Notes: generated by a model from the letters alone, not told the origin. Shown: positions 1-64,000, counted from the first letter of the stretch. The stretch is DNA of 64,000 nucleotides from Macrostomum hystrix (GCA_950097015.1 CATNEN010000035.1:496001-560000); one strand, 5' to 3'. Made by a program: numbers and translations.

Positions 1-601
1 TGAGCACCTTCACCAAAGGTGTGGCCTCGGTAATAGTTCGAATGCCTTCGTAGGTGCCAATGCCCAGCTGGCGCAGTGTGGCATCCAGCCAGGGCGGCAT
101 GGGCAGCTGGTGCATGTACAGGTAGATGTACTTCAGTATGCGCTTGTGGGTCAGGATGAACAGAGCGTTGCCGGTGCGCGGTTCAACAACCGGCAGGCGG
201 TGAACTCTGGCGTGCAGCAGCAGTCGAACGGCGTCCAATAGGGAGGCCTCCGGCGAGATCCACAGGAAGGGCCTGAGGCTAGTCTGCAGCTGGGCTCGCC
301 AGGTGCTAATCCGGTGGGACTCCAGCTCTTCCATTGGCACCAGAGCTGAGCGATAGAAATTGTGCAGAATGTTAATGAAGTCCGTGATTGTCAGCATGCC
401 GACGAAGCGCTGCTGGGCCGAGTCCCACACTGGCGCGGCGCGGAGGCCGTTGTACACCAGGGCGAAGAAGGCCTTCTTAACATTCAGGTTGTGGTCGAAC
501 ACAAGCAGCTTGCTGCTGGTGGGAATTAGATCGTAGCAACGATGCTTCTGGGCGAAGATGGAGAACACGCGATCAGGATCGGACACTGTGGCCTGGCGCA
601 C
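1..601 (-). CDS. PRKAG: AMPK gamma exon encoding CBS domains 1-2 (not in ORF track)
   Basis: Acceptor ctctcag|GTG at 602-603. The frame is open to the window edge, with LIPTSSKLLVFD, VKKAFFALVYNG, VGMLTITDFI and VHRLPV motifs. Confidence 0.95.
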   Translation of the reverse strand, partial: MRQATVSDPDRVFSIFAQKHRCYDLIPTSSKLLVFDHNLNVKKAFFALVYNGLRAAPVWDSAQQRFVGMLTITDFINILHNFYRSALVPMEELESHRISTWRAQLQTSLRPFLWISPEASLLDAVRLLLHARVHRLPVVEPRTGNALFILTHKRILKYIYLYMHQLPMPPWLDATLRQLGIGTYEGIRTITEATPLVKVL

Positions 602-3600
602 CTGAGAGTGAAGCGGCAAGATGGGATCTGGCTAAGTGAGATGGGATCTAGCTAAGTGAAATAAGATCTGATTGTGTCGGGTGGGATCTGATTGTGAGGG
701 ATGGGATCTAATTGTGTGGGATGGGATCTGATTGTGTGGGATGGGATCTGATTGTGAGGGATGGGATCTGATTGTGAGGGATGGGGATCTGATTGTGAGG
801 GATGGGATCTGATTGTGTGGGATGGGATCTGATTGTGAGGGATGGGATCTAATTGTGTGGGATGGGATCTGATTGTGTGGGATGGGATCTGATTGTGAGG
901 GATGGGATCTGATTGTGAGGGATGGGGATCTGATTGTGAGGGATGGGATCTGATTGTGTGGGATGGGATCTGATTGTGTGGGATGGGATCTGATTGTGTG
1001 GGATGGGATCTGATTGTGTGAGATGGGGATCTGGCTGGGTAATCAGATTTCTAGTTGGGCAGGGCAAGAATAGCAGTTTGGGATCTCAAGATTAACTCAA
1101 ATGAACGCACATCGTCAACGTCCACTGTGGAGCTGTCGCCCTGGCACTTGGACCGGAAGATGATGTACTTTTCGTTCTCGGTCACCTGAACATCCTGATT
1201 GCTGCCGCTGCTGCCGCCTGCTGCACCAAGGCCTGTGCCGGCTGTCATGGAAGCTGCCCGGAGCCTCGATGCAGAAGTTGAAGCTGTCCAGGTTTGCAAA
1301 TGAGCCGGTTGCTGCTGCTGCTGCTGCTGTTTTTGCTGCTGCTGCCGCTGAATAATTTGAGAGGCTGCTACCGCCTCCGATGAGGGACCGGACATGCGGC
1401 GAGGACGCGATTCGGCCATGGCTGTTGCCGATTGAATGCAGCACTGGCCTGCAGTTACCAACCAAAATCAACTGTTGAAAAAACTACTCGAAGAAGAAAC
1501 GGACTTACACGTGCACTTTTTGCTTCAGTTCAGTATATGCCAACAATTTACCGGCTAACTTAAAGAGAGAAGACTACAGCCTTAAATTATTTCATTTAGT
1601 CTTTAGAAAAAAAAGAAACTAAAATAGACAGAAGACAAATAGCAAGCGAGGAAGGTCCAGCGTTGACTGCCTGTTTGTCAGGCTTTTTGAATTAAGAATG
1701 GATATAAACGGACCGGCTTGTGATAGGGGGCATAGGTCTGTTCAGCTGGGGCAGGTTAGGGGTTTTGGAGTGTGTGGCGAGTGTGAGGGTTGGTGGACAA
1801 ATAGGGGAGGGTGTAAAGAACGCGGAGTGGGGGTTGATAGAACGACATTTTGGGCAGTGGGGTCGAAATGTACACTGCCCTCAGTACAAGACTGACTCAC
1901 ATTAGACCAGCACCACAGCGGGATGAATGTACGTAGCAAATGTACACTTTTGCGTGGTAAGGATAGACTTTCGCAGTTAAATCAAATTTAATTAGACAAC
2001 CTGCACAAGCAAGCAAGCAAGCCCAAATTAAAAACAAAGTCGCTCTATTATGATAATGTAACATGGTTTTAGTGAATTTTCATTTCTTTCTCTGCGTTCA
2101 TTTATTTTATTTTCAATCCAGTCAACAAATAAAAAGTGCTAAAACTGCTACTAAATATTTATTTAGCTAATGCGCATACACACTAACAAATGAACCACGA
2201 TTCGCCAAAATAACAAATACAAAATGTCCTATAAAGCCTTCAAAATGTACTTTTTATGTTTTAAGAATTAAAAGGCATTTGAGACAGAGGGGTGGCTATG
2301 TCTTGCATACAATATGTTACGAGTACAAAAGACGCTGTAAGTAGCTTAGTGAAAGGAAAAAGCTTTTTTGGTATATTGGGTATGCAAAGAGGTCGAAGTT
2401 AAGGTAACTATACGAGTACTAAAAATATAGAAGACAGTGTTTCCCACATCCACGCATACGCTTCTAACAGATTGAATAGCATTGACTCACCGTCGATATT
2501 GGCAGTGTGGCTAAGGCTCTCAAACAGATCCTTATGCCTGAGCTGCACGCTGGCCGTGTTAGGAGGATAAGAATTCTAAAATAAATGATAAAGTTGAGTA
2601 AATTATTTTAGTACGAGTATGTGCTATGCATAGGGGCATTAATAAGTAATACTCTAGTATGCAAAACATTCTATCGTTAGCAAAGCTAGGCTCAATTATC
2701 ATACGGGGAATGTACTTTACTAAAACACCCGTTCAGTAAGGTACATCCATACCAATTACGCAATGCAATTTTACGAAGTGTGATGATACACGCGACTTCT
2801 CTATCTGTCTGAGCAAAACAGAATGTAATTAAATCACAAATCACAAACAATGGCAATGCAAACAGCATTCCAATAAACATTTTTCTGTTTACTGTACGTA
2901 TAATTGTTTCAGCCAATATTTCATTACAGTTGCATGCTTATGGAAAGGCGAAATAAACAATTCTGTTTAAAAGTTTATTATCGCAAGCGCTTAAAAATGT
3001 ATATACACTAGTTTGAAAACTTTTAATGCAGGACTTATAAAAATTAAATAACATTACAGAACGAATAAAGTTTAAGTCATGGATCTTCAAACAAAAAAAC
3101 CCTGTCTAACACCTTTGTCTGATGGTAAACACCCTGGTCTAAGAGGAAACACCTCTGTCTAACAGGAAACACACCTGTCTAACAGGAAACACACCTGTCT
3201 AACAGGAAACACACCTGTCTAACTGGAAACACACCTGTCTAACTGGAAATACACCTGTCTAACAGGAAACACACCTGTCTAACTGGAAACACACCTGTCT
3301 AACAGGAAACACACCTGTCTAACTGGAAACACACCTGTCTAACAGGAAACACACCTGTCTAACTGGAAACACACCTGTCTAACTGGAAACACACCTGTCT
3401 AACAGGAAACACACCTGTCTAACAGGAAACACACCTGTCTAACAGGAAACACACCTGTCTAACTGGAAACACACCTGTCTAACTGGAAACACACCTGTCT
3501 AACTGGAAACACACCTGTCTAACAGGAAACACACCTGTCTAACAGGAAACACACCTGTCTAACTGGAAACACACCTGTCTAACAGGAAACACACCTGTCT

Positions 3601-6600
3601 AACTGGAAACACACCTGTCTAACAGGAAACACACCTGTCTAGCAGGAAACACCTCTGTCCAACAGGAAACACTCCTGTCTAACAGGAAACACACCTGTCT
3701 AACAGGAAACACCTCTGTCCAACAGGAAACACTCGTGTCTAACAGGACATACAGGTAATGCAAGAGAGCATTACAACAGCAGGGTTAGTATTCTATGAAA
3801 CAAGGAGAAAAAACTTTCAGCAAAAAAAGTATGAAAAATTAGGATCAATAGAAGGTTTGCACTATGCAGTTAGGGTGAGTATTGTCATTCATTCATAATG
3901 AACAATTTTCTCAAATATACTTAATGGATGACAGAGTCAATCGTAATATTCTATTTATATAGTGATGGGATGAAGGGTGTGTAGACAGGAAAGTGATGGG
4001 ATGAGGGGTGTGTGTACACTGTAAAAATACGATCTATTTTGAGCTCAAACATTTTAGTCGGCTATATAAACAGACAGTGGGATAAAATATAAATCAATCA
4101 GCAACAACGAAATAAAATAAAAGTGCAAGCCTCACCGACGGACTAAGTGAGTCGTCAGCTGAGATAGTCTGTAATAGTGCGCATCGCAATCGATGCACAG
4201 GCAGTCGGTGAAAATTGATTTTTAGAATAAAAAAGTGCCATTCGGCTTTATACTCGTAGCGGCCTAGAGACTGTCATTTATTTCGGAAAATATTTAAATT
4301 AGTAAAAACAGTTCACTAGAACAAGCGCAATAGGTAAAAAGTGTTTGCATGAGTAAAAATAAAATACTGCATAACAAGCAGAATTTCACATCCGGTAATA
4401 TGTGGCTAATTACAAAAATTGTTAACATTTCAGATTGATTGGTCAAGAGGGTCGGTGAAAACCCGAAGGTGATCGGACAGCAGGATGTATGCACAGGATG
4501 GCGATTGGACGTAAAGGTATGTGTACAATTCAAGGCTGATTGGACGAAGGGTGGGTGTACATGTACACAGAAAGGTGATTGGTCGACAGGATGTGTACAC
4601 AGGAAAGTAATGGGATGGAGTGTGGGTGTACACAGGAAAGTGATGGGATGGAGGGTGTGTGTGCACAGGAAAGTGATGGGATGGAGGGTGTGAGTACACA
4701 GGAAAGTGATGGGATGGAGGGTGTGTGTACACCGGAAAGTGATGGGATGAAGGGTGTGTGTGCACAGGAAAGTGATGGGATGGAGGGTGTGTGTGCACAG
4801 GAAAGTGATGGGATGAAGGGTGTGTGTACACAGGAAAGTGATGGGATGAAGGGTGTGTGTACACAGGAAAGTGATGGGATGAAGGGTGTGTGTACACAGG
4901 AAAGTGATGGGATGAAGGGTGTGTGTACACAGGAAAGTGATGGGATGAAGGGTGTGTGTGCACAGGAAAGTGATGGGATGAAGGGTGTGTGTACACAGGA
5001 AAGTGATGGGATGAAGGGTGTGTGTGCACAGGAAAGTGATGGGATGAAGGGTGTGTGTGCACAGGAAAGTGATGGGATGGAGGGTGTGTGTGCACAGGAA
5101 AGTGATGGGATGAAGGGTGTGTGTACACAGGAAAGTGATGGGATGAAGGGTGTGTGTGCACAGGAAAGTGATGGGATGAAGGGTGTGTGTGCACAGGAAA
5201 GTGATGGGATGAAGGGTGTGTGTGCACAGGAAAGTGATGGGATGAAGGGTGTGTGTACACAGGAAAGTGATGGGATGAAGGGTGTGTGTGCACAGGAAAG
5301 TGATGGGATGAAGGGTGTGTGTGCACAGGAAAGTGATGGGATGAAGGGTGTGTACACAGGAAAGTGATGGGATGAAGGGTGTGTAGACAGGAAAGTGATG
5401 GGATGGAGGGTGTGTAGACAGGAAAGTGATGGGATGAAGGGTGTGTAGACAGGAAAGTGATGGGATGAAGGGTGTGTAGACAGGAAAGTGATGGGATGAA
5501 GGGTGTGTAGACAGGAAAGTGATGGGATGAAGGGTGTGTAGACAGGAAAGTGATGGGATGGAGGGTGTGTGTACACAGGAAAGTGATGGGATGGAGGGTG
5601 TGTGTGCACAGGAAAGTGATGGGATGGAGGGTGTGTGTGCACAGGAAAGTGATGGGATGAAGGGTGTGTGTACACAGGAAAGTGATGGGATGAAGGGTGT
5701 GTGTGCACAGGAAAGTGATGGGATGAAGGGTGTGTGTGCACAGGAAAGTGATGGGATGAAGGGTGTGTGTACACAGGAAAGTGATGGGATGAAGGGTGTG
5801 TGTGCACAGGAAAGTGATGGGATGAAGGGTGTGTGTGCACAGGAAAGTGATGGGATGGAGGGTGTGTGTGCACAGGAAAGTGATGGGATGGAGGGTGTGT
5901 GTACACAGGAAAGTGATGGGATGAAGGGTGTGTGTACACAGGAAAGTGATGGGATGAAGGGTGTGTGTGCACAGGAAAGTGATGGGATGAAGGGTGTGTG
6001 TACACAGGAAAGTGATGGGATGAAGGGTGTGTGTGCACAGGAAAGTGATGGGATGAAGGGTGTGTGTGCACAGGAAAGTGATGGGATGAAGGGTGTGTAC
6101 ACAGGAAAGTGATGGGATGAAGGGTGTGTAGACAGGAATGTGATGGGATGGAGGGTGTGTAGACAGGAAAGTGATGGGATGAAGGGTGTGTAGACAGGAA
6201 AGTGATGGGATGAAGGGTGTGTAGACAGGAAAGTGATGGGATGAAGGGTGTGTAGACAGGAAAGTGATGGGATGAAGGGTGTGTAGACAGGAAAGTGATG
6301 GGATGGAGGGTGTGTGTACACAGGAAAGTGATGGGATGGAGGGTGTGTGTGCACAGGAAAGTGATGGGATGGAGGGTGTGTGTGCACAGGAAAGTGATGG
6401 GATGAAGGGTGTGTGTACACAGGAAAGTGATGGGATGAAGGGTGTGTAGACAGGAAAGTGATGGGATGAAGGGTGTGTAGACAGGAAAGTGATCGGATTA
6501 AGATTGTGGGTACACAGGAAAGTGATGGGACGAAGGGTGTGTGTAGACAGGAAAGTGATGGGATGAAGGGTGTGTAGACAGGAAAGTGATGGGATGAAGG

Positions 6601-9600
6601 GTGTGTAGACAGGAAAGTGATGGGATGGAGGGTGTGAGTGCACAGGAAAGTGATGGGATGGAGGGTGTGTAGACAGGAAAGTGATGGGATGAAGGGTGTG
6701 TGTACACAGGAAAGTGATGGGATGGAGGGTGTGTGTACACAGGAAAGTGATGGGATGGAGGGTGTGTGTGCACAGGAAAGTGATGGGATGGAGGGTGTGT
6801 GTGCACAGGAAAGTGATGGGATGAAGGGTGTGTGTACACAGGAAAGTGATGGGATGAAGGGTGTGTGTGCACAGGAAAGTGATGGGATGAAGGGTGTGTG
6901 TGCACAGGAAAGTGATGGGATGAAGGGTGTGTGTACACAGGAAAGTGATGGGATGAAGGGTGTGTGTGCACAGGAAAGTGATGGGATGAAGGGTGTGTGT
7001 GCACAGGAAAGTGATGGGATGGAGGGTGTGTGTGCACAGGAAAGTGATGGGATGAAGGGTGTGTGTACACAGGAAAGTGATGGGATGAAGGGTGTGTGTG
7101 CACAGGAAAGTGATGGGATGAAGGGTGTGTGTGCACAGGAAAGTGATGGGATGAAGGGTGTGTGTACACAGGAAAGTGATGGGATGAAGGGTGTGTGTAC
7201 ACAGGAAAGTGATGGGATGAAGGGTGTGTGTGCACAGGAAAGTGATGGGATGGAGGGTGTGTGTTCACAGGAAAGTGATGGGCTGGAGGGTGTGTGTACA
7301 CAGGAAAGTGATGGGATGGAGGGTGTGAGTACACAGGAAAGTGATGGGATGGAGGGTGTGTGTACACAGGAAAGTGATGGGATGGAGGGTGTGTGTAGAC
7401 AGGAAAGTGATGGGATGAAGGGTGTGTGTACACAGGAAAGTGATGGGATGAAGGGTGTGTGCACAGGAAAGTGATGGGATGAAGGGTGTGTGTACACAGG
7501 AAAGTGATGGGATGGAGGGTGTGTGTGCACAGGAAAGTGATGGGATGAAGGGTGTGTGTACACAGGAAAGTGATGGGATGAAGGGTGTGTAGACAGGAAA
7601 GTGATGGGATGGAGGGTGTGTGTACACAGGAAAGTGATGGGATGGAGGGTGTGTGTACACAGGAAAGTGATGGGATGGAGGGTGTGTGTACACAGGAAAG
7701 TGATGGGATGAAGGGTGTGTGTACACAGGAAAGTGATGGGATGGAGGGTGTGTAGACAGGAAAGTGATGGGGTGAAGGGTGTGTGTACACAGGAAAGTGA
7801 TGGGATGGAGGGTGTGTAGACAGGAAAGTGATGGGATGAAGGGTGTGTGTACACAGGAAAGTGATGGGATGGAGGGTGTGTGTGCACAGGAAAGTAATGG
7901 GATGAAGGGTGTGTGTACACAGGAAAGTGATGGGATGGAGGGTGTGTGTACACAGGAAAGTGATGGGATGAAGGGTGTGTGTACACAGGAAAGTGATGGG
8001 ATGGAGGGTGTGTAGACAGGAAAGTGATGGGGTGAAGGGTGTGTGTACACAGGAAAGTGATGGGATGGAGGGTGTGTGTACACAGGAAAGTGATGGGATG
8101 GAGGGTGTGTGTACACAGGAAAGTGATGGGATGAAGGGTGTGTGTACACAGGAAAGTTATGGGATGAAGGGTGTGTGTACACAGGAAAGTGATGGGATGA
8201 AGGGTGTGTGTACACAGGAAAGTGATGGGATGGAGGGTGTGTGTGCACAGGAAAGTGATGGGATGAAGGGTGTGTACACAGGAAAGTGATGGGATGGAGG
8301 GTGTGTAGACAGGAAAGTGATGGGATGAAGGGTGTGTAGACAGGAAAGTGATGGGATGAAGGGTGTGTAGACAGGAAAGTGATGGGATGAAGGGTGTGTA
8401 CACAGGAAAGTGATGGGATGAAGGGTGTGTAGACAGGAAAGTGATGGGATGAAGGGTGTGTAGACAGGAAAGTGATGGGATGAAGGGTGTGTAGACAGGA
8501 AAGTGATGGGATGAAGGGTGTGTAGACAGGAAAGTGATGGGATGAAGGGTGTGTGTGCACAGGAAAGTGATGGGATGAAGGGTGTGTGTGCACAGGAAAG
8601 TGATGGGATGAAGGGTGTGTGTGCACAGGAAAGTGATGGGATGAAGGGTGTGTACACAGGAAAGTGATGGGATGAAGGGTGTGTAGACAGGAAAGTGATG
8701 GGATGGAGGGTGTGTAGACAGGAAAGTGATGGGATGAAGGGTGTGTAGACAGGAAAGTGATGGGATGAAGGGTGTGTAGACAGGAAAGTGATGGGATGAA
8801 GGGTGTGTAGACAGGAAAGTGATGGGATGAAGGGTGTGTGTGCACAGGAAAGTGATGGGATGAAGGGTGTGTGTGCACAGGAAAGTGATGGGATGAAGGG
8901 TGTGTACACAGGAAAGTGATGGGATGAAGGGTGTGTAGACAGGAAAGTGATGGGATGGAGGGTGTGTAGACAGGAAAGTGATGGGATGAAGGGTGTGTAG
9001 ACAGGAAAGTGATGGGATGAAGGGTGTGTAGACAGGAAAGTGATGGGATGAAGGGTGTGTAGACAGGAAAGTGATGGGATGAAGGGTGTGTAGACAGGAA
9101 AGTGATGGGATGGAGGGTGTGTGTACACAGGAAAGTGATGGGATGGAGGGTGTGTGTGCACAGGAAAGTGATGGGATGGAGGGTGTGTGTGCACAGGAAA
9201 GTGATGGGATGAAGGGTGTGTGTACACAGGAAAGTGATGGGATGAAGGGTGTGTAGACAGGAAAGTGATGGGATGAAGGGTGTGTAGACAGGAAAGTGAT
9301 CGGATTAAGATTGTGGGTACACAGGAAAGTGATGGGACGAAGGGTGTGTGTAGACAGGAAAGTGATGGGATGAAGGGTGTGTAGACAGGAAAGTGATGGG
9401 ATGAAGGGTGTGTAGACAGGAAAGTGATGGGATGGAGGGTGTGAGTACACAGGAAAGTGATGGGATGGAGGGTGTGTGTACACAGGAAAGTGATGGGATG
9501 AAGGGTGTGTGTACACAGGAAAGTGATGGGATGAAGGGTGTGTGTACACAGGAAAGTGATGGGATGGAGGGTGTGTGTACACAGGAAAGTGATGGGCTGG

Positions 9601-12600
9601 AGGGTGTGTGTACACAGGAAAGTGATGGGATGGAGGGTGTGAGTACACAGGAAAGTGATGGGATGAAGGGTGTGTGTACACAGGAAAGTGATGGGATGGA
9701 GGGTGTGTGTAGACAGGAAAGTGATGGGATGAAGGGTGTGTGTACACAGGAAAGTGATGGGATGAAGGGTGTGTGTGCACAGGAAAGTGATGGGATGAAG
9801 GGTGTGTGTACACAGGAAAGTGATGGGATGGAGGGTGTGTGTGCACAGGAAAGTGATGGGATGAAGGGTGTGTGTACACAGGAAAGTGATGGGATGAAGG
9901 GTGTGTAGACAGGAAAGTGATGGGATGGAGGGTGTGTGTACACAGGAAAGTGATGGGATGGAGGGTGTGTGTACACAGGAAAGTGATGGGATGGAGGGTG
10001 TGTGTACACAGGAAAGTGATGGGATGAAGGGTGTGTGTACACAGGAAAGTGATGGGATGGAGGGTGTGTGTGCACAGGAAAGTGATGGGATGAAGGGTGT
10101 GTACACAGGAAAGTGATGGGATGAAGGGTGTGTGTACACAGGAAAGTGATGGGATGAAGGGTGTGTGTGCACAGGAAAGTGATGGGATGAAGGGTGTGTG
10201 TGCACAGGAAAGTGATGGGATGAAGGGTGTGTACACAGGAAAGTGATGGGATGAAGGGTGTGTAGACAGGAAAGTGATGGGATGAAGGGTGTGTAGACAG
10301 GAAAGTGATGGGATGGAGGGTGTGTGTACACAGGAAAGTGATGGGATGGAGGGTGTGTGTGCACAGGAAAGTGATGGGATGGAGGGTGTGTGTGCACAGG
10401 AAAGTGATGGGATGAAGGGTGTGTGTACACAGGAAAGTGATGGGATGAAGGGTGTGTGTGCACAGGAAAGTGATGGGATGAAGGGTGTGTGTGCACAGGA
10501 AAGTGATGGGATGAAGGGTGTGTGTACACAGGAAAGTGATGGGATGAAGGGTGTGTGTGCACAGGAAAGTGATGGGATGAAGGGTGTGTGTGCACAGGAA
10601 AGTGATGGGATGGAGGGTGTGTGTGCACAGGAAAGTGATGGGATGAAGGGTGTGTGTACACAGGAAAGTGATGGGATGAAGGGTGTGTGTGCACAGGAAA
10701 GTGATGGGATGAAGGGTGTGTGTGCACAGGAAAGTGATGGGATGAAGGGTGTGTGTACACAGGAAAGTGATGGGATGAAGGGTGTGTGTGCACAGGAAAG
10801 TGATGGGATGAAGGGTGTGTGTGCACAGGAAAGTGATGGGATGAAGGGTGTGTACACAGGAAAGTGATGGGATGAAGGGTGTGTAGACAGGAAAGTGATG
10901 GGATGGAGGGTGTGTAGACAGGAAAGTGATGGGATGAAGGGTGTGTAGACAGGAAAGTGATGGGATGAAGGGTGTGTAGACAGGAAAGTGATGGGATGAA
11001 GGGTGTGTAGACAGGAAAGTGATGGGATGAAGGGTGTGTAGACAGGAAAGTGATGGGATGGAGGGTGTGTGTACACAGGAAAGTGATGGGATGGAGGGTG
11101 TGTGTGCACAGGAAAGTGATGGGATGGAGGGTGTGTGTGCACAGGAAAGTGATGGGATGAAGGGTGTGTGTACACAGGAAAGTGATGGGATGAAGGGTGT
11201 GTAGACAGGAAAGTGATGGGATGAAGGGTGTGTAGACAGGAAAGTGATCGGATTAAGATTGTGGGTACACAGGAAAGTGATGGGACGAAGGGTGTGTGTA
11301 GACAGGAAAGTGATGGGATGAAGGGTGTGTAGACAGGAAAGTGATGGGATGAAGGGTGTGTAGACAGGAAAGTGATGGGATGGAGGGTGTGAGTACACAG
11401 GAAAGTGATGGGATGGAGGGTGTGTGTACACAGGAAAGTGATGGGATGAAGGGTGTGTGTACACAGGAAAGTGATGGGATGAAGGGTGTGTGTACACAGG
11501 AAAGTGATGGGATGGAGGGTGTGTGTACACAGGAAAGTGATGGGCTGGAGGGTGTGTGTACACAGGAAAGTGATGGGATGGAGGGTGTGAGTACACAGGA
11601 AAGTGATGGGATGGAGGGTGTGTGTACACAGGAAAGTGATGGGATGGAGGGTGTGTGTAGACAGGAAAGTGATGGGATGAAGGGTGTGTGTACACAGGAA
11701 AGTGATGGGATGAAGGGTGTGTGTACACAGGAAAGTGATGGGATGGAGGGTGTGTGTGCACAGGAAAGTGATGGGATGAAGGGTGTGTGTACACAGGAAA
11801 GTGATGGGATGAAGGGTGTGTAGACAGGAAAGTGATGGGATGGAGGGTGTGTGTACACAGGAAAGTGATGGGATGGAGGGTGTGTGTACACAGGAAAGTG
11901 ATGGGATGGAGGGTGTGTGTACACAGGAAAGTGATGGGATGAAGGGTGTGTGTACACAGGAAAGTGATGGGATGGAGGGTGTGTAGACAGGAAAGTGATG
12001 GGGTGAAGGGTGTGTGTACACAGGAAAGTGATGGGATGGAGGGTGTGTGTACACAGGAAAGTGATGGGATGGAGGGTGTGTGTACACAGGAAAGTGATGG
12101 GATGAAGGGTGTGTGTACACAGGAAAGTGATGGGATGAAGGGTGTGTGTACACAGGAAAGTGATGGGATGAAGGGTGTGTGTACACAGGAAAGTGATGGG
12201 ATGGAGGGTGTGTGTACACAGGAAAGTGATGGGATGGAGGGTGTGTGTAGACAGGAAAGTGATGGGATGAAGGGTGTGTGTACACAGGAAAGTGATGGGA
12301 TGGAGGGTGTGTGTACACAGGAAAGTGATGGGATGAAGGGTGTGTAGACAGGAAAGTGATGGGATGAAGGGTGTGTTTACACAGGAAAGTGATCGGATGG
12401 AGGGAGTGTGTACACAGGAAAGTGATAGGATGGAGGGAGTGTGTACACAGGAAAGTGATGGGATGGAGTGTGTGTATACAGAAAAGTGATGGGATGGAGT
12501 GTGTGTGTACACAGGAAAGTGATGGGATGGAGGGTGTATGTACACAGGAAAGTGATGGGATGAAGGGTGTGTAGACAGGAAGTTAATTGGATGGAGGCCG

Positions 12601-13359
12601 CCTCTGTGTACATGAACACGCACACTGAAAGGTGATTGGTCGGCAGGATGCGAACAAAGAATTGAGACCAAATTTTCAATGCTCATTGTATTCTAATTAC
12701 GAATGGATCTATAGAAATCCGATAAAAAATAAGGAGCATGAAAGAGCACCCAGACTGAAAGTTCTCACCTTTCTCAACCGACTTCGCTTCTCTTCCTTGG
12801 CCTCCATGGAGTGACTGTGCGCCAGATAGGCCGAATCCAGCGGAATGTCGCTCGGATGCGGCAGGCCCTGAACCGGCGGGACGCCGACTCCGCGTCTTCG
12901 CTTGTCGCCAGTGTCAGTGGCGAGTGCGCGCAGGCGAGTGACTAGATTGTCCATGGGACTCTTCGAGCGCTTCTTGCCAGCCAGCGGGACGGCGGATTCG
13001 CTGCCGCCGCTGCCACCGCCATCGTCGTCCACGTCACCCGAATGCGAGCGTCGCTTTGAACCGGACGAAGCCGAAGCAGCAGCCGATGCCAATGAAGAAG
13101 ACATCGAATGCGGATTCTCGGAGCGGGCGCGCGGCCGAAAACTATCGAAGAACTGGCGCACCGAGGATCTCTTGCGCACCGATCCGGACCTGGCGCCATC
13201 GGCTTCAACGGCGGCGACGCGAGTTCGACAGCTCTCTTCTGAGTTGCGCCTAGCCCGACCAGCGGACGCGGCCGCCGCTGAAGTAGTTGTTGATGATGAG
13301 GGCTCGGCAGAGACGGCGGCAGTCACGCCGGAAGCGGCATCGATGGCAGTAGAAGACAT
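1..13359 (-). CDS. PRKAG: AMP-activated protein kinase gamma subunit (PRKAG2/SNF4Agamma-like, long N-terminal isoform); 3' end lies beyond window start
   Basis: Exons (minus): 13359-12769, 4168-4136, 2575-2491, 1448-1111, 601-1. All are GT-AG with matching phases (0,0,1,0). Exon 601-1 translates to ...KHRCYDLIPTSSKLLVFDHNLNVKKAFFALVYNGLRAAPVWDSAQQRFVGMLTITDFINILHNFY...VHRLPVVEPRTGNALFILTHKRILKYI, the hallmark CBS1-CBS2 sequence of AMPK gamma. Confidence 0.95.
619..1032. repeat. 20-bp minisatellite (GATGGGATCTGATTGTG[T/A]GG) filling an AMPK gamma intron
   Basis: About 20 units read directly, with degenerate edges. Confidence 0.9.
3125..3745. repeat. 21-bp minisatellite (AAC[A/T]GGAAACACACCTGTCT)
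   Basis: About 28 units. The unit contains an ACAGG/CCTGT inverted pair. Confidence 0.9.
4575..12585. repeat. 8-kb 31/33-bp minisatellite (ACAGGAAAGTGATGGGATG[A/G]AGGGTGTGT...) in an AMPK gamma intron
   Basis: Roughly 245 units with higher-order duplications. About two isolated units also lie at 3961-4020. Confidence 0.95.
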
Positions 13360-13589
13360 TGCTGACTCGGACGCCGCTTGATGCTAAGCGAAGCGGAAGG
13401 ATTGAAGAAAGCCAAGTGAGCTTGTGCTCAATATGTTAATTATGCGCATATAGTGCTACTTGTGAGTAATTTAGTGAAGTCTTTCTTTAGTAATCACTTT
13501 CAGGACTTTTTATGATTAAAAGTAATCGAAATAAGCATAAGTATACAAATATTATGATTTTTTAGTTTTAGTTGTTAACTGAGGCGACA

Positions 13590-13865
13590 TTGGGTCAGTC
13601 AATGAGTGGGAATGTGACAGTGGGTCAGTCAGTGAGTGGGAATGTGACAGTGGGTCAGTCAATGAGTGGGGATGTGACAGTGGGTCAGTCAATGACTAGG
13701 AGTCTGACAGTGGGTGAGTCAATGACTAAGAGTCTGACAGTGGGTCAGTCAATGACTAGGAGTCTGACAGTGGGTCAGTCAATGACTAGGAGTCTGACCG
13801 TGGGTGAGTCAATGACTAAGAGTCTGACAGTGGGTCAGTCAATCACTAAGAGTCTGACAGTGGTG
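13590..13865. repeat. 30-bp minisatellite (GTGGGTCAGTCAATGACTAGGAGTCTGACA)
   Basis: About 9 units upstream of the AMPK gamma start. Confidence 0.85.
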
Positions 13866-14274
13866 AGCTGCAAACAAATCAAATTAAATCAAAGCTTTAC
13901 GGCTCGAATTTTTCACACAGAAGTCTATAGAAAGTAAATTCTACTTCCTAGTGTTAATCCAGCTGTGTAATTAGTGTAAATCGTTACAAAAGATACCGCC
14001 AAATGAGTCAGCAAAGAATAGAGCAATTAAATCGGATTATGAGAACTAGGCTAGTGCAGCTAACACACCTTTAGATTATCACACAAATTAATGAACCGAG
14101 ATAGCAAGAAGAGCAATCGACTAACAAAAGATAAGTCCACATGTGTACGCTTGTACAATTTCGGTTATATCTAACACCACCGTGTAAACATTTTACTTTT
14201 CTTTACCTATAAAAAATATGCCAAACTATTAACTCAGATTCTAATCAGTAACTAACTATAGCTTAGTATGCCAG

Positions 14275-16556
14275 GGTACTTCAGTGCGTGGGACATGACT
14301 CCCCCATGATCCTTCAGTGCGTGGGACATGACTCCCCCATGATCCTTCAGTGTGTGGGACATGACTCCCCCATGATCCTTCAGTGTGTGCGACATGGCTT
14401 CCCCATGATCCTTCAGTGCGTGGGACATGACTCCCCCATGATCCTTCAGTGTGTGGGACATGACTCCCCCATGATCCTTCAGTGCGTGGGACATGATTCC
14501 CCCATGATCCTTCAGTGCGTGGGACATGACTCCCCCATGATCCTTCAGTGTGTGGGACATGACTCCCCCATGATCCTTCAGTGCGTGGGACATGATTCCC
14601 CCATGATCCTTCAGTGCGTGGGACATGACTCCCCCATGATCCTTCAGTGCGTGGGACATGATTCCCCCATGATCCTTCAGTGCGTGGGACATGACTCCCC
14701 CATGATCCTTCAGTGTGTGGGACATGACTCTCCCATGATCCTTCAGTGCGTGGGACATGATTCCCCCATGATCCTTCAGTGCGTGGGACATGACTCCCCC
14801 ATGATCCTTCAGTGTGTGGGACATGACTCTCCCATGATCCTTCAGTGCGTGGGACATGACTCCCCCATGATCCTTCAGTGCGTGGGACATGACTCTCCCA
14901 TGATCCTTCAGTGCGTGGGACATGACTCCCCCATGATCCTTCAGTGTGTGGGACATGACTCCCCCATGATCCTTCAGTGTGTGCGACATGGCTTCCCCAT
15001 GATCCTTCAGTGCGTGGGACATGACTCCCCCATGATCCTTCAGTGTGTGGGACATGACTCCCCCATGATCCTTCAGTGCGTGGGACATGATTCCCCCATG
15101 ATCCTTCAGTGCGTGGGACATGACTCCCCCATGATCCTTCAGTGTGTGGGACATGACTCCCCCATGATCCTTCAGTGCGTGGGACATGATTCCCCCATGA
15201 TCCTTCAGTGCGTGGGACATGACTCCCCCATGATCCTTCAGTGCGTGGGACATGATTCCCCCATGATCCTTCAGTGCGTGGGACATGACTCCCCCATGAT
15301 CCTTCAGTGTGTGGGACATGACTCCCCCATGATCCTTCAGTGCGTGGGACATGATTCCCCCATGATCCTTCAGTGCGTGGGACATGACTCCCCCATGATC
15401 CTTCAGTGCGTGGGACATGATTCCCCCATGATCCTTCAGTGCGTGGGACATGACTCCCCCATGATCCTTCAGTGTGTGGGACATGACTCTCCCATGATCC
15501 TTCAGTGCGTGGGACATGACTCCCCCATGATCCTTCAGTGCGTGGGACATGACTCCCCCATGATCCTTCAGTGTGTGGGACATGACTCCCCCATGATCCT
15601 TCAGTGCGTGGGACATGATTCCCCCATGATCCTTCAGTGCGTGGGACATGACTCCCCCATGATCCTTCAGTGCGTGGGACATGATTCCCCCATGATCCTT
15701 CAGTGCGTGGGACATGACTCCCCCATGATCCTTCAGTGTGTGGGACATGACTCTCCCATGATCCTTCAGTGCGTGGGACATGACTCCCCCATGATCCTTC
15801 AGTGCGTGGGACATGACTCTCCCATGATCCTTCAGTGCGTGGGACATGACTCTCCCATGATCCTTCAGTGCGTGGGACATGACTCCCCCATGATCCTTCA
15901 GTGTGTGGGACATGACTCCCCCATGATCCTTCAGTGTGTGGGACATGACTCCCCCATGATCCTTCAGTGTGTGGGACATGACTCCCCCATGATCCTTCAG
16001 TGTGTGGGACATGACTCCCCCATGATCCTTCAGTGCGTGGGACATGATTCCCCCATGATCCTTCAGTGCGTGGGACATGACTCCCCCATGATCCTTCAGT
16101 GCGTGGGACATGACTCTCCCATGATCCTTCAGTGCGTCGGACATGACTCCCCCATGATCCTTCAGTGTGTGGGACATGACTCCCCCATGATCCTTCAGTG
16201 TGTGGGACATGACTCCCCCATGATCCTTCAGTGTGTGGGACATGACTCCCCCATGATCCTTCAGTGGATCAGACATGACTCCCCCATGATCCTTCAGTGG
16301 ATCAGACATGACTACTCCATGATCCTCAGTGGATCAGACATGACTCCCCCATGATCCTTCAGTGGATCAGACATGACTCCCCCATGATCCTTCAGTGGAT
16401 CAGACATGACTCCCCCATGATCCTTCAGTGGATCAGACATGACTCCCCCATGATCCTTCAGTGGATCAGACATGACTACTCCATGATCCTCAGTGGATCA
16501 GACATGACTCCCCCATGATCCTTCAGTGGATCAGACATGACTCCCCCATGATCCTC
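14275..16556. repeat. 33-bp minisatellite (CCTTCAGTG[C/T]GTGGGACATGACTCCCCCATGAT)
   Basis: About 69 units. A GGATCAGAC variant is clustered at the right end. Confidence 0.95.
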
Positions 16557-19500
16557 TGATGCTGGTCGATGAAAACCAATTGTTAAGTTTAATTAGGCTC
16601 GCAAGTTAAAAGCCATTCACATTAACAAAGTTCGCGAGTAATTTTGCTTCGTTCATTCCACTGAAAATGCACTTTTGGTTAATCAGAACCAAATTTTATG
16701 TTGAAAACGAAATCTGGGCAATTTCTCGCAAGAACTTCTGTTGATTTTCAAGCTTTTTAAGCACCCCTGCATTCATAAAAATGATTTATATTAATAGCAT
16801 ACCGAATTTCATTTGAAAATGTATAAAGTCCGAGCTAAAAAGGTTCAGAAAAAGTACAAAATAAGCATTGATGCATAAAAAATCAAACATCAGCACATTA
16901 TTAGAAAGAAATCTTTAAATTCGGAAATGCAATCAGAAAGCAGAGTGCGCGCATACTTCATTAGTGCTCATGCACTATTATTGCCCATATGTTATCAGAA
17001 AAAAGACAAAATACAGCACACCATATCTGCCATGCCAATTATAGTATTGCGCAGTAATTAACATAGTCCACAGATGCATTACCCCGCTAGAGGTTTACAT
17101 AGGCAAGATTGGTTGCAACACTCGGCGCCCAAGGAGGTGAGGAAAATTTGGTGGGTGGATCGGGGGAAGGGCAAATCTTGTAAAACAAAAAGAACCAGTT
17201 CCATCCAGTTCTAATGCAGCATTTCTCATTTATCCTCGGCTAACATCTGCTAATCTGCTACCAGCAAAATAGATTGAGCTCCCCCCGACTAGCTGAAGCA
17301 AGAAGTTGAGAAGCATTTGAGTACACTAGCACGCGCTTAAAGTTCTGGGGGAACCCAGAAACTGCTCTACTTTCCTACAGCCAATATAGCTGCACTTTAC
17401 ACCAACGAAGCCCGCCCGCTGAACACACTCAGCGCCCAATAAAAGCGCTTATGCCAAGTTCCCGCCAGAAAATGCTGCATCAGCCATTAGTCCTGACGTC
17501 CTCACAATAGTACTGCCCAATCTGAATCTGGACTTGTGTATTGCTGGGCGGAGGGGAGGGAAAGAGAAGGGTTGGGAATGTGATTCCAGCTAAAAGCAGG
17601 ATGTACATTCGAATGAGGATTAGAAACTGCTGGGAAGAGAAGGAAAGAGAGAATGGAGAGAGAATCGGTTGTGGGGTTTGCGGCTTGTACACAGCGCTGC
17701 ACAGTCGCAGTACAGTAAAGCCAAGCCATATCCGGTGGCTCAATTCGCAGCGTGAATTGAACGAAGCGCCGGCTAAGCTTTTATTTTAATAACAAAAATG
17801 CCAACACTGTAAGATCCACTAACTGACACACAAGCAATACCCATTAGCCGATAGTTGACCAGGTAGAAAGCAACTTTAATTTCAGGTGCGCAAATACTAT
17901 TAGCTAGTTAGCAGTCCAATATGGATTCGTGATGTCTACTGTATTGCTGGCTAAGAACTGGGTTATTGCTTTTTTACAAAGCTGTCACTTTGAAACTGCA
18001 GCGACATGAAAGCTGTGGCAACCGTTCACGAATACCAAACCTTTCCAAATCAGATTGCGAATATACAGCTATATACAACCTATAAAAATTGTTCACTAGA
18101 ATGTAAATAGCTACAACAATCATTTTGGATAGGAGAGCTGTACAGCATCTTAGCAAAATAATTAAAGGTATGTTAGAGGTATCTGACAGAAATACATCAA
18201 GAAAAGAAAGAAACAACAAGATATAAATTACAAAAATATTTACTAAGGCCTTACAAAATGACCATACTATAGAATCTGAAATATTATTTTTTTGCACAAC
18301 ACTGACAGGAAAGTGAGTAATTCTAAACTAACATGTTCATAATCTAACCCTTATGTCTTAGTGATAGGTTGCTAGCTGCAATCACTTACAGTAATAATTA
18401 ATGGTGATTCAAAATTAGTTTGGAAAGAGAAAGAAAAAGCAATTATCAAGCAAGCTCAATAATTTTTTGTCTTAGCTAGTTGCTAATATAAATTAGGTGA
18501 AAAAACTAGGTCAACAATAAAAGCACACTAATTGAAAGTTTTTAATGCTAAAAAGGTTTAAATACTAATTATTTTAACAATTCTGTTGTAAGAAGTCAAA
18601 AAATGATTTAGGAAGTGAAACAATATATGCCAAAAACTTGTAAGTAAATATTTATATAAGAAATAGTTTTTTAATGACCAAACAATTTTTCATAGACAAT
18701 TATCATTTCACTTTTATTTAAATCAGCACGTATTTTTATAACTCTGATTTAATAAACAATAGACTATGTAACAAAAAGACAATAACTAAACAATAACTTA
18801 ATAAGCAAGAAAACATGCTGAAAATAAATACAAACACAAATCTAAATAGCGATAGTTATTCTTTTAGCCTAAAAGTTGTTAAAAAATATTAAAATGTTGT
18901 CAACCAAGAACAAAACAATTATATAAAAAAGAAGCTAGCTATACCTGAATGTCCTTTGCACCTCCTGATGAACTGCCCAAATCACTGTTTGGTCGGCCAT
19001 GCTCCAATCTTCCCTCTTCAGTTTCATTTGCTTCATCTATTTCCTGTGTTGGATCAAGTCTCTTTCTTCCTAGAAGAAAAGCCTGCTTCTTAAGTTGATA
19101 AACATCCCTTTTTGAAAAACCTTGTGGGTATGTTTTATAATGGCTGTCGTCTTCGTCACTCATTGGAAGTATAACTTTGCGACTCTAGCTTTCTAATATT
19201 TATTAGTACTTGATTATTAGAAGTACTATAGTATTAGGTAAAACTAAAGCAAAGTAGCTTAAAGTTGTTTGCTTGTCAAAAGGAACAGTAGATGTAGGCC
19301 TAGTCTGAGGTTCGATAAAAATAACACTAATATACTAGTGTTAATCAAATATACTATCTTAACTTTGAAAATAAAGGTTCTAGACAGTGATTGCCACTAA
19401 CTTTGACTAGTAATTCTGTGAATGCAACAACTTTACAAAGTAAAACTATTAATCCAATTGAACCTTTCTATTTCATGATTAAAACCAACTATGCTTCAAG

Positions 19501-20779
19501 ATATGAAATACGTGCCAGAAATTTTAACCACACTAGATACATAAGAACTTTGTGCTTATTGAATGTCTGATATAGTTTTAAAATATTAAAAATTTAATGT
19601 GCACTGCAATATTATAAACTTGTATATAACATTTCGAAGTTATTGTTTGATTTTTTAAAATTGGTGCGTGCGAAATTTCGGATGATTTTATTAAAACAAA
19701 ATTTATTAAAACACAATAAGTTTTATCTCAAAACCATCTCATAAACCTAGCAGATGTTTAATAATGAACTTCTATATCTTAAAGGGCAACTTTTTAAAAA
19801 TATATTGCCTACTCTTGGTTTTGTTGCATTCACGAAAATTCAATTTAAGAACTAATTCAAAATGTCTGCTTTATTGCTGACTGAGCTGCTGCAGATTCGT
19901 AACTTGAAGCAATCAAAAAAGGAAATTAAAAGGAAAACACGTATGAAATATTTTATTAGTCATTTTTAGTACTTTATATTTATAGTGTTTTTACTAGTTT
20001 GCAAAATATGAGCAGGGTAGATTGACTCATTTCATCTTAAAGAATAATTAGCGTTAAGTATTCTGTATCATAGACATTAAAAAAACGGAAAAACCTACTT
20101 TTAAAATATACCTAAAGAAATAAATTTCAGGCAGTAAAATCAGGCACAGATTTTATATTTTTGCTTTTTATCCACGGGCTCACATTCTTTCATAATTTCT
20201 GGAATGAAAACTGATAAGTAAAATAAGGCCGATGGCAGGTATCTCCTGAGATTGACTGCGCTGCTGATGCGATAATATAGCATCGAAGTCAGCAGAGACG
20301 ATGAATAAAATTTTCTAGGTGTTTCGCACTTTCAAAGTGGAAAATAAATCTCCAACTAATGACGCATGAATAAAATGAGCAATATGCTCATCGAGGTATG
20401 AATTGAATAACTTAAGCATCCCATCAACTTGACTAAAGAAATGTGAGCTAATGCCTTGAAAAATGGTGTATATGACCAGAGTTTGTTCTTACTGACATGA
20501 GTCTCTTCTCAGTCACAGAGCTACTGCTCAAGATGCGAAGACTAAGTCTTGAGACATTTGTGTTGCTCACTATATCCATATGGTCTTTCGTGGTCCCAGT
20601 GGAAAATAGGAAACTTTACACAGAGTATCACCGGTCAGGGAGCTTTTAAAATTCGTAATAGAGAATGTTTAATGAAACAAAGTTATATTTACATAAATAA
20701 ATTAATAATTAAATATAACAAATGAAAAAAATAATTAACACCCCAGCCACATTTCCGCGGGATTTAGTCAAGTCGATCA

Positions 20780-22189
20780 TCAGAACGTTCTCACAATCTC
20801 GGCCAGCGACAGGTAGGTTGAGACCAGCATGGCTAAAATTCCGAAAGCAACGACTAGAATGTTCTTTGCGAGCACAAGCGGCCACCAGGGCAGGACGCTG
20901 CGCTCTGTCCACAGCAGCACGGAGTGCAGCATAGGCGGATAGATGAAGATGATGGTGCAGCCGCCCAGACTGCCGAGCAGGGCGATCATCAGGTCCAGGT
21001 GTGGCACCAGCATCGGCACACCGAAGCTAAACAGCACAATGACAGCCCGAAGCGCCAGCTCGGCAGGTCGTTTCAACCTGTCTGACACCAGCGGCTGCAG
21101 CCAGTACCACAGGATGTAGGCCAGCAGGTAGAACTGCAGTCCGTAGCTGATGAATACTGAGAAGCTGTACACTAGCTTCATGGAGGCCATGTACCAGGGC
21201 CAGCTAGGCAAGGAATAGGTGATGGCCTCCTTGACATTCTCGCCGTAGCGCAGATAGCCGTAGAAACCTACAGCAGTGTAAATTGCGATGACCAGGTAGA
21301 TTGACAGGTCCATAATTCCGCAGGTGCGTATCATAGCGTCCTTGTTGCGCATCTTATTCTCAATTGGCAGCACAAGATTAATAGACTCGAATGAGAACAG
21401 CACAACTCCCAGGAATAGAGGCAGAGTGTCGAATCCTTTGACAGCCCGCAAGCTGGCAACTGGCTGAAGGTCCAGACAGCAGTAGGCCACAATGCAGATC
21501 AGCACAATGGCCATGCAGGCGTTGGCAAGGAGGGCGAATGGAGCCAGAATTCGCAGCCGCTGCAGGAAGATAAATGGCATGAACAGCAGAAGGAAGCCCG
21601 CGGTGAACCAGATCAGCGGCAGCTGGCGGCCTGTGACGTCCGACACAAATATCTGCACATTCTCGCACACGAACAGATAATAGACTGCCACCAGGCCAAG
21701 CTGGTTCATCAGCATGAACGAGTTCAGTGTGACGCGGCTGGCTCTGGCTAGAAACCGCAGCTGCCGCGGTCCGTGCTCAAATGCGAGGCCGGCCACCGCC
21801 TCGTAGTCCATGCGCTGCTGGCCTGTCTCGGCCCGCAACCGCCTGGCAACCCGGATCAGCAGCTTGGTGCAGTGCAGAGACACCAGCGCGATCAGGGCTA
21901 TTCCTATAGGACCCGCCACAATGCCCGCGTGCCGGACAGCTCCTGGCATTGCCAGGACACCAGTGCCAATTGTGGCCTTCAGCAGGTGCATCAGGCCCTG
22001 CAGATCGCTCAGGCTGTCATCCTGACTGTCCGATTCAAATTCAATCTCGCGAGGCCCGGCTGTGCCCTCAGCCTTTGCGCTGCCTCCGCCGCCAAGGGAG
22101 CTGGTGGCGAAGGCGGACGCATTTTTGCTGCGGCCCAGAAGCTTCGGCTTGCTCGGGCCCAACAGAGCGAGGCTCTCGTCTTCGCTCAT
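20780..22189 (-). CDS. SLC36A: Proton-coupled amino acid transporter (SLC36/PAT family, Aa_trans), intronless, 469 aa
   Basis: ORF with HLLKATIGTGVLAMP, PLFLGVVLFSFESINLVLPIENKM and GFYGYLRYG motifs and about 11 hydrophobic segments. Confidence 0.92.
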   Translation of the reverse strand: MSEDESLALLGPSKPKLLGRSKNASAFATSSLGGGGSAKAEGTAGPREIEFESDSQDDSLSDLQGLMHLLKATIGTGVLAMPGAVRHAGIVAGPIGIALIALVSLHCTKLLIRVARRLRAETGQQRMDYEAVAGLAFEHGPRQLRFLARASRVTLNSFMLMNQLGLVAVYYLFVCENVQIFVSDVTGRQLPLIWFTAGFLLLFMPFIFLQRLRILAPFALLANACMAIVLICIVAYCCLDLQPVASLRAVKGFDTLPLFLGVVLFSFESINLVLPIENKMRNKDAMIRTCGIMDLSIYLVIAIYTAVGFYGYLRYGENVKEAITYSLPSWPWYMASMKLVYSFSVFISYGLQFYLLAYILWYWLQPLVSDRLKRPAELALRAVIVLFSFGVPMLVPHLDLMIALLGSLGGCTIIFIYPPMLHSVLLWTERSVLPWWPLVLAKNILVVAFGILAMLVSTYLSLAEIVRTF

Positions 22190-22729
22190 TTCTACGAAAT
22201 TATCCCAAGGATTAACAAAAAGTCTGGCCGCTCAGTCAATTGATAAGTTAACTAACTTTATTAATCTTAATTTAGGAGTCTTTCTATGGCTGAGATAAGA
22301 TTCAATTGTGCTTTATATGCAACTAGCTACACGATTCTCTTAGTAAAAGTTAATTAGACTAAACACACTTGGAGCTGAGTGCAGCCAGTACAGTGCCTAT
22401 GCGTACATGCTTTTTATCTTGCCTATCTACTCGTTTTCGACTTTTCTGTTGAAAATGCATGAGCCAACACTGTCACTGGCCTGACTCGCCAAACATGTTC
22501 TGGCTGCGATTCTCTCTCTCTCTCTGATCTCAACCTCAATTTTTGTGCAACTTTTAATTTTGTCGTCTATGTACTCTGTGGCTTAATAACTTTTGAAGTG
22601 CCGAGCACAATGTGTTTTTTCGAGCGTTGGTTCATGGAATAACTAGCATGTTGAGGCTTAACTATAGTAGCTCTGGTTAGCTAGTGCATTATCACTATCT
22701 ATCAATAGATATTAGCAATAATAATTTAT

Positions 22730-23005
22730 TACACCTGCCCCAACCGGGCCACATGTGCAGCCGACAGCACAGCCGCAGCTATTGCGGGGCGCATCTGAAG
22801 GCTGCGTACGGCTGTTCAGTCCATGGACTGGGGGGACGCCACACCCACCCTCAATTACCCCAGCTGATGCTGGTACCCATTTAACAGCTGGGTGAACTGA
22901 AGCAATGCAGAGTTAAGTGTCTTGTAAAAGGACACAAATTGTTCCAGTGGATTTATGAATCGAACCCCCGACCTTCGAGTCTGACGCTCTCACCCTACGC
23001 TACAA
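22730..23005 (+). mobile_element. CORE/MIR-like SINE (or L2-type 3' end) remnant
   Basis: CCCATTTAACAGCTGGGTGAACTGAAGCAATGCAGAGTTAAGTGTCTTGTAAAAGGACACA resembles the MIR CORE consensus (CCCATTTTACAGATGAGGAAACTGAGGC..AGAGGTTAAGT.ACTTGCCCAAGGTCACA). It is followed by a GAATCGAACCC...GACCTTC...CGCTCT tail. The 5' boundary is uncertain. Confidence 0.55.
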
Positions 23006-23500
23006 TCGCCTTGAAAAAATGCACGAGTTATAACAAAACCAGTTTTTTCCCCTGGGGGAGACCATGGGGCTATGTCAAATATCCACTGCCTACTTCACGA
23101 CAGCTCCCAAACCGAATGACCGATTTTCGTCAAAGTCCACCATATGGATATGATCTTTCTACTGTTAAAGAATGGGGGAGAGGTTTAAGGAATGAGGATT
23201 GTGATAAGTAGCATTTTTAACTTATTGATGTGACTGTGTAACTCTTTTTGAAGAACCCTTTTGTTCATTAAATTAAGTTTTTATTATTAACGATGAAAGA
23301 TTTCTGATGAAAATGCAATTCTTAAGACAGTCAAGGAAGCAGTATTGTTTAATCTTAATATATTTAAAACGAAAACGCACAGTAAGTAACAGAACTTTTT
23401 TATTTGAAGACAGATACTGAAATACACATGACACACAAAGTAAATCGGCACGCAGACAAAGGAGCCATGCACTCCTGCTGCACTACTTCCAGTAGCACTA

Positions 23501-26500
23501 TCAGTGCTGCGTCTCCAGAACCGCCTTCTGCTGCGGCTCGCCCAGGGTTAGCAGCGAACTGAAATGATTGCAGAATAATATGTCTGTCTGTCTGTCTGTC
23601 TGTCTCTATGTCTCTCTGGCTGTCTGTCTGTCTGTCTGTCTGTCTGGCTGGCTGGCTGTCTGTCTATCTGTCTGTCCGTCTGTCTAGTCACCTGAGTGAG
23701 TAGGTGCAGCTGCCATCCGGTCCCGGTTCGCCGCGCAGACTGTCCACCAGGCTGTCGACCTCCTGGTCCAGCAGGCCAACGGGCAGGGACAGCAGCAGGC
23801 GGCGCATCTCGGCCTCCGTGAGTCCGTCGCCGGCGCTTTTGATGCCGGCGTCGCGGGCCAGGCGGACCAGGCTCAGGCGCTGCGACTGGGTGAAAACTCG
23901 AAGCACATGCGCCGCCTCGGCCTGCAGCTTCTGGGTCAGCGGCGCAGTGGTACCAACTCTGTAGGGGATGCCCAGCTGCTTGCGGAGGCAGCCCGGCTCG
24001 CGGACGAACGACTCGAAACGGAGCAGCACCGGCTGCTGAACTGTGGCCGCCGTCTTGTACGTGATGCTCACGTTCTGAGTAGCCAATGTGAATCGGTAAT
24101 AGGGCCATCTTGAGACTTATTTTCTGCCCCTTCCCTTTGGGATCCGCTCCTTCCCTTTGGGATCCGCTCCTTCCCTTTGGGATCCGCTCCTTCCCTTTGG
24201 GATCCGCTCCTTCCCTTTGGGATCCGCTCCTTCCCTTTGAGATCCGCTCCTTCCCTTTGGGATCCGCTCCTTCCCTTTGGGATCCGCTCCTTCCCTTTGG
24301 GATCCGCTCCTTCCCTTTGGGATCCGCCCATTCCCTTTGGGATCCTCTCCTTCCCTTTGAGATCCTCTCCTTCCGTTTGGGATCCGCCCATTCCCTTTGA
24401 GATCCGCTCCTTCCGTTTGAGATCCGCCCCTTCCATTTGGGATCCGCTCCTTCCGTTTGGGATCCGCCCCTTCCGTTTGGGATCCGCCCATTCCCTTTGA
24501 GATCCGCTCCTTCCCTTTGAGATCCGCCCCTTCCATTTGGGATCCGCTCCTTCCGTTTGGGACCCGCCCATTCCCTTTGAGATCCGCTCCTTCCCTTTGA
24601 GATCCGCCCCTTCCATTTGGGATCCGCTCCTTCCGTTTGGGATCCGCCCCTTCCCTTTGAGATCCGCTCCTTCCGTTTGGGATCCGCCCCTTCCGTTTGG
24701 GATCCGCCCCTTCCCTTTGAGATCCGCTCCTTCCGTTTGGGATCCGCCCCTTCCGTTTGGGATCCGCCCCTTCCCTTTGAGATCCGCCCCTTCGCTTTGA
24801 GATCCGCCCCTTCGCTTTGAGATCCGTTCTGTAAAGTTAGAAGAAGCTCTGAATTTCTCGCACCTTTATGTCCAGAATCTTCAGCGCGGTGTTCTCGTTC
24901 TCTTTTAGTTTGGCCAGAATTTCCTGCGCTCCTTGGCTAGTGATGGAGTTCATGTCCAGCTGCGGGTAATTAATTTAAAATACGGTTCATATACCAAACT
25001 ACTACTAGTGAGCATGCAAGAATCCAAGCATCTGTAACAGCCACTCACGTAGAGCTCCTTCAGAGTCTCATTGACAGCCAGCATTGCGCCAAGGTATCTG
25101 GCGCCCTCGTTAAAGATTCGATTGGCGGTAAAGTTGAGCACTGTGAGGGCGTTGTTTACTCGCAGACTCTTCGCGACGGCTTCGGCGCCGTCGTCTGAGA
25201 AGCCATTGTAGCTGATGTCAAGGCTGTCGAGGCTGCCATTATCCTTAAAACAATATTTTATTCGTGAAATACTACTTTTCTTATCTTACTAAGAGTAGCT
25301 TCTTAAGCATCTTCTCGTGTGGCTTCCAATTCTTTTTCCCTTCTTGATTTTAACTTCCCATTAAACACCTGCTCACCTACTCATCACACTCTCGCCTCCC
25401 ACCTGCCCAATCATCTTTCTCCCCCTCCAACCTACCTAATCATCTTTCTCCCACCTCCAACCTACCTAATCATCTTTCTTCCCCCCTCTAACCTACCCAA
25501 TCACCTTTCTCCCCCCTCCAAACTACCTAATCATTTTACTCCCCCTCCCAACTACCTAATCATTTTCTACTACTTTTCTCCCACCTAGCTGCTCATGTTT
25601 CTCCCCTTCTCCCACCTAGCTGCTCATGTTTCTCCCCTTCTCCCACCTAGCTGCTCATGTTTCTCCCCTTCTCCCACCTAGCTGCTCATGTTTCTCCCCT
25701 TCTCCCACCTAGCTGCTCATGTTTCTCCCCTTCTCCCACCTAGCTGCTCATGTTTCTCCCCTTCTCCCACCTAGCTGCTCATGTTTCTCCCCTTCTCCCA
25801 CCTAGCTGCTCATGTTTCTCCCCTTCTCCCACCTAGCTGCTCATGTTTCTCCCCTTCTCCCACCTAGCTGCTCATGTTTCTCCCCTTCTCCCACCTAGCT
25901 GCTCATGTTTCTCCCCTTCTCCCACCTAGCTGCTCATGTTTCTCCCCTTCTCCCACCTAGCTGCAGTATGCTAGTCTCGGCGGCTCACCATCAGCGCCAT
26001 TCCGATCGCCTTAGCGCCCTCCATGCGGATCTCGCAGTGGGCCAGGCTCAGGTTCTCCAGGCTGCCGTTGCCACGCAGGGCGGCTCCGATGAGTTCGCCG
26101 CCGTGACTGCCGAAGGTGTTGCTGCTGGCGTTCAGTGAGCGAAGGCTCTCCAGCTGCTGCATTGCGGAGTGTTGGCATTTTTTATATCCTCCGCCACTTC
26201 GCGTCCTCCTAGGAGCGGCAGACTAAAAAATTGGCTGAAAAAATGAAATACCTACCGTGATGAGGCTGGCGATGCATTCGGCGTCCCTTTCCACGAAATT
26301 GTTCGCCGATACATTCAACGAGCGGAGACTGCGGAGACTGTCCGCGCTGTTTGAGAGAACTCGAGCCGCCTCGCTGCCCAGCGAATTATTGCTCAGATCC
26401 TGGGAGGAATGTACGATGGTGAGCTCTGCTCAGCCTGCCGCTCTAACATTCTGTCACTCTCTATCATTCTGTCACTCTCTAACATTCTGTCACTCTCTAA

Positions 26501-29500
26501 CATTCTGTCACTCCATCATTCTGTCACTCTATCATTCTGTCACTTTCTATCATTCTGTCGCTCTCTATCATTCTGTCACTCTATCATTCTGTCACTCTCT
26601 ATCATTTTGTCACTCTATCATTCTGTCACTCTCTATCATTCTGTCACTCTATCATTCTGTCACTCTCTATCATTCTGTCACTCTATCATTCTGTCACTTT
26701 CTATCATTCTGTCACTCTCTATCATTCTGTCACTCTCTATCATTCTGTCACTCTCCATCATTCTGTCACTCTATCATTCTGTCACTTTCTATCATTCTGT
26801 CACTCTCTATCATTCTGTCACTCTCTATCATTCTGTCACTCTCTATCATTCTGTCGCTCTCTATCATTCTGTCACTCTCTATCATTCTGTCGTCCCCCTC
26901 CTATCCCCGAGAGTATCTCTCTGCTTTCTTTCTGTCCAGTTTTCTGTCCCCAACTCTCAGGTGATTTTTCAGCGCCATAACTCACCAGGCTGGCCAAATG
27001 GCGGAAGTCTTTAGCCACGCGCAGGAGGCTGTCGAGTCCTTTGCAGCCAATCAGATTGCCCGACAGGTCGATGTAGGTCAGGTCGTCTTTGTGCTGATTG
27101 GTTAGAGTTTTAGATTGAGTGCTGCTCAGTCAAGAGTCAGGGACTCAGGGAGTCAGGGACTCAGGGAGTCAGGGATTCAGAGAGTCAAAGAGTCAGGGAG
27201 TCAGAGTGTCAGAGTGTCAGGGAGTCAGGGAGTCAGAGAGTCAGTGAGTCAGGGAGTCAGGGAGTCAGGGAGTCAGGGAGTCAGGGAGTCATATGTTAAT
27301 ACATACCTCAAGTGGAATACACATAGCAGCCACATCCCTTGGCCGCAGGCTCATGTTGGTGATGGTCAGGTGCTTGCTAGTCAGCTGGAATTTGAACTGG
27401 CTGAGCGCAGTCACCTGATAGGTGGCGCAGGCCCTGTCGTAAAGTTTCTCGAGACCGCGGGTCAGCCCCGCCCAGGACTCGCGAGATGGATCTAGAAAAA
27501 TTAGTTGTTTTGAGCCTGTCACTTTGGATTCTGTGGCATTCGATTATCGTTATGAGTCTCTTGACTATCGTAATGAGGCTCTCGACTATCGTTATGAGGC
27601 TATCGACTATCGTTATGAGGCTATCGACAATCGTTATGAGGCTATCGACTATCGTTATGAGGCTATCGACAATCGTTATGAGGCTCTCGACTATCGTTAT
27701 GAGGCTCTCGACTATCGTTATGAGGCTATCGACTATCGTTATGAGGCTATCGACTATCGTTATGAGGCTCTCGACTATCGTTATGAGGCTCTCGACTATC
27801 GTTATGAGGCTTTCGACTATCGTTATGAGGCTTTCAACCCTAAAGCAAACATGTATTCAGTTATGTAAGCCTATTCAAGGCTCTCAAATGAGCATATTCT
27901 CACCGCTCACATCCTCAAGATCCGTGTCAGATCCTGACGAGTCCAGATCCAGGCTGGCGAGCCGCTTAGCTCGACCTCGATGATCTCGCTGCTGCTGCTT
28001 CTGGCGTGCCGCGGCCTCGGACTGGGCTTCCTTCCACTGGGCCAACTCGCGCTGGTACAACTCGAATGCCTGCTCAGCAGGACCCTTGCCACTGAACGAC
28101 GACAATGAGAAGAACATGAATGGCTGGTAAAATTGATCTGCACGTGGCTGTGGTTGATTTTTATTAACTTCAAGTTCTGCAGCCCTTCTACCTTATGTTA
28201 GTTAGGCGCTCTGCTTAATCATAGCTTCAAATATGATTTTTTCAACTCGTTGGACAGACAAAAAGTACTACAATGTCTCTCAGTCCAGTCTCTGAGCAAA
28301 TAGTTTTATTAGAATATATAAAACATGCCAAACAGAGGGCACATTCTGTTTGCTTTGGAAGAGAAGCTGTCTCAGACTTTGTAAGCTATTCTCGCCCGAG
28401 TCTGTTTGGAAAATTGTGATCAGTGCAAGTATACCCGAGTACCTGAACTATGATATTTTACTGGGTACACAAATTAGAGAAAGGCCTAAGAATTCCTGTT
28501 TCAAAAAAGCCATTAAAAAGCATAACTGCAGCCATGACTTCTATTTTAAACTAGATTGTTCATAAACTCGATTGATCATGAGCTAGATTGATTATGAGAT
28601 AGATTGATCATGAGCTGAATTGATCATGACTTAGATTGATCATGACCTAGATTGATCATGACCTAGATTGATCATGACCTAGATTGATCATGAGCTAGAT
28701 TGATTGATCATGAGCTAGATTAATCATGAGCTAGATTGATTGATCATGAGCTAGATTGATTATGAACTAGATTGATCATGAGCTAGATTGATCATGAGCT
28801 AGATTGATCATGAGCTAGATTGATTGATCATGAGCTAGATTGATTGATCATGAGCTAGATTGATCATGAGCTTGATTGATCATGAGCTAGATTGATCATG
28901 AGCTAGATTGATTGATCATGAGCTAGATTGATTGATCATGAGCTAGATTGATTGATCATGAGCTAGATTGATTGTTTATGAGCTAGATTGATCATGAGCT
29001 AGATTGATCATGAGCTAGATTGATCATGAGCTAGATTGATTGATCATGAGCTAGATTGATTGTTTATGAGCTTGATTGATCATGAGCTAGATTGATCATG
29101 AGCTAGATTGATTGATCATGAGCTAGATTGATTGATCATGAGCTAGATTGATTGTTTATGAGCTAGATTGATCATGACCTAGATTGACCATGACCTAGAT
29201 TGATCATGAGCTAGATGGATTGATCATGAGCTAGATTGATCATGAGCTAGATTGATCATGAGCTAGATTGATCATGAGCTAGATTGATCATGAGCTAGAT
29301 TGATCATGAGCTAGATTGATCATGAGCTAGATTTATCATGAGCTAGATTGATCATGAGCTAGATTGATTGATCATGAGCTAGATTGATCATGACCTAGAT
29401 TGATCATGACTTAGATTGATCATGACCTAGATTGATCATGAGCTAGATTGATCATGAGCTGAATTGATCATGACTTAGATTGATCATGACCTAGATTGAT

Positions 29501-30119
29501 CATGAGCTAGATTGATTGATCATGAGCTAGATTGATTGATCATGAGCTAGATTGATTGATCATGAGCTAGATTGGTTGATCATGAGCTAGATTGATTGAT
29601 CATGAGCTAGATTGATCATCATGAGCTAGATTGATCATGAGCTAGATTGGTTGATCATGAGCTAGATTGATCATGAGCTAGATTGATCATGAGCTAGATT
29701 GATCATGAGCTAGATTGATTGATCATGAGCTAGATTGATTGATCATGAGCTAGATTAATCATGAGCTAGATTGTTTATGAACTAGATTGTTTATGAACTA
29801 GATTTTTGATGATTCTCAGAATTCCTCATGAATGTCACCTGCGGAACAGCCGCGTCGGTCCATCGTCTTCTTTGTCCTGCTGCTGTGCGGTGGCTGTCGG
29901 GGCAGCTGCGGGCGCTGCAGTCGGCGGTTCTTCAGTCGGGATCGCGCCCTCAGCAGCCTGAGCCGCAGCTGAGGACTGCCTGCTGGATCTGCGCCCCGAC
30001 TCAAGCGGCTCGTCAACTTCGCCCGCAGCTTTCGAACTGACTCCGTCGCTGCGTCGAGAAGTCGAGCCCGGACTCTGCGGCTGCAGGTATTCGGCCTCGT
30101 CTTCTGCTAGGGTCTCCAT
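23501..30119 (-). CDS. LRRC74: LRRC74-like leucine-rich-repeat protein with C-terminal EF-hand-like region, 10 exons, about 601 aa
   Basis: Exons (minus): 30119-29839, 28091-27904, 27491-27307, 27093-26986, 26399-26256, 26156-25989, 25243-25049, 24959-24864, 24074-23692, 23558-23501. All are GT-AG, phases match, and the total of 1806 nt is 602 codons. It has 28-residue RI-type LRRs (DLSNNSLGSEAARVL, NASSNTFGSHGGELI, DISYNGFSDDGAEAV), a DTDLE motif, and a degenerate EF-hand-like C-terminus. The subfamily name is from recalled resemblance, not a search. Confidence 0.8.
23580..23688. repeat. (TGTC)n microsatellite in the last LRR-gene intron
   Basis: Directly visible. Confidence 0.85.
24120..24830. 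repeat. 20-bp minisatellite (GATCCGCTCCTTCCCTTTG[G/A])
   Basis: About 35 units filling an LRR-gene intron. Confidence 0.9.
25570..25965. repeat. 31-bp minisatellite (TGCTCATGTTTCTCCCCTTCTCCCACCTAGC), preceded by degenerate C-rich repeats from about 25400
   Basis: About 12 near-identical units. Confidence 0.9.
26440..26895. repeat. 16/18-bp minisatellite (ATTCTGTCACTCT[CT]ATC)
   Basis: Directly visible, intronic. Confidence 0.9.
27130..27290. repeat. 8-bp repeat (GGGAGTCA)n
   Basis: Directly visible, intronic. Confidence 0.85.
27540..27832. repeat. 21-bp minisatellite (TATGAGGCT[A/C]TCGACTATCGT)
   Basis: About 13 units, intronic. Confidence 0.9.
28565..29805 (+). repeat. 16/20-bp palindrome-rich minisatellite (GAGCTAGATT[GATT]GATCAT)
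   Basis: Fills LRR intron 1. It is the reverse complement of the array at 36325-37820. Confidence 0.9.
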
Positions 30120-30974
30120 GGCAACAGAAAACTGCGCTGACGCCAATTATTAGGCAATGAAACAGACAATCGCCTTTCCGTCTATATGTTTGAATCGAAG
30201 GCAGAAGAAAGCATATGGCGAGCACAATGAGGGTGTACACAATACTTGAATGAGCATTTGCTCATTCTGCCACTCTGACAAGCCAAATTCTTATTCTTAA
30301 AGTCTTCTCTCCTGAGCAGCTTGGATACACAAACTGAGCAATGCCCCGCTGAAATTCGGAGTCGAGAACAGAAGAGAAAAAGAAAAAAATTGTTTCTGTA
30401 ACCGAGGCTAAGCGATGAACACCTTGTTTGGAGAATTGAGAAAGATGGGGCCTGTGTCTGTTCAATTTCGTCTATTTTTGTTTTTACCTTGTCAAAGCAC
30501 GTTCCGAAACAAAAAAATACTGCTTGCCTTGGATCTGTCTGGGTGTTTAACGTCGCTGGGCTCAGTGATTTTGCAGCATTTTATTCTGACATGTTCATTC
30601 TTCCCAGCTAAAGGAAACGGCAAGCTCATCGGAGCTGCATAGGCTTTGGGGAATTGAAAGTGCTCTGCAACAATTTCAACATTTTCTTCTTCTCTTTCTT
30701 TGTCCACACAAAGTAGACCTATAGCGCGCAGGCGAGGCAAGGGAGTTGGCTGCCTTGAATGCCGACGTGTGGAACTGAGGTTTAACTCTTTTGTTGCATT
30801 GTAATGCCGTTGGGGAAAAGTATAATTTTCCTATTGTGAATAATTCCATCTGTAGCAATAGAACATTTTTTCCTAGCCAGGTAAAAAGCTGCAGTTGACT
30901 TCCGGATTTTAGTGCCAGACTTAAAAAAAGAGTTCGTGTCGGGATTTCAATTTTATTTCCGCGCATCAGGATTC

Positions 30975-33880
30975 AGCGAGTTGGGATTTCAGCTACTTGG
31001 GATTTCAGTGAGTTGGGATTTAGGTGAGTTGGGATATTAGTGAGTTGGGATATTAGCGAGTTGAAATATTAGTGAGTTGGGATTTCAGCTACTTGGGATT
31101 TCAGTGAGTTGGGATATTAGCGAGTTGGGATATTAGCGAGTTGGGATATTAGCGAGTTGGGATATTAGCGAGTTGGGATATTAGCGAGTTGGGATATTAG
31201 CGAGTTGGGATATTAGCGAGCTGGGATATTAGCGAGTTGGGATATTAGCGAGTTGGGATATTAGCGAGTTGGGATATTAGCGAGTTGGGATATTAGCGAG
31301 TTGGGATATTAGCGAGTTGGGATATTAGCGAGCTGGGATATTAGTGAGTTGGGATATTAGCGAGTTGGGATATTAGCGAGTTGGGATATTAGCGAGCTGG
31401 GATATTAGTGAGTTGGGATATTAGCGAGTTGGGATATTAGCGAGTTGGGATATTAGCGAGTTGGGATATTAGCGAGTTGGGATATTAGCGAGTTGGGATA
31501 TTAGCGAGTTGGGATATTAGCGAGTTGGGATATTAGCGAGTTGGGATATTAGCGAGTTGGGATATTAGCGAGTTGGGATATTAGCGAGCTGGGATATTAG
31601 TGAGTTGGGATATTAGCGAGTTGGGATTTCAGCTACTTGGGATTTCAGTGAGTTGGGATATTAGCGAGTTGGGATATTAGCGAGTTGAAATATTAGTGAG
31701 TTGGGATTTCAGCTACTTGGGATTTCAGTGAGTTGGGATATTAGCGAGCTGGGATATTAGCGAGTTGGGATATTAGCGAGTTGGGATATTAGCGAGTTGG
31801 GATATTAGCGAGTTGGGATATTAGCGAGCTGGGATATTAGCGAGTTGGGATATTAGCGAGTTGGGATATTAGCGAGTTGGGATATTAGCGAGTTGGGATA
31901 TTAGCGAGTTGGGATATTAGTGAGTTGGGATATTAGCGAGTTGGGATATTAGCGAGTTGGGATTTCAGCTACTTGGGATTTCAGTGAGTTGGGATATTAG
32001 CGAGCTGGGATATTAGCGAGCTGGGATATTAGCGAGTTGGGATTTCAGCTACTTGGGATTTCAGTGAGTTGGGATATTAGCGAGTTGGGATATTAGCGAG
32101 TTGGGATATTAGCGAGTTGGGATATTAGCGAGTTGGGATATTAGCGAGCTGGGATATTAGTGAGTTGGGATATTAGCGAGTTGGGATATTAGCGAGCTGG
32201 GATATTAGTGAGTTGGGATATTAGCGAGTTGGGATATTAGCGAGTTGGGATTTCAGCTACTTGGGATTTCAGTGAGTTGGGATATTAGCGAGTTGGGATA
32301 TTAGCGAGTTGAAATATTAGTGAGTTGGGATTTCAGCTACTTGGGATTTCAGTGAGTTGGGATATTAGCGAGCTGGGATATTAGCGAGCTGGGATATTAG
32401 CGAGTTGGGATATTAGCGAGTTGGGATATTAGCGAGTTGGGATATTAGCGAGTTGGGATATTAGCGAGCTGGGATATTAGTGAGTTGGGATATTAGCGAG
32501 TTGGGATATTAGCGAGCTGGGATATTAGTGAGTTGGGATATTAGCGAGTTGGGATATTAGTGAGTTGGGATATTCGCTTGTCGGGATATTAGCGAGTTGG
32601 GATATTCGCTTGTCGGGATATTAGCGAGTTGGGATATTAGCGAGTTGGGATAATAATAATAATAATAATAATTGCAGGAGGGCTGCGGACAATGGCACAT
32701 CATTTAGTGACACTAGACCCGCAGCCAGCGAGGAGGCAATTCTGCCCATTTCGCTGACTCCTGAGCACACACGCACACATACTGTACGCAGGCACACGCT
32801 CACACAGGTGTGTACATCTGCCCTGACTTTCTCATCGTCAGGCAGTGTACATTTCACTGTGCCTTGGAGGTTGGCCCTCAAGGGCGTCAATTGCACGACA
32901 AGCCCCCAAAGCCTTCTCTCCGCGGCTGCGCCCCAAATAAATGTGGCCTCGCCGTGGAATCGAACTTAGGGACCGTGGTGCGAGAGGCAAACGCATTAAC
33001 CGCTCTGCCACCGACCCAGCGAGTTGGGATATTAGAGAGTTGGGATATTAGAGAGTTGGGATATTAGAGAGTTGGGATATTAGAGAGTTGGGATATTAGC
33101 GAGTTGGGATATTAGAGAGTTGGGATATTAGAGAGTTGGGATATTCGCTTGTCGGGATATTAGCTTGTCGGGATATTAGCGAGTTGGGATATTAGCGAGT
33201 TGGGATATTAGAGAGTTGGGATATTAGAGAGTTGGGATATTAGCGAGTTGGGATATTAGCTTGTCGGGATATTAGCGAGTTGGGATATTAGAGAGTTGGG
33301 ATATTAGCGAGTTGGGATATTAGCGAGTTGGGATATTAGCGAGTTGGGATATTAGAGAGTTGGGATATTAGCGAGTTGGGATATTAGAGAGTTGGGATAT
33401 TAGTGAGTTGGGATATTAGCGAGTTGGGATATTAGCGAGTTGGGATATTAGAGAGTTGGGATATTAGCGAGTTGGGATATTCGCTTGTCGGGATATTCGC
33501 TTGTCGGGATATTAGCGAGTTGGGATATTAGCGAGTTGGGATATTAGCGAGTTGGGATATTAGCGAGTTGGGATATTAGCGAGTTGGGATATTAGCGAGT
33601 TGGGATATTAGCGAGTTGGGATATTAGCGAGTTGGGATATTAGCGAGTTGGGATATTAGCGAGTTGGGATATTAGAGAGTTGGGATATTAGCGAGTTGGG
33701 ATATTAGAGAGTTGGGATATTAGCGAGTTGGGATATTAGCGAGTTGGGATATTAGAGAGTTGGGATATTAGCGAGTTGGGATATTCGCTTGTCGGGATAT
33801 TAGCGAGTTGGGATATTAGCGAGTTGGGATATTAGCGAGTTGGGATATTAGCGAGTTGGGATATTAGCGAGTTAGGATTT
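30975..33880. repeat. 16-bp minisatellite (GGGATATTAGCGAGTT), interrupted by the SINE at 32651-33017
   Basis: About 155 units, with a 624-bp higher-order period in the left part. Confidence 0.95.
32651..33017 (-). mobile_element. tRNA-derived SINE, copy 1, inserted in a 16-bp minisatellite
   Basis: The minus-strand head GGGTCGGTGGCAGAGCGGTTAATGCG...GTTCGATTCC carries Pol III A and B boxes. It has an (ATT)n tail, is flanked by AGCGAGTTGGGA on both sides, and has a closely similar copy at 57279-57636. Confidence 0.85.
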
Positions 33881-34391
33881 CAATTTTTTGGATTTCTGAT
33901 TGTTGGGATTTCAGCTTTGTGGGGTATAGTTTGTTGTGACTTTGAATTGTTGGGATGTTTTTAAATTTGGATTTATATGATTTGGGATTTTTACGAATTC
34001 GGATTTAGGCAAAGTTTGATTTACCTTTTTTAGGATAAAAATAGTTTTGGTTTCAGCAAGTTGGGATTTCCGATTTCAGAATTGGTTTTAGATCCAATTC
34101 AAACCATTATTAAACTACTATTAGTACTAGGAAAGCAAGTGTCGATAAGAAAATTCTGACTTTCATTTTACTGTAGCAAGCGCGCATTTATTTATCTGAC
34201 TACCAGTTTATGGGTTATGCTATGCGTTTGAGATCATTTATGTTTTATTTTCAGATATGCAATTTAACGAAAAAGGCTAAAGCTTGTGCTAAAAATAGCT
34301 TTGACAATAAGCAGCTGAGAATATAGCAAAATCACAAACGGAATCCTTTCTCCTCTAAACTTCTTTAGGTAGCTAAAATAATCAACTATTA

Positions 34392-35342
34392 ACTGTCCAT
34401 CTGCTGTCACTCCATCAACTGTCACTCCATCAGCTGTCACCCCATCAGCTGCCACCCCATCAGCTGTCACTCCATTAACAGTCACTCCATTAACTGTCAC
34501 TACATTAATTGTCACTCCATCAACTGTCACTCCATCAACTGAGACTCCATCAGCTGTCACTCCATCAGCTGTCACCCCATCAGCCGTCACTCCATCAACT
34601 GTCACTCCATCAACTGTCACTCCATCAACTGTCACTCCATCAACAGTCACTCCATCAACTGTCACTCCATTAACTGTCACTCCATCAACTGTCACTCCAT
34701 CAACTGTCACCCCATCAGCTGTCACTCCATCAGCCGTCACTCCATCAACTGTCACTCCATCAACAGTCACTCCATCAGCTGTCACTCCATCAACTGTCAC
34801 TCCATCAACTGTCACTCCATCAACTGTCACCCCATCAGCTGTCACTCCATCAGCCGTCACTCCATCAACTGTCACTCCATCAACTGTCACTCCATCAACT
34901 GTCACTCCATCAACAGTCACTCCATCAGCTGTCACCCCATCAGGTGTCACTCCATCAACTGTCACTCCATCAACTGTCACTCCATCAACTGTCACTCCAT
35001 TAACTGTCACTACATTAATTGTCACTACATTAATTGTCACTCCATCAACTGTCACTCCATCAACTGAGACTCCATCAGCTGTCACTCCATCAACTGTCAC
35101 TCCATCAACTGTCACTCCATCAACTGTCACTCCATCAACTGTCACTCCATCAACTGTCACTCCATCAACTGTCACTCCATCAACTGTCACTCCATTAACT
35201 GTCACTTCATCAACAGTCACTCCATCAACTGTCACTCCATCAACAGTCACTCCATCAACTGTCACTCCATCAACTGTCACTCCATCAACTGTCACTCCAT
35301 CAACTGTCACTTCATCAACGGTCAGTCCATCAGCTGTCACTC
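34392..35342. repeat. 15-bp minisatellite (GTCACTCCATCAACT) starting at the stop codon of the ETX/MTX2 gene
   Basis: About 63 units. The first unit overlaps GAG TGA. Confidence 0.9.
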
Positions 35343-36226
35343 CGTCGGCAGGATGTTGACAGTCTGGGAGATGCCGAAGCGGGACTGGCAGTAGCCTGAG
35401 GCAATGTAGGCCACTTTGCTGACGGAGCCGCAGGCGGGTGTTCCAGTCTCTTTCGGATGCAGAAAGCCTAGCTCCTCCGTGAACACCTTGCGAATGTTGG
35501 GCACCACAATGGCCACCAGGTAGCGATCATCTTTTGAGTACAGGCGCACCTTGATGCGTCCCGACAGGTGGGTGATGGCCGTGAACCTGGCCTTGAACTC
35601 CTTCTCCTCGATGATGATCTCGGCGGTGACTCGGGAGGGCTTCTTGGCGTCGCTGGCTCCCGGAACGCGGACCTCCGTGTTGACGGACCAGTTGATCTCA
35701 GTCTCCACTGTCTTCTCGGCTTCCTGCTCCAAATTGAACTCGGAGCTGAAGCCCACGTTGAACTCCAGGATGTCCTTGGGCAAGGCGAGCTTCAAGCCCA
35801 GCTGACGGCCCAGAGTCAGGGCTCGCGACACACGGAAGCTGCAGGAGGCCCTCGTGGTTCTGGTCGTATTGATGGTGTTGACAACTTCATGCGGGCAGGC
35901 GTTGGTGTACACCGTCCTGAACACGCACGAGTGGCTGGTGGCAGGCTTCAATGGTTGAGCTTTGGTCACCAGAGGCACTTCGTCTGACTGCAGCTCGGCG
36001 TTGGCTTGCTCCATTGAGCCGTCAGCGGCCTTCGCCTCCTCGGTGGCATAGTTTGGCACAGAGGTGTGAAGCAGGAGCTCGCGCGTGTCAATCACTGCCC
36101 GCAGAGTGTCCCACGGAAGCTGACAGTGCATCGACTTCTCCAGCTCCTTCCGTTCCAATCGGTCATAGATGGCCTTGGCGTAGTCCAGGATGACATCGTC
36201 TAGATTCAAGATGCCTTCTTTGCGTT

Positions 36227-36257
<31 letters not shown>

Positions 36258-36263
36258 GCTCAT
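35337..36263 (-). CDS. ETX/MTX2 (aerolysin-like) beta-pore-forming toxin family protein, intronless CDS, 308 aa
   Basis: VFRTVYTN...INTTRTTRASCSFRV..LTLG..LGLKLALP..ILEFNVGFSSEFNL...KTVETEINWSVNTEVRVP...RVTAEIIIEEKEFKARF matches the Ser/Thr-rich beta-strand pattern, alternating hairpin and W-x-V-x(3)-V-x-VP motif of this family (as in LIN-24/glabralysin-like animal members). It has an N-terminal poly-Q and no signal peptide. Confidence 0.75.
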
Positions 36264-36324
36264 TGCTGAAGTCTGAACTGAAAATCAGAGTTTACATTAA
36301 ATTATCTTCCCATCATGAAGCTTG

Positions 36325-37820
36325 TTATCAATCTAGCTCATGATCAATCAATCTAGCTCATGATCAATCAATCTAGCTCATGATCAATCAATCAAGCTCA
36401 TGATCAATCAATCTAGCTCATGAACAATCAATCTAGCTCATGAACAATCAATCTAGCTCATGAACAATCCATCTAGCTCATGATCAATCAATCTAGCTCA
36501 TGATCAATCAATCTAGCTCATGAACAATCAATCTAGCTCATGATCAATCAATATAGCTCATGATCAATCAATCTAGCTCATGATCAATCAATCTAGCTCA
36601 TGAACAATCAATATAGCTCATGATCAATCAATCTAGCTCATGATCAATCAATCTAGCTCATGATCAATCAATCTAGCTCATGAACAATTAATATAGCTCA
36701 CGATCAATCAATCTAGCTCATGATCAATCAATCTAGCTCATGATCAATCTATCTAGCTCATGATCAATCAATCTAGCTCATGATCAATCAATCTAGCTCA
36801 TGATCAATCAATCTAGCTCATGAACAATCAATCTAGCTCATGAACAATCAATCTAGCTCATGATCAATCAATCTAGCTCATGATGAATCAATCTAGCTCA
36901 TGATCAATCAATCTAGCTCATGAACAATCTAGCTCATGAACAATCTAGCTCATGATCAATCAATATAGCTCATGATCAATCAATCTAGCTCATGATCAAT
37001 CAATCTAGCTCATGAACAATCAATCTAGCTCATGATCAATCAATATAGCTCATGATCAATCAATCTAGCTCATGATCAATCAATCTAGCTCATGAACAAT
37101 CAATATAGCTCATGATCAATCAATCTAGCTCATGATCAATCAATCTAGCTCATGATCAATCAATCTAGCTCATGAACAATTAATATAGCTCACGATCAAT
37201 CAATCTAGCTCATGATCAATCAATCTAGCTCATGATCAATCTATCTAGCTCATGATCAATCAATCTAGCTCATGATCAATCAATCTAGCTCATGAACAAT
37301 CAATCTAGCTCATGAACAATCAATCTAGCTCATGAACAATCAATCTAGCTCAAGATCAATCTATCTAGCTCATGATCAATCAATCTAGCTCATGATCAAT
37401 CAATCTAGCTCATGATCAATCAATCTAGCTCATGATCAATCAATCTAGCTCATGATCAATCAATCTAGCTCATGATCAATCAATCTAGCTCATGATCAAT
37501 CAATCTAGCTCATGATCAATCAATCTAGCTCATGAAAAATCAATCTAGCTCATGAACAATCAATCTAGCTCATGATCAATCAATCTAGCTCATGATCAAT
37601 CAATCTAGCTCATGATCAATCAATCTAGCTCATGATCAATCAATCTAGCTCATGATCAATCAATCTAGCTCATGATCAATCAATCTAGCTCATGATCAAT
37701 CAATCTAGCTCATGATCAATCAATCTAGCTCATGATCAATCAATCTAGCTCATGATCAATCAATCTAGCTCATGAACAATCAATCTAGCTAATGAACAAT
37801 CAATCTAGCTCATGAACAAT
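36325..37820 (-). repeat. 20-bp minisatellite (ATCTAGCTCATGATCAATCA), inverted relative of 28565-29805
   Basis: About 75 units directly upstream of the toxin gene. Confidence 0.9.
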
Positions 37821-38339
37821 ATTGCTCAGAATTCCACTCTGAGCTAGTTTTAAGTCTACTGTGCGTAATAAAATGTCTTACTCCCAAGGATCTAGGAATC
37901 TCCTATATTATTTTTGAATTTCCCCTAATGTACATCGACACTGAAATTTAAGGATGGGGACTCAAACTGCAGCTCTCTCATCGTGATGCTCGCACACCAC
38001 AGATCCCTCATATTGACACAGATTTTGCATCCGGGAGAGGACTTTAAAATCTCCCTCCACAGGCCATGGCCATAATCCTAGAAAATCCCAATCAGAAAAG
38101 CTCATTTGCTGAGCAAGGCAGCCCTCAGCTTTTATCGATCGAAACTCCCCCCTTCCTTCATTTCATTTTCTCCTGCTCTGTACAGAAAATTCGTTTCCGC
38201 TTCTCTTAACTCCTGACTCCACCTTCAACTCTTCAGTTCTCACCTCTGCTACCTGCAAGACTGCTGCCTGCTTAGCTTCGGACTTCTGAATGACGGGCCG
38301 CCTACTGTACATCGAAGCATCTCTGCTTGATGTCTGCTT

Positions 38340-39420
38340 ACATCTCATCCACTACTCACATCTCATCCACTACTCACATCTCATCCACTACTCACATCTC
38401 ATCCACTACTCACATCTCATCCACTACTCACATCTCATCCACTACTCACATCTCATCCACTACTCACATCTCATCCACTACTCACATCTCATCCACTACT
38501 CACATCTCATCCACTACTCACATCTCATCCACTACTCACATCTCATCCACTACTCACATCTCATCCACTACTCACATCTCATCCACTACTCACATCTCAT
38601 CACTACTCACATCTCATCCACTACTCACATCTCATCCACTACTCACATCTCATCCACTACTCACATCTCATCCACTACTCACATCTCATCCACTACTCAC
38701 ATCTCATCCACTACTCACATCTCATCCACTACTCACATCTCATCCACTACTCACATCTCATCCACTACTCACATCTCATCCACTACTCACATCTCATCCA
38801 CTACTCACATCTCATCCACTACTCACATCTCATCCACTACTCACATCTCATCCACTACTTACATCTCATCCACTACTCACATCTCATCCACTACTCACAT
38901 CTCATCCACTACTCACATCTCATCCACTACTCACATCTCATCCACTACTCACATCTCATCCACTACTCACATCTCATCCACTACTCACATCTCATCCACT
39001 ACTCACATCTCATCCACTACTCACATCTCATCCACTACTCACATCTCATCCACTACTCACATCTCATCCACTACTCACATCTCTCCCTCACCTCACGTCT
39101 CTCCCTCACCTCACATCTCATCCACTACTCACATCTCATCCACTACTCACATCTCATCCACTACTCACATCTCTCCCTCACCTCACGTCTCTCCCTCACC
39201 TCACGTCTCTCCTTCACCTCACGTCTCTCCTTCACCTCTAATCTCTCCCTCACCTCACGTCTCTCCCTCACCTCTAATCTCTCCCTCGCGTCGAATCTCT
39301 CCCTCACCTCTAATCTCTCCCCCACCTCTAATCTCTCCCTCACCTCTAATCTCTCCCGCACTTCCCGCACCTCGTCTCTTCTCACAATCAAATCTCACTT
39401 CTCACATCTCACGCTCTTCT
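38340..39420. repeat. 18-bp minisatellite (CATCTCATCCACTACTCA), degenerating to CT-rich variants
   Basis: About 42 clean units, then a degenerate tail. Confidence 0.9.
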
Positions 39421-39659
39421 TATATCTCTTCTTATATCCTCACAAAAAAGTAATACTACTACATTGCAGTCAATCGTTTTTCTGTCGTTTTCTCTTTACA
39501 AGGCAATTACGAGGCAATGCCGCTTGCCCACTGTGAAATACGAGAGTTGGTGAAGCGTTAAAATGCATAAAGAATTTTTGTTCGGGAAAAAATGGGTGTG
39601 GCTTTGTCGAGTTTCAAATTTCGCCAAGTTTGGCTGTTCTCATGGCTCAGAAGCACAGA

Positions 39660-41092
39660 TCTGTTCTGTTCTGTTCTATTCTGTTCTGTTCTATTCTGTT
39701 CTGTTCTGTTCTGTTCTGTTCTATTCTGTTCTGTTCTGTTCTGTTCTGTTCTGTTCCGTTCTGTTCTGTTCTGTTCTGTTCTATTCTGTTCTGTTCTGTT
39801 CTGTTCTGTTCTATTATGTTCTGTTCTGTTCTGTTCTGTTCTGTTCTGTTCTGTTCTGTTCTATTCTGTTCTGTTCTGTTCTGTTCTGTTCTATTCTGTT
39901 CTGTTCTGTTCTGTTCTATTCTGTTCTGTTCTGTTCTGTTCTGTTCTGTTCTATTCTGTTCTGTTCTGTTCTGTTCTATTCTGTTCTGTTCTGTTCTGTT
40001 CTGTTCTATTCTGTTCTGTTCTGTTCTGTTCTATTCTGTTCTGTTCTGTTCTGTTCTGTTCTGTTCTGTTCTGTTCTGTTCTATTCTGTTCTGTTCTGTT
40101 CTGTTCTGTTCTATTCTGTTCTGTTCTGTTCTGTTCTATTCTGTTCTGTTCTGTTCTGTTCTGTTCTGTTCTATTCTGTTCTGTTCTGTTCTGTTCTATT
40201 CTGTTCTGTTCTGTTCTGTTCTGTTCTATTATGTTCTGTTCTGTTCTGTTCTGTTCTGTTCTGTTCTGTTCTGTTCTATTCTGTTCTGTTCTGTTCTATT
40301 CTGTTCTGTTCTGTTCTATTCTGTTCTGTTCTGTTCTGTTCTGTTCTATTATGTTCTGTTCTGTTCTGTTCTGTTCTGTTCTGTTCTGTTCTGTTCTATT
40401 CTGTTCTGTTCTGTTCTGTTCTGTTCTATTCTGTTCTGTTCTGTTCTGTTCTGTTCTGTTCTGTTCTGTTCTGTTCTATTCTGTTCTGTTCTGTTCTATT
40501 CTGTTCTGTTCTGTTCTGTTCTGTTCTATTATGTTCTGTTCTGTTCTGTTCTGTTCTGTTCTGTTCTGTTCTGTTCTATTCTGTTCTGTTCTGTTCTGTT
40601 CTGTTCTATTCTGTTCTGTTCTGTTCTGTTCTATTCTGTTCTGTTCTGTTCTGTTCTGTTCTATTATGTTCTGTTCTGTTCTGTTCTGTTCTGTTCTGTT
40701 CTGTTCTGTTCTATTCTGTTCTGTTCTGTTCTATTCTGTTCTGTTCTGTTCTATTCTGTTCTGTTCTGTTCTGTTCTGTTCTATTATGTTCTGTTCTGTT
40801 CTGTTCTGTTCTGTTCTGTTCTGTTCTGTTCTATTCTGTTCTGTTCTGTTCTGTTCTGTTCTATTCTGTTCTGTTCTGTTCTGTTCTGTTCTGTTCTGTC
40901 CTGTTCTGTTCTGTTCTGTTCTGTTCTGTTCTGTTCTGTTCTGTTCTGTTCTGTTCTGTTCTGTTCTGTTCTATTCTGTTCTGTTCTATTCTGTTCTATT
41001 CTGTTCTGTTCTGTTCTATTCTGTTCTATTCTGTTCTGTTCTGTTCTGTTCTGTTCTGTTCTGTTCTGTTCTGTTCTGTTCTATTCTGTTCT
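39660..41092. repeat. (TTCTG)n pentanucleotide satellite with TTCTA/TTATG variants
   Basis: About 1.4 kb, directly visible. Confidence 0.95.
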
Positions 41093-41702
41093 TTACCATT
41101 CAAACAGAAATAGTAAATAGCTGGTAAACCTATTTAGCTCCGCAGGCTGTCACTTACGAGCGAAGTAAAAGTTGTAAGCCCTTGGCGGCAACGCAGTTGT
41201 AAAAGTCAGCTAGAATAAAAATCCAGTTGAAGATTGTTCGTCTGATTTTCGTCAGCCGCAGCATCCAGCACTCCGTCCGTCCCGTTTGTCGCCTATTCTA
41301 TACAGGCATTTCAGCTTTTTACTCTGCTATCAATGTTGGGCTTGCGTACCGCAATTCTCTGAATAACACGCACCCTGTCTCCCCACTCCCTCATTCCTCA
41401 CTTCAGTTAGGAAGGCCCAGTAAGATAGCTTTGGGCAACAGGGGGGAGGAAGTGACATTTAAAACATTTTACACGGGGGGTCAGGGTGAGGGGAGACAGA
41501 GACGAAGAGAGAGACAGACGGCTTGTGTCGGTATCAGTCGCTTAGTAGCGAATAAGGCCACATTTTCTTATTTAGCTTGGATTATTTTATATATAGGTAT
41601 ACAATACCGATTTCCTAGTGTGATTCTATTCGCTGGTACCCTTGGTGCCCTGTTCTGTAAGCTTTCTGGCTGGAAATGTTTGCTGAATAAAAGCTGCATA
41701 TG

Positions 41703-44700
41703 AGGGGGAGACAGAGTGAGAGGGAGACGGTGAGAGGGAGACAGGGTGAGAGGGAGACAGAGTGAGAGGGAGACGGGGTGAGAGGGAGACAGAGTGAGAG
41801 GGAGACGGTGAGAGGGAGACAGGGTGAGAGGGAGACAGGGTGAGAGGGAGACAGAGTGAGAGGGAGACGGTGAGAGGGAGACAGGGTGAGAGGGAGACAG
41901 AGTGAAAGGGAGACGGTGAGAGGGAGACAGGGTGAGAGGGAGACGGTGAGAGGGAGACAGGGTGAGAGGGAGACAGGGTGAGATGGAGACAGAGTGAAAT
42001 GGAGACAGTATGAGAGGGAGACAGGGTGAGAGGGAGACAGTATGAGAGGGAGACGGTGAGAGGGAGACAGGGTGAGAGGGAGACGGTGAGATGGAGACAG
42101 AGTGAAATGGAGACAGTATGAGAGGGAGACAGGGTGAGAGGGAGACTGGGTGAGAGGGAGACTGGGTGAGATGGAGACAGTATGAGAGGGAGACTGGGTG
42201 AGATGGAGACAGAGTGAAATGGAGACAGTATGAGAGGGAGACAGGGTGAGAGGGAGACTGGGTGAGAGGGAGACTGGGTGAGATGGAGACAGTATGAGAG
42301 GGAGACAGGGTTAGAGGGAGACAGGGTTAGAGGGAGACAGTATGAGAGGGAGACTGGATGAGATGGAGACAGTATGAGAGGGAGACAGGGTTAGAGGGAG
42401 ACAGTATGAGAGGGAGACAGGGTTAGAGGGAGACAGGGTTAGAGGGAGACAGTATGAGAGGGAGACTGGATGAGATTGAGACAGTATGAGAGGGAGCCAG
42501 GGTGAGAGGGAGACAGGTTGAGAGGGAGACAGGGTGAGAGGGAGACAGGGTTAGAGGGAGACAGGGTTAGAGGGAGACAGGGTGAGAGGGAGACAGGGTG
42601 AGAGGGAGACAGGGTGAGAGGGAGACAGGGTGAGAGGGAGACAGGGTGAGAGGGAGACAGGGTGAGAGGGAGACAGTATGAGAGGGAGACAGGGTGAGAG
42701 GGAGACAGGGTGAGAGGGAGCCAGGGTGAGAGGGAGACAGGGTGAGATGGAGACAGGGTGAGAGGGAGACAGGGTGAGAGGGAGACAGTATGAGAGGGAG
42801 ACAGGGTGAGAGGGAGACAGTATGAGAGGGAGACAGGGTGAGATGGAGACAGGTGATAGGGAGACTGGGTGAGAGGGAGACAGGGTGAGATGGAGACAGG
42901 GTTAGAGGGAGACAGGGTTAGAGGGAGACAGGGTGAGAGGGAGACAGGGTGAGAGGGAGACGGTGAGAGGGAGACAGGGTGAGATGGAGACAGGGTTAGA
43001 GGGAGACAGGGTTAGAGGGAGACAGGGTGAGAGGGAGACAGGGTGAGAGGGAGACAGGGTGAGAGGGAGACAGAGTGAGATGGAGACAGGGTTAGAGGGA
43101 GACAGGGTGAGAGGGAGACTGGGTGAGAGGGAGACAGGGTGAGATGGAGACAGGGTTAGAGGGAGACAGGGTGAGAGGGAGACAGGGTGAGAGGGAGACG
43201 GTGAGAGGGAGACAGGGTGAGATGGAGACAGGGTTAGGGGGAGACAGGGTGAGAGGGAGACAGGGTGAGAGGGAGACAGGGTGAGAGGGAGACAGGGTGA
43301 GAGGGAGACAGTATGAGAGGGAGACAGTATGAGAGGGAGACAGTATGAGAGGGAGACTGGATGAGATGGAGACAGGGTGATAGGGAGACTGGGTGAGAGG
43401 GAGACTTGGTGAGAGGGAGACAGGGTGAGAGGGAGACAGTATGAGAGGGAGACAGTATGAGAGGGAGACAGTATGAGAGGGAGACTGGATGAGATGGAGA
43501 CAGGGTGATAGGGAGACTGGGTGAGAGGGAGACTGGGTGAGAGGGAGACAGGGTGAGAGGGAGACAGTATGAGAGGGAGACAGTATGAGAGGGAGACTGG
43601 ATAAGAGGGAGACAGGGTGAGTGGGAGACAGGGTGAGAGGGAGACAGTATGAGAGGGAGACAGTATGAGAGGGAGACAGAGTGAGAGGGAGACAGGGTGA
43701 GAGGGAGACAGTATGAGAGGGAGACAGTATGAGAGGGAGACAGTATGAGAGGGAGACAGTATGAGAGGGAGACAGTATGAGAGGGAGACTGGATGAGATG
43801 GAGACAGGGTGATAGGGAGACTGGGTGAGAGGGAGACTTGGTGAGAGGGAGACAGTATGAGAGGGAGACAGTATGAGAGGGAGACAGTATGAGAGGGAGA
43901 CTGGATGAGATGGAGACTGGATGAGATGGAGACAGGGTGATAGGGAGACTGGGTGAGAGGGAGACTTGGTGAGATGGAGACAGGGTTAGAGGGAGACAGG
44001 GTGAGAGGGAGACAGGGTGAGAGGGAGACGGTGAGAGGGAGACAGGGTGAGATGGAGACAGGGTTAGGGGGAGACAGGGTGAGAGGGAGACAGGGTGAGA
44101 GGGAGACAGGGTGAGAGGGAGACAGGGTGAGAGGGAGACAGTATGAGAGGGAGACAGTATGAGAGGGAGACAGTATGAGAGGGAGACTGGATGAGATGGA
44201 GACAGGGTGATAGGGAGACTGGGTGAGAGGGAGACTTGGTGAGAGGGAGACAGGGTGAGAGGGAGACAGTATGAGAGGGAGACAGTATGAGAGGGAGACA
44301 GTATGAGAGGGAGACTGGATGAGATGGAGACAGGGTGATAGGGAGACTGGGTGAGAGGGAGACTGGGTGAGAGGGAGACAGGGTGAGAGGGAGACAGTAT
44401 GAGAGGGAGACAGTATGAGAGGGAGACTGGATAAGAGGGAGACAGGGTGAGTGGGAGACAGGGTGAGAGGGAGACAGTATGAGAGGGAGACAGTATGAGA
44501 GGGAGACAGAGTGAGAGGGAGACAAGGTGAGAGGGAGACAGTATGAGAGGGAGACAGTATGAGAGGGAGACAGTATGCGAGGGAGACAGTATGAGAGGGA
44601 GACAGTATGAGAGGGAGACTGGATGAGATGGAGACAGGGTGATAGGGAGACTGGGTGAGAGGGAGACTTGGTGAGAGGGAGACAGGGTGAGAGGGAGACA

Positions 44701-45230
44701 GTATGAGAGGGAGACAGTATGAGAGGGAGACAGTATGAGAGGGAGACAGTATGAGAGGGAGACAGTATGAGAGGGAGACAGTATGAGAGGGAGACAGTAT
44801 GAGAGGGAGACAGTATGAGAGGGAGACAGTATGAGAGGGAGACAGTATGAGAGGGAGACAGTATGAGAGGGAGACAGTATGAGAGGGAGACTGGATGAGA
44901 TGGAGACAGGGTGATAGGGAGACTGGGTGAGAGGGAGACTGGATGAGATGGAGACAGGGTGATAGGGAGACTGGGTGAGAGGGAGACTGGGTGAGAGGGA
45001 GACAGGGTGAGAGGGAGACAGGGTGATAGGGAGACAGGGTGAGAGGGAGACTGGATGAGATGGAGACAGGGTGATAGGGAGACTGGGTGAGAGGGAGACT
45101 GGGTGAGAGGGAGACAGGGTGAGAGGGAGACAGTATGAGAGGGAGACTGGATAAGAGGGAGACAGGGTGAGTGGGAGACAGGGTGAGAAGGAGACAGGGG
45201 TGATAGAGAGGGAGGGAGAGATGGAGATAA
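41703..45230. repeat. 16-bp purine-rich minisatellite (GAGAGGGAGACAG[GGT/TAT])
   Basis: About 3.5 kb with variant blocks. Confidence 0.95.
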
Positions 45231-46539
45231 AGGGTGAGACTGTGCGATGAAGTTGTGAAAATCGGTTTAAAATGGTCGAAAATAAATACAGCAAGCTTTT
45301 ACAATTGAAAATGCATCTATGCGTAAGTGTGAACAATAAAAAGTAGAAATTGAATTCAAAGCTAACAGTTCTTGAACAGTGATTCAGTTTTACAGTCTCT
45401 AAATTCGCAACACACAGGTTAGTGAGAAAATGTTTACCTTTGCTTGCTTGAGTCGATGAGTTTTGAGAAATCTGAGTCTATTTGAGTCGATTCTCACAGC
45501 TGAATAGGTCTTCACTTACTGATCTTGTACTCACTCGCCCAAGTGATCTCCAAGCTCATCAGTCACTCACTCAGTTGCTGGGCAAAGTGGAGATGACGAA
45601 ATGTTTTAGGGAACGGAATGCGATGGAGAAGAGGGGGGGCGGGAATGGGGGGATTGGTTGGCGAGCGCCTCGAGGCCAAAAAACACGGCCAGTACACAGC
45701 TTCCTCACTTGTTAATTCCTGAGGCTAGAATCCCATTTCTCGTTCTATTTCTCTCCGCTAGGGACCCCGAGTCGGCCGTCTGAAATCCCAGTCTCCCCTA
45801 TTTGCATCCCTCTTTCTTGCCCATTGCCACATCGGATCCCCAACCCGGCTCTTATTCTCTGATATTTGTGAGGCCGATTGCACCGAAGCCAACAGAACTG
45901 GCAGCTCAGTGTGAAACATTCTCTCCCCCGACTCCTGCTGCTGTCCGTGACAATTTCTGCTTTTTCCTATCAGCATCCCGCCCAATGTCCCACCCCCATC
46001 AGCCTCATAGCTCCATCTGCATAATTAATGTGTCTGCAGCACCCTAATATCATGTATGGTGGTCAGCCACCTGAGGATGCTTTAGTTGCTACGCGCCAAT
46101 GTGGCGACACATTTTGGGGAGGAATTCCGTAGAAAAATCAATTCGAAACATATTTTAGGACAATCTGTATAAAACACTGGAATTTTGGCCAAACTGTAAT
46201 TTAGCTGTAAACTGTTTATTAAGTTTGAAAAAAATTATCCACACTCTACTCATAGTAGGATAATCAGTAGGCACAAAAATTTAAATGCGGACCTGCAACT
46301 CGAAGAGAACGCTTCAAAAACAAATTCGAGTGCACAGTAGCTAAAAATATAACAAATGAATAAGAATACTGGGTGTAAACAGCTTTTCGGAACCGCAAAA
46401 TTGACTTGAAAGAAGAATGAAGGTTGGAATGAGAGTATATTTCATAGAAGGTATACAGTAGCACACAATCGACTTAATCGATAATTCGCAGTCAATGTGA
46501 TTTTCTCACTCCTAGGGATTCTTTTTAGACTTTTGAGTC

Positions 46540-46975
46540 CAAGTGATTACCCACAGTGTAGGGGATTACCCACAGTCTAGGGGATTACTCATAGTCTAGG
46601 GGATTACCCACAGTCTAGGGATTACCCACAGTCTATAGGGATTACTCACAGTCTAGGGGATTACCCACAGTCTAGGGGATTACCCACAGTCTAGGGGATT
46701 ATTCACAGTCTAGGGGATTACTCACAGTCTAGGGGATTACTCACAGTCTAGGGGATTACCCACAGTCTAGGGGATTACCCACAGTCTAGGGGATTATTCA
46801 CAGTCTATAGGGGATTACTCACAGTCTATAGGGGATTACTCACAGTCTAGGGGATTACTCACAGTCTAGGGGATTACTCACAGTCTAGGGGATTACTCAC
46901 AGTCTAGGGGATTACTCACAGTCTAGGGGATTACTTACAGTCTAAGGGGGTTTACTCTCAGTCAAGGGGATTAAT
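46540..46975. repeat. 19-22-bp minisatellite (CACAGTCTAGGGGATTAC[C/T])
   Basis: About 20 units with degenerate flanks. Confidence 0.85.
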
Positions 46976-47445
46976 TTCATTATAGTGGCTTATTCGCTGT
47001 CTGGGGATCATTCTCATTATTTATCTAGGGGATTTTTATGAGACTATGGGATTTTTCCGTCAAGAGGATTTTTACATCTAGAAGAGTTTTCTCAATCTAG
47101 GGGACTATTTTAGCAGTCTATGGGATTACTATCAGCCTGCGAAATTACCCTCAGTCCAGGAGTTTTTTCTCAGTCTGTGGGATTTTTCTCAGTCTATGGG
47201 GATTTTTCATTAAAAAATTATTCCTAAGAACAATAATTCTTAGCACAGAAAGCGTGAACCATAGAGTGGCAGTTAATACGTATTTGAATTCCAAGGCAAA
47301 GCAAAACACGCAACGCAATGTTGAGGGTGCCTGAGATCTTATTCACAATGTCTACCTCGATCAGATGCTGAGAGCAACAATTAGCCACAAGGAAAGATGA
47401 AGAGGCAGAAATTAGAGATAATGGAATGGCACACAAAAGCAAGAG

Positions 47446-47491
47446 TTAGGGCTAGGGCTAGGGTTAGGGTTAGGGTTAGGGTTAGGGTTAG
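47446..47491 (+). repeat. Short interstitial telomere-type repeat (TTAGGG)n with two CTAGGG variants
   Basis: gttagggctagggctagggttagggttagggttagggttagggttag. Confidence 0.85.
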
Positions 47492-47668
47492 TGGCACCAT
47501 GGTTGACAACTACCGTTGAGAGTAGCGCCCGGTGTGAGTTTAAGTAATTAATGAATAGTCACGCCCTTCAGAACAAAACAGATTCTCTATATATAAATAT
47601 GTGTGCATAAAGACTTGTTTATTAGTTTACCGGGTGTAGAAAGTGTCTAAGAAATCGCAAACCCGCAA

Positions 47669-48052
47669 ATGCCAGCTGACTCGCCAGTGAAATCTTCCTC
47701 ATCGGCGAGGCTTGTTGGGTTCAGAGCGCCCAGCCTGCTGGTGAAGCAGACCCGAGGCGCGCAGACTGCTCTCGGTCGCAGCCCAGCCCTGCAGCCGCCA
47801 CAGACTCCGTCGCAACCGTCGCCACCGTCGCCGCCTCCTCCTCATTCGGCAAATCTTCTAGTGCAAACAGAAAGACAGCCAGAGCCTACAGCAACAACCG
47901 TCGCAATTGACATCGAGAGTCGCCGCACTCGCCGGTCGTCAGTCGTGACATTCAGCCTGCCGCCCGAGGCAGAATCCGCCGAATCCGAGCGGGCCTATCT
48001 GGACTCATTGGGCATCGAATTTCGGCCGGCCAGATTTGTTCCTGGGCGATGA
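47669..48052 (+). CDS. Hypothetical Pro/Ser-rich protein, 127 aa (possibly one exon of a larger gene)
   Basis: GC-rich non-repetitive ORF with the same composition as neighbouring exons. RRSSVVTF resembles a PKA site next to an RVxF-like motif. No family recognised. Confidence 0.4.
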   Translation: MPADSPVKSSSSARLVGFRAPSLLVKQTRGAQTALGRSPALQPPQTPSQPSPPSPPPPHSANLLVQTERQPEPTATTVAIDIESRRTRRSSVVTFSLPPEAESAESERAYLDSLGIEFRPARFVPGR

Positions 48053-48199
48053 CGGATGACAAAACAGACTTTTTTCAGCTTTCCGAGTCACTTGACCTCT
48101 TAGACTCGATTGCGCGAATCCAAGAGATATTTTGTTGTAAATTTGGATTAGATAATCACTTTTAAAATACAAGTTCAAATACTTAGTGAGTTGCCTTCC

Positions 48200-48690
48200 T
48201 CTCTGGACATCCACCTCACACCATGGACATTCACCTCACTCCATTGACATCCACCTCACTCCATGGAAATCTATCTCACTTTATAGACATCCACCCCACA
48301 CCCTCGAAATCCACCTCACTCCATGGACATCCACCTCACTCTATGGATATCCACCTCACTCTATGGACACCCACCTCACTCTATGGACATCCACCTCACT
48401 CTATGGACACCAACCTCACTCTATGGACATCCACCTCACTCTATGGACACCCACCTCACTCTATGGACATCCACCTCACTCTATGGATATCCACCTCACT
48501 CTATGGACATCCACGTCACTCTATGGACATCCACCTCACTCTATGGACATCCACCTCACTCTATGGATATCCACCTCACTCCCTCGACATCCGTGTCATA
48601 TACAACTCACTCTATGGACATCCACTTCCCACACTGTACAGCACCCACGTCCACCTCATTCCTGGACATTCGCTTTACTTGCTGGACATC
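48200..48690 (-). repeat. 20-bp minisatellite (GGACATCCACCTCACTCTAT); GAGTGAGGTGG core on the minus strand
   Basis: About 20 units. Confidence 0.85.
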
Positions 48691-49385
48691 TAGATTTCAA
48701 AACTTGCTGTGTATTTTTTATGCGAATAATATCAGTAATACAATCGTTGACAATAGTGATTTTTATTATATCACATGACCAGAAAGAAGTGTTAATTAAT
48801 TTGTTTAATTTCACTGCCTTAAAAAATTGTCTTACTCGGACAACTTTCCGTAGCTTTTTGTAAGTAGTAGCTTCCGATTTTAATTCCATGAATCTCATAA
48901 TAAATACCTATTTCCTTTCTATTCTTGTCGAAATTGCGAGAACTTGTAGCCAGGCAAGTAAAGAATGAGATTCTAATCATGAAATCGGGGAAAACACACA
49001 ATGCTTGAATCTACAAAGAATACTTGGCTTAGGTGGGTGAAGGAGACAGTTGGGATTGCAGATCCCTGGAAAGAGGGATGTCAAGAGGGACGCGGGCCTG
49101 CTGGTCGGCCATTCAATGCCATCGCGTACTCCGGCCCCGGGTGTTGGGGGATTCGACTAACACCGCAAGGCTGGATGAGGGGAGAATTATTTAGGGATCA
49201 AAGTAGAGGCGACGGGAGAGAGAGAGGAAGGAAATCCACGCTCTGCATTACCTGTCCGCTCGGCCCTCAAGCCCCCCACCCCAGGCCACCCCTCCGAGAA
49301 AATCGAAGATGAAATAGCTTGACAAAGTCTGGTTAAGCCCCCCTCGAAATGCAAAATTGCCACTGACTGACTGGCCAACAGTGCA

Positions 49386-50413
49386 ATGCAGAGGTACCCG
49401 CTGCCGCCTCCGCCACCGCCTCCGCTTGCCGCGGTGCGAGGCGCCGACTATCGACTGGACCGGAGCGCCGGTCGCGCCGCCTCCTGCCTGCTGCTGGCTG
49501 CCGTGGCGGCGCTGGCCGCTGATGCAGTCAGGCTGCTGCTGTACAGCTGGCACTCGGAAGGCGGCTTTCTTGGCTACATGTACAACGCGGACAGTGGCGT
49601 GCGGTGGCCGACCTGCCCGGCCAGCAGCTCCGCCGTGCCGACCTCAACGCCGATGCCGGCTCTGCGGCTGCTGCATCAAGGGTGGGATTTCATTTAATTC
49701 GGATTTTTACAGCATACATACCCTAAGCGGTAGCAACCGTCAGGTAAACTAATTGCAGAGTTAAAACTATTAAATAAACTTCCCTTACCTTCAGGACTAT
49801 CAGTCCAATGTCTCAGCAGCAAAAGCAGCAGCAGCAGCAGCCAGATCTACTCTACAGCATTCGGGGCTTCATCAAGTCGCTCGCAGACATTGTTGCCACT
49901 GCGGCCTCGGTCGGTGGAGGCGGCCGACGGTCACCGCAGATGGACAAGCAGCTGGCCAGGTGCCTGTTTCACGCTGGCGCAGTCGCTTGCGTCCTTCAGC
50001 TGGCTCTGGCGGTGTGCCCGGCTCTGGCCAGCGTCAGCGGCGACTGGCGCAGGCGTCGGCCGCGATGCCCAGTCGGCTTCGGCCTCCTGTTCGGCGTGGC
50101 GGCCCTGCTGGCCACCGGCGCCGCTGTGGCGGCCGGCCTGGTTGCCGTCGCCTTCTTGAGCATCGCCGAGATTGACGGCGTCGGCGGCAGCCCCTACGCG
50201 AACCTGCTGCCAGTGTGCGATTTTCAGCGACGAGTTTGCCTAGCAACCGAGTGCGCTCGGATTCTGGCACTGCTGGCTGGCGCCGCGGCCACCCTGCGGC
50301 TTGTGACGCTGCTGTGCCGCATGAGCCGCCGATGCTGCAGGAGCTGCTGCTGTCCTTGCTGCTACGATGATGATGAACTCGATGGGGATCAGATTGGGAA
50401 TGAGGATTTCTGA
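49386..50413 (+). CDS. Four-pass membrane protein, claudin/PMP22-like topology, 2 exons, 304 aa
   Basis: Exons 49386-49681 and 49795-50413 are joined by a phase-2 intron (GG|gtggga ... ttaccttcag|G), which fuses two track ORFs in frame (915 nt). It has four hydrophobic segments, SW right after TM1, a long Cys-containing first loop and a CCRSCCCPCC tail. Confidence 0.6.
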
Positions 50414-50514
50414 GTGACCATTTTTTGATCCCTTAAAACTCACTTTAAACTCCCCTTTCCCTGATTTAAAGAAGAAGTGCACTAGGAAGATAGGATCAAT
50501 ATTGAATATTAAAG

Positions 50515-50790
50515 GAGTGAGGTGGGTGTCCAGGGTGTAAGGTGGATGCCATGGAAGCGAGGTAGTTTTCTGGGGAGTAAAATGGACGCCCAAGGAGGGA
50601 GGTGAGTAAGTGTCTATTTAGTGAGGTGGGTGTCTAGGGAGTGAGGTGGGTGTCTAGGGGGTGAGGTGGGTGTCTAGGGAGTGAGGTGGGTGTCTATGGA
50701 GTGAGGTGGGTGTCTAGGGAGTGAGGTGGGTGTCTAGGGAATGAGTTTGGTGTCTAGGGAGTGAGATGGGTGTCCAGCGAGTGAAGTGGA
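50515..50790 (+). repeat. 20-bp minisatellite (GGAGTGAGGTGGGTGTCTAG)
   Basis: About 8 clean units. It is the inverted relative of 48200-48690. Confidence 0.85.
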
Positions 50791-51599
50791 CGCCACCTGG
50801 GTGGACGTCAAAGTAGAGAGTCGTAGGAAGTTATGTGGCTTTTCAGCGATGCAACCAGGTGAACTGGGTGATAAAATATTTTCGGATCGAAATAGAAATC
50901 GATTGTTATTATTCCGAGCTCCCTTTCCACAGCCATTCTCATTAGCGATGCGCTCGCACTGAAGAATTTTGGGCTCTCAAAAGGCTCAGAAATAAGGGCT
51001 CAAAATGCATGGCGCTGAGCCCTTGGCGGCGACAAGAGGAACTTTTATCCCACTCTAGGCTCTCCATTTCCCCCTTTATCCCATTTTATAGATTGTTATG
51101 TTCGTCCCGGGCCAAGTGGCGACAACCAATCTGCTGCAATATATTCTCCAAAATCCCACTGAGAAGGGATAGTGGGGAAAATTCTCCCCTGCTCTGTCTG
51201 GTCCCATCTCTGCCGTTCTCTATCATCGTCATTTAGCCGGCTTGGCAGAATTTTCGCAATGAAACAAGCCGGATCAGTCTGCTAATTTCCATACTCACTT
51301 CAAGCCTGCTGAACAGCACTGCAGGTTCAACCCTGAGGTCTCTCTTGACTGTGTGCACATTTTCTGCAACTGAATCAAAGCACCCACTGCTTCTGCCTAA
51401 CTGAATCTCGCTCAATCTGCACCCTCCATCTCAAAATCCCACTGTCTATATCTCTACATCTCACCCTCTGCATGTATTTTATCTCACACTCTGCATCTCA
51501 AAATCTACCTCTCCGAAATCTCACCCTAGATTTCACAGTCGCATCCTCTCTGTCTCTCTCAATCTCACCCGTTCGATCTCAAAATCTGATACTAGCAGT

Positions 51600-52060
51600 G
51601 TCAAAATAAACAAAATCTCACTCCTCAGTCTCACAATGTCACCCTCTCAGTCTCAAAATCTCACCCTTTCAGTTTCAAAATCTCACCCGCTCTATCTCAA
51701 AATCTACTACTCTCTATCTCAAAACCTTAAAATCTTACCCTCTCAGTCTCAAAATCTCAAAATCTCACCCTTTCAGTCTCAAAATCTCACCCTCTCAGTC
51801 TCAAAATCTTACCCTCTCAGTCTCAAAATCTTACCCTCTCAGTCTCAAAATCTTACCCTCTCAGTCTCAAAATCTCAAAATCTCATCCTCTCTGTCTCTC
51901 AAAATCTCACCCGCTCTATCTCAAAATCTACTATTCTCTATCTCTAAACCTCAAAATCTCATCCTCTAGGTCTCTACCAATCTCAAAATCCCAAAATCTC
52001 ACCATATCAGTCTCAAAATCTCAAAATCCCAACACTTTCTATCGCTCACAATCTCAATCT
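51600..52060. repeat. Degenerate 22-bp minisatellite (CTCAAAATCT[C/T]ACCCTCTCAGT)
   Basis: Directly visible; degenerate copies extend left to about 51420. Confidence 0.75.
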
Positions 52061-53149
52061 CATTTCAAGCCATACCAGCGAGCTCGTTGCCTGATTATAA
52101 AAGAATAATTTCCTTATTTTCTTGGAAACATGTCTATTTTATTTTTGCTTTAACTATTAAATTGCCAAAGCGTAATTTTTTAGTCATGGCAAAGATTATA
52201 ATGATAGTTCTGTATATAATTGGCTAATAATCCTATATCGCCCGAATGAATCTTCATGGCCTGTTATCATATATATACATTAACAATTACTGAACCTATG
52301 CCTGATCAAGCCGAGACAATCATAATATATATTCTTGCTATTCTATGTCAAAATTTATTTCAATAACTGACTCAGTCTTTATCTATTGTCTTCATTTGGC
52401 AAAAATCCATGAGAAAAACGAAATTAGTAAGTAGTAAGTTCGTGTCTTTTACATTTTTCTTTTTCTAATATATTAGCAATGAGAATGTTTTATATTCCCC
52501 TATTAGATCATTTTTTAATCCATAAGAATAGACTAGCAGGATCCATTACATACTATAAAAATGATATATTAGCAATCCTTTCTATCTCATAATCCATGAG
52601 AATAGATTAGCAATCCAATCATATACTATATTCCGCAGTACAGATAGACTTCTTTCTATCTAATACGTGCCAGCTCTGACTTGCCATTGCCGAAAGACAT
52701 TTGGTTTATCTTCCTTATCGACCCGGGACATCTTCGCGAGTGTCAGAGCTACTGTCGCGAATTCCGTCGCAGAGGTAAGCAAGGTCAGATTAGACAGACC
52801 GACGGAACCTAATCCCATCTAGTCCTGGGAGGGCGAATCCCCACCCCTGGATAGCAGCTGCTAGCAGGGAGGGCTTCGGCAAGCAAAGAACAAACACATT
52901 TAACTAATTATTACGAGAAACGAGAAACAGAGCAAGAAAGATGGGCAGCTTGATCATTTTCTACGGCGTCGAAGTAATTTTCTGTAAACAAGGACGACCG
53001 GAGAAGCATCAGTAGAAACAGCAGGTGGTGAGGTATTTCCCCCAGTCAACCCCTGACACCAGGCACAGGATCACAATCTTCGAGGAGAATGCCTGTTCTT
53101 AAATTGCTTCATATAGTCAAGTGTACTCTGTTCACAATTAGTTCTGCAT

Positions 53150-55580
53150 TCTTCTCTTCCACATTCTCCTCTTCCACATTCTCCGACTCCTCCATTATTC
53201 TCTCCCCCTTTTCCTCTCCCCATTCTCCTCTCCCCATTCTCCTCTTCCTCATTCTCCTCTGCCACATTCTCCGACTCCTCCATTATTCTCTCCCCCTTTT
53301 CCTCTCCCCATTCTCCTCTCCCCATTCTCCTCTTCCTCATTCTCCTCTGCCACATTCTCCGACTCCTCCATTATTCTCTCCCCCTTTTCCTCTCCCCATT
53401 CTCCTCTTCCTCATTCTCCTGTGCCACATTCTCCGACTCCTCTATTCTTCTCTCCCCATTCTCCTCTCCCCATTCTCCTCTTCCTCATTCTCCTCTGCCA
53501 CATTCTCCTCTTCCTCATTCTCCTCTGCCTCATTCTCCTCTGCCACATTCTCCGACTCCTCCATTATTCTCTCCCCCTTTTCCTCTCCCCATTCTCCTCT
53601 CCCCATTCTCCTCTTCCCCATTCTCCTCTGCCACATTCTCCGACTCCTCCATTATTCTCTCCCCCTTTTCCTCTCACCATTCTCCTCTCCCCATTCTCCT
53701 CTGCCACATTCTCCGACTCCTCCATTATTCTCTCCCCCTTCTTCTCTCCCCCATTCTCCTCTCCCCCATTCTCCTCTTCCTCATTCTCCTCTCCCCCATT
53801 CTCCTCTGCCACATTCTCCGACTCCTCCATTATTCTCTCCCCCTTCTTCTCTCCCCATTCTCCTCTCCCCATTCTCCTCTTCCTCATTCTCCTCTTCCAC
53901 ATTCTCCGACTCCTCTATTCTTCTCTCCCCATTCTCCTCTCCCCATTCTCCTTTCCCCATTCTCCTTTCCCCCATTCTCCTCTTCCACATTCTCCGACTC
54001 CTCTATTCTTCTCTCCCCATTCTCCTCTCCCCATTCTCCTCTTCCACATTCTCCGACTCCTCTATTCTTCTCTCCCCATTCTCCTCTCCCCCATTCTCCT
54101 CTTCCACATTCTCCTCTTCCTCATTCTCCTCTCCCCATTCTCCTCTTCCTCATTCTCCTCTGCCACATTCTCCGACTCCTCATTCTCCTCTTCCTCATTC
54201 TCCTCTTCCTCATTCTCCTCTCCCCATTCTCCTCTCCCCCATTCTCCTCTTCCACATTCTCCGACTCCTCTATTCTTCTCTCCCCATTCTCCTCTTCCTC
54301 ATTCTCCTCTCCCCCATTCTCCTCTTCCTCATTCTCCTCTGCCACATTCTCCGACTCCTCATTCTCCTCTTCCTCATTCTCCTCTCCCCATTCTCCTCTT
54401 CCTCATTCTCCTCTGCCACATTCTCCGACTCCTCATTCTCCTCTTCCTCATTCTCCTCTTCCTCATTCTCCTCTCCCCATTCTCCTCTCCCCCATTCTCC
54501 TCTCCCCCATTCTCCTCTTCCTCATTCTCCTCTCCCCCATTCTCCTCTTCCTCATTCTCCTCTGCCACATTCTCCGACTCCTCATTCTCCTCTTCCTCAT
54601 TCTCCTCTTCCTCATTCTCCTCTCCCCATTCTCCTCTCCCCCATTCTCCTCTTCCACATTCTCCGACTCCTCTATTCTTCTCTCCCCATTCTCCTCTCCC
54701 CATTCTCCTTTCCCCATTCTCCGACTCCCCCATTCTCCTCTTCCTCATTCTCCTTTCCCCCATTCTCCTCTCCCCATTCTCCTCTTCCTCATTTTCCGAC
54801 TCCCCCATTCTCCTCTCCCCAATTTCCTCTCCCCATTCTCCTCTTCCTCATTCTCCTCTGCCACATTCTCCGACTCCTCCATTATTCTCTCCCCCTTTTC
54901 CTCTCCCCATTCTCCTTTCCCCCATTCTCCTCTTCCTCATTCTCCTCTTCCACATTCTCCGACTCCTCCATTATTCTCTCCCCCTTTTCCTCTCCCCATT
55001 CTCCTCTCCCCATTCTCCTCTCCCCATTCTCCTCTCCCCATTCTCCTCTCCCCATTCTCCTCTCCCCATTCTCCTTTCCCCCATTCTCCTCTCCCCATTC
55101 TCCTCTTCCACATTCTCCTCTTCCTCATTCTCCTCTGCCACATTCTCCGACTCCTCTATTCTTCTCTCCCCCTTTTCCTCTCCCCATTCTCCTCTCCCCA
55201 TTCTCCTCTCCCCATTCTCCTCTCCCCATTCTCCTTTCCCCCATTCTCCTCTCCCCATTCTCCTCTTCCACATTCTCCTCTTCCTCATTCTCCTCTTCCA
55301 CATTCTCCTCTTCCTCATTCTCCTCTGCCACATTCTCCGACTCCTCTATTCTTCTCTCCCCATTCTCCTCTCCCCATTCTCCTCTCCCCCATTCTCCTTT
55401 CCCCATTCTCCTCTTCCACATTCTCCTCTTCCTCATTCTCCTCTTCCACATTCTCCGACTCCTCCATTATTCTCTCCCCCTTTTCCTCTCCCCATTCTCC
55501 TCTCCCCATTCTCCTCTCCCCATTCTCCTCTCCCCATTCTCCTCTCCCTATTCTCCTCTCCCCCATTCTTCCTTCCACCC
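53150..55580. repeat. Complex polypyrimidine minisatellite (ATTCTCCTCT core, 15-bp-scale modules)
   Basis: About 2.4 kb, almost G-free on the plus strand. Confidence 0.9.
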
Positions 55581-56229
55581 ATTCTCAATTAAGAAAGGAA
55601 GATATTTATCGCACTCACAAATATATTTGCTACCTACATTGGTATGCCTAGTCAAATTTATCTGGTAGTAAGGTGCTAATTTATTTTATTCCAGGTAGTT
55701 TTACTAAAGTTCAATAGAATACTAAAATAGCTGGACTATTTACAAGTCATATTGTCAAGTGCTGCAGCTATTGAACATTTTTACGAACAAAATAGTGACT
55801 TTTTGCGCTTTTTATGTTATTTTCTTGTAATTTAAACTCTGCTCTAAATTTACAACACTCAGTTTCGATAGAGTCTTTCAGACTACTTTAAGTAGAATAC
55901 ATATTTTCGAAATTGTATGGAAAGGGTAGCTTAATGTAAATGAGCAAAATGGCGTAAGAGAGTTGTTTACTTGATGGGTGCGATTTATCTACTTTTTCGT
56001 GTAATTATAAAATAACTGCTTTGAGAACGCGTCAAGTAATGTACAAAGATTGAGGTTCGAACCAAGAGGGTGTTTTTTAAAGGACAATGTTTGCACGCTT
56101 AATTGAATAGTAAAAACTCAGTAAGGTGGTTATTGAAAGGAGAAGGTAGTGAGATGTGTGTGTGAGAAACAGTGTTTGTCTCCTTGTTAGCTATTGGGCG
56201 GGAAGATAGGTGGCAGTTAAAAGAAAAAG

Positions 56230-56400
56230 GAGTGAGGTGGCTATCTACGCGGGGCAGGGAGTGAGGTGGCTGTCTACACGGGGTAGGGAGTGAGGTGGCT
56301 GTCTACACGGGCCGTAAATAAGGCGGCTTTCTATGCAGGCAGGGAGTGAGGTGGCGGTCTTGGCGGGGCAGGTGGGAGTGAGGTGGCTATCTAGGCTGGC
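56230..56400 (+). repeat. Short degenerate repeat with GGGAGTGAGGTGGCT core
   Basis: About 5 diverged units. Confidence 0.6.
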
Positions 56401-56608
56401 AGGGAATGTTTGGCTTTCTAGGCGGCGAGAAGTGAGTGACTGTCTAACGAGACAAAGCGGTAAGTTTAAGAGTGTTTAGGTAAATGTTCACTGGGAAATA
56501 TTTTGAGAAGGTTTAGATTAATGTGTAGCTTCGTGAACGGTGAGATATTAATTTAGGCGTCAATTGGAGTTGTCCAAAAAGTTCTCCAATAAAAGTCGTC
56601 GGGAATTA

Positions 56609-59600
56609 TCAAAATAATGTCGCTGCCTCCTCGCTCATCGCAGCCCGCATTTCGTCATTGTCAACGGCGCGAGAAAACAATCGACGACTCTCTTCGCCTC
56701 GACCGGAGGTCTCGTCGACAACTGAGTTGCTGGCCAGCTGCATCAGCCACATTGGGCGCTCGGAGGCTGTGCCGCTGTCGGCGCAGCTGCAGGCCTGAGG
56801 TGAGGCGCAGCGGCCCCACTGAGGAGAAGTCGGCTGCGGAGCCGCCTGGCGCATCCAGAGCTCCCGCTGATCGGCGCTGAGGCCGCCGCTCTCGCCAGAC
56901 GGCAGGCTTCGCAGAGGACGGTAGAAAAACGCTCCGCTGCGCTCCGGACTGCCAGTGACGACGCCGGCGCCGATGGCGGAGGCGGCGGCCGCGGCGGCTG
57001 CCGCGTGCGTCGGCATGTACTCGCGGGTTGGCAGAGCCGGGCTGAGTCGCTGGGTGGTCAGAGACGACGCTGCGTAGGGCGGCATCGGCGGCGGCGTCGG
57101 CGGAGTCGCCTCGACGATGAACAGGTCGTGCTCTACGTCAGTTCCGACTGTGCGACGATGTCGATGAAGATTCGAACCACCGACCTGCACGCTCTGGTTG
57201 GAGTCATTAAAGTGAAACTATTTTTGCTAATCGTCCAGTTTTCTTTCCTTGCGTTTTCCACAGCACACAGCGTGAAACAATAATAATAATTGCCGGAGGG
57301 CTGCGGGCAATGGCACATCATTTGGTGACACTAGACCCGCAGCCAGCGAGGAGGCAATTCTGCCCATTTCGCTGACTCCTGAGCACACACGCACACAGAT
57401 ACCCTTCGCAGGCACACACTCACACAGGTGTGTACATCTACCCTGAATTTCTCATCGTCAGCAGTGTACACTCTCACTGTGCATCGGAGGCTGGCCCTCA
57501 AGGGCGTAAATTGCACCACAAGCCCCCAAGCCTTCTCTCCGCGGCTGCGCCCCAAATGAATGTGGCCTCGCCGCGGAATCGAACTTAAGTACCTTGGTGC
57601 GAGAGGCAAACGCGTTAACCGCTCTGCCACCGACCCCCAGGAGTCAGTGGAATGGCACCGATATTAGCTCGTATAACCGCACCACCCTACTTAGAGTAGT
57701 GTCTGTAAGACTCAAACGCATAGATATTATAATCGATGAAAATCTAAAGCTTGCCTGGGACCGCTCGTTCTCTCGTTTGGCGCGCCTCCAGAAATCGAAG
57801 TCCCTCCGGCGCTGTCTGAAATGTCAGAGCAGCTCTGGAGAAGGAACTGCTCAAAATTGGATAATTTTAATGGCCAAATTACCTCGATAGGTACCAGGAT
57901 ATTAGCATGATGAGCATGAACATGGTGAATACGAGGCCGATGCCCGTCACCGTCAGGATTCGATCAGTTCGGTGAAAGCAGTCTGAAAATGGAGCAGATT
58001 TTCAAATAGCGAAGCTATTTTTGTTTATGAAAATTTTTTATATTTGTTTGTATCCATCTCTAAACGTTTTTCATCTCCTTTCGTTTCCATATATCAATCC
58101 GTCCCATCTATCTCTATTCGTTTCTATCTATCTCTATCCATTTGTATATATCTTTATCCGTTTCTATCTATCTCTATCCATTTGTATATATATTTATCCG
58201 TTTCCATCTATCTCTATCCGTTTCTATCTATCTCTATCCATTTTTATATATCTTTATCCGTTTCTATCTATCTCTATCCATTTTTATATATCTTTATCCG
58301 TTTCTATCTATCTCTATCCATTTGTATATATATTTATCCGTTTCATTCTATCTCTATCCGTTTCCATCTATCTCTATCCGTTTCTATCTATCTCTATCCA
58401 TTTGTATATATCTCTATCCGTTTCTATCTATCTCTATCCGTTTCCATCTGTCTCTATCCGTTTCTATCTATCTCTATCCGTTTCCATCTATCTCTATCTG
58501 TTTCCATCTGTCTCTATCCGTTTCTATCTATCTCTATCCGTTTCCATCTATCTCTATCCGTTTCTATCTATCTCTATCTGTTTCTATCCATCTCTATCCG
58601 TTTCTATTCATCTCTATCTGTTTCTATCCATCTCTATCCGTTTCTATCCATCTCTATCTGTTTCTATCCATCTCTATCCGTTTCTATCTATCTCTGTTTG
58701 TTTTTACACTTATCTGTTTGTTTCTATTCCAATTTTCTGTCTCTATTTACCTCTGTTCGTGCAAAAATAAATCACGATGGTCGGCCTGAACTAAAATTCG
58801 CTACCTATACTTCAAACTCACCCAGCACTTTACCCTTGCAGGTTTCGCTGTAGTTTTGAAACGGCGCGAAATTCTTCTCGCACCGGTCGCCATAGAAGGG
58901 ATGTGAGCAGCTGATCAGAGTGGATTGGAGATGAGAGGTTGGGGGGTAGAATTTAATACAGGAAATGTAGCACACTGTCTCGCTTTTGCCGACCTCCCTG
59001 CGGCCAAGTTAGTGACCCACACACTCCGGCTCAAAAAATTAGCTAATTAGGTGGAAGAAAAGATCAGGTAAAAAAACTGGAATTAGAGATAGGTTTTTTC
59101 GCCTTCTTTAACAGAAGTAAACGCATACGAAAGCTAGGCATTTGTGGTGCGAGAGAGGCGAGGTCAAGTCACCAGAGAGCAAGGTAAGACGATATGGCTG
59201 AAGAATTAGACAATGAGATCGTTGAATTTAAAACCAATCAACAGTTAGGTTTGTCTAATTGAAGTTGGCAAGAACTTACTTTAGTTGTTTTTGTGTTGTC
59301 CTCTTATGGACGAGGCAATTTTTTCGATTGATTCAGTGAGTGAGGTGGCAGTTTAACTGGGCAGAAGGTGTGATTGGTGTCTGTCTTTCATGGAGTGAGG
59401 TGGCTGTTTAACTGGGCAGGGGGTAAGGTGGGCGCCTACATTTTAAGGAGTGAGGTGGCTGTTTATATGGGCAGAGGGTGTGATTGGTGTCTATCTTTCA
59501 TGGAGTGAGGCGGCTGTTTAACTGGGCAGAGGGTGTGATTGGTGTCTATCTTTCATGGAGTAAGGTGGCTGTTTAACTGGGCAGGGGGTAAGGTGGGCGC

Positions 59601-61589
59601 CTACATTTTAAGGAGTGAGGTGGCTGTTTATATGGGCAGGGGGTGAGGTGGGCGCCTACATTTATTTCATGGAGTGAGGTGGCTGTTTAACTGGGCAGGG
59701 GGTGTGATTGGTGTCTATCTTTCATGGAGTGAGGTGGCTGTTTAACTGGGCAGGGGGTGTGATTGATGTCTATCTTTCATGGAGTGAGGTGGCTGTTTAA
59801 CTGGGCAGGGGGTGTGATTGATGTCTATCTTTCATGGAGTGAGGTGGCTGTTTAACTGGGCAGGGGGTGTGATTGGTGTCTATCTTTCATGGAGTGAGGT
59901 GTCTGTTCAACTGGGCAGGGAGTGAGTTGGATGACAACAGACAAAAGTGGAAAAAACTTAAATAATGAAAACTATAATGAGGAAGAGAAGGCAGTGGAAT
60001 AAAATAAATTAAGAAATTTAAGTAAAAAATGAGTGCTCAGTATGGAAAAGGAGAATCGAACGAAAACATTATGGAAAGAGATAAACATAAAGGAATGAAA
60101 GTGATGAGAAGGAATAAGTGGCTGACGGAAAGCTAATTTCGATTAAAAATCAATCAATTCTTCCTCAAAGACAAATATGCGGAAGAAAACAGTGATGAAA
60201 GAGTTCTCGGTTGTTGGGAATGTCAGCTGCAGCTGACATTCCACTCCCGCAAGTAGCTCTGCTTTTGACAAGACACTAACTGAAATCATTAGCCTCTCAA
60301 TCCTCGAATCTTTCTAAAAAAAATTTCTACGATTGTCAGGATTCGAAACTCACACCTTTTTTGGTGTAGAAAGGAGTTTAGCCAATCATTTGGAAAGTAA
60401 AGCGTTGTAAAACTTCTGGGTTAATTAGAGATGGTTCGTAGCTTCAATAAAATAACTTCTATTTAGTTACGAGCGTATTTTAAAGGCAAAAGCTGTGATG
60501 ATTCAGCAGCGCAGGTCTGCACGCTTTGTTCGCGTAAAACAAAAGAACTTTGGGCCTGATGGAGGCACATAAATAGAACTGTTTAGCCGCATGGAGAAAC
60601 TCCATAGTGAGGATATCAAAATTTCACCGTTTTTTGTGAATTGCTGTATTTGCAGATAAGATGATTGGATAGACAAGTGGACAGACAGTGGACAGACAAG
60701 TCGACAGACAGTGGACAGACAAGTGGACAGACAGTGGACAGACAAGTCGACAGACAGTGGACAGACAAGTGGACAGATAAATGGACAGATAATTGAACAG
60801 ACATGTGGACAGACAAGAGGACAGAAAGTGAACAGACAAGTCGACAGACAAGAGGACAGAAAGTGAACAGACAAGTGGACAGATAATTGAACAGACATGT
60901 GGACAGATAAGTGGACAGACAAGTGGACAGATAAGTGGGCAGACAAGTGGACAGATAAGTGGACAGATAAGTGGACAGATAAGTGGACAGATAAGTGGAT
61001 GGCCAGATTGGTCAACCCAAAAGTGGACCTGATTCAGATTTCAAAGCGAAGCATCACTAAGCCCATAATTGAGTATTTTAATGAGTTTATAGTTTCCAGG
61101 AAAGCAAAGCTAAAGAAAGTTGTCAGAAAACCAGCATCAACAAAACCTGTTCTGCTCTCTCTGCAGCAGCAATCGGGGAGGGAGGGGAGGGTAGAATTTT
61201 AATTAATCTGCCCGGACTGCAAGAGCGAAGCGAGACAAAAAATTGACCCCGATCTAGTCTTGTGTGCCCCCCTCCCCCCGGCTGAGCAGCTAGGGGCTCC
61301 CGAAAGGTTGGAAGCTTGACACGCACTAGCCTGCAGAAGTGCAGGTCAAGATTAAATAACTAGAAATCAATGCAAGCAGGTGGACAGACTCACTTGCAGA
61401 CGAAGCTGTTGATGTCCTGTGCGCTTCTCGAGCAGGTGCCATTGTTCAGACAGTACACGGACGGGCAAGAGTCTGCAACAAAACTTTGCTTGCAATACAA
61501 AAAAACAAACTGCAATTATCACCTTTGAGACTTACCAAGACGAGCTGGGCCCACTGTTGTTGCTGGACCTGGCGTTGATTGCGGTCTCA
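56609..61589 (-). CDS. Membrane-anchored EGF-family growth factor precursor (ErbB/EGFR-ligand, neuregulin/TGF-alpha-like); 5' exons unresolved
   Basis: Exons (minus): 61589-61536, 61472-61394, 58910-58834, 57982-57883, 57815-57755 (GC donor), 57193 (or 57217)-56609. Phases 1,2,1,2,0 all match. The translation reads ...RLDSCPSVYCLNNGTCSRSAQDINSFVCNCSHPFYGDRCEKNF...RILTVTGIGLVFTMFMLIMLISWYLSRQRRRDFDFWRR..., i.e. a six-Cys EGF domain, a TM helix, a basic stop-transfer segment and a low-complexity tail ending ATLF. Confidence 0.85.
57279..57636 (-). mobile_element. tRNA-derived SINE, copy 2, in the last intron of the EGF-ligand gene
   Basis: Same head (GGTGGCAGAGCGGTTAACGCG...GTTCGATTCC), body and (ATT)n tail as 32651-33017, with scattered substitutions. 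No clear TSD seen. Confidence 0.85.
58100..58720. repeat. 20-bp minisatellite (TCTCTATCCGTTTCTATCTA) in an EGF-gene intron
   Basis: About 30 units. Confidence 0.9.
59335..59925 (+). repeat. About 55-bp minisatellite (GGAGTGAGGTGGCTGTTTAACTGGGCAGGGGGTGTGATTG...) in an EGF-gene intron
   Basis: About 10 units. Confidence 0.85.
60670..61000. repeat. 12-bp minisatellite (GGACAGA[C/T]AAGT)
   Basis: Directly visible. Confidence 0.85.
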
Positions 61590-61639
61590 CTAAAATTTCC
61601 GATTAGCAGAAGTCGACAATAAAGTTAGGGGGGCAAGGG

Positions 61640-62980
61640 TCAGAGAATGGAGTGAGGTTGGGCAGGGTCAGAGAATGGAGTGATGTTGGGCAGGGCAGGG
61701 TCAGGGAATGGAGTGAGGTTGGGCAGGGTCAGAGAATGGAGTGATGTTGGGCAGGGTCAGAGAATGGAGTGATGTTGGGCAGGGCAGGGTCAGGGAATGG
61801 AGTGAGGTTGGGCAGGGTCAGGGAATGGAGCGAGGCGGGGCAGGGTCAGAGAATGGAGTGATGTTGAGCAGGGTCAGGGAATGGAGTGATGTTGGGCAGG
61901 GCAGGGTCAGGGAATGGAGTGAGGTTGGGCAGGGTCAGGGAATGGAGCGAGGCGGGGCAGGGTCAGAGAATGGAGTGATGTTGGGCAGGGTCAGGGAATG
62001 GAGTGATGTTGGGCAGTGTCAGAGAATGGAGTGATGTTGGGCAGGGTCAGGGAATGGAGCGAAGCCGGGCAGGGTCAGAGAATGGAGTGATGTTGGGCAG
62101 GGCAGGGTCAGGGAATGGAGTGAGGTTGGGCAGGGTCAGGGAATGGAGTGAGGTTGGGCAGGGTCAGGGAATGGAGTGATGTTGGGCAGTGTCAGAGAAT
62201 GGAGTGATGTTGGGCAGGGTCAGGGAATGGAGTGATGTTGGGCAGTGTCAGAGAATGGAGTGATGTTGGGCAGGGTCAGGGAATGGAGCGAGGCGGGGCA
62301 GGGTCAGAGAATGGAGTGATGTTGGGCAGGGTCAGGGAATGGAGTGATGTTGGGCAGTGTCAGAGAATGGAGTGATGTTGGGCAGGGTCAGGGAATGGAG
62401 CGAGGCGGGGCAGGGTCAGAGAATGGAGTGATGTTGGGCAGGGTCAGGGAATGGAGTGATGTTGGGCAGTGTCAGAGAATGGAGTGATGTTGGGCAGGGT
62501 CAGGGAATGGAGCGAAGCCGGGCAGGGTCAGAGAATGGAGTGATGTTGGGCAGGGCAGGGTCAGGGAATGGAGTGAGGTTGGGCAGGGTCAGGGAATGGA
62601 GTGAGGTTGGGCAGGGTCAGGGAATGGAGTGAGGTTGGGCAGGGTCAGGGAATGGAGTGAGGTTGGGCAGGGTCAGGGAATGGAGTGAGGTTGGGCAGGG
62701 TCAGGGAATGGAGCGAGGCGGGGCAGGGTAGAGAATGGAGTGATGTTGGGCAGGGCAGGGTCAGGGAATGGAGTGATGTTGGGCAGGGTCAGGGAATGGA
62801 GCGAGGCGGGGCAGGGTCAGGGAATGGAGTGATGTTGGGCGGGGTCAGAGAATGGAGTGATGTTGGGCGGGGTCAGAGAATGGAGTGAGGTTGGGCAGGG
62901 TCAGGGAATGGAGCGAGGCGGGGCAGGGTCAGAGAATGGAGTGATGTTGGGCGGGGTCAGAGAATGGAGTGAGGTGGGTC
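61640..62980 (+). repeat. 27/32-bp G-rich minisatellite (GGAATGGAGTGA[G/T]GTTGGGCAGGGTCA)
   Basis: About 48 units. Confidence 0.9.
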
Positions 62981-64000
62981 ATTTCTGTGATGATTGTCAT
63001 TGTGCGGGATACAATTTGTATATTTCCAATTCGCAGTGAACAGTTTTTGTTCTCTAGAATGAAAAAGTATGGAATACAAATACTTCAAGCTGAGAAGGTC
63101 TGGGCATCGAACAGACGACTGTCGGCATTTCTTAGTCTCAGGTAAAAAATTAGTTCATCACATATTGACGCAGCAAAGCTTTCTATCTTCCTTCCGAAAG
63201 TGGCCAACTATGGTTAGAGGCGGATTAGGCTTTGAATCTCCGAGCGTGCTGGGTAGGCAGTGCGCTCTGGAGAGGATATCAGATGCACAGAATTTACTCA
63301 GCGCAGGATGCAGGGGTTGTGGGACTGCATGAAACTTCGATTCCACCTTGCCCACTCTCGCCCTGCCTCTACACTGGGCGGCCCTCTCACACACTGAGCC
63401 GGACGTGGAGACAGGAGGTGGAAAGGCGAAGTTCAACTGCTGCTCATCTTGCACTCTCAACTTTTGTCGGCTTCATCCGCAGGGATATCATCATTGGGTA
63501 AAGGGGGAGATTTATCCCCCAACGAGGAAATCCTTTTCCCTCCTTCCATCCCGTGTTTTACTGTGGGGAAGCTTTCCCAGCTGTGAGCACTGCATGCTGG
63601 AGCTTTTGTTCGATTCTCGCCTATGCGAGGCGCAAAGTTTTCTTCAGTGTATTCCCTGCTGTTAGAAGCAGAGCCAGTGCCATTCTGTTTGCCGGGCGTG
63701 ACTACAAGTGGCCACCTGATTTTGCCGAGAAAGGTTTTTTTGTTCGCTCGCTCTCTTATTGTCACCTACTCACTCCAGTCAATTCTACTCAATTGGAGTT
63801 TTTAAACTTGAGTCAAACCGCGCTTAGGCGTTTTGAGAAGTATTTGAGCAGATCAATTTTTGTGGAAAAACAATTTCTATCTTTCTCACTAGACAGTCAT
63901 GAGGGACAGCACAGCAGAAGAAGAAGAACAAGAGGGACATGGAGAAAGAGTGAGTGCAACAGGCAAATGAGGAAGTGGAGTCAGGTGAAATCCAACACTT

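Follow-up and report, generated by a model that had tools for sequence, protein, structure and literature searches.

A small-exon gene of Macrostomum hystrix predicted to encode a neuregulin-type ligand of the EGFR family

In planarians, EGFR signalling controls regeneration as well as gut, excretory and neural differentiation, and Macrostomum is a flatworm model with transgenesis. NRG-type ligands, defined by the combination of an EGF domain, an I-set Ig domain and a transmembrane (TM) segment, have already been catalogued in flatworms (Barberán et al. 2016, PMC4914847). The criteria of Stein & Staros for ErbB ligands include a splice site between the codons for Cys4 and Cys5 and an EGF domain near the TM (PMC1618406); the splice site occurs also in Drosophila Vein (PMC1618406).

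We analysed a stretch of 64,000 nucleotides from M. hystrix (GCA_950097015.1 CATNEN010000035.1:496001-560000; hereafter the window), for which an earlier note had proposed an unannotated ErbB/EGFR-ligand-type gene of small exons. The core of that reading is supported, and we infer the ligand activity. The gene extends beyond positions 56609-61589, the span that had been supposed: outside the window, 0.4-4.2 kb past base 64000, it has three further upstream coding exons, one with the start and two for a single I-set Ig domain. The window holds the 3' two-thirds of a nine-exon minus-strand gene, hereafter gene A (eight exons if x4 is skipped), with the following exons in order of transcription.

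L002 7242-7143: start exon, with an in-frame stop 9 nt upstream and fitting phases
L002 6667-6478: Ig exon, matching Pfam I-set positions 8-54 at 31.0 bits
L002 3474-3362: Ig exon, matching Pfam I-set positions 56-88 at 33.2 bits
61536..61589, minus strand: candidate spacer exon x4, 54 nt, which would link Ig to EGF with a Ser/Thr/Pro-rich stretch; unverified, and perhaps optional
61394..61472, minus strand: N-terminal EGF exon x5, Cys1-Cys4 (C-x4-C-x5-C-x11-C), its 3' end two bases into an Asn codon
58822..58910, minus strand: C-terminal EGF exon x6, Cys5-Cys6 (..F-Y-G-D-R-C), with an N-x-S/T sequon, the first stalk Cys and KGKVL
57883..57982, minus strand: juxtamembrane/TM exon x7, D-C-F-H-R-T-D-R and then a 23-residue helix ending ..ISWYLS
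57755..57815, minus strand: basic stop-transfer exon x8, R-QRRRDFDFWRRAKRENERSQ, with a GC donor
56609..57193, minus strand: last exon x9, a 194-aa cytoplasmic tail plus stop, ending ..ATLF

The minus-strand exons at 61472-61394, 58910-588xx, 57982-57883, 57815-57755 and 57193-56609 translate as the earlier note claimed and join in phase, with the EGF domain ending in F-Y-G-D-R-C and four residues between Cys1 and Cys2. The intron said to separate Cys4 from Cys5 indeed falls after Cys4 plus two bases, and the split codon is Asn in 4/4 paralogues. Conversely, the donor set at 58834 had to be moved to a true exon end at 58822, 12 nt later, because KGKVL is kept in 4/4 paralogues with synonymous changes and is then followed by GTGAG. 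The Macrostomum lignano protein P0057 (UniProt A0A1I8GW14) reads ..CRGKVLDCFH.. at the stalk, matching this end of x6. The stalk CxxC reported previously (TCKDCFH) was an artefact of the mis-set donor, and the corrected stalk is T-C-K-G-K-V-L-D-C, that is, C-x6-C.

Two exons were retained with qualifications. The 54-nt exon at 61589-61536 (x4) has good splice signals (AG acceptor, GTAAGT donor) and a compatible phase, 1-1, so that the reading frame is intact with or without it, but no counterpart was found in paralogues B, C24 and C39 or in the P0057 model; relatives do have a spacer at this position, its length being 21 aa in P0057 and some 40 aa in NRG-2 of Prostheceraeus vittatus. The exon at 57815-57755 (x8) is upheld by its translation, its phase and an end codon identical in gene A and all three close paralogues, but needs a GC donor (CAG/GCAAGC, at 57754). 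In paralogue B this donor is a GT, visible in the sequence, and read-through points to a GT in C24 and C39 as well. Splicing x8 from a GT donor instead (phase 1, with an acceptor inside x9) was rejected, since the conserved R-T-V of RTVGTDVE would then be lost. For x9, an alternative acceptor 9 nt downstream of 57195-57194 is also in phase, but the latter is favoured because [CS]VQ[VA]G is kept in the paralogues. Exons were treated singly, with lengths and phases obtained by arithmetic, and product length and joins are predicted; the x3-x4-x5 joins and the GC donor of x8 are predicted from phase and paralogue comparison only. The surroundings of gene A are repeat-rich, and an intron contains a SINE-like repeat, in which ARAGORN found no tRNA.

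The Ig exon anticipated by the earlier note exists, both upstream exons scoring above the Pfam I-set cut-off of 23.7 bits. A profile search with the first of them retrieved mostly giant multi-Ig proteins, along with two useful single-domain matches. The start exon begins with M[RK]LD.RL.P, common to gene A and paralogue D; neither this exon nor x6 matched a Pfam family. A regex scan of about 23 kb past the end of the window turned up no additional EGF repeat, a result that speaks against a multi-EGF receptor. The predicted product would be a type I membrane protein of about 456 aa, consisting of the Ig domain, a short linker, the EGF domain, a stalk, the TM helix, the basic stop-transfer segment and a tail of about 195 aa. 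Its N-terminus is short, with no obvious signal peptide, and its 27-residue stalk has one N-glycosylation sequon and a cysteine pair.

Three close paralogues occur in the genome (contigs C3, C24 and C39), and their exons, as well as the positions and phases of their introns, match those of gene A. The proposed EGF, TM, basic and tail exons are real, all being kept in these paralogues with the same boundaries at saturated synonymous divergence, far beyond chance. Over 151 codons, comparison of gene A with the three yielded pS values of 0.58-0.79, which are saturated, and pN values of 0.14-0.18, with pN at 0.06-0.11 in the TM and basic exons. The amino-acid identity of x7 is 88-91% to the three paralogues and 100% to the M. 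lignano orthologue, and that of x8 is 89-94% to the paralogues. The family is under purifying selection, and its frames are intact and its splice sites conserved at four loci and in a second species. Together with two distant paralogues (C35b and C3b), which share the Cys4/Cys5 intron, the genome contains six Ig-EGF-TM genes in two subfamilies, and at all six loci (four close, two distant) Ig exons precede the EGF, their order unchanged and their phases compatible. P0057 is an independent gene model, orthologous to paralogue D and named 'Ig-like domain-containing protein' in UniProt; its single product spans Ig, EGF and TM through the same junctions, and lacks Cys1 of the EGF.

The canonical spacing of ligand EGF domains is C-x7-C-x4-5-C-x10-13-C-x-C-x8-C. 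Gene A departs from it, with C-x4-C-x5-C-x11-C-x-C-x8-C and a first loop 3 residues short; the short C-x4-C loop is common to A, B, C24, C39 and P. vittatus NRG-2. C35b and C3b show C-x7-C-x5-C-x10-C-x-C-x8-C, which we take to be the canonical ligand spacing. Both hallmarks previously cited for this locus are Stein & Staros criteria (PMC1618406), and were found in 4/4 close paralogues. The Cys4/Cys5 splice site (TGC AA/GTGAG ... AG/C TGC) is present in A, B, C24, C39, C35b and C3b, the AA/GTGAG donor of x5 being identical in B, C24 and C39, where x5 is kept. From Cys6 to the start of the hydrophobic helix there are 27 residues, placing the EGF near the TM. The Arg that ErbB/EGFR ligands conserve right before Cys6 ([YF]-x-G-x-R-C) is present in gene A (FYGDRC), B (YQGERC), C24 (FHGDRC) and C39 (YAGVRC), and is missing in the distant C35b and C3b. 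The NRG-type combination is also present, scored exon by exon: I-set on two upstream exons, and EGF and TM exons, in compatible phases.

Database searches were less discriminating. Exon x5 gave a partial Pfam EGF match (15.6 bits, profile positions 1-22), and in a PDB sequence search it matched factor IX and mouse EGF equally, with E of about 0.5; such searches returned nothing for x6 or x7, nor did Pfam for x7. Half-domain searches cannot separate ligand EGFs from generic ones. Using P0057 as the query, which is the orthologue of a paralogue and not gene A itself, and taking the scores as leads, the ESM Atlas placed pro-neuregulin-1/2 at ranks 1-4 for the whole protein (0.87, 176 shared features). 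For its EGF-TM part, NRG4 came first (0.91, 170 shared features), followed by gurken-like, betacellulin and tomoregulin; a vein cluster was among the structural look-alikes. A word-index search with the EGF-TM region found P0057 only. EGFR-type modules (Recep_L + GF_recep_IV) are abundant in the same genome.

The tail is conserved in short motifs, namely RTVGTDVEHDL, REY.P, FFYRPLRSLPSGESG and the C-terminal T-L-F, and carries a YxxΦ-like FYRPL. The suggestion that its ATLF end is a PDZ ligand is supported by a C-terminal [ST]-x-F in 3/4 close paralogues. A PPxY motif was considered and dropped, as the actual sequence is P-P-Y. No Pfam match was obtained for the 191-aa tail at E up to 10, and it does not match the neuregulin intracellular region model PF02158. 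No homologue emerged from a word-index search in which the query was the 202-aa open frame of the tail, made up of its 194 aa and 8 residues read from the intron.

Could the locus encode something other than an NRG-type ligand? The EGF could be a structural or glycan-bearing module of an Ig-EGF-TM surface protein, adhesive or receptor-like, that signals through its conserved tail with the PDZ-type C-terminus and is not an EGFR ligand. Its C-x4-C first loop and C2-x4-T-C3 O-fucose-type motif resemble generic Notch-type EGF repeats, the TM, the basic block and the motifs of the tail are more strongly conserved than the EGF, the extra stalk cysteines could block release by shedding, and the half-EGF searches gave no ligand-specific match. 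We nevertheless regard this as distinctly unlikely, because the gene has both genomic features of ligands as well as an Arg next to Cys6, TM-motif agreement reaches bilaterian NRGs, the sister paralogues C35b and C3b have canonical ligand spacing, the P0057 EGF-TM part has its nearest look-alikes in NRG4 and further ErbB ligands, and the protein as a whole resembles, at the level of motifs, P. vittatus NRG-2, classed as NRG-type (PMC4914847).

Far less probable is a single-EGF, TGF-alpha/Spitz-like ligand encoded by 61589-56609 only, with a nearby signal-peptide exon upstream and no Ig. The window itself shows no exons of the gene but those for EGF, TM and tail, and an internal promoter may give an Ig-less isoform, as in vertebrate NRG1, but the upstream Ig exons recur in the same order and compatible phase in four close and both distant paralogues, the M. 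lignano model has Ig and EGF-TM in one protein, and no conserved alternative first exon was found in the interval that separates the Ig exons from the EGF. The repeat-rich surroundings, very small exons, one GC donor and one unsupported exon might suggest that the ORF pattern arose by chance or that the gene is a pseudogene in decay, a reading made almost untenable by pN/pS far below 1 at saturated pS and by intact frames and splice sites kept across four loci and a second species.

From comparison at the sequence level, we therefore consider it highly probable that gene A encodes an NRG-type EGFR-family pro-ligand, the Macrostomum counterpart of NRG-2 from the polyclad P. vittatus. The gene structure, its domains, the purifying selection and the family resemblance are seen in the sequences; topology, shedding, receptor binding and the role of the tail we infer. 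The precursor would be inserted with its Ig and EGF domains extracellular, and the EGF would engage one of the genome's many EGFR-type receptors, either tethered (juxtacrine) or after stalk cleavage, with the Ig domain modulating presentation. Trafficking, processing or back-signalling may be under the control of the near-invariant TM/basic block and of motifs in the tail (FYRPL and the PDZ-type C-terminus). More speculatively, the four close paralogues might form a Macrostomum-expanded NRG-2-type subfamily that acts mainly as a membrane-tethered, bidirectional ligand rather than as a shed growth factor. This idea, drawn from the short EGF loop, disulfide-capable stalk, near-invariant TM/basic block, PDZ-type C-terminus and lack of a signal peptide, is unlikely; if true, a tethered ligand could regulate stem cells or regeneration. 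Shedding versus tethered signalling is a question on which the conserved cysteines of the stalk, the TM block and the C-terminal motif bear; for RNAi, in situ hybridisation and the pairing of ligands with receptors, targets are provided by the checked model of gene A and by the genome's two subfamilies with six Ig-EGF-TM genes in all.

Drosophila Vein, which is secreted, and C. elegans SISS-1 share with gene A a ligand design of Ig plus EGF. The Vein sequence stops soon after the EGF, with no TM (PMC4914847 supplement), whereas gene A has a highly conserved TM and tail.

Vertebrate neuregulin-1 type I and neuregulin-2 are closer, with the same succession of Ig, spacer, EGF, short stalk, TM and long tail, an intron inside the EGF, and a [KD]R[VI]LT[IV].GI TM start. 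As in gene A, the N-terminus of NRG1 type I has no classical signal peptide, and the EGF of beta-type NRG1 ends in ..F-x-G-D-R-C. Gene A differs from vertebrate neuregulins in its Cys1-Cys2 spacing (4 versus 7), its extra stalk cysteine pair, a tail with no PF02158 and a much shorter protein. The NRG-1 printed in the Barberán supplement reads F-T-G-A-R-C (PMC4914847). The TM-start motif [KD]R[VIL][LI]T..GI and the TM-end [AS]W[YF]..R of x7 also occur in published NRG-type ligands, the TM-start motif being common to human, amphioxus, hemichordate, nemertean, annelid and oyster NRGs (PMC4914847 supplement).

Within Macrostomum, the only survey so far found a single NRG-type ligand in M. lignano, of another subtype than gene A (PMC4914847). 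Its counterparts in our genome lie at C35:~630-634 kb and C3:~5.74 Mb. This type shares with gene A the Ig-EGF-TM order, the Cys4/Cys5 intron and a ..SWYL[AS] TM end, but differs by its signal peptide, N-terminal extension, C-x7-C spacing and lack of stalk cysteines. In the TM exon it is only 41-45% identical to gene A, and it belongs to a different subfamily.

The closest resemblance is to P. vittatus NRG-2, compared by eye and at the motif level with the machine-read supplement text of PMC4914847. It differs from gene A in its stalk Cys spacing (x5 versus x6), its Cys2-Cys3 spacing (x4 versus x5), and a longer tail whose C-terminus lacks [ST]-x-F. Like gene A, it has no signal peptide, one Ig, a Ser/Thr/Pro-rich spacer, a C-x4-C first EGF loop, a stalk cysteine pair, the TM/basic block DR.LT..GIGL...ISW[YF].[AS]RQRR, and the tail motifs RTVG.DV and ..PLRS.PSGES. 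Gene A is a solid find, and a new member of a ligand class that is already known.

The minus strand of 56400-61800 was read and each proposed exon of gene A translated singly; statements on its protein rest on single exons, arithmetic and natural database proteins. We recovered the peptides of the earlier note (an S/T/P-rich 17-mer, SCPSVYCLNNGTCSRSAQDINSFVC, CSHPFYGDRCEKNFAPFQNYSETCK, CFHRTDR with a hydrophobic helix, and a basic block), and the last frame is open over 193 aa to the C-terminus ..EEAATLF. Comparison of the 27 kb past base 64000 with the locus on contig C3 found two strongly conserved exons beyond the window end, which form one intron-split Ig domain (Pfam I-set cut-off, 23.7 bits).

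Exons of gene A, all on the minus strand (L002 is the stretch running past the window end; L002 position + 61000 gives window numbering)
L002 7242-7143: conserved start exon, opening with ATG, with an in-frame TGA 9 nt before it
L002 6667-6478 (window numbering 67667-67478): Ig exon 1, Pfam I-set positions 8-54, 31.0 bits
L002 3474-3362 (window numbering 64474-64362): Ig exon 2, Pfam I-set positions 56-88, 33.2 bits
61589-61536: 54-nt candidate exon
58910-58822: second EGF exon
57815-57755: basic exon (x8), requiring a GC donor (CAG/GCAAGC)
57193, most likely start: last exon

The nine exons measure 100, 190, 113, 54, 79, 89, 100, 61 and 585 nt, summing to 1371 nt, or 456 codons plus stop (438 without the 54-nt exon). 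The start exon ends in phase 1, compatible with the Ig exon; it has M-[RK]-L-D-x-R-L-x-P in common with paralogue D, and D/E-S-[QE]-F-V-H-I-[FV]-W with all paralogues. No classical signal peptide was found in the start of gene A, where the sole hydrophobic run is the nine-residue F-V-H-I-F-W-N-L-L. A regular-expression scan upstream found no further EGF repeats, so the objection raised beforehand, that this EGF is one of many in tandem, does not apply.

The earlier model needs corrections. Its donor at 58834 in the second EGF exon is followed by 12 nt encoding G-K-V-L, kept in all four close paralogues with synonymous codon differences (ggt/ggc, aaa/aag, gtg/gtt) and then by G/GTGAG; because P0057, a protein model of M. 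lignano, also reads through these residues (..CRGKVLDCFH.. at the stalk junction), we extended the exon to 58822. The stalk 'CxxC' is thereby an artefact: the corrected stalk reads T-C-K-G-K-V-L-D-C, and what is really conserved there is a C-x6-C pair immediately outside the membrane. The basic exon stops after codon 20, at the same codon as in the paralogues; its donor is GT by sequence in paralogue B, on C3, and read-through in those on C24 and C39 points to GT. For the last exon, the start at 57193 is favoured because its S-V-Q-V-G aligns with the paralogues' C-V-Q-[VA]-G; a second acceptor, 9 nt further downstream, would keep the phase too. The 54-nt exon, which the earlier note had included, is phase 1-1 and can therefore be used or skipped without shifting the frame; no equivalent was found in any paralogue nor in the M. 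lignano model, relatives have a variable spacer at its position, and it is a plausible candidate.

Same-genome searches covered the eukaryotic assembly of 220 Mb in 42 contigs, in which the window occupies C35:496001-560000. A six-frame search with the tail yielded the second locus on C3, and the TM exon detected four loci at 88-100% identity (C35, C3, C24, C39) and two at 41-45%. The fetched loci were compared exon by exon with tblastn and tblastx. Each close paralogue holds the same exon series in the same order, and the flanking bases reveal identical intron positions and phases, bearing out the small exons first proposed.

Splice borders in the close paralogues (slash, exon border)
acceptor of first EGF exon: AG/AC or AG/AG in A, B and C24; apparently one codon further upstream in C39
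donor after Cys4: TGC AA/GTGAG
acceptor before Cys5: AG/C TGC
donor after KGKVL: CTG G/GTGAG
acceptor before TM exon: AG/AC or AG/AT

Nei-Gojobori counts on four gap-free exon blocks (151 codons, per-exon sums without joining sequence) gave, for gene A against the close paralogues, a saturated pS of 0.58-0.79 versus a pN of 0.14-0.18, falling to 0.06-0.11 in the TM and basic exons. On these counts, the copies arose by old duplication and have been under strong purifying selection. The most conserved protein part is the juxtamembrane, TM and basic stretch (88-100% identity, with saturated dS). Chance ORFs and pseudogenes were ruled out for these loci, pN being far below the saturated pS.

A sequon (N-x-[ST]) and a pair of cysteines are retained in the stalk of all four close paralogues, and the tail keeps short motifs, among them the YxxΦ-like F-Y-R-P-L. 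The C-terminus is [ST]-x-F after acidic residues in three of the four (..EEAATLF, ..NESSMF, ..EETSFF), which backs the suggested PDZ ligand; the fourth tail appears to be broken by a dispersed repeat.

Minisatellites lie at 58106-58695, 59338-59930, 60666-60999 and 61631-62972, in introns x6/x7, x5/x6 and x3/x4 (periods 20, 55 (also 279), 12 and 28 nt; 84-87% match), and the introns of paralogues carry unrelated arrays. A dispersed, SINE-like repeat of ~300 nt occupies ~57295-57640, in intron x8/x9, and recurs at C3:10318277-10318545, past the last exon at the C39 locus, and at 83834-84020 in window numbering, some 22 kb away on the upstream side of gene A. Translated copies show 70-93% identity, and ARAGORN found no tRNA in the repeat.

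A search of 1.84 billion proteins with the Ig exon 1 profile matched mostly giant multi-Ig proteins, plus P0057 (UniProt A0A1I8GW14, 274 aa, 'Ig-like domain-containing protein'). No public protein is closer than P0057, which is 75-100% identical exon by exon to one paralogue, so the genome belongs to a relative of M. lignano and not to M. lignano itself. P0057 represents the orthologue of paralogue D as an incomplete gene model; in it, the start exon is joined to the Ig, spacer, EGF and TM segments at the junctions that we inferred. Pfam gave it 56-59 bits for the Ig domain and a sub-threshold 17 bits for the EGF. The model stops at the TM-exon end and lacks EGF Cys1 in residues 168-192 (..AIL-PAFYC.. 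versus S-C-P-A-F-Y-C in this genome), probably reflecting a mis-set acceptor and truncation. In the ESM Atlas, its top four named clusters were pro-neuregulin-1 and -2 (0.87-0.84; 176 shared features for the first), with Vein and neuregulin-2 among structural neighbours. Its EGF-TM part fell nearest to NRG4 (0.91, 170 shared features, structural TM-score 0.51/0.54), with gurken-like, probetacellulin, tomoregulin and epigen/epiregulin-like clusters among the other neighbours. These scores are leads from the orthologue of a paralogue, and agree with the other lines.

Stein & Staros (PMC1618406) give a Cys4/Cys5 splice site and an EGF module adjoining the TM as marks of ErbB ligands, and remark a conserved Arg ahead of Cys6. 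Barberán, Martín-Durán & Cebrià (PMC4914847) define NRG-type EGFR ligands by EGF, I-set Ig and TM. Gene A and its three close paralogues have all three ErbB-ligand marks, and the architecture of gene A is exactly the latter definition, which upholds the ErbB-ligand reading of the earlier note. Against it, the first EGF loop falls three residues short of the C-x7-C ligand consensus, and C2-x4-T-C3 is the O-fucose-type site of generic EGF repeats; moreover, half-domain searches lacked discriminating power and the tail did not match the Pfam Neuregulin domain. On balance, gene A is quite likely an NRG-type pro-ligand homologue, whereas activation of an EGFR by its product as a shed factor is only modestly favoured.

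The Cys2-Cys3 loop (61432-61449 and equivalents) closes in G-[ST]-C and fits C2-x4-[ST]-C3, the O-fucosylation consensus, in all six genes; we know of no vertebrate ErbB ligand with it. An Asn two residues before [ST] makes an N-glycosylation sequon in gene A and most others, not in the distant C3 paralogue (M-N-G-G-T-C).

Dozens of open frames, some of 1100-1600 aa, contain Recep_L_domain and GF_recep_IV modules, marking candidate EGFR-type receptors in this genome. They are greatly expanded at C9:1.03-1.09 Mb (a tandem array of ~1100-aa frames), C1:24.5-27.4 Mb (dozens of roughly 585-aa frames), C38:13.99 Mb and C1:22.19 Mb. Such frames far outnumber the EGFRs of M. lignano, of which 8 have been reported; many may encode receptor-L-domain proteins that lack a kinase.

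Genes of this kind entered an in silico catalogue in 2016 (PMC4914847), the only Macrostomum-neuregulin connection in the searchable literature, where we found no functional study of the NRG-2-like subtype. New here are a checked gene model, the features conserved in stalk, TM and C-terminus, and a six-gene family in two subfamilies, where a single NRG-type gene had been reported for M. lignano. The second subfamily comprises the two distant Ig-EGF-TM genes, at C35:~630-634 kb (on the strand of gene A and 77 kb upstream of it) and C3:~5.74 Mb, with the same Cys4/Cys5 intron and the spacing C-x7-C-x5-C-x10-C-x-C-x8-C. Contigs C35 and C3 each carry one close and one distant paralogue, hinting at an old tandem pair, later duplicated.

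The published 'M. lignano NRG' (PMC4914847), with signal peptide and C-x7-C spacing, is of the distant type. Gene A instead resembles Prostheceraeus vittatus NRG-2 (supplementary list, PMC4914847), likewise without signal peptide, in its C-x4-C first loop, stalk cysteine pair, the block DR.LT..GIGL...ISW[YF].[AS]RQRR and the tail motifs RTVG.DV and ..PLRS.PSGES. In the same supplement, the TM-start motif [KD]R[VIL][LI]T..G is common to human NRG1/2 and the amphioxus, Saccoglossus, Lineus and oyster NRGs; that of Owenia starts with [KD]R[VI]IT but lacks the Gly, and amphioxus NRG has the TM-end motif W-Y-x-S-R-x-Q-R-R.
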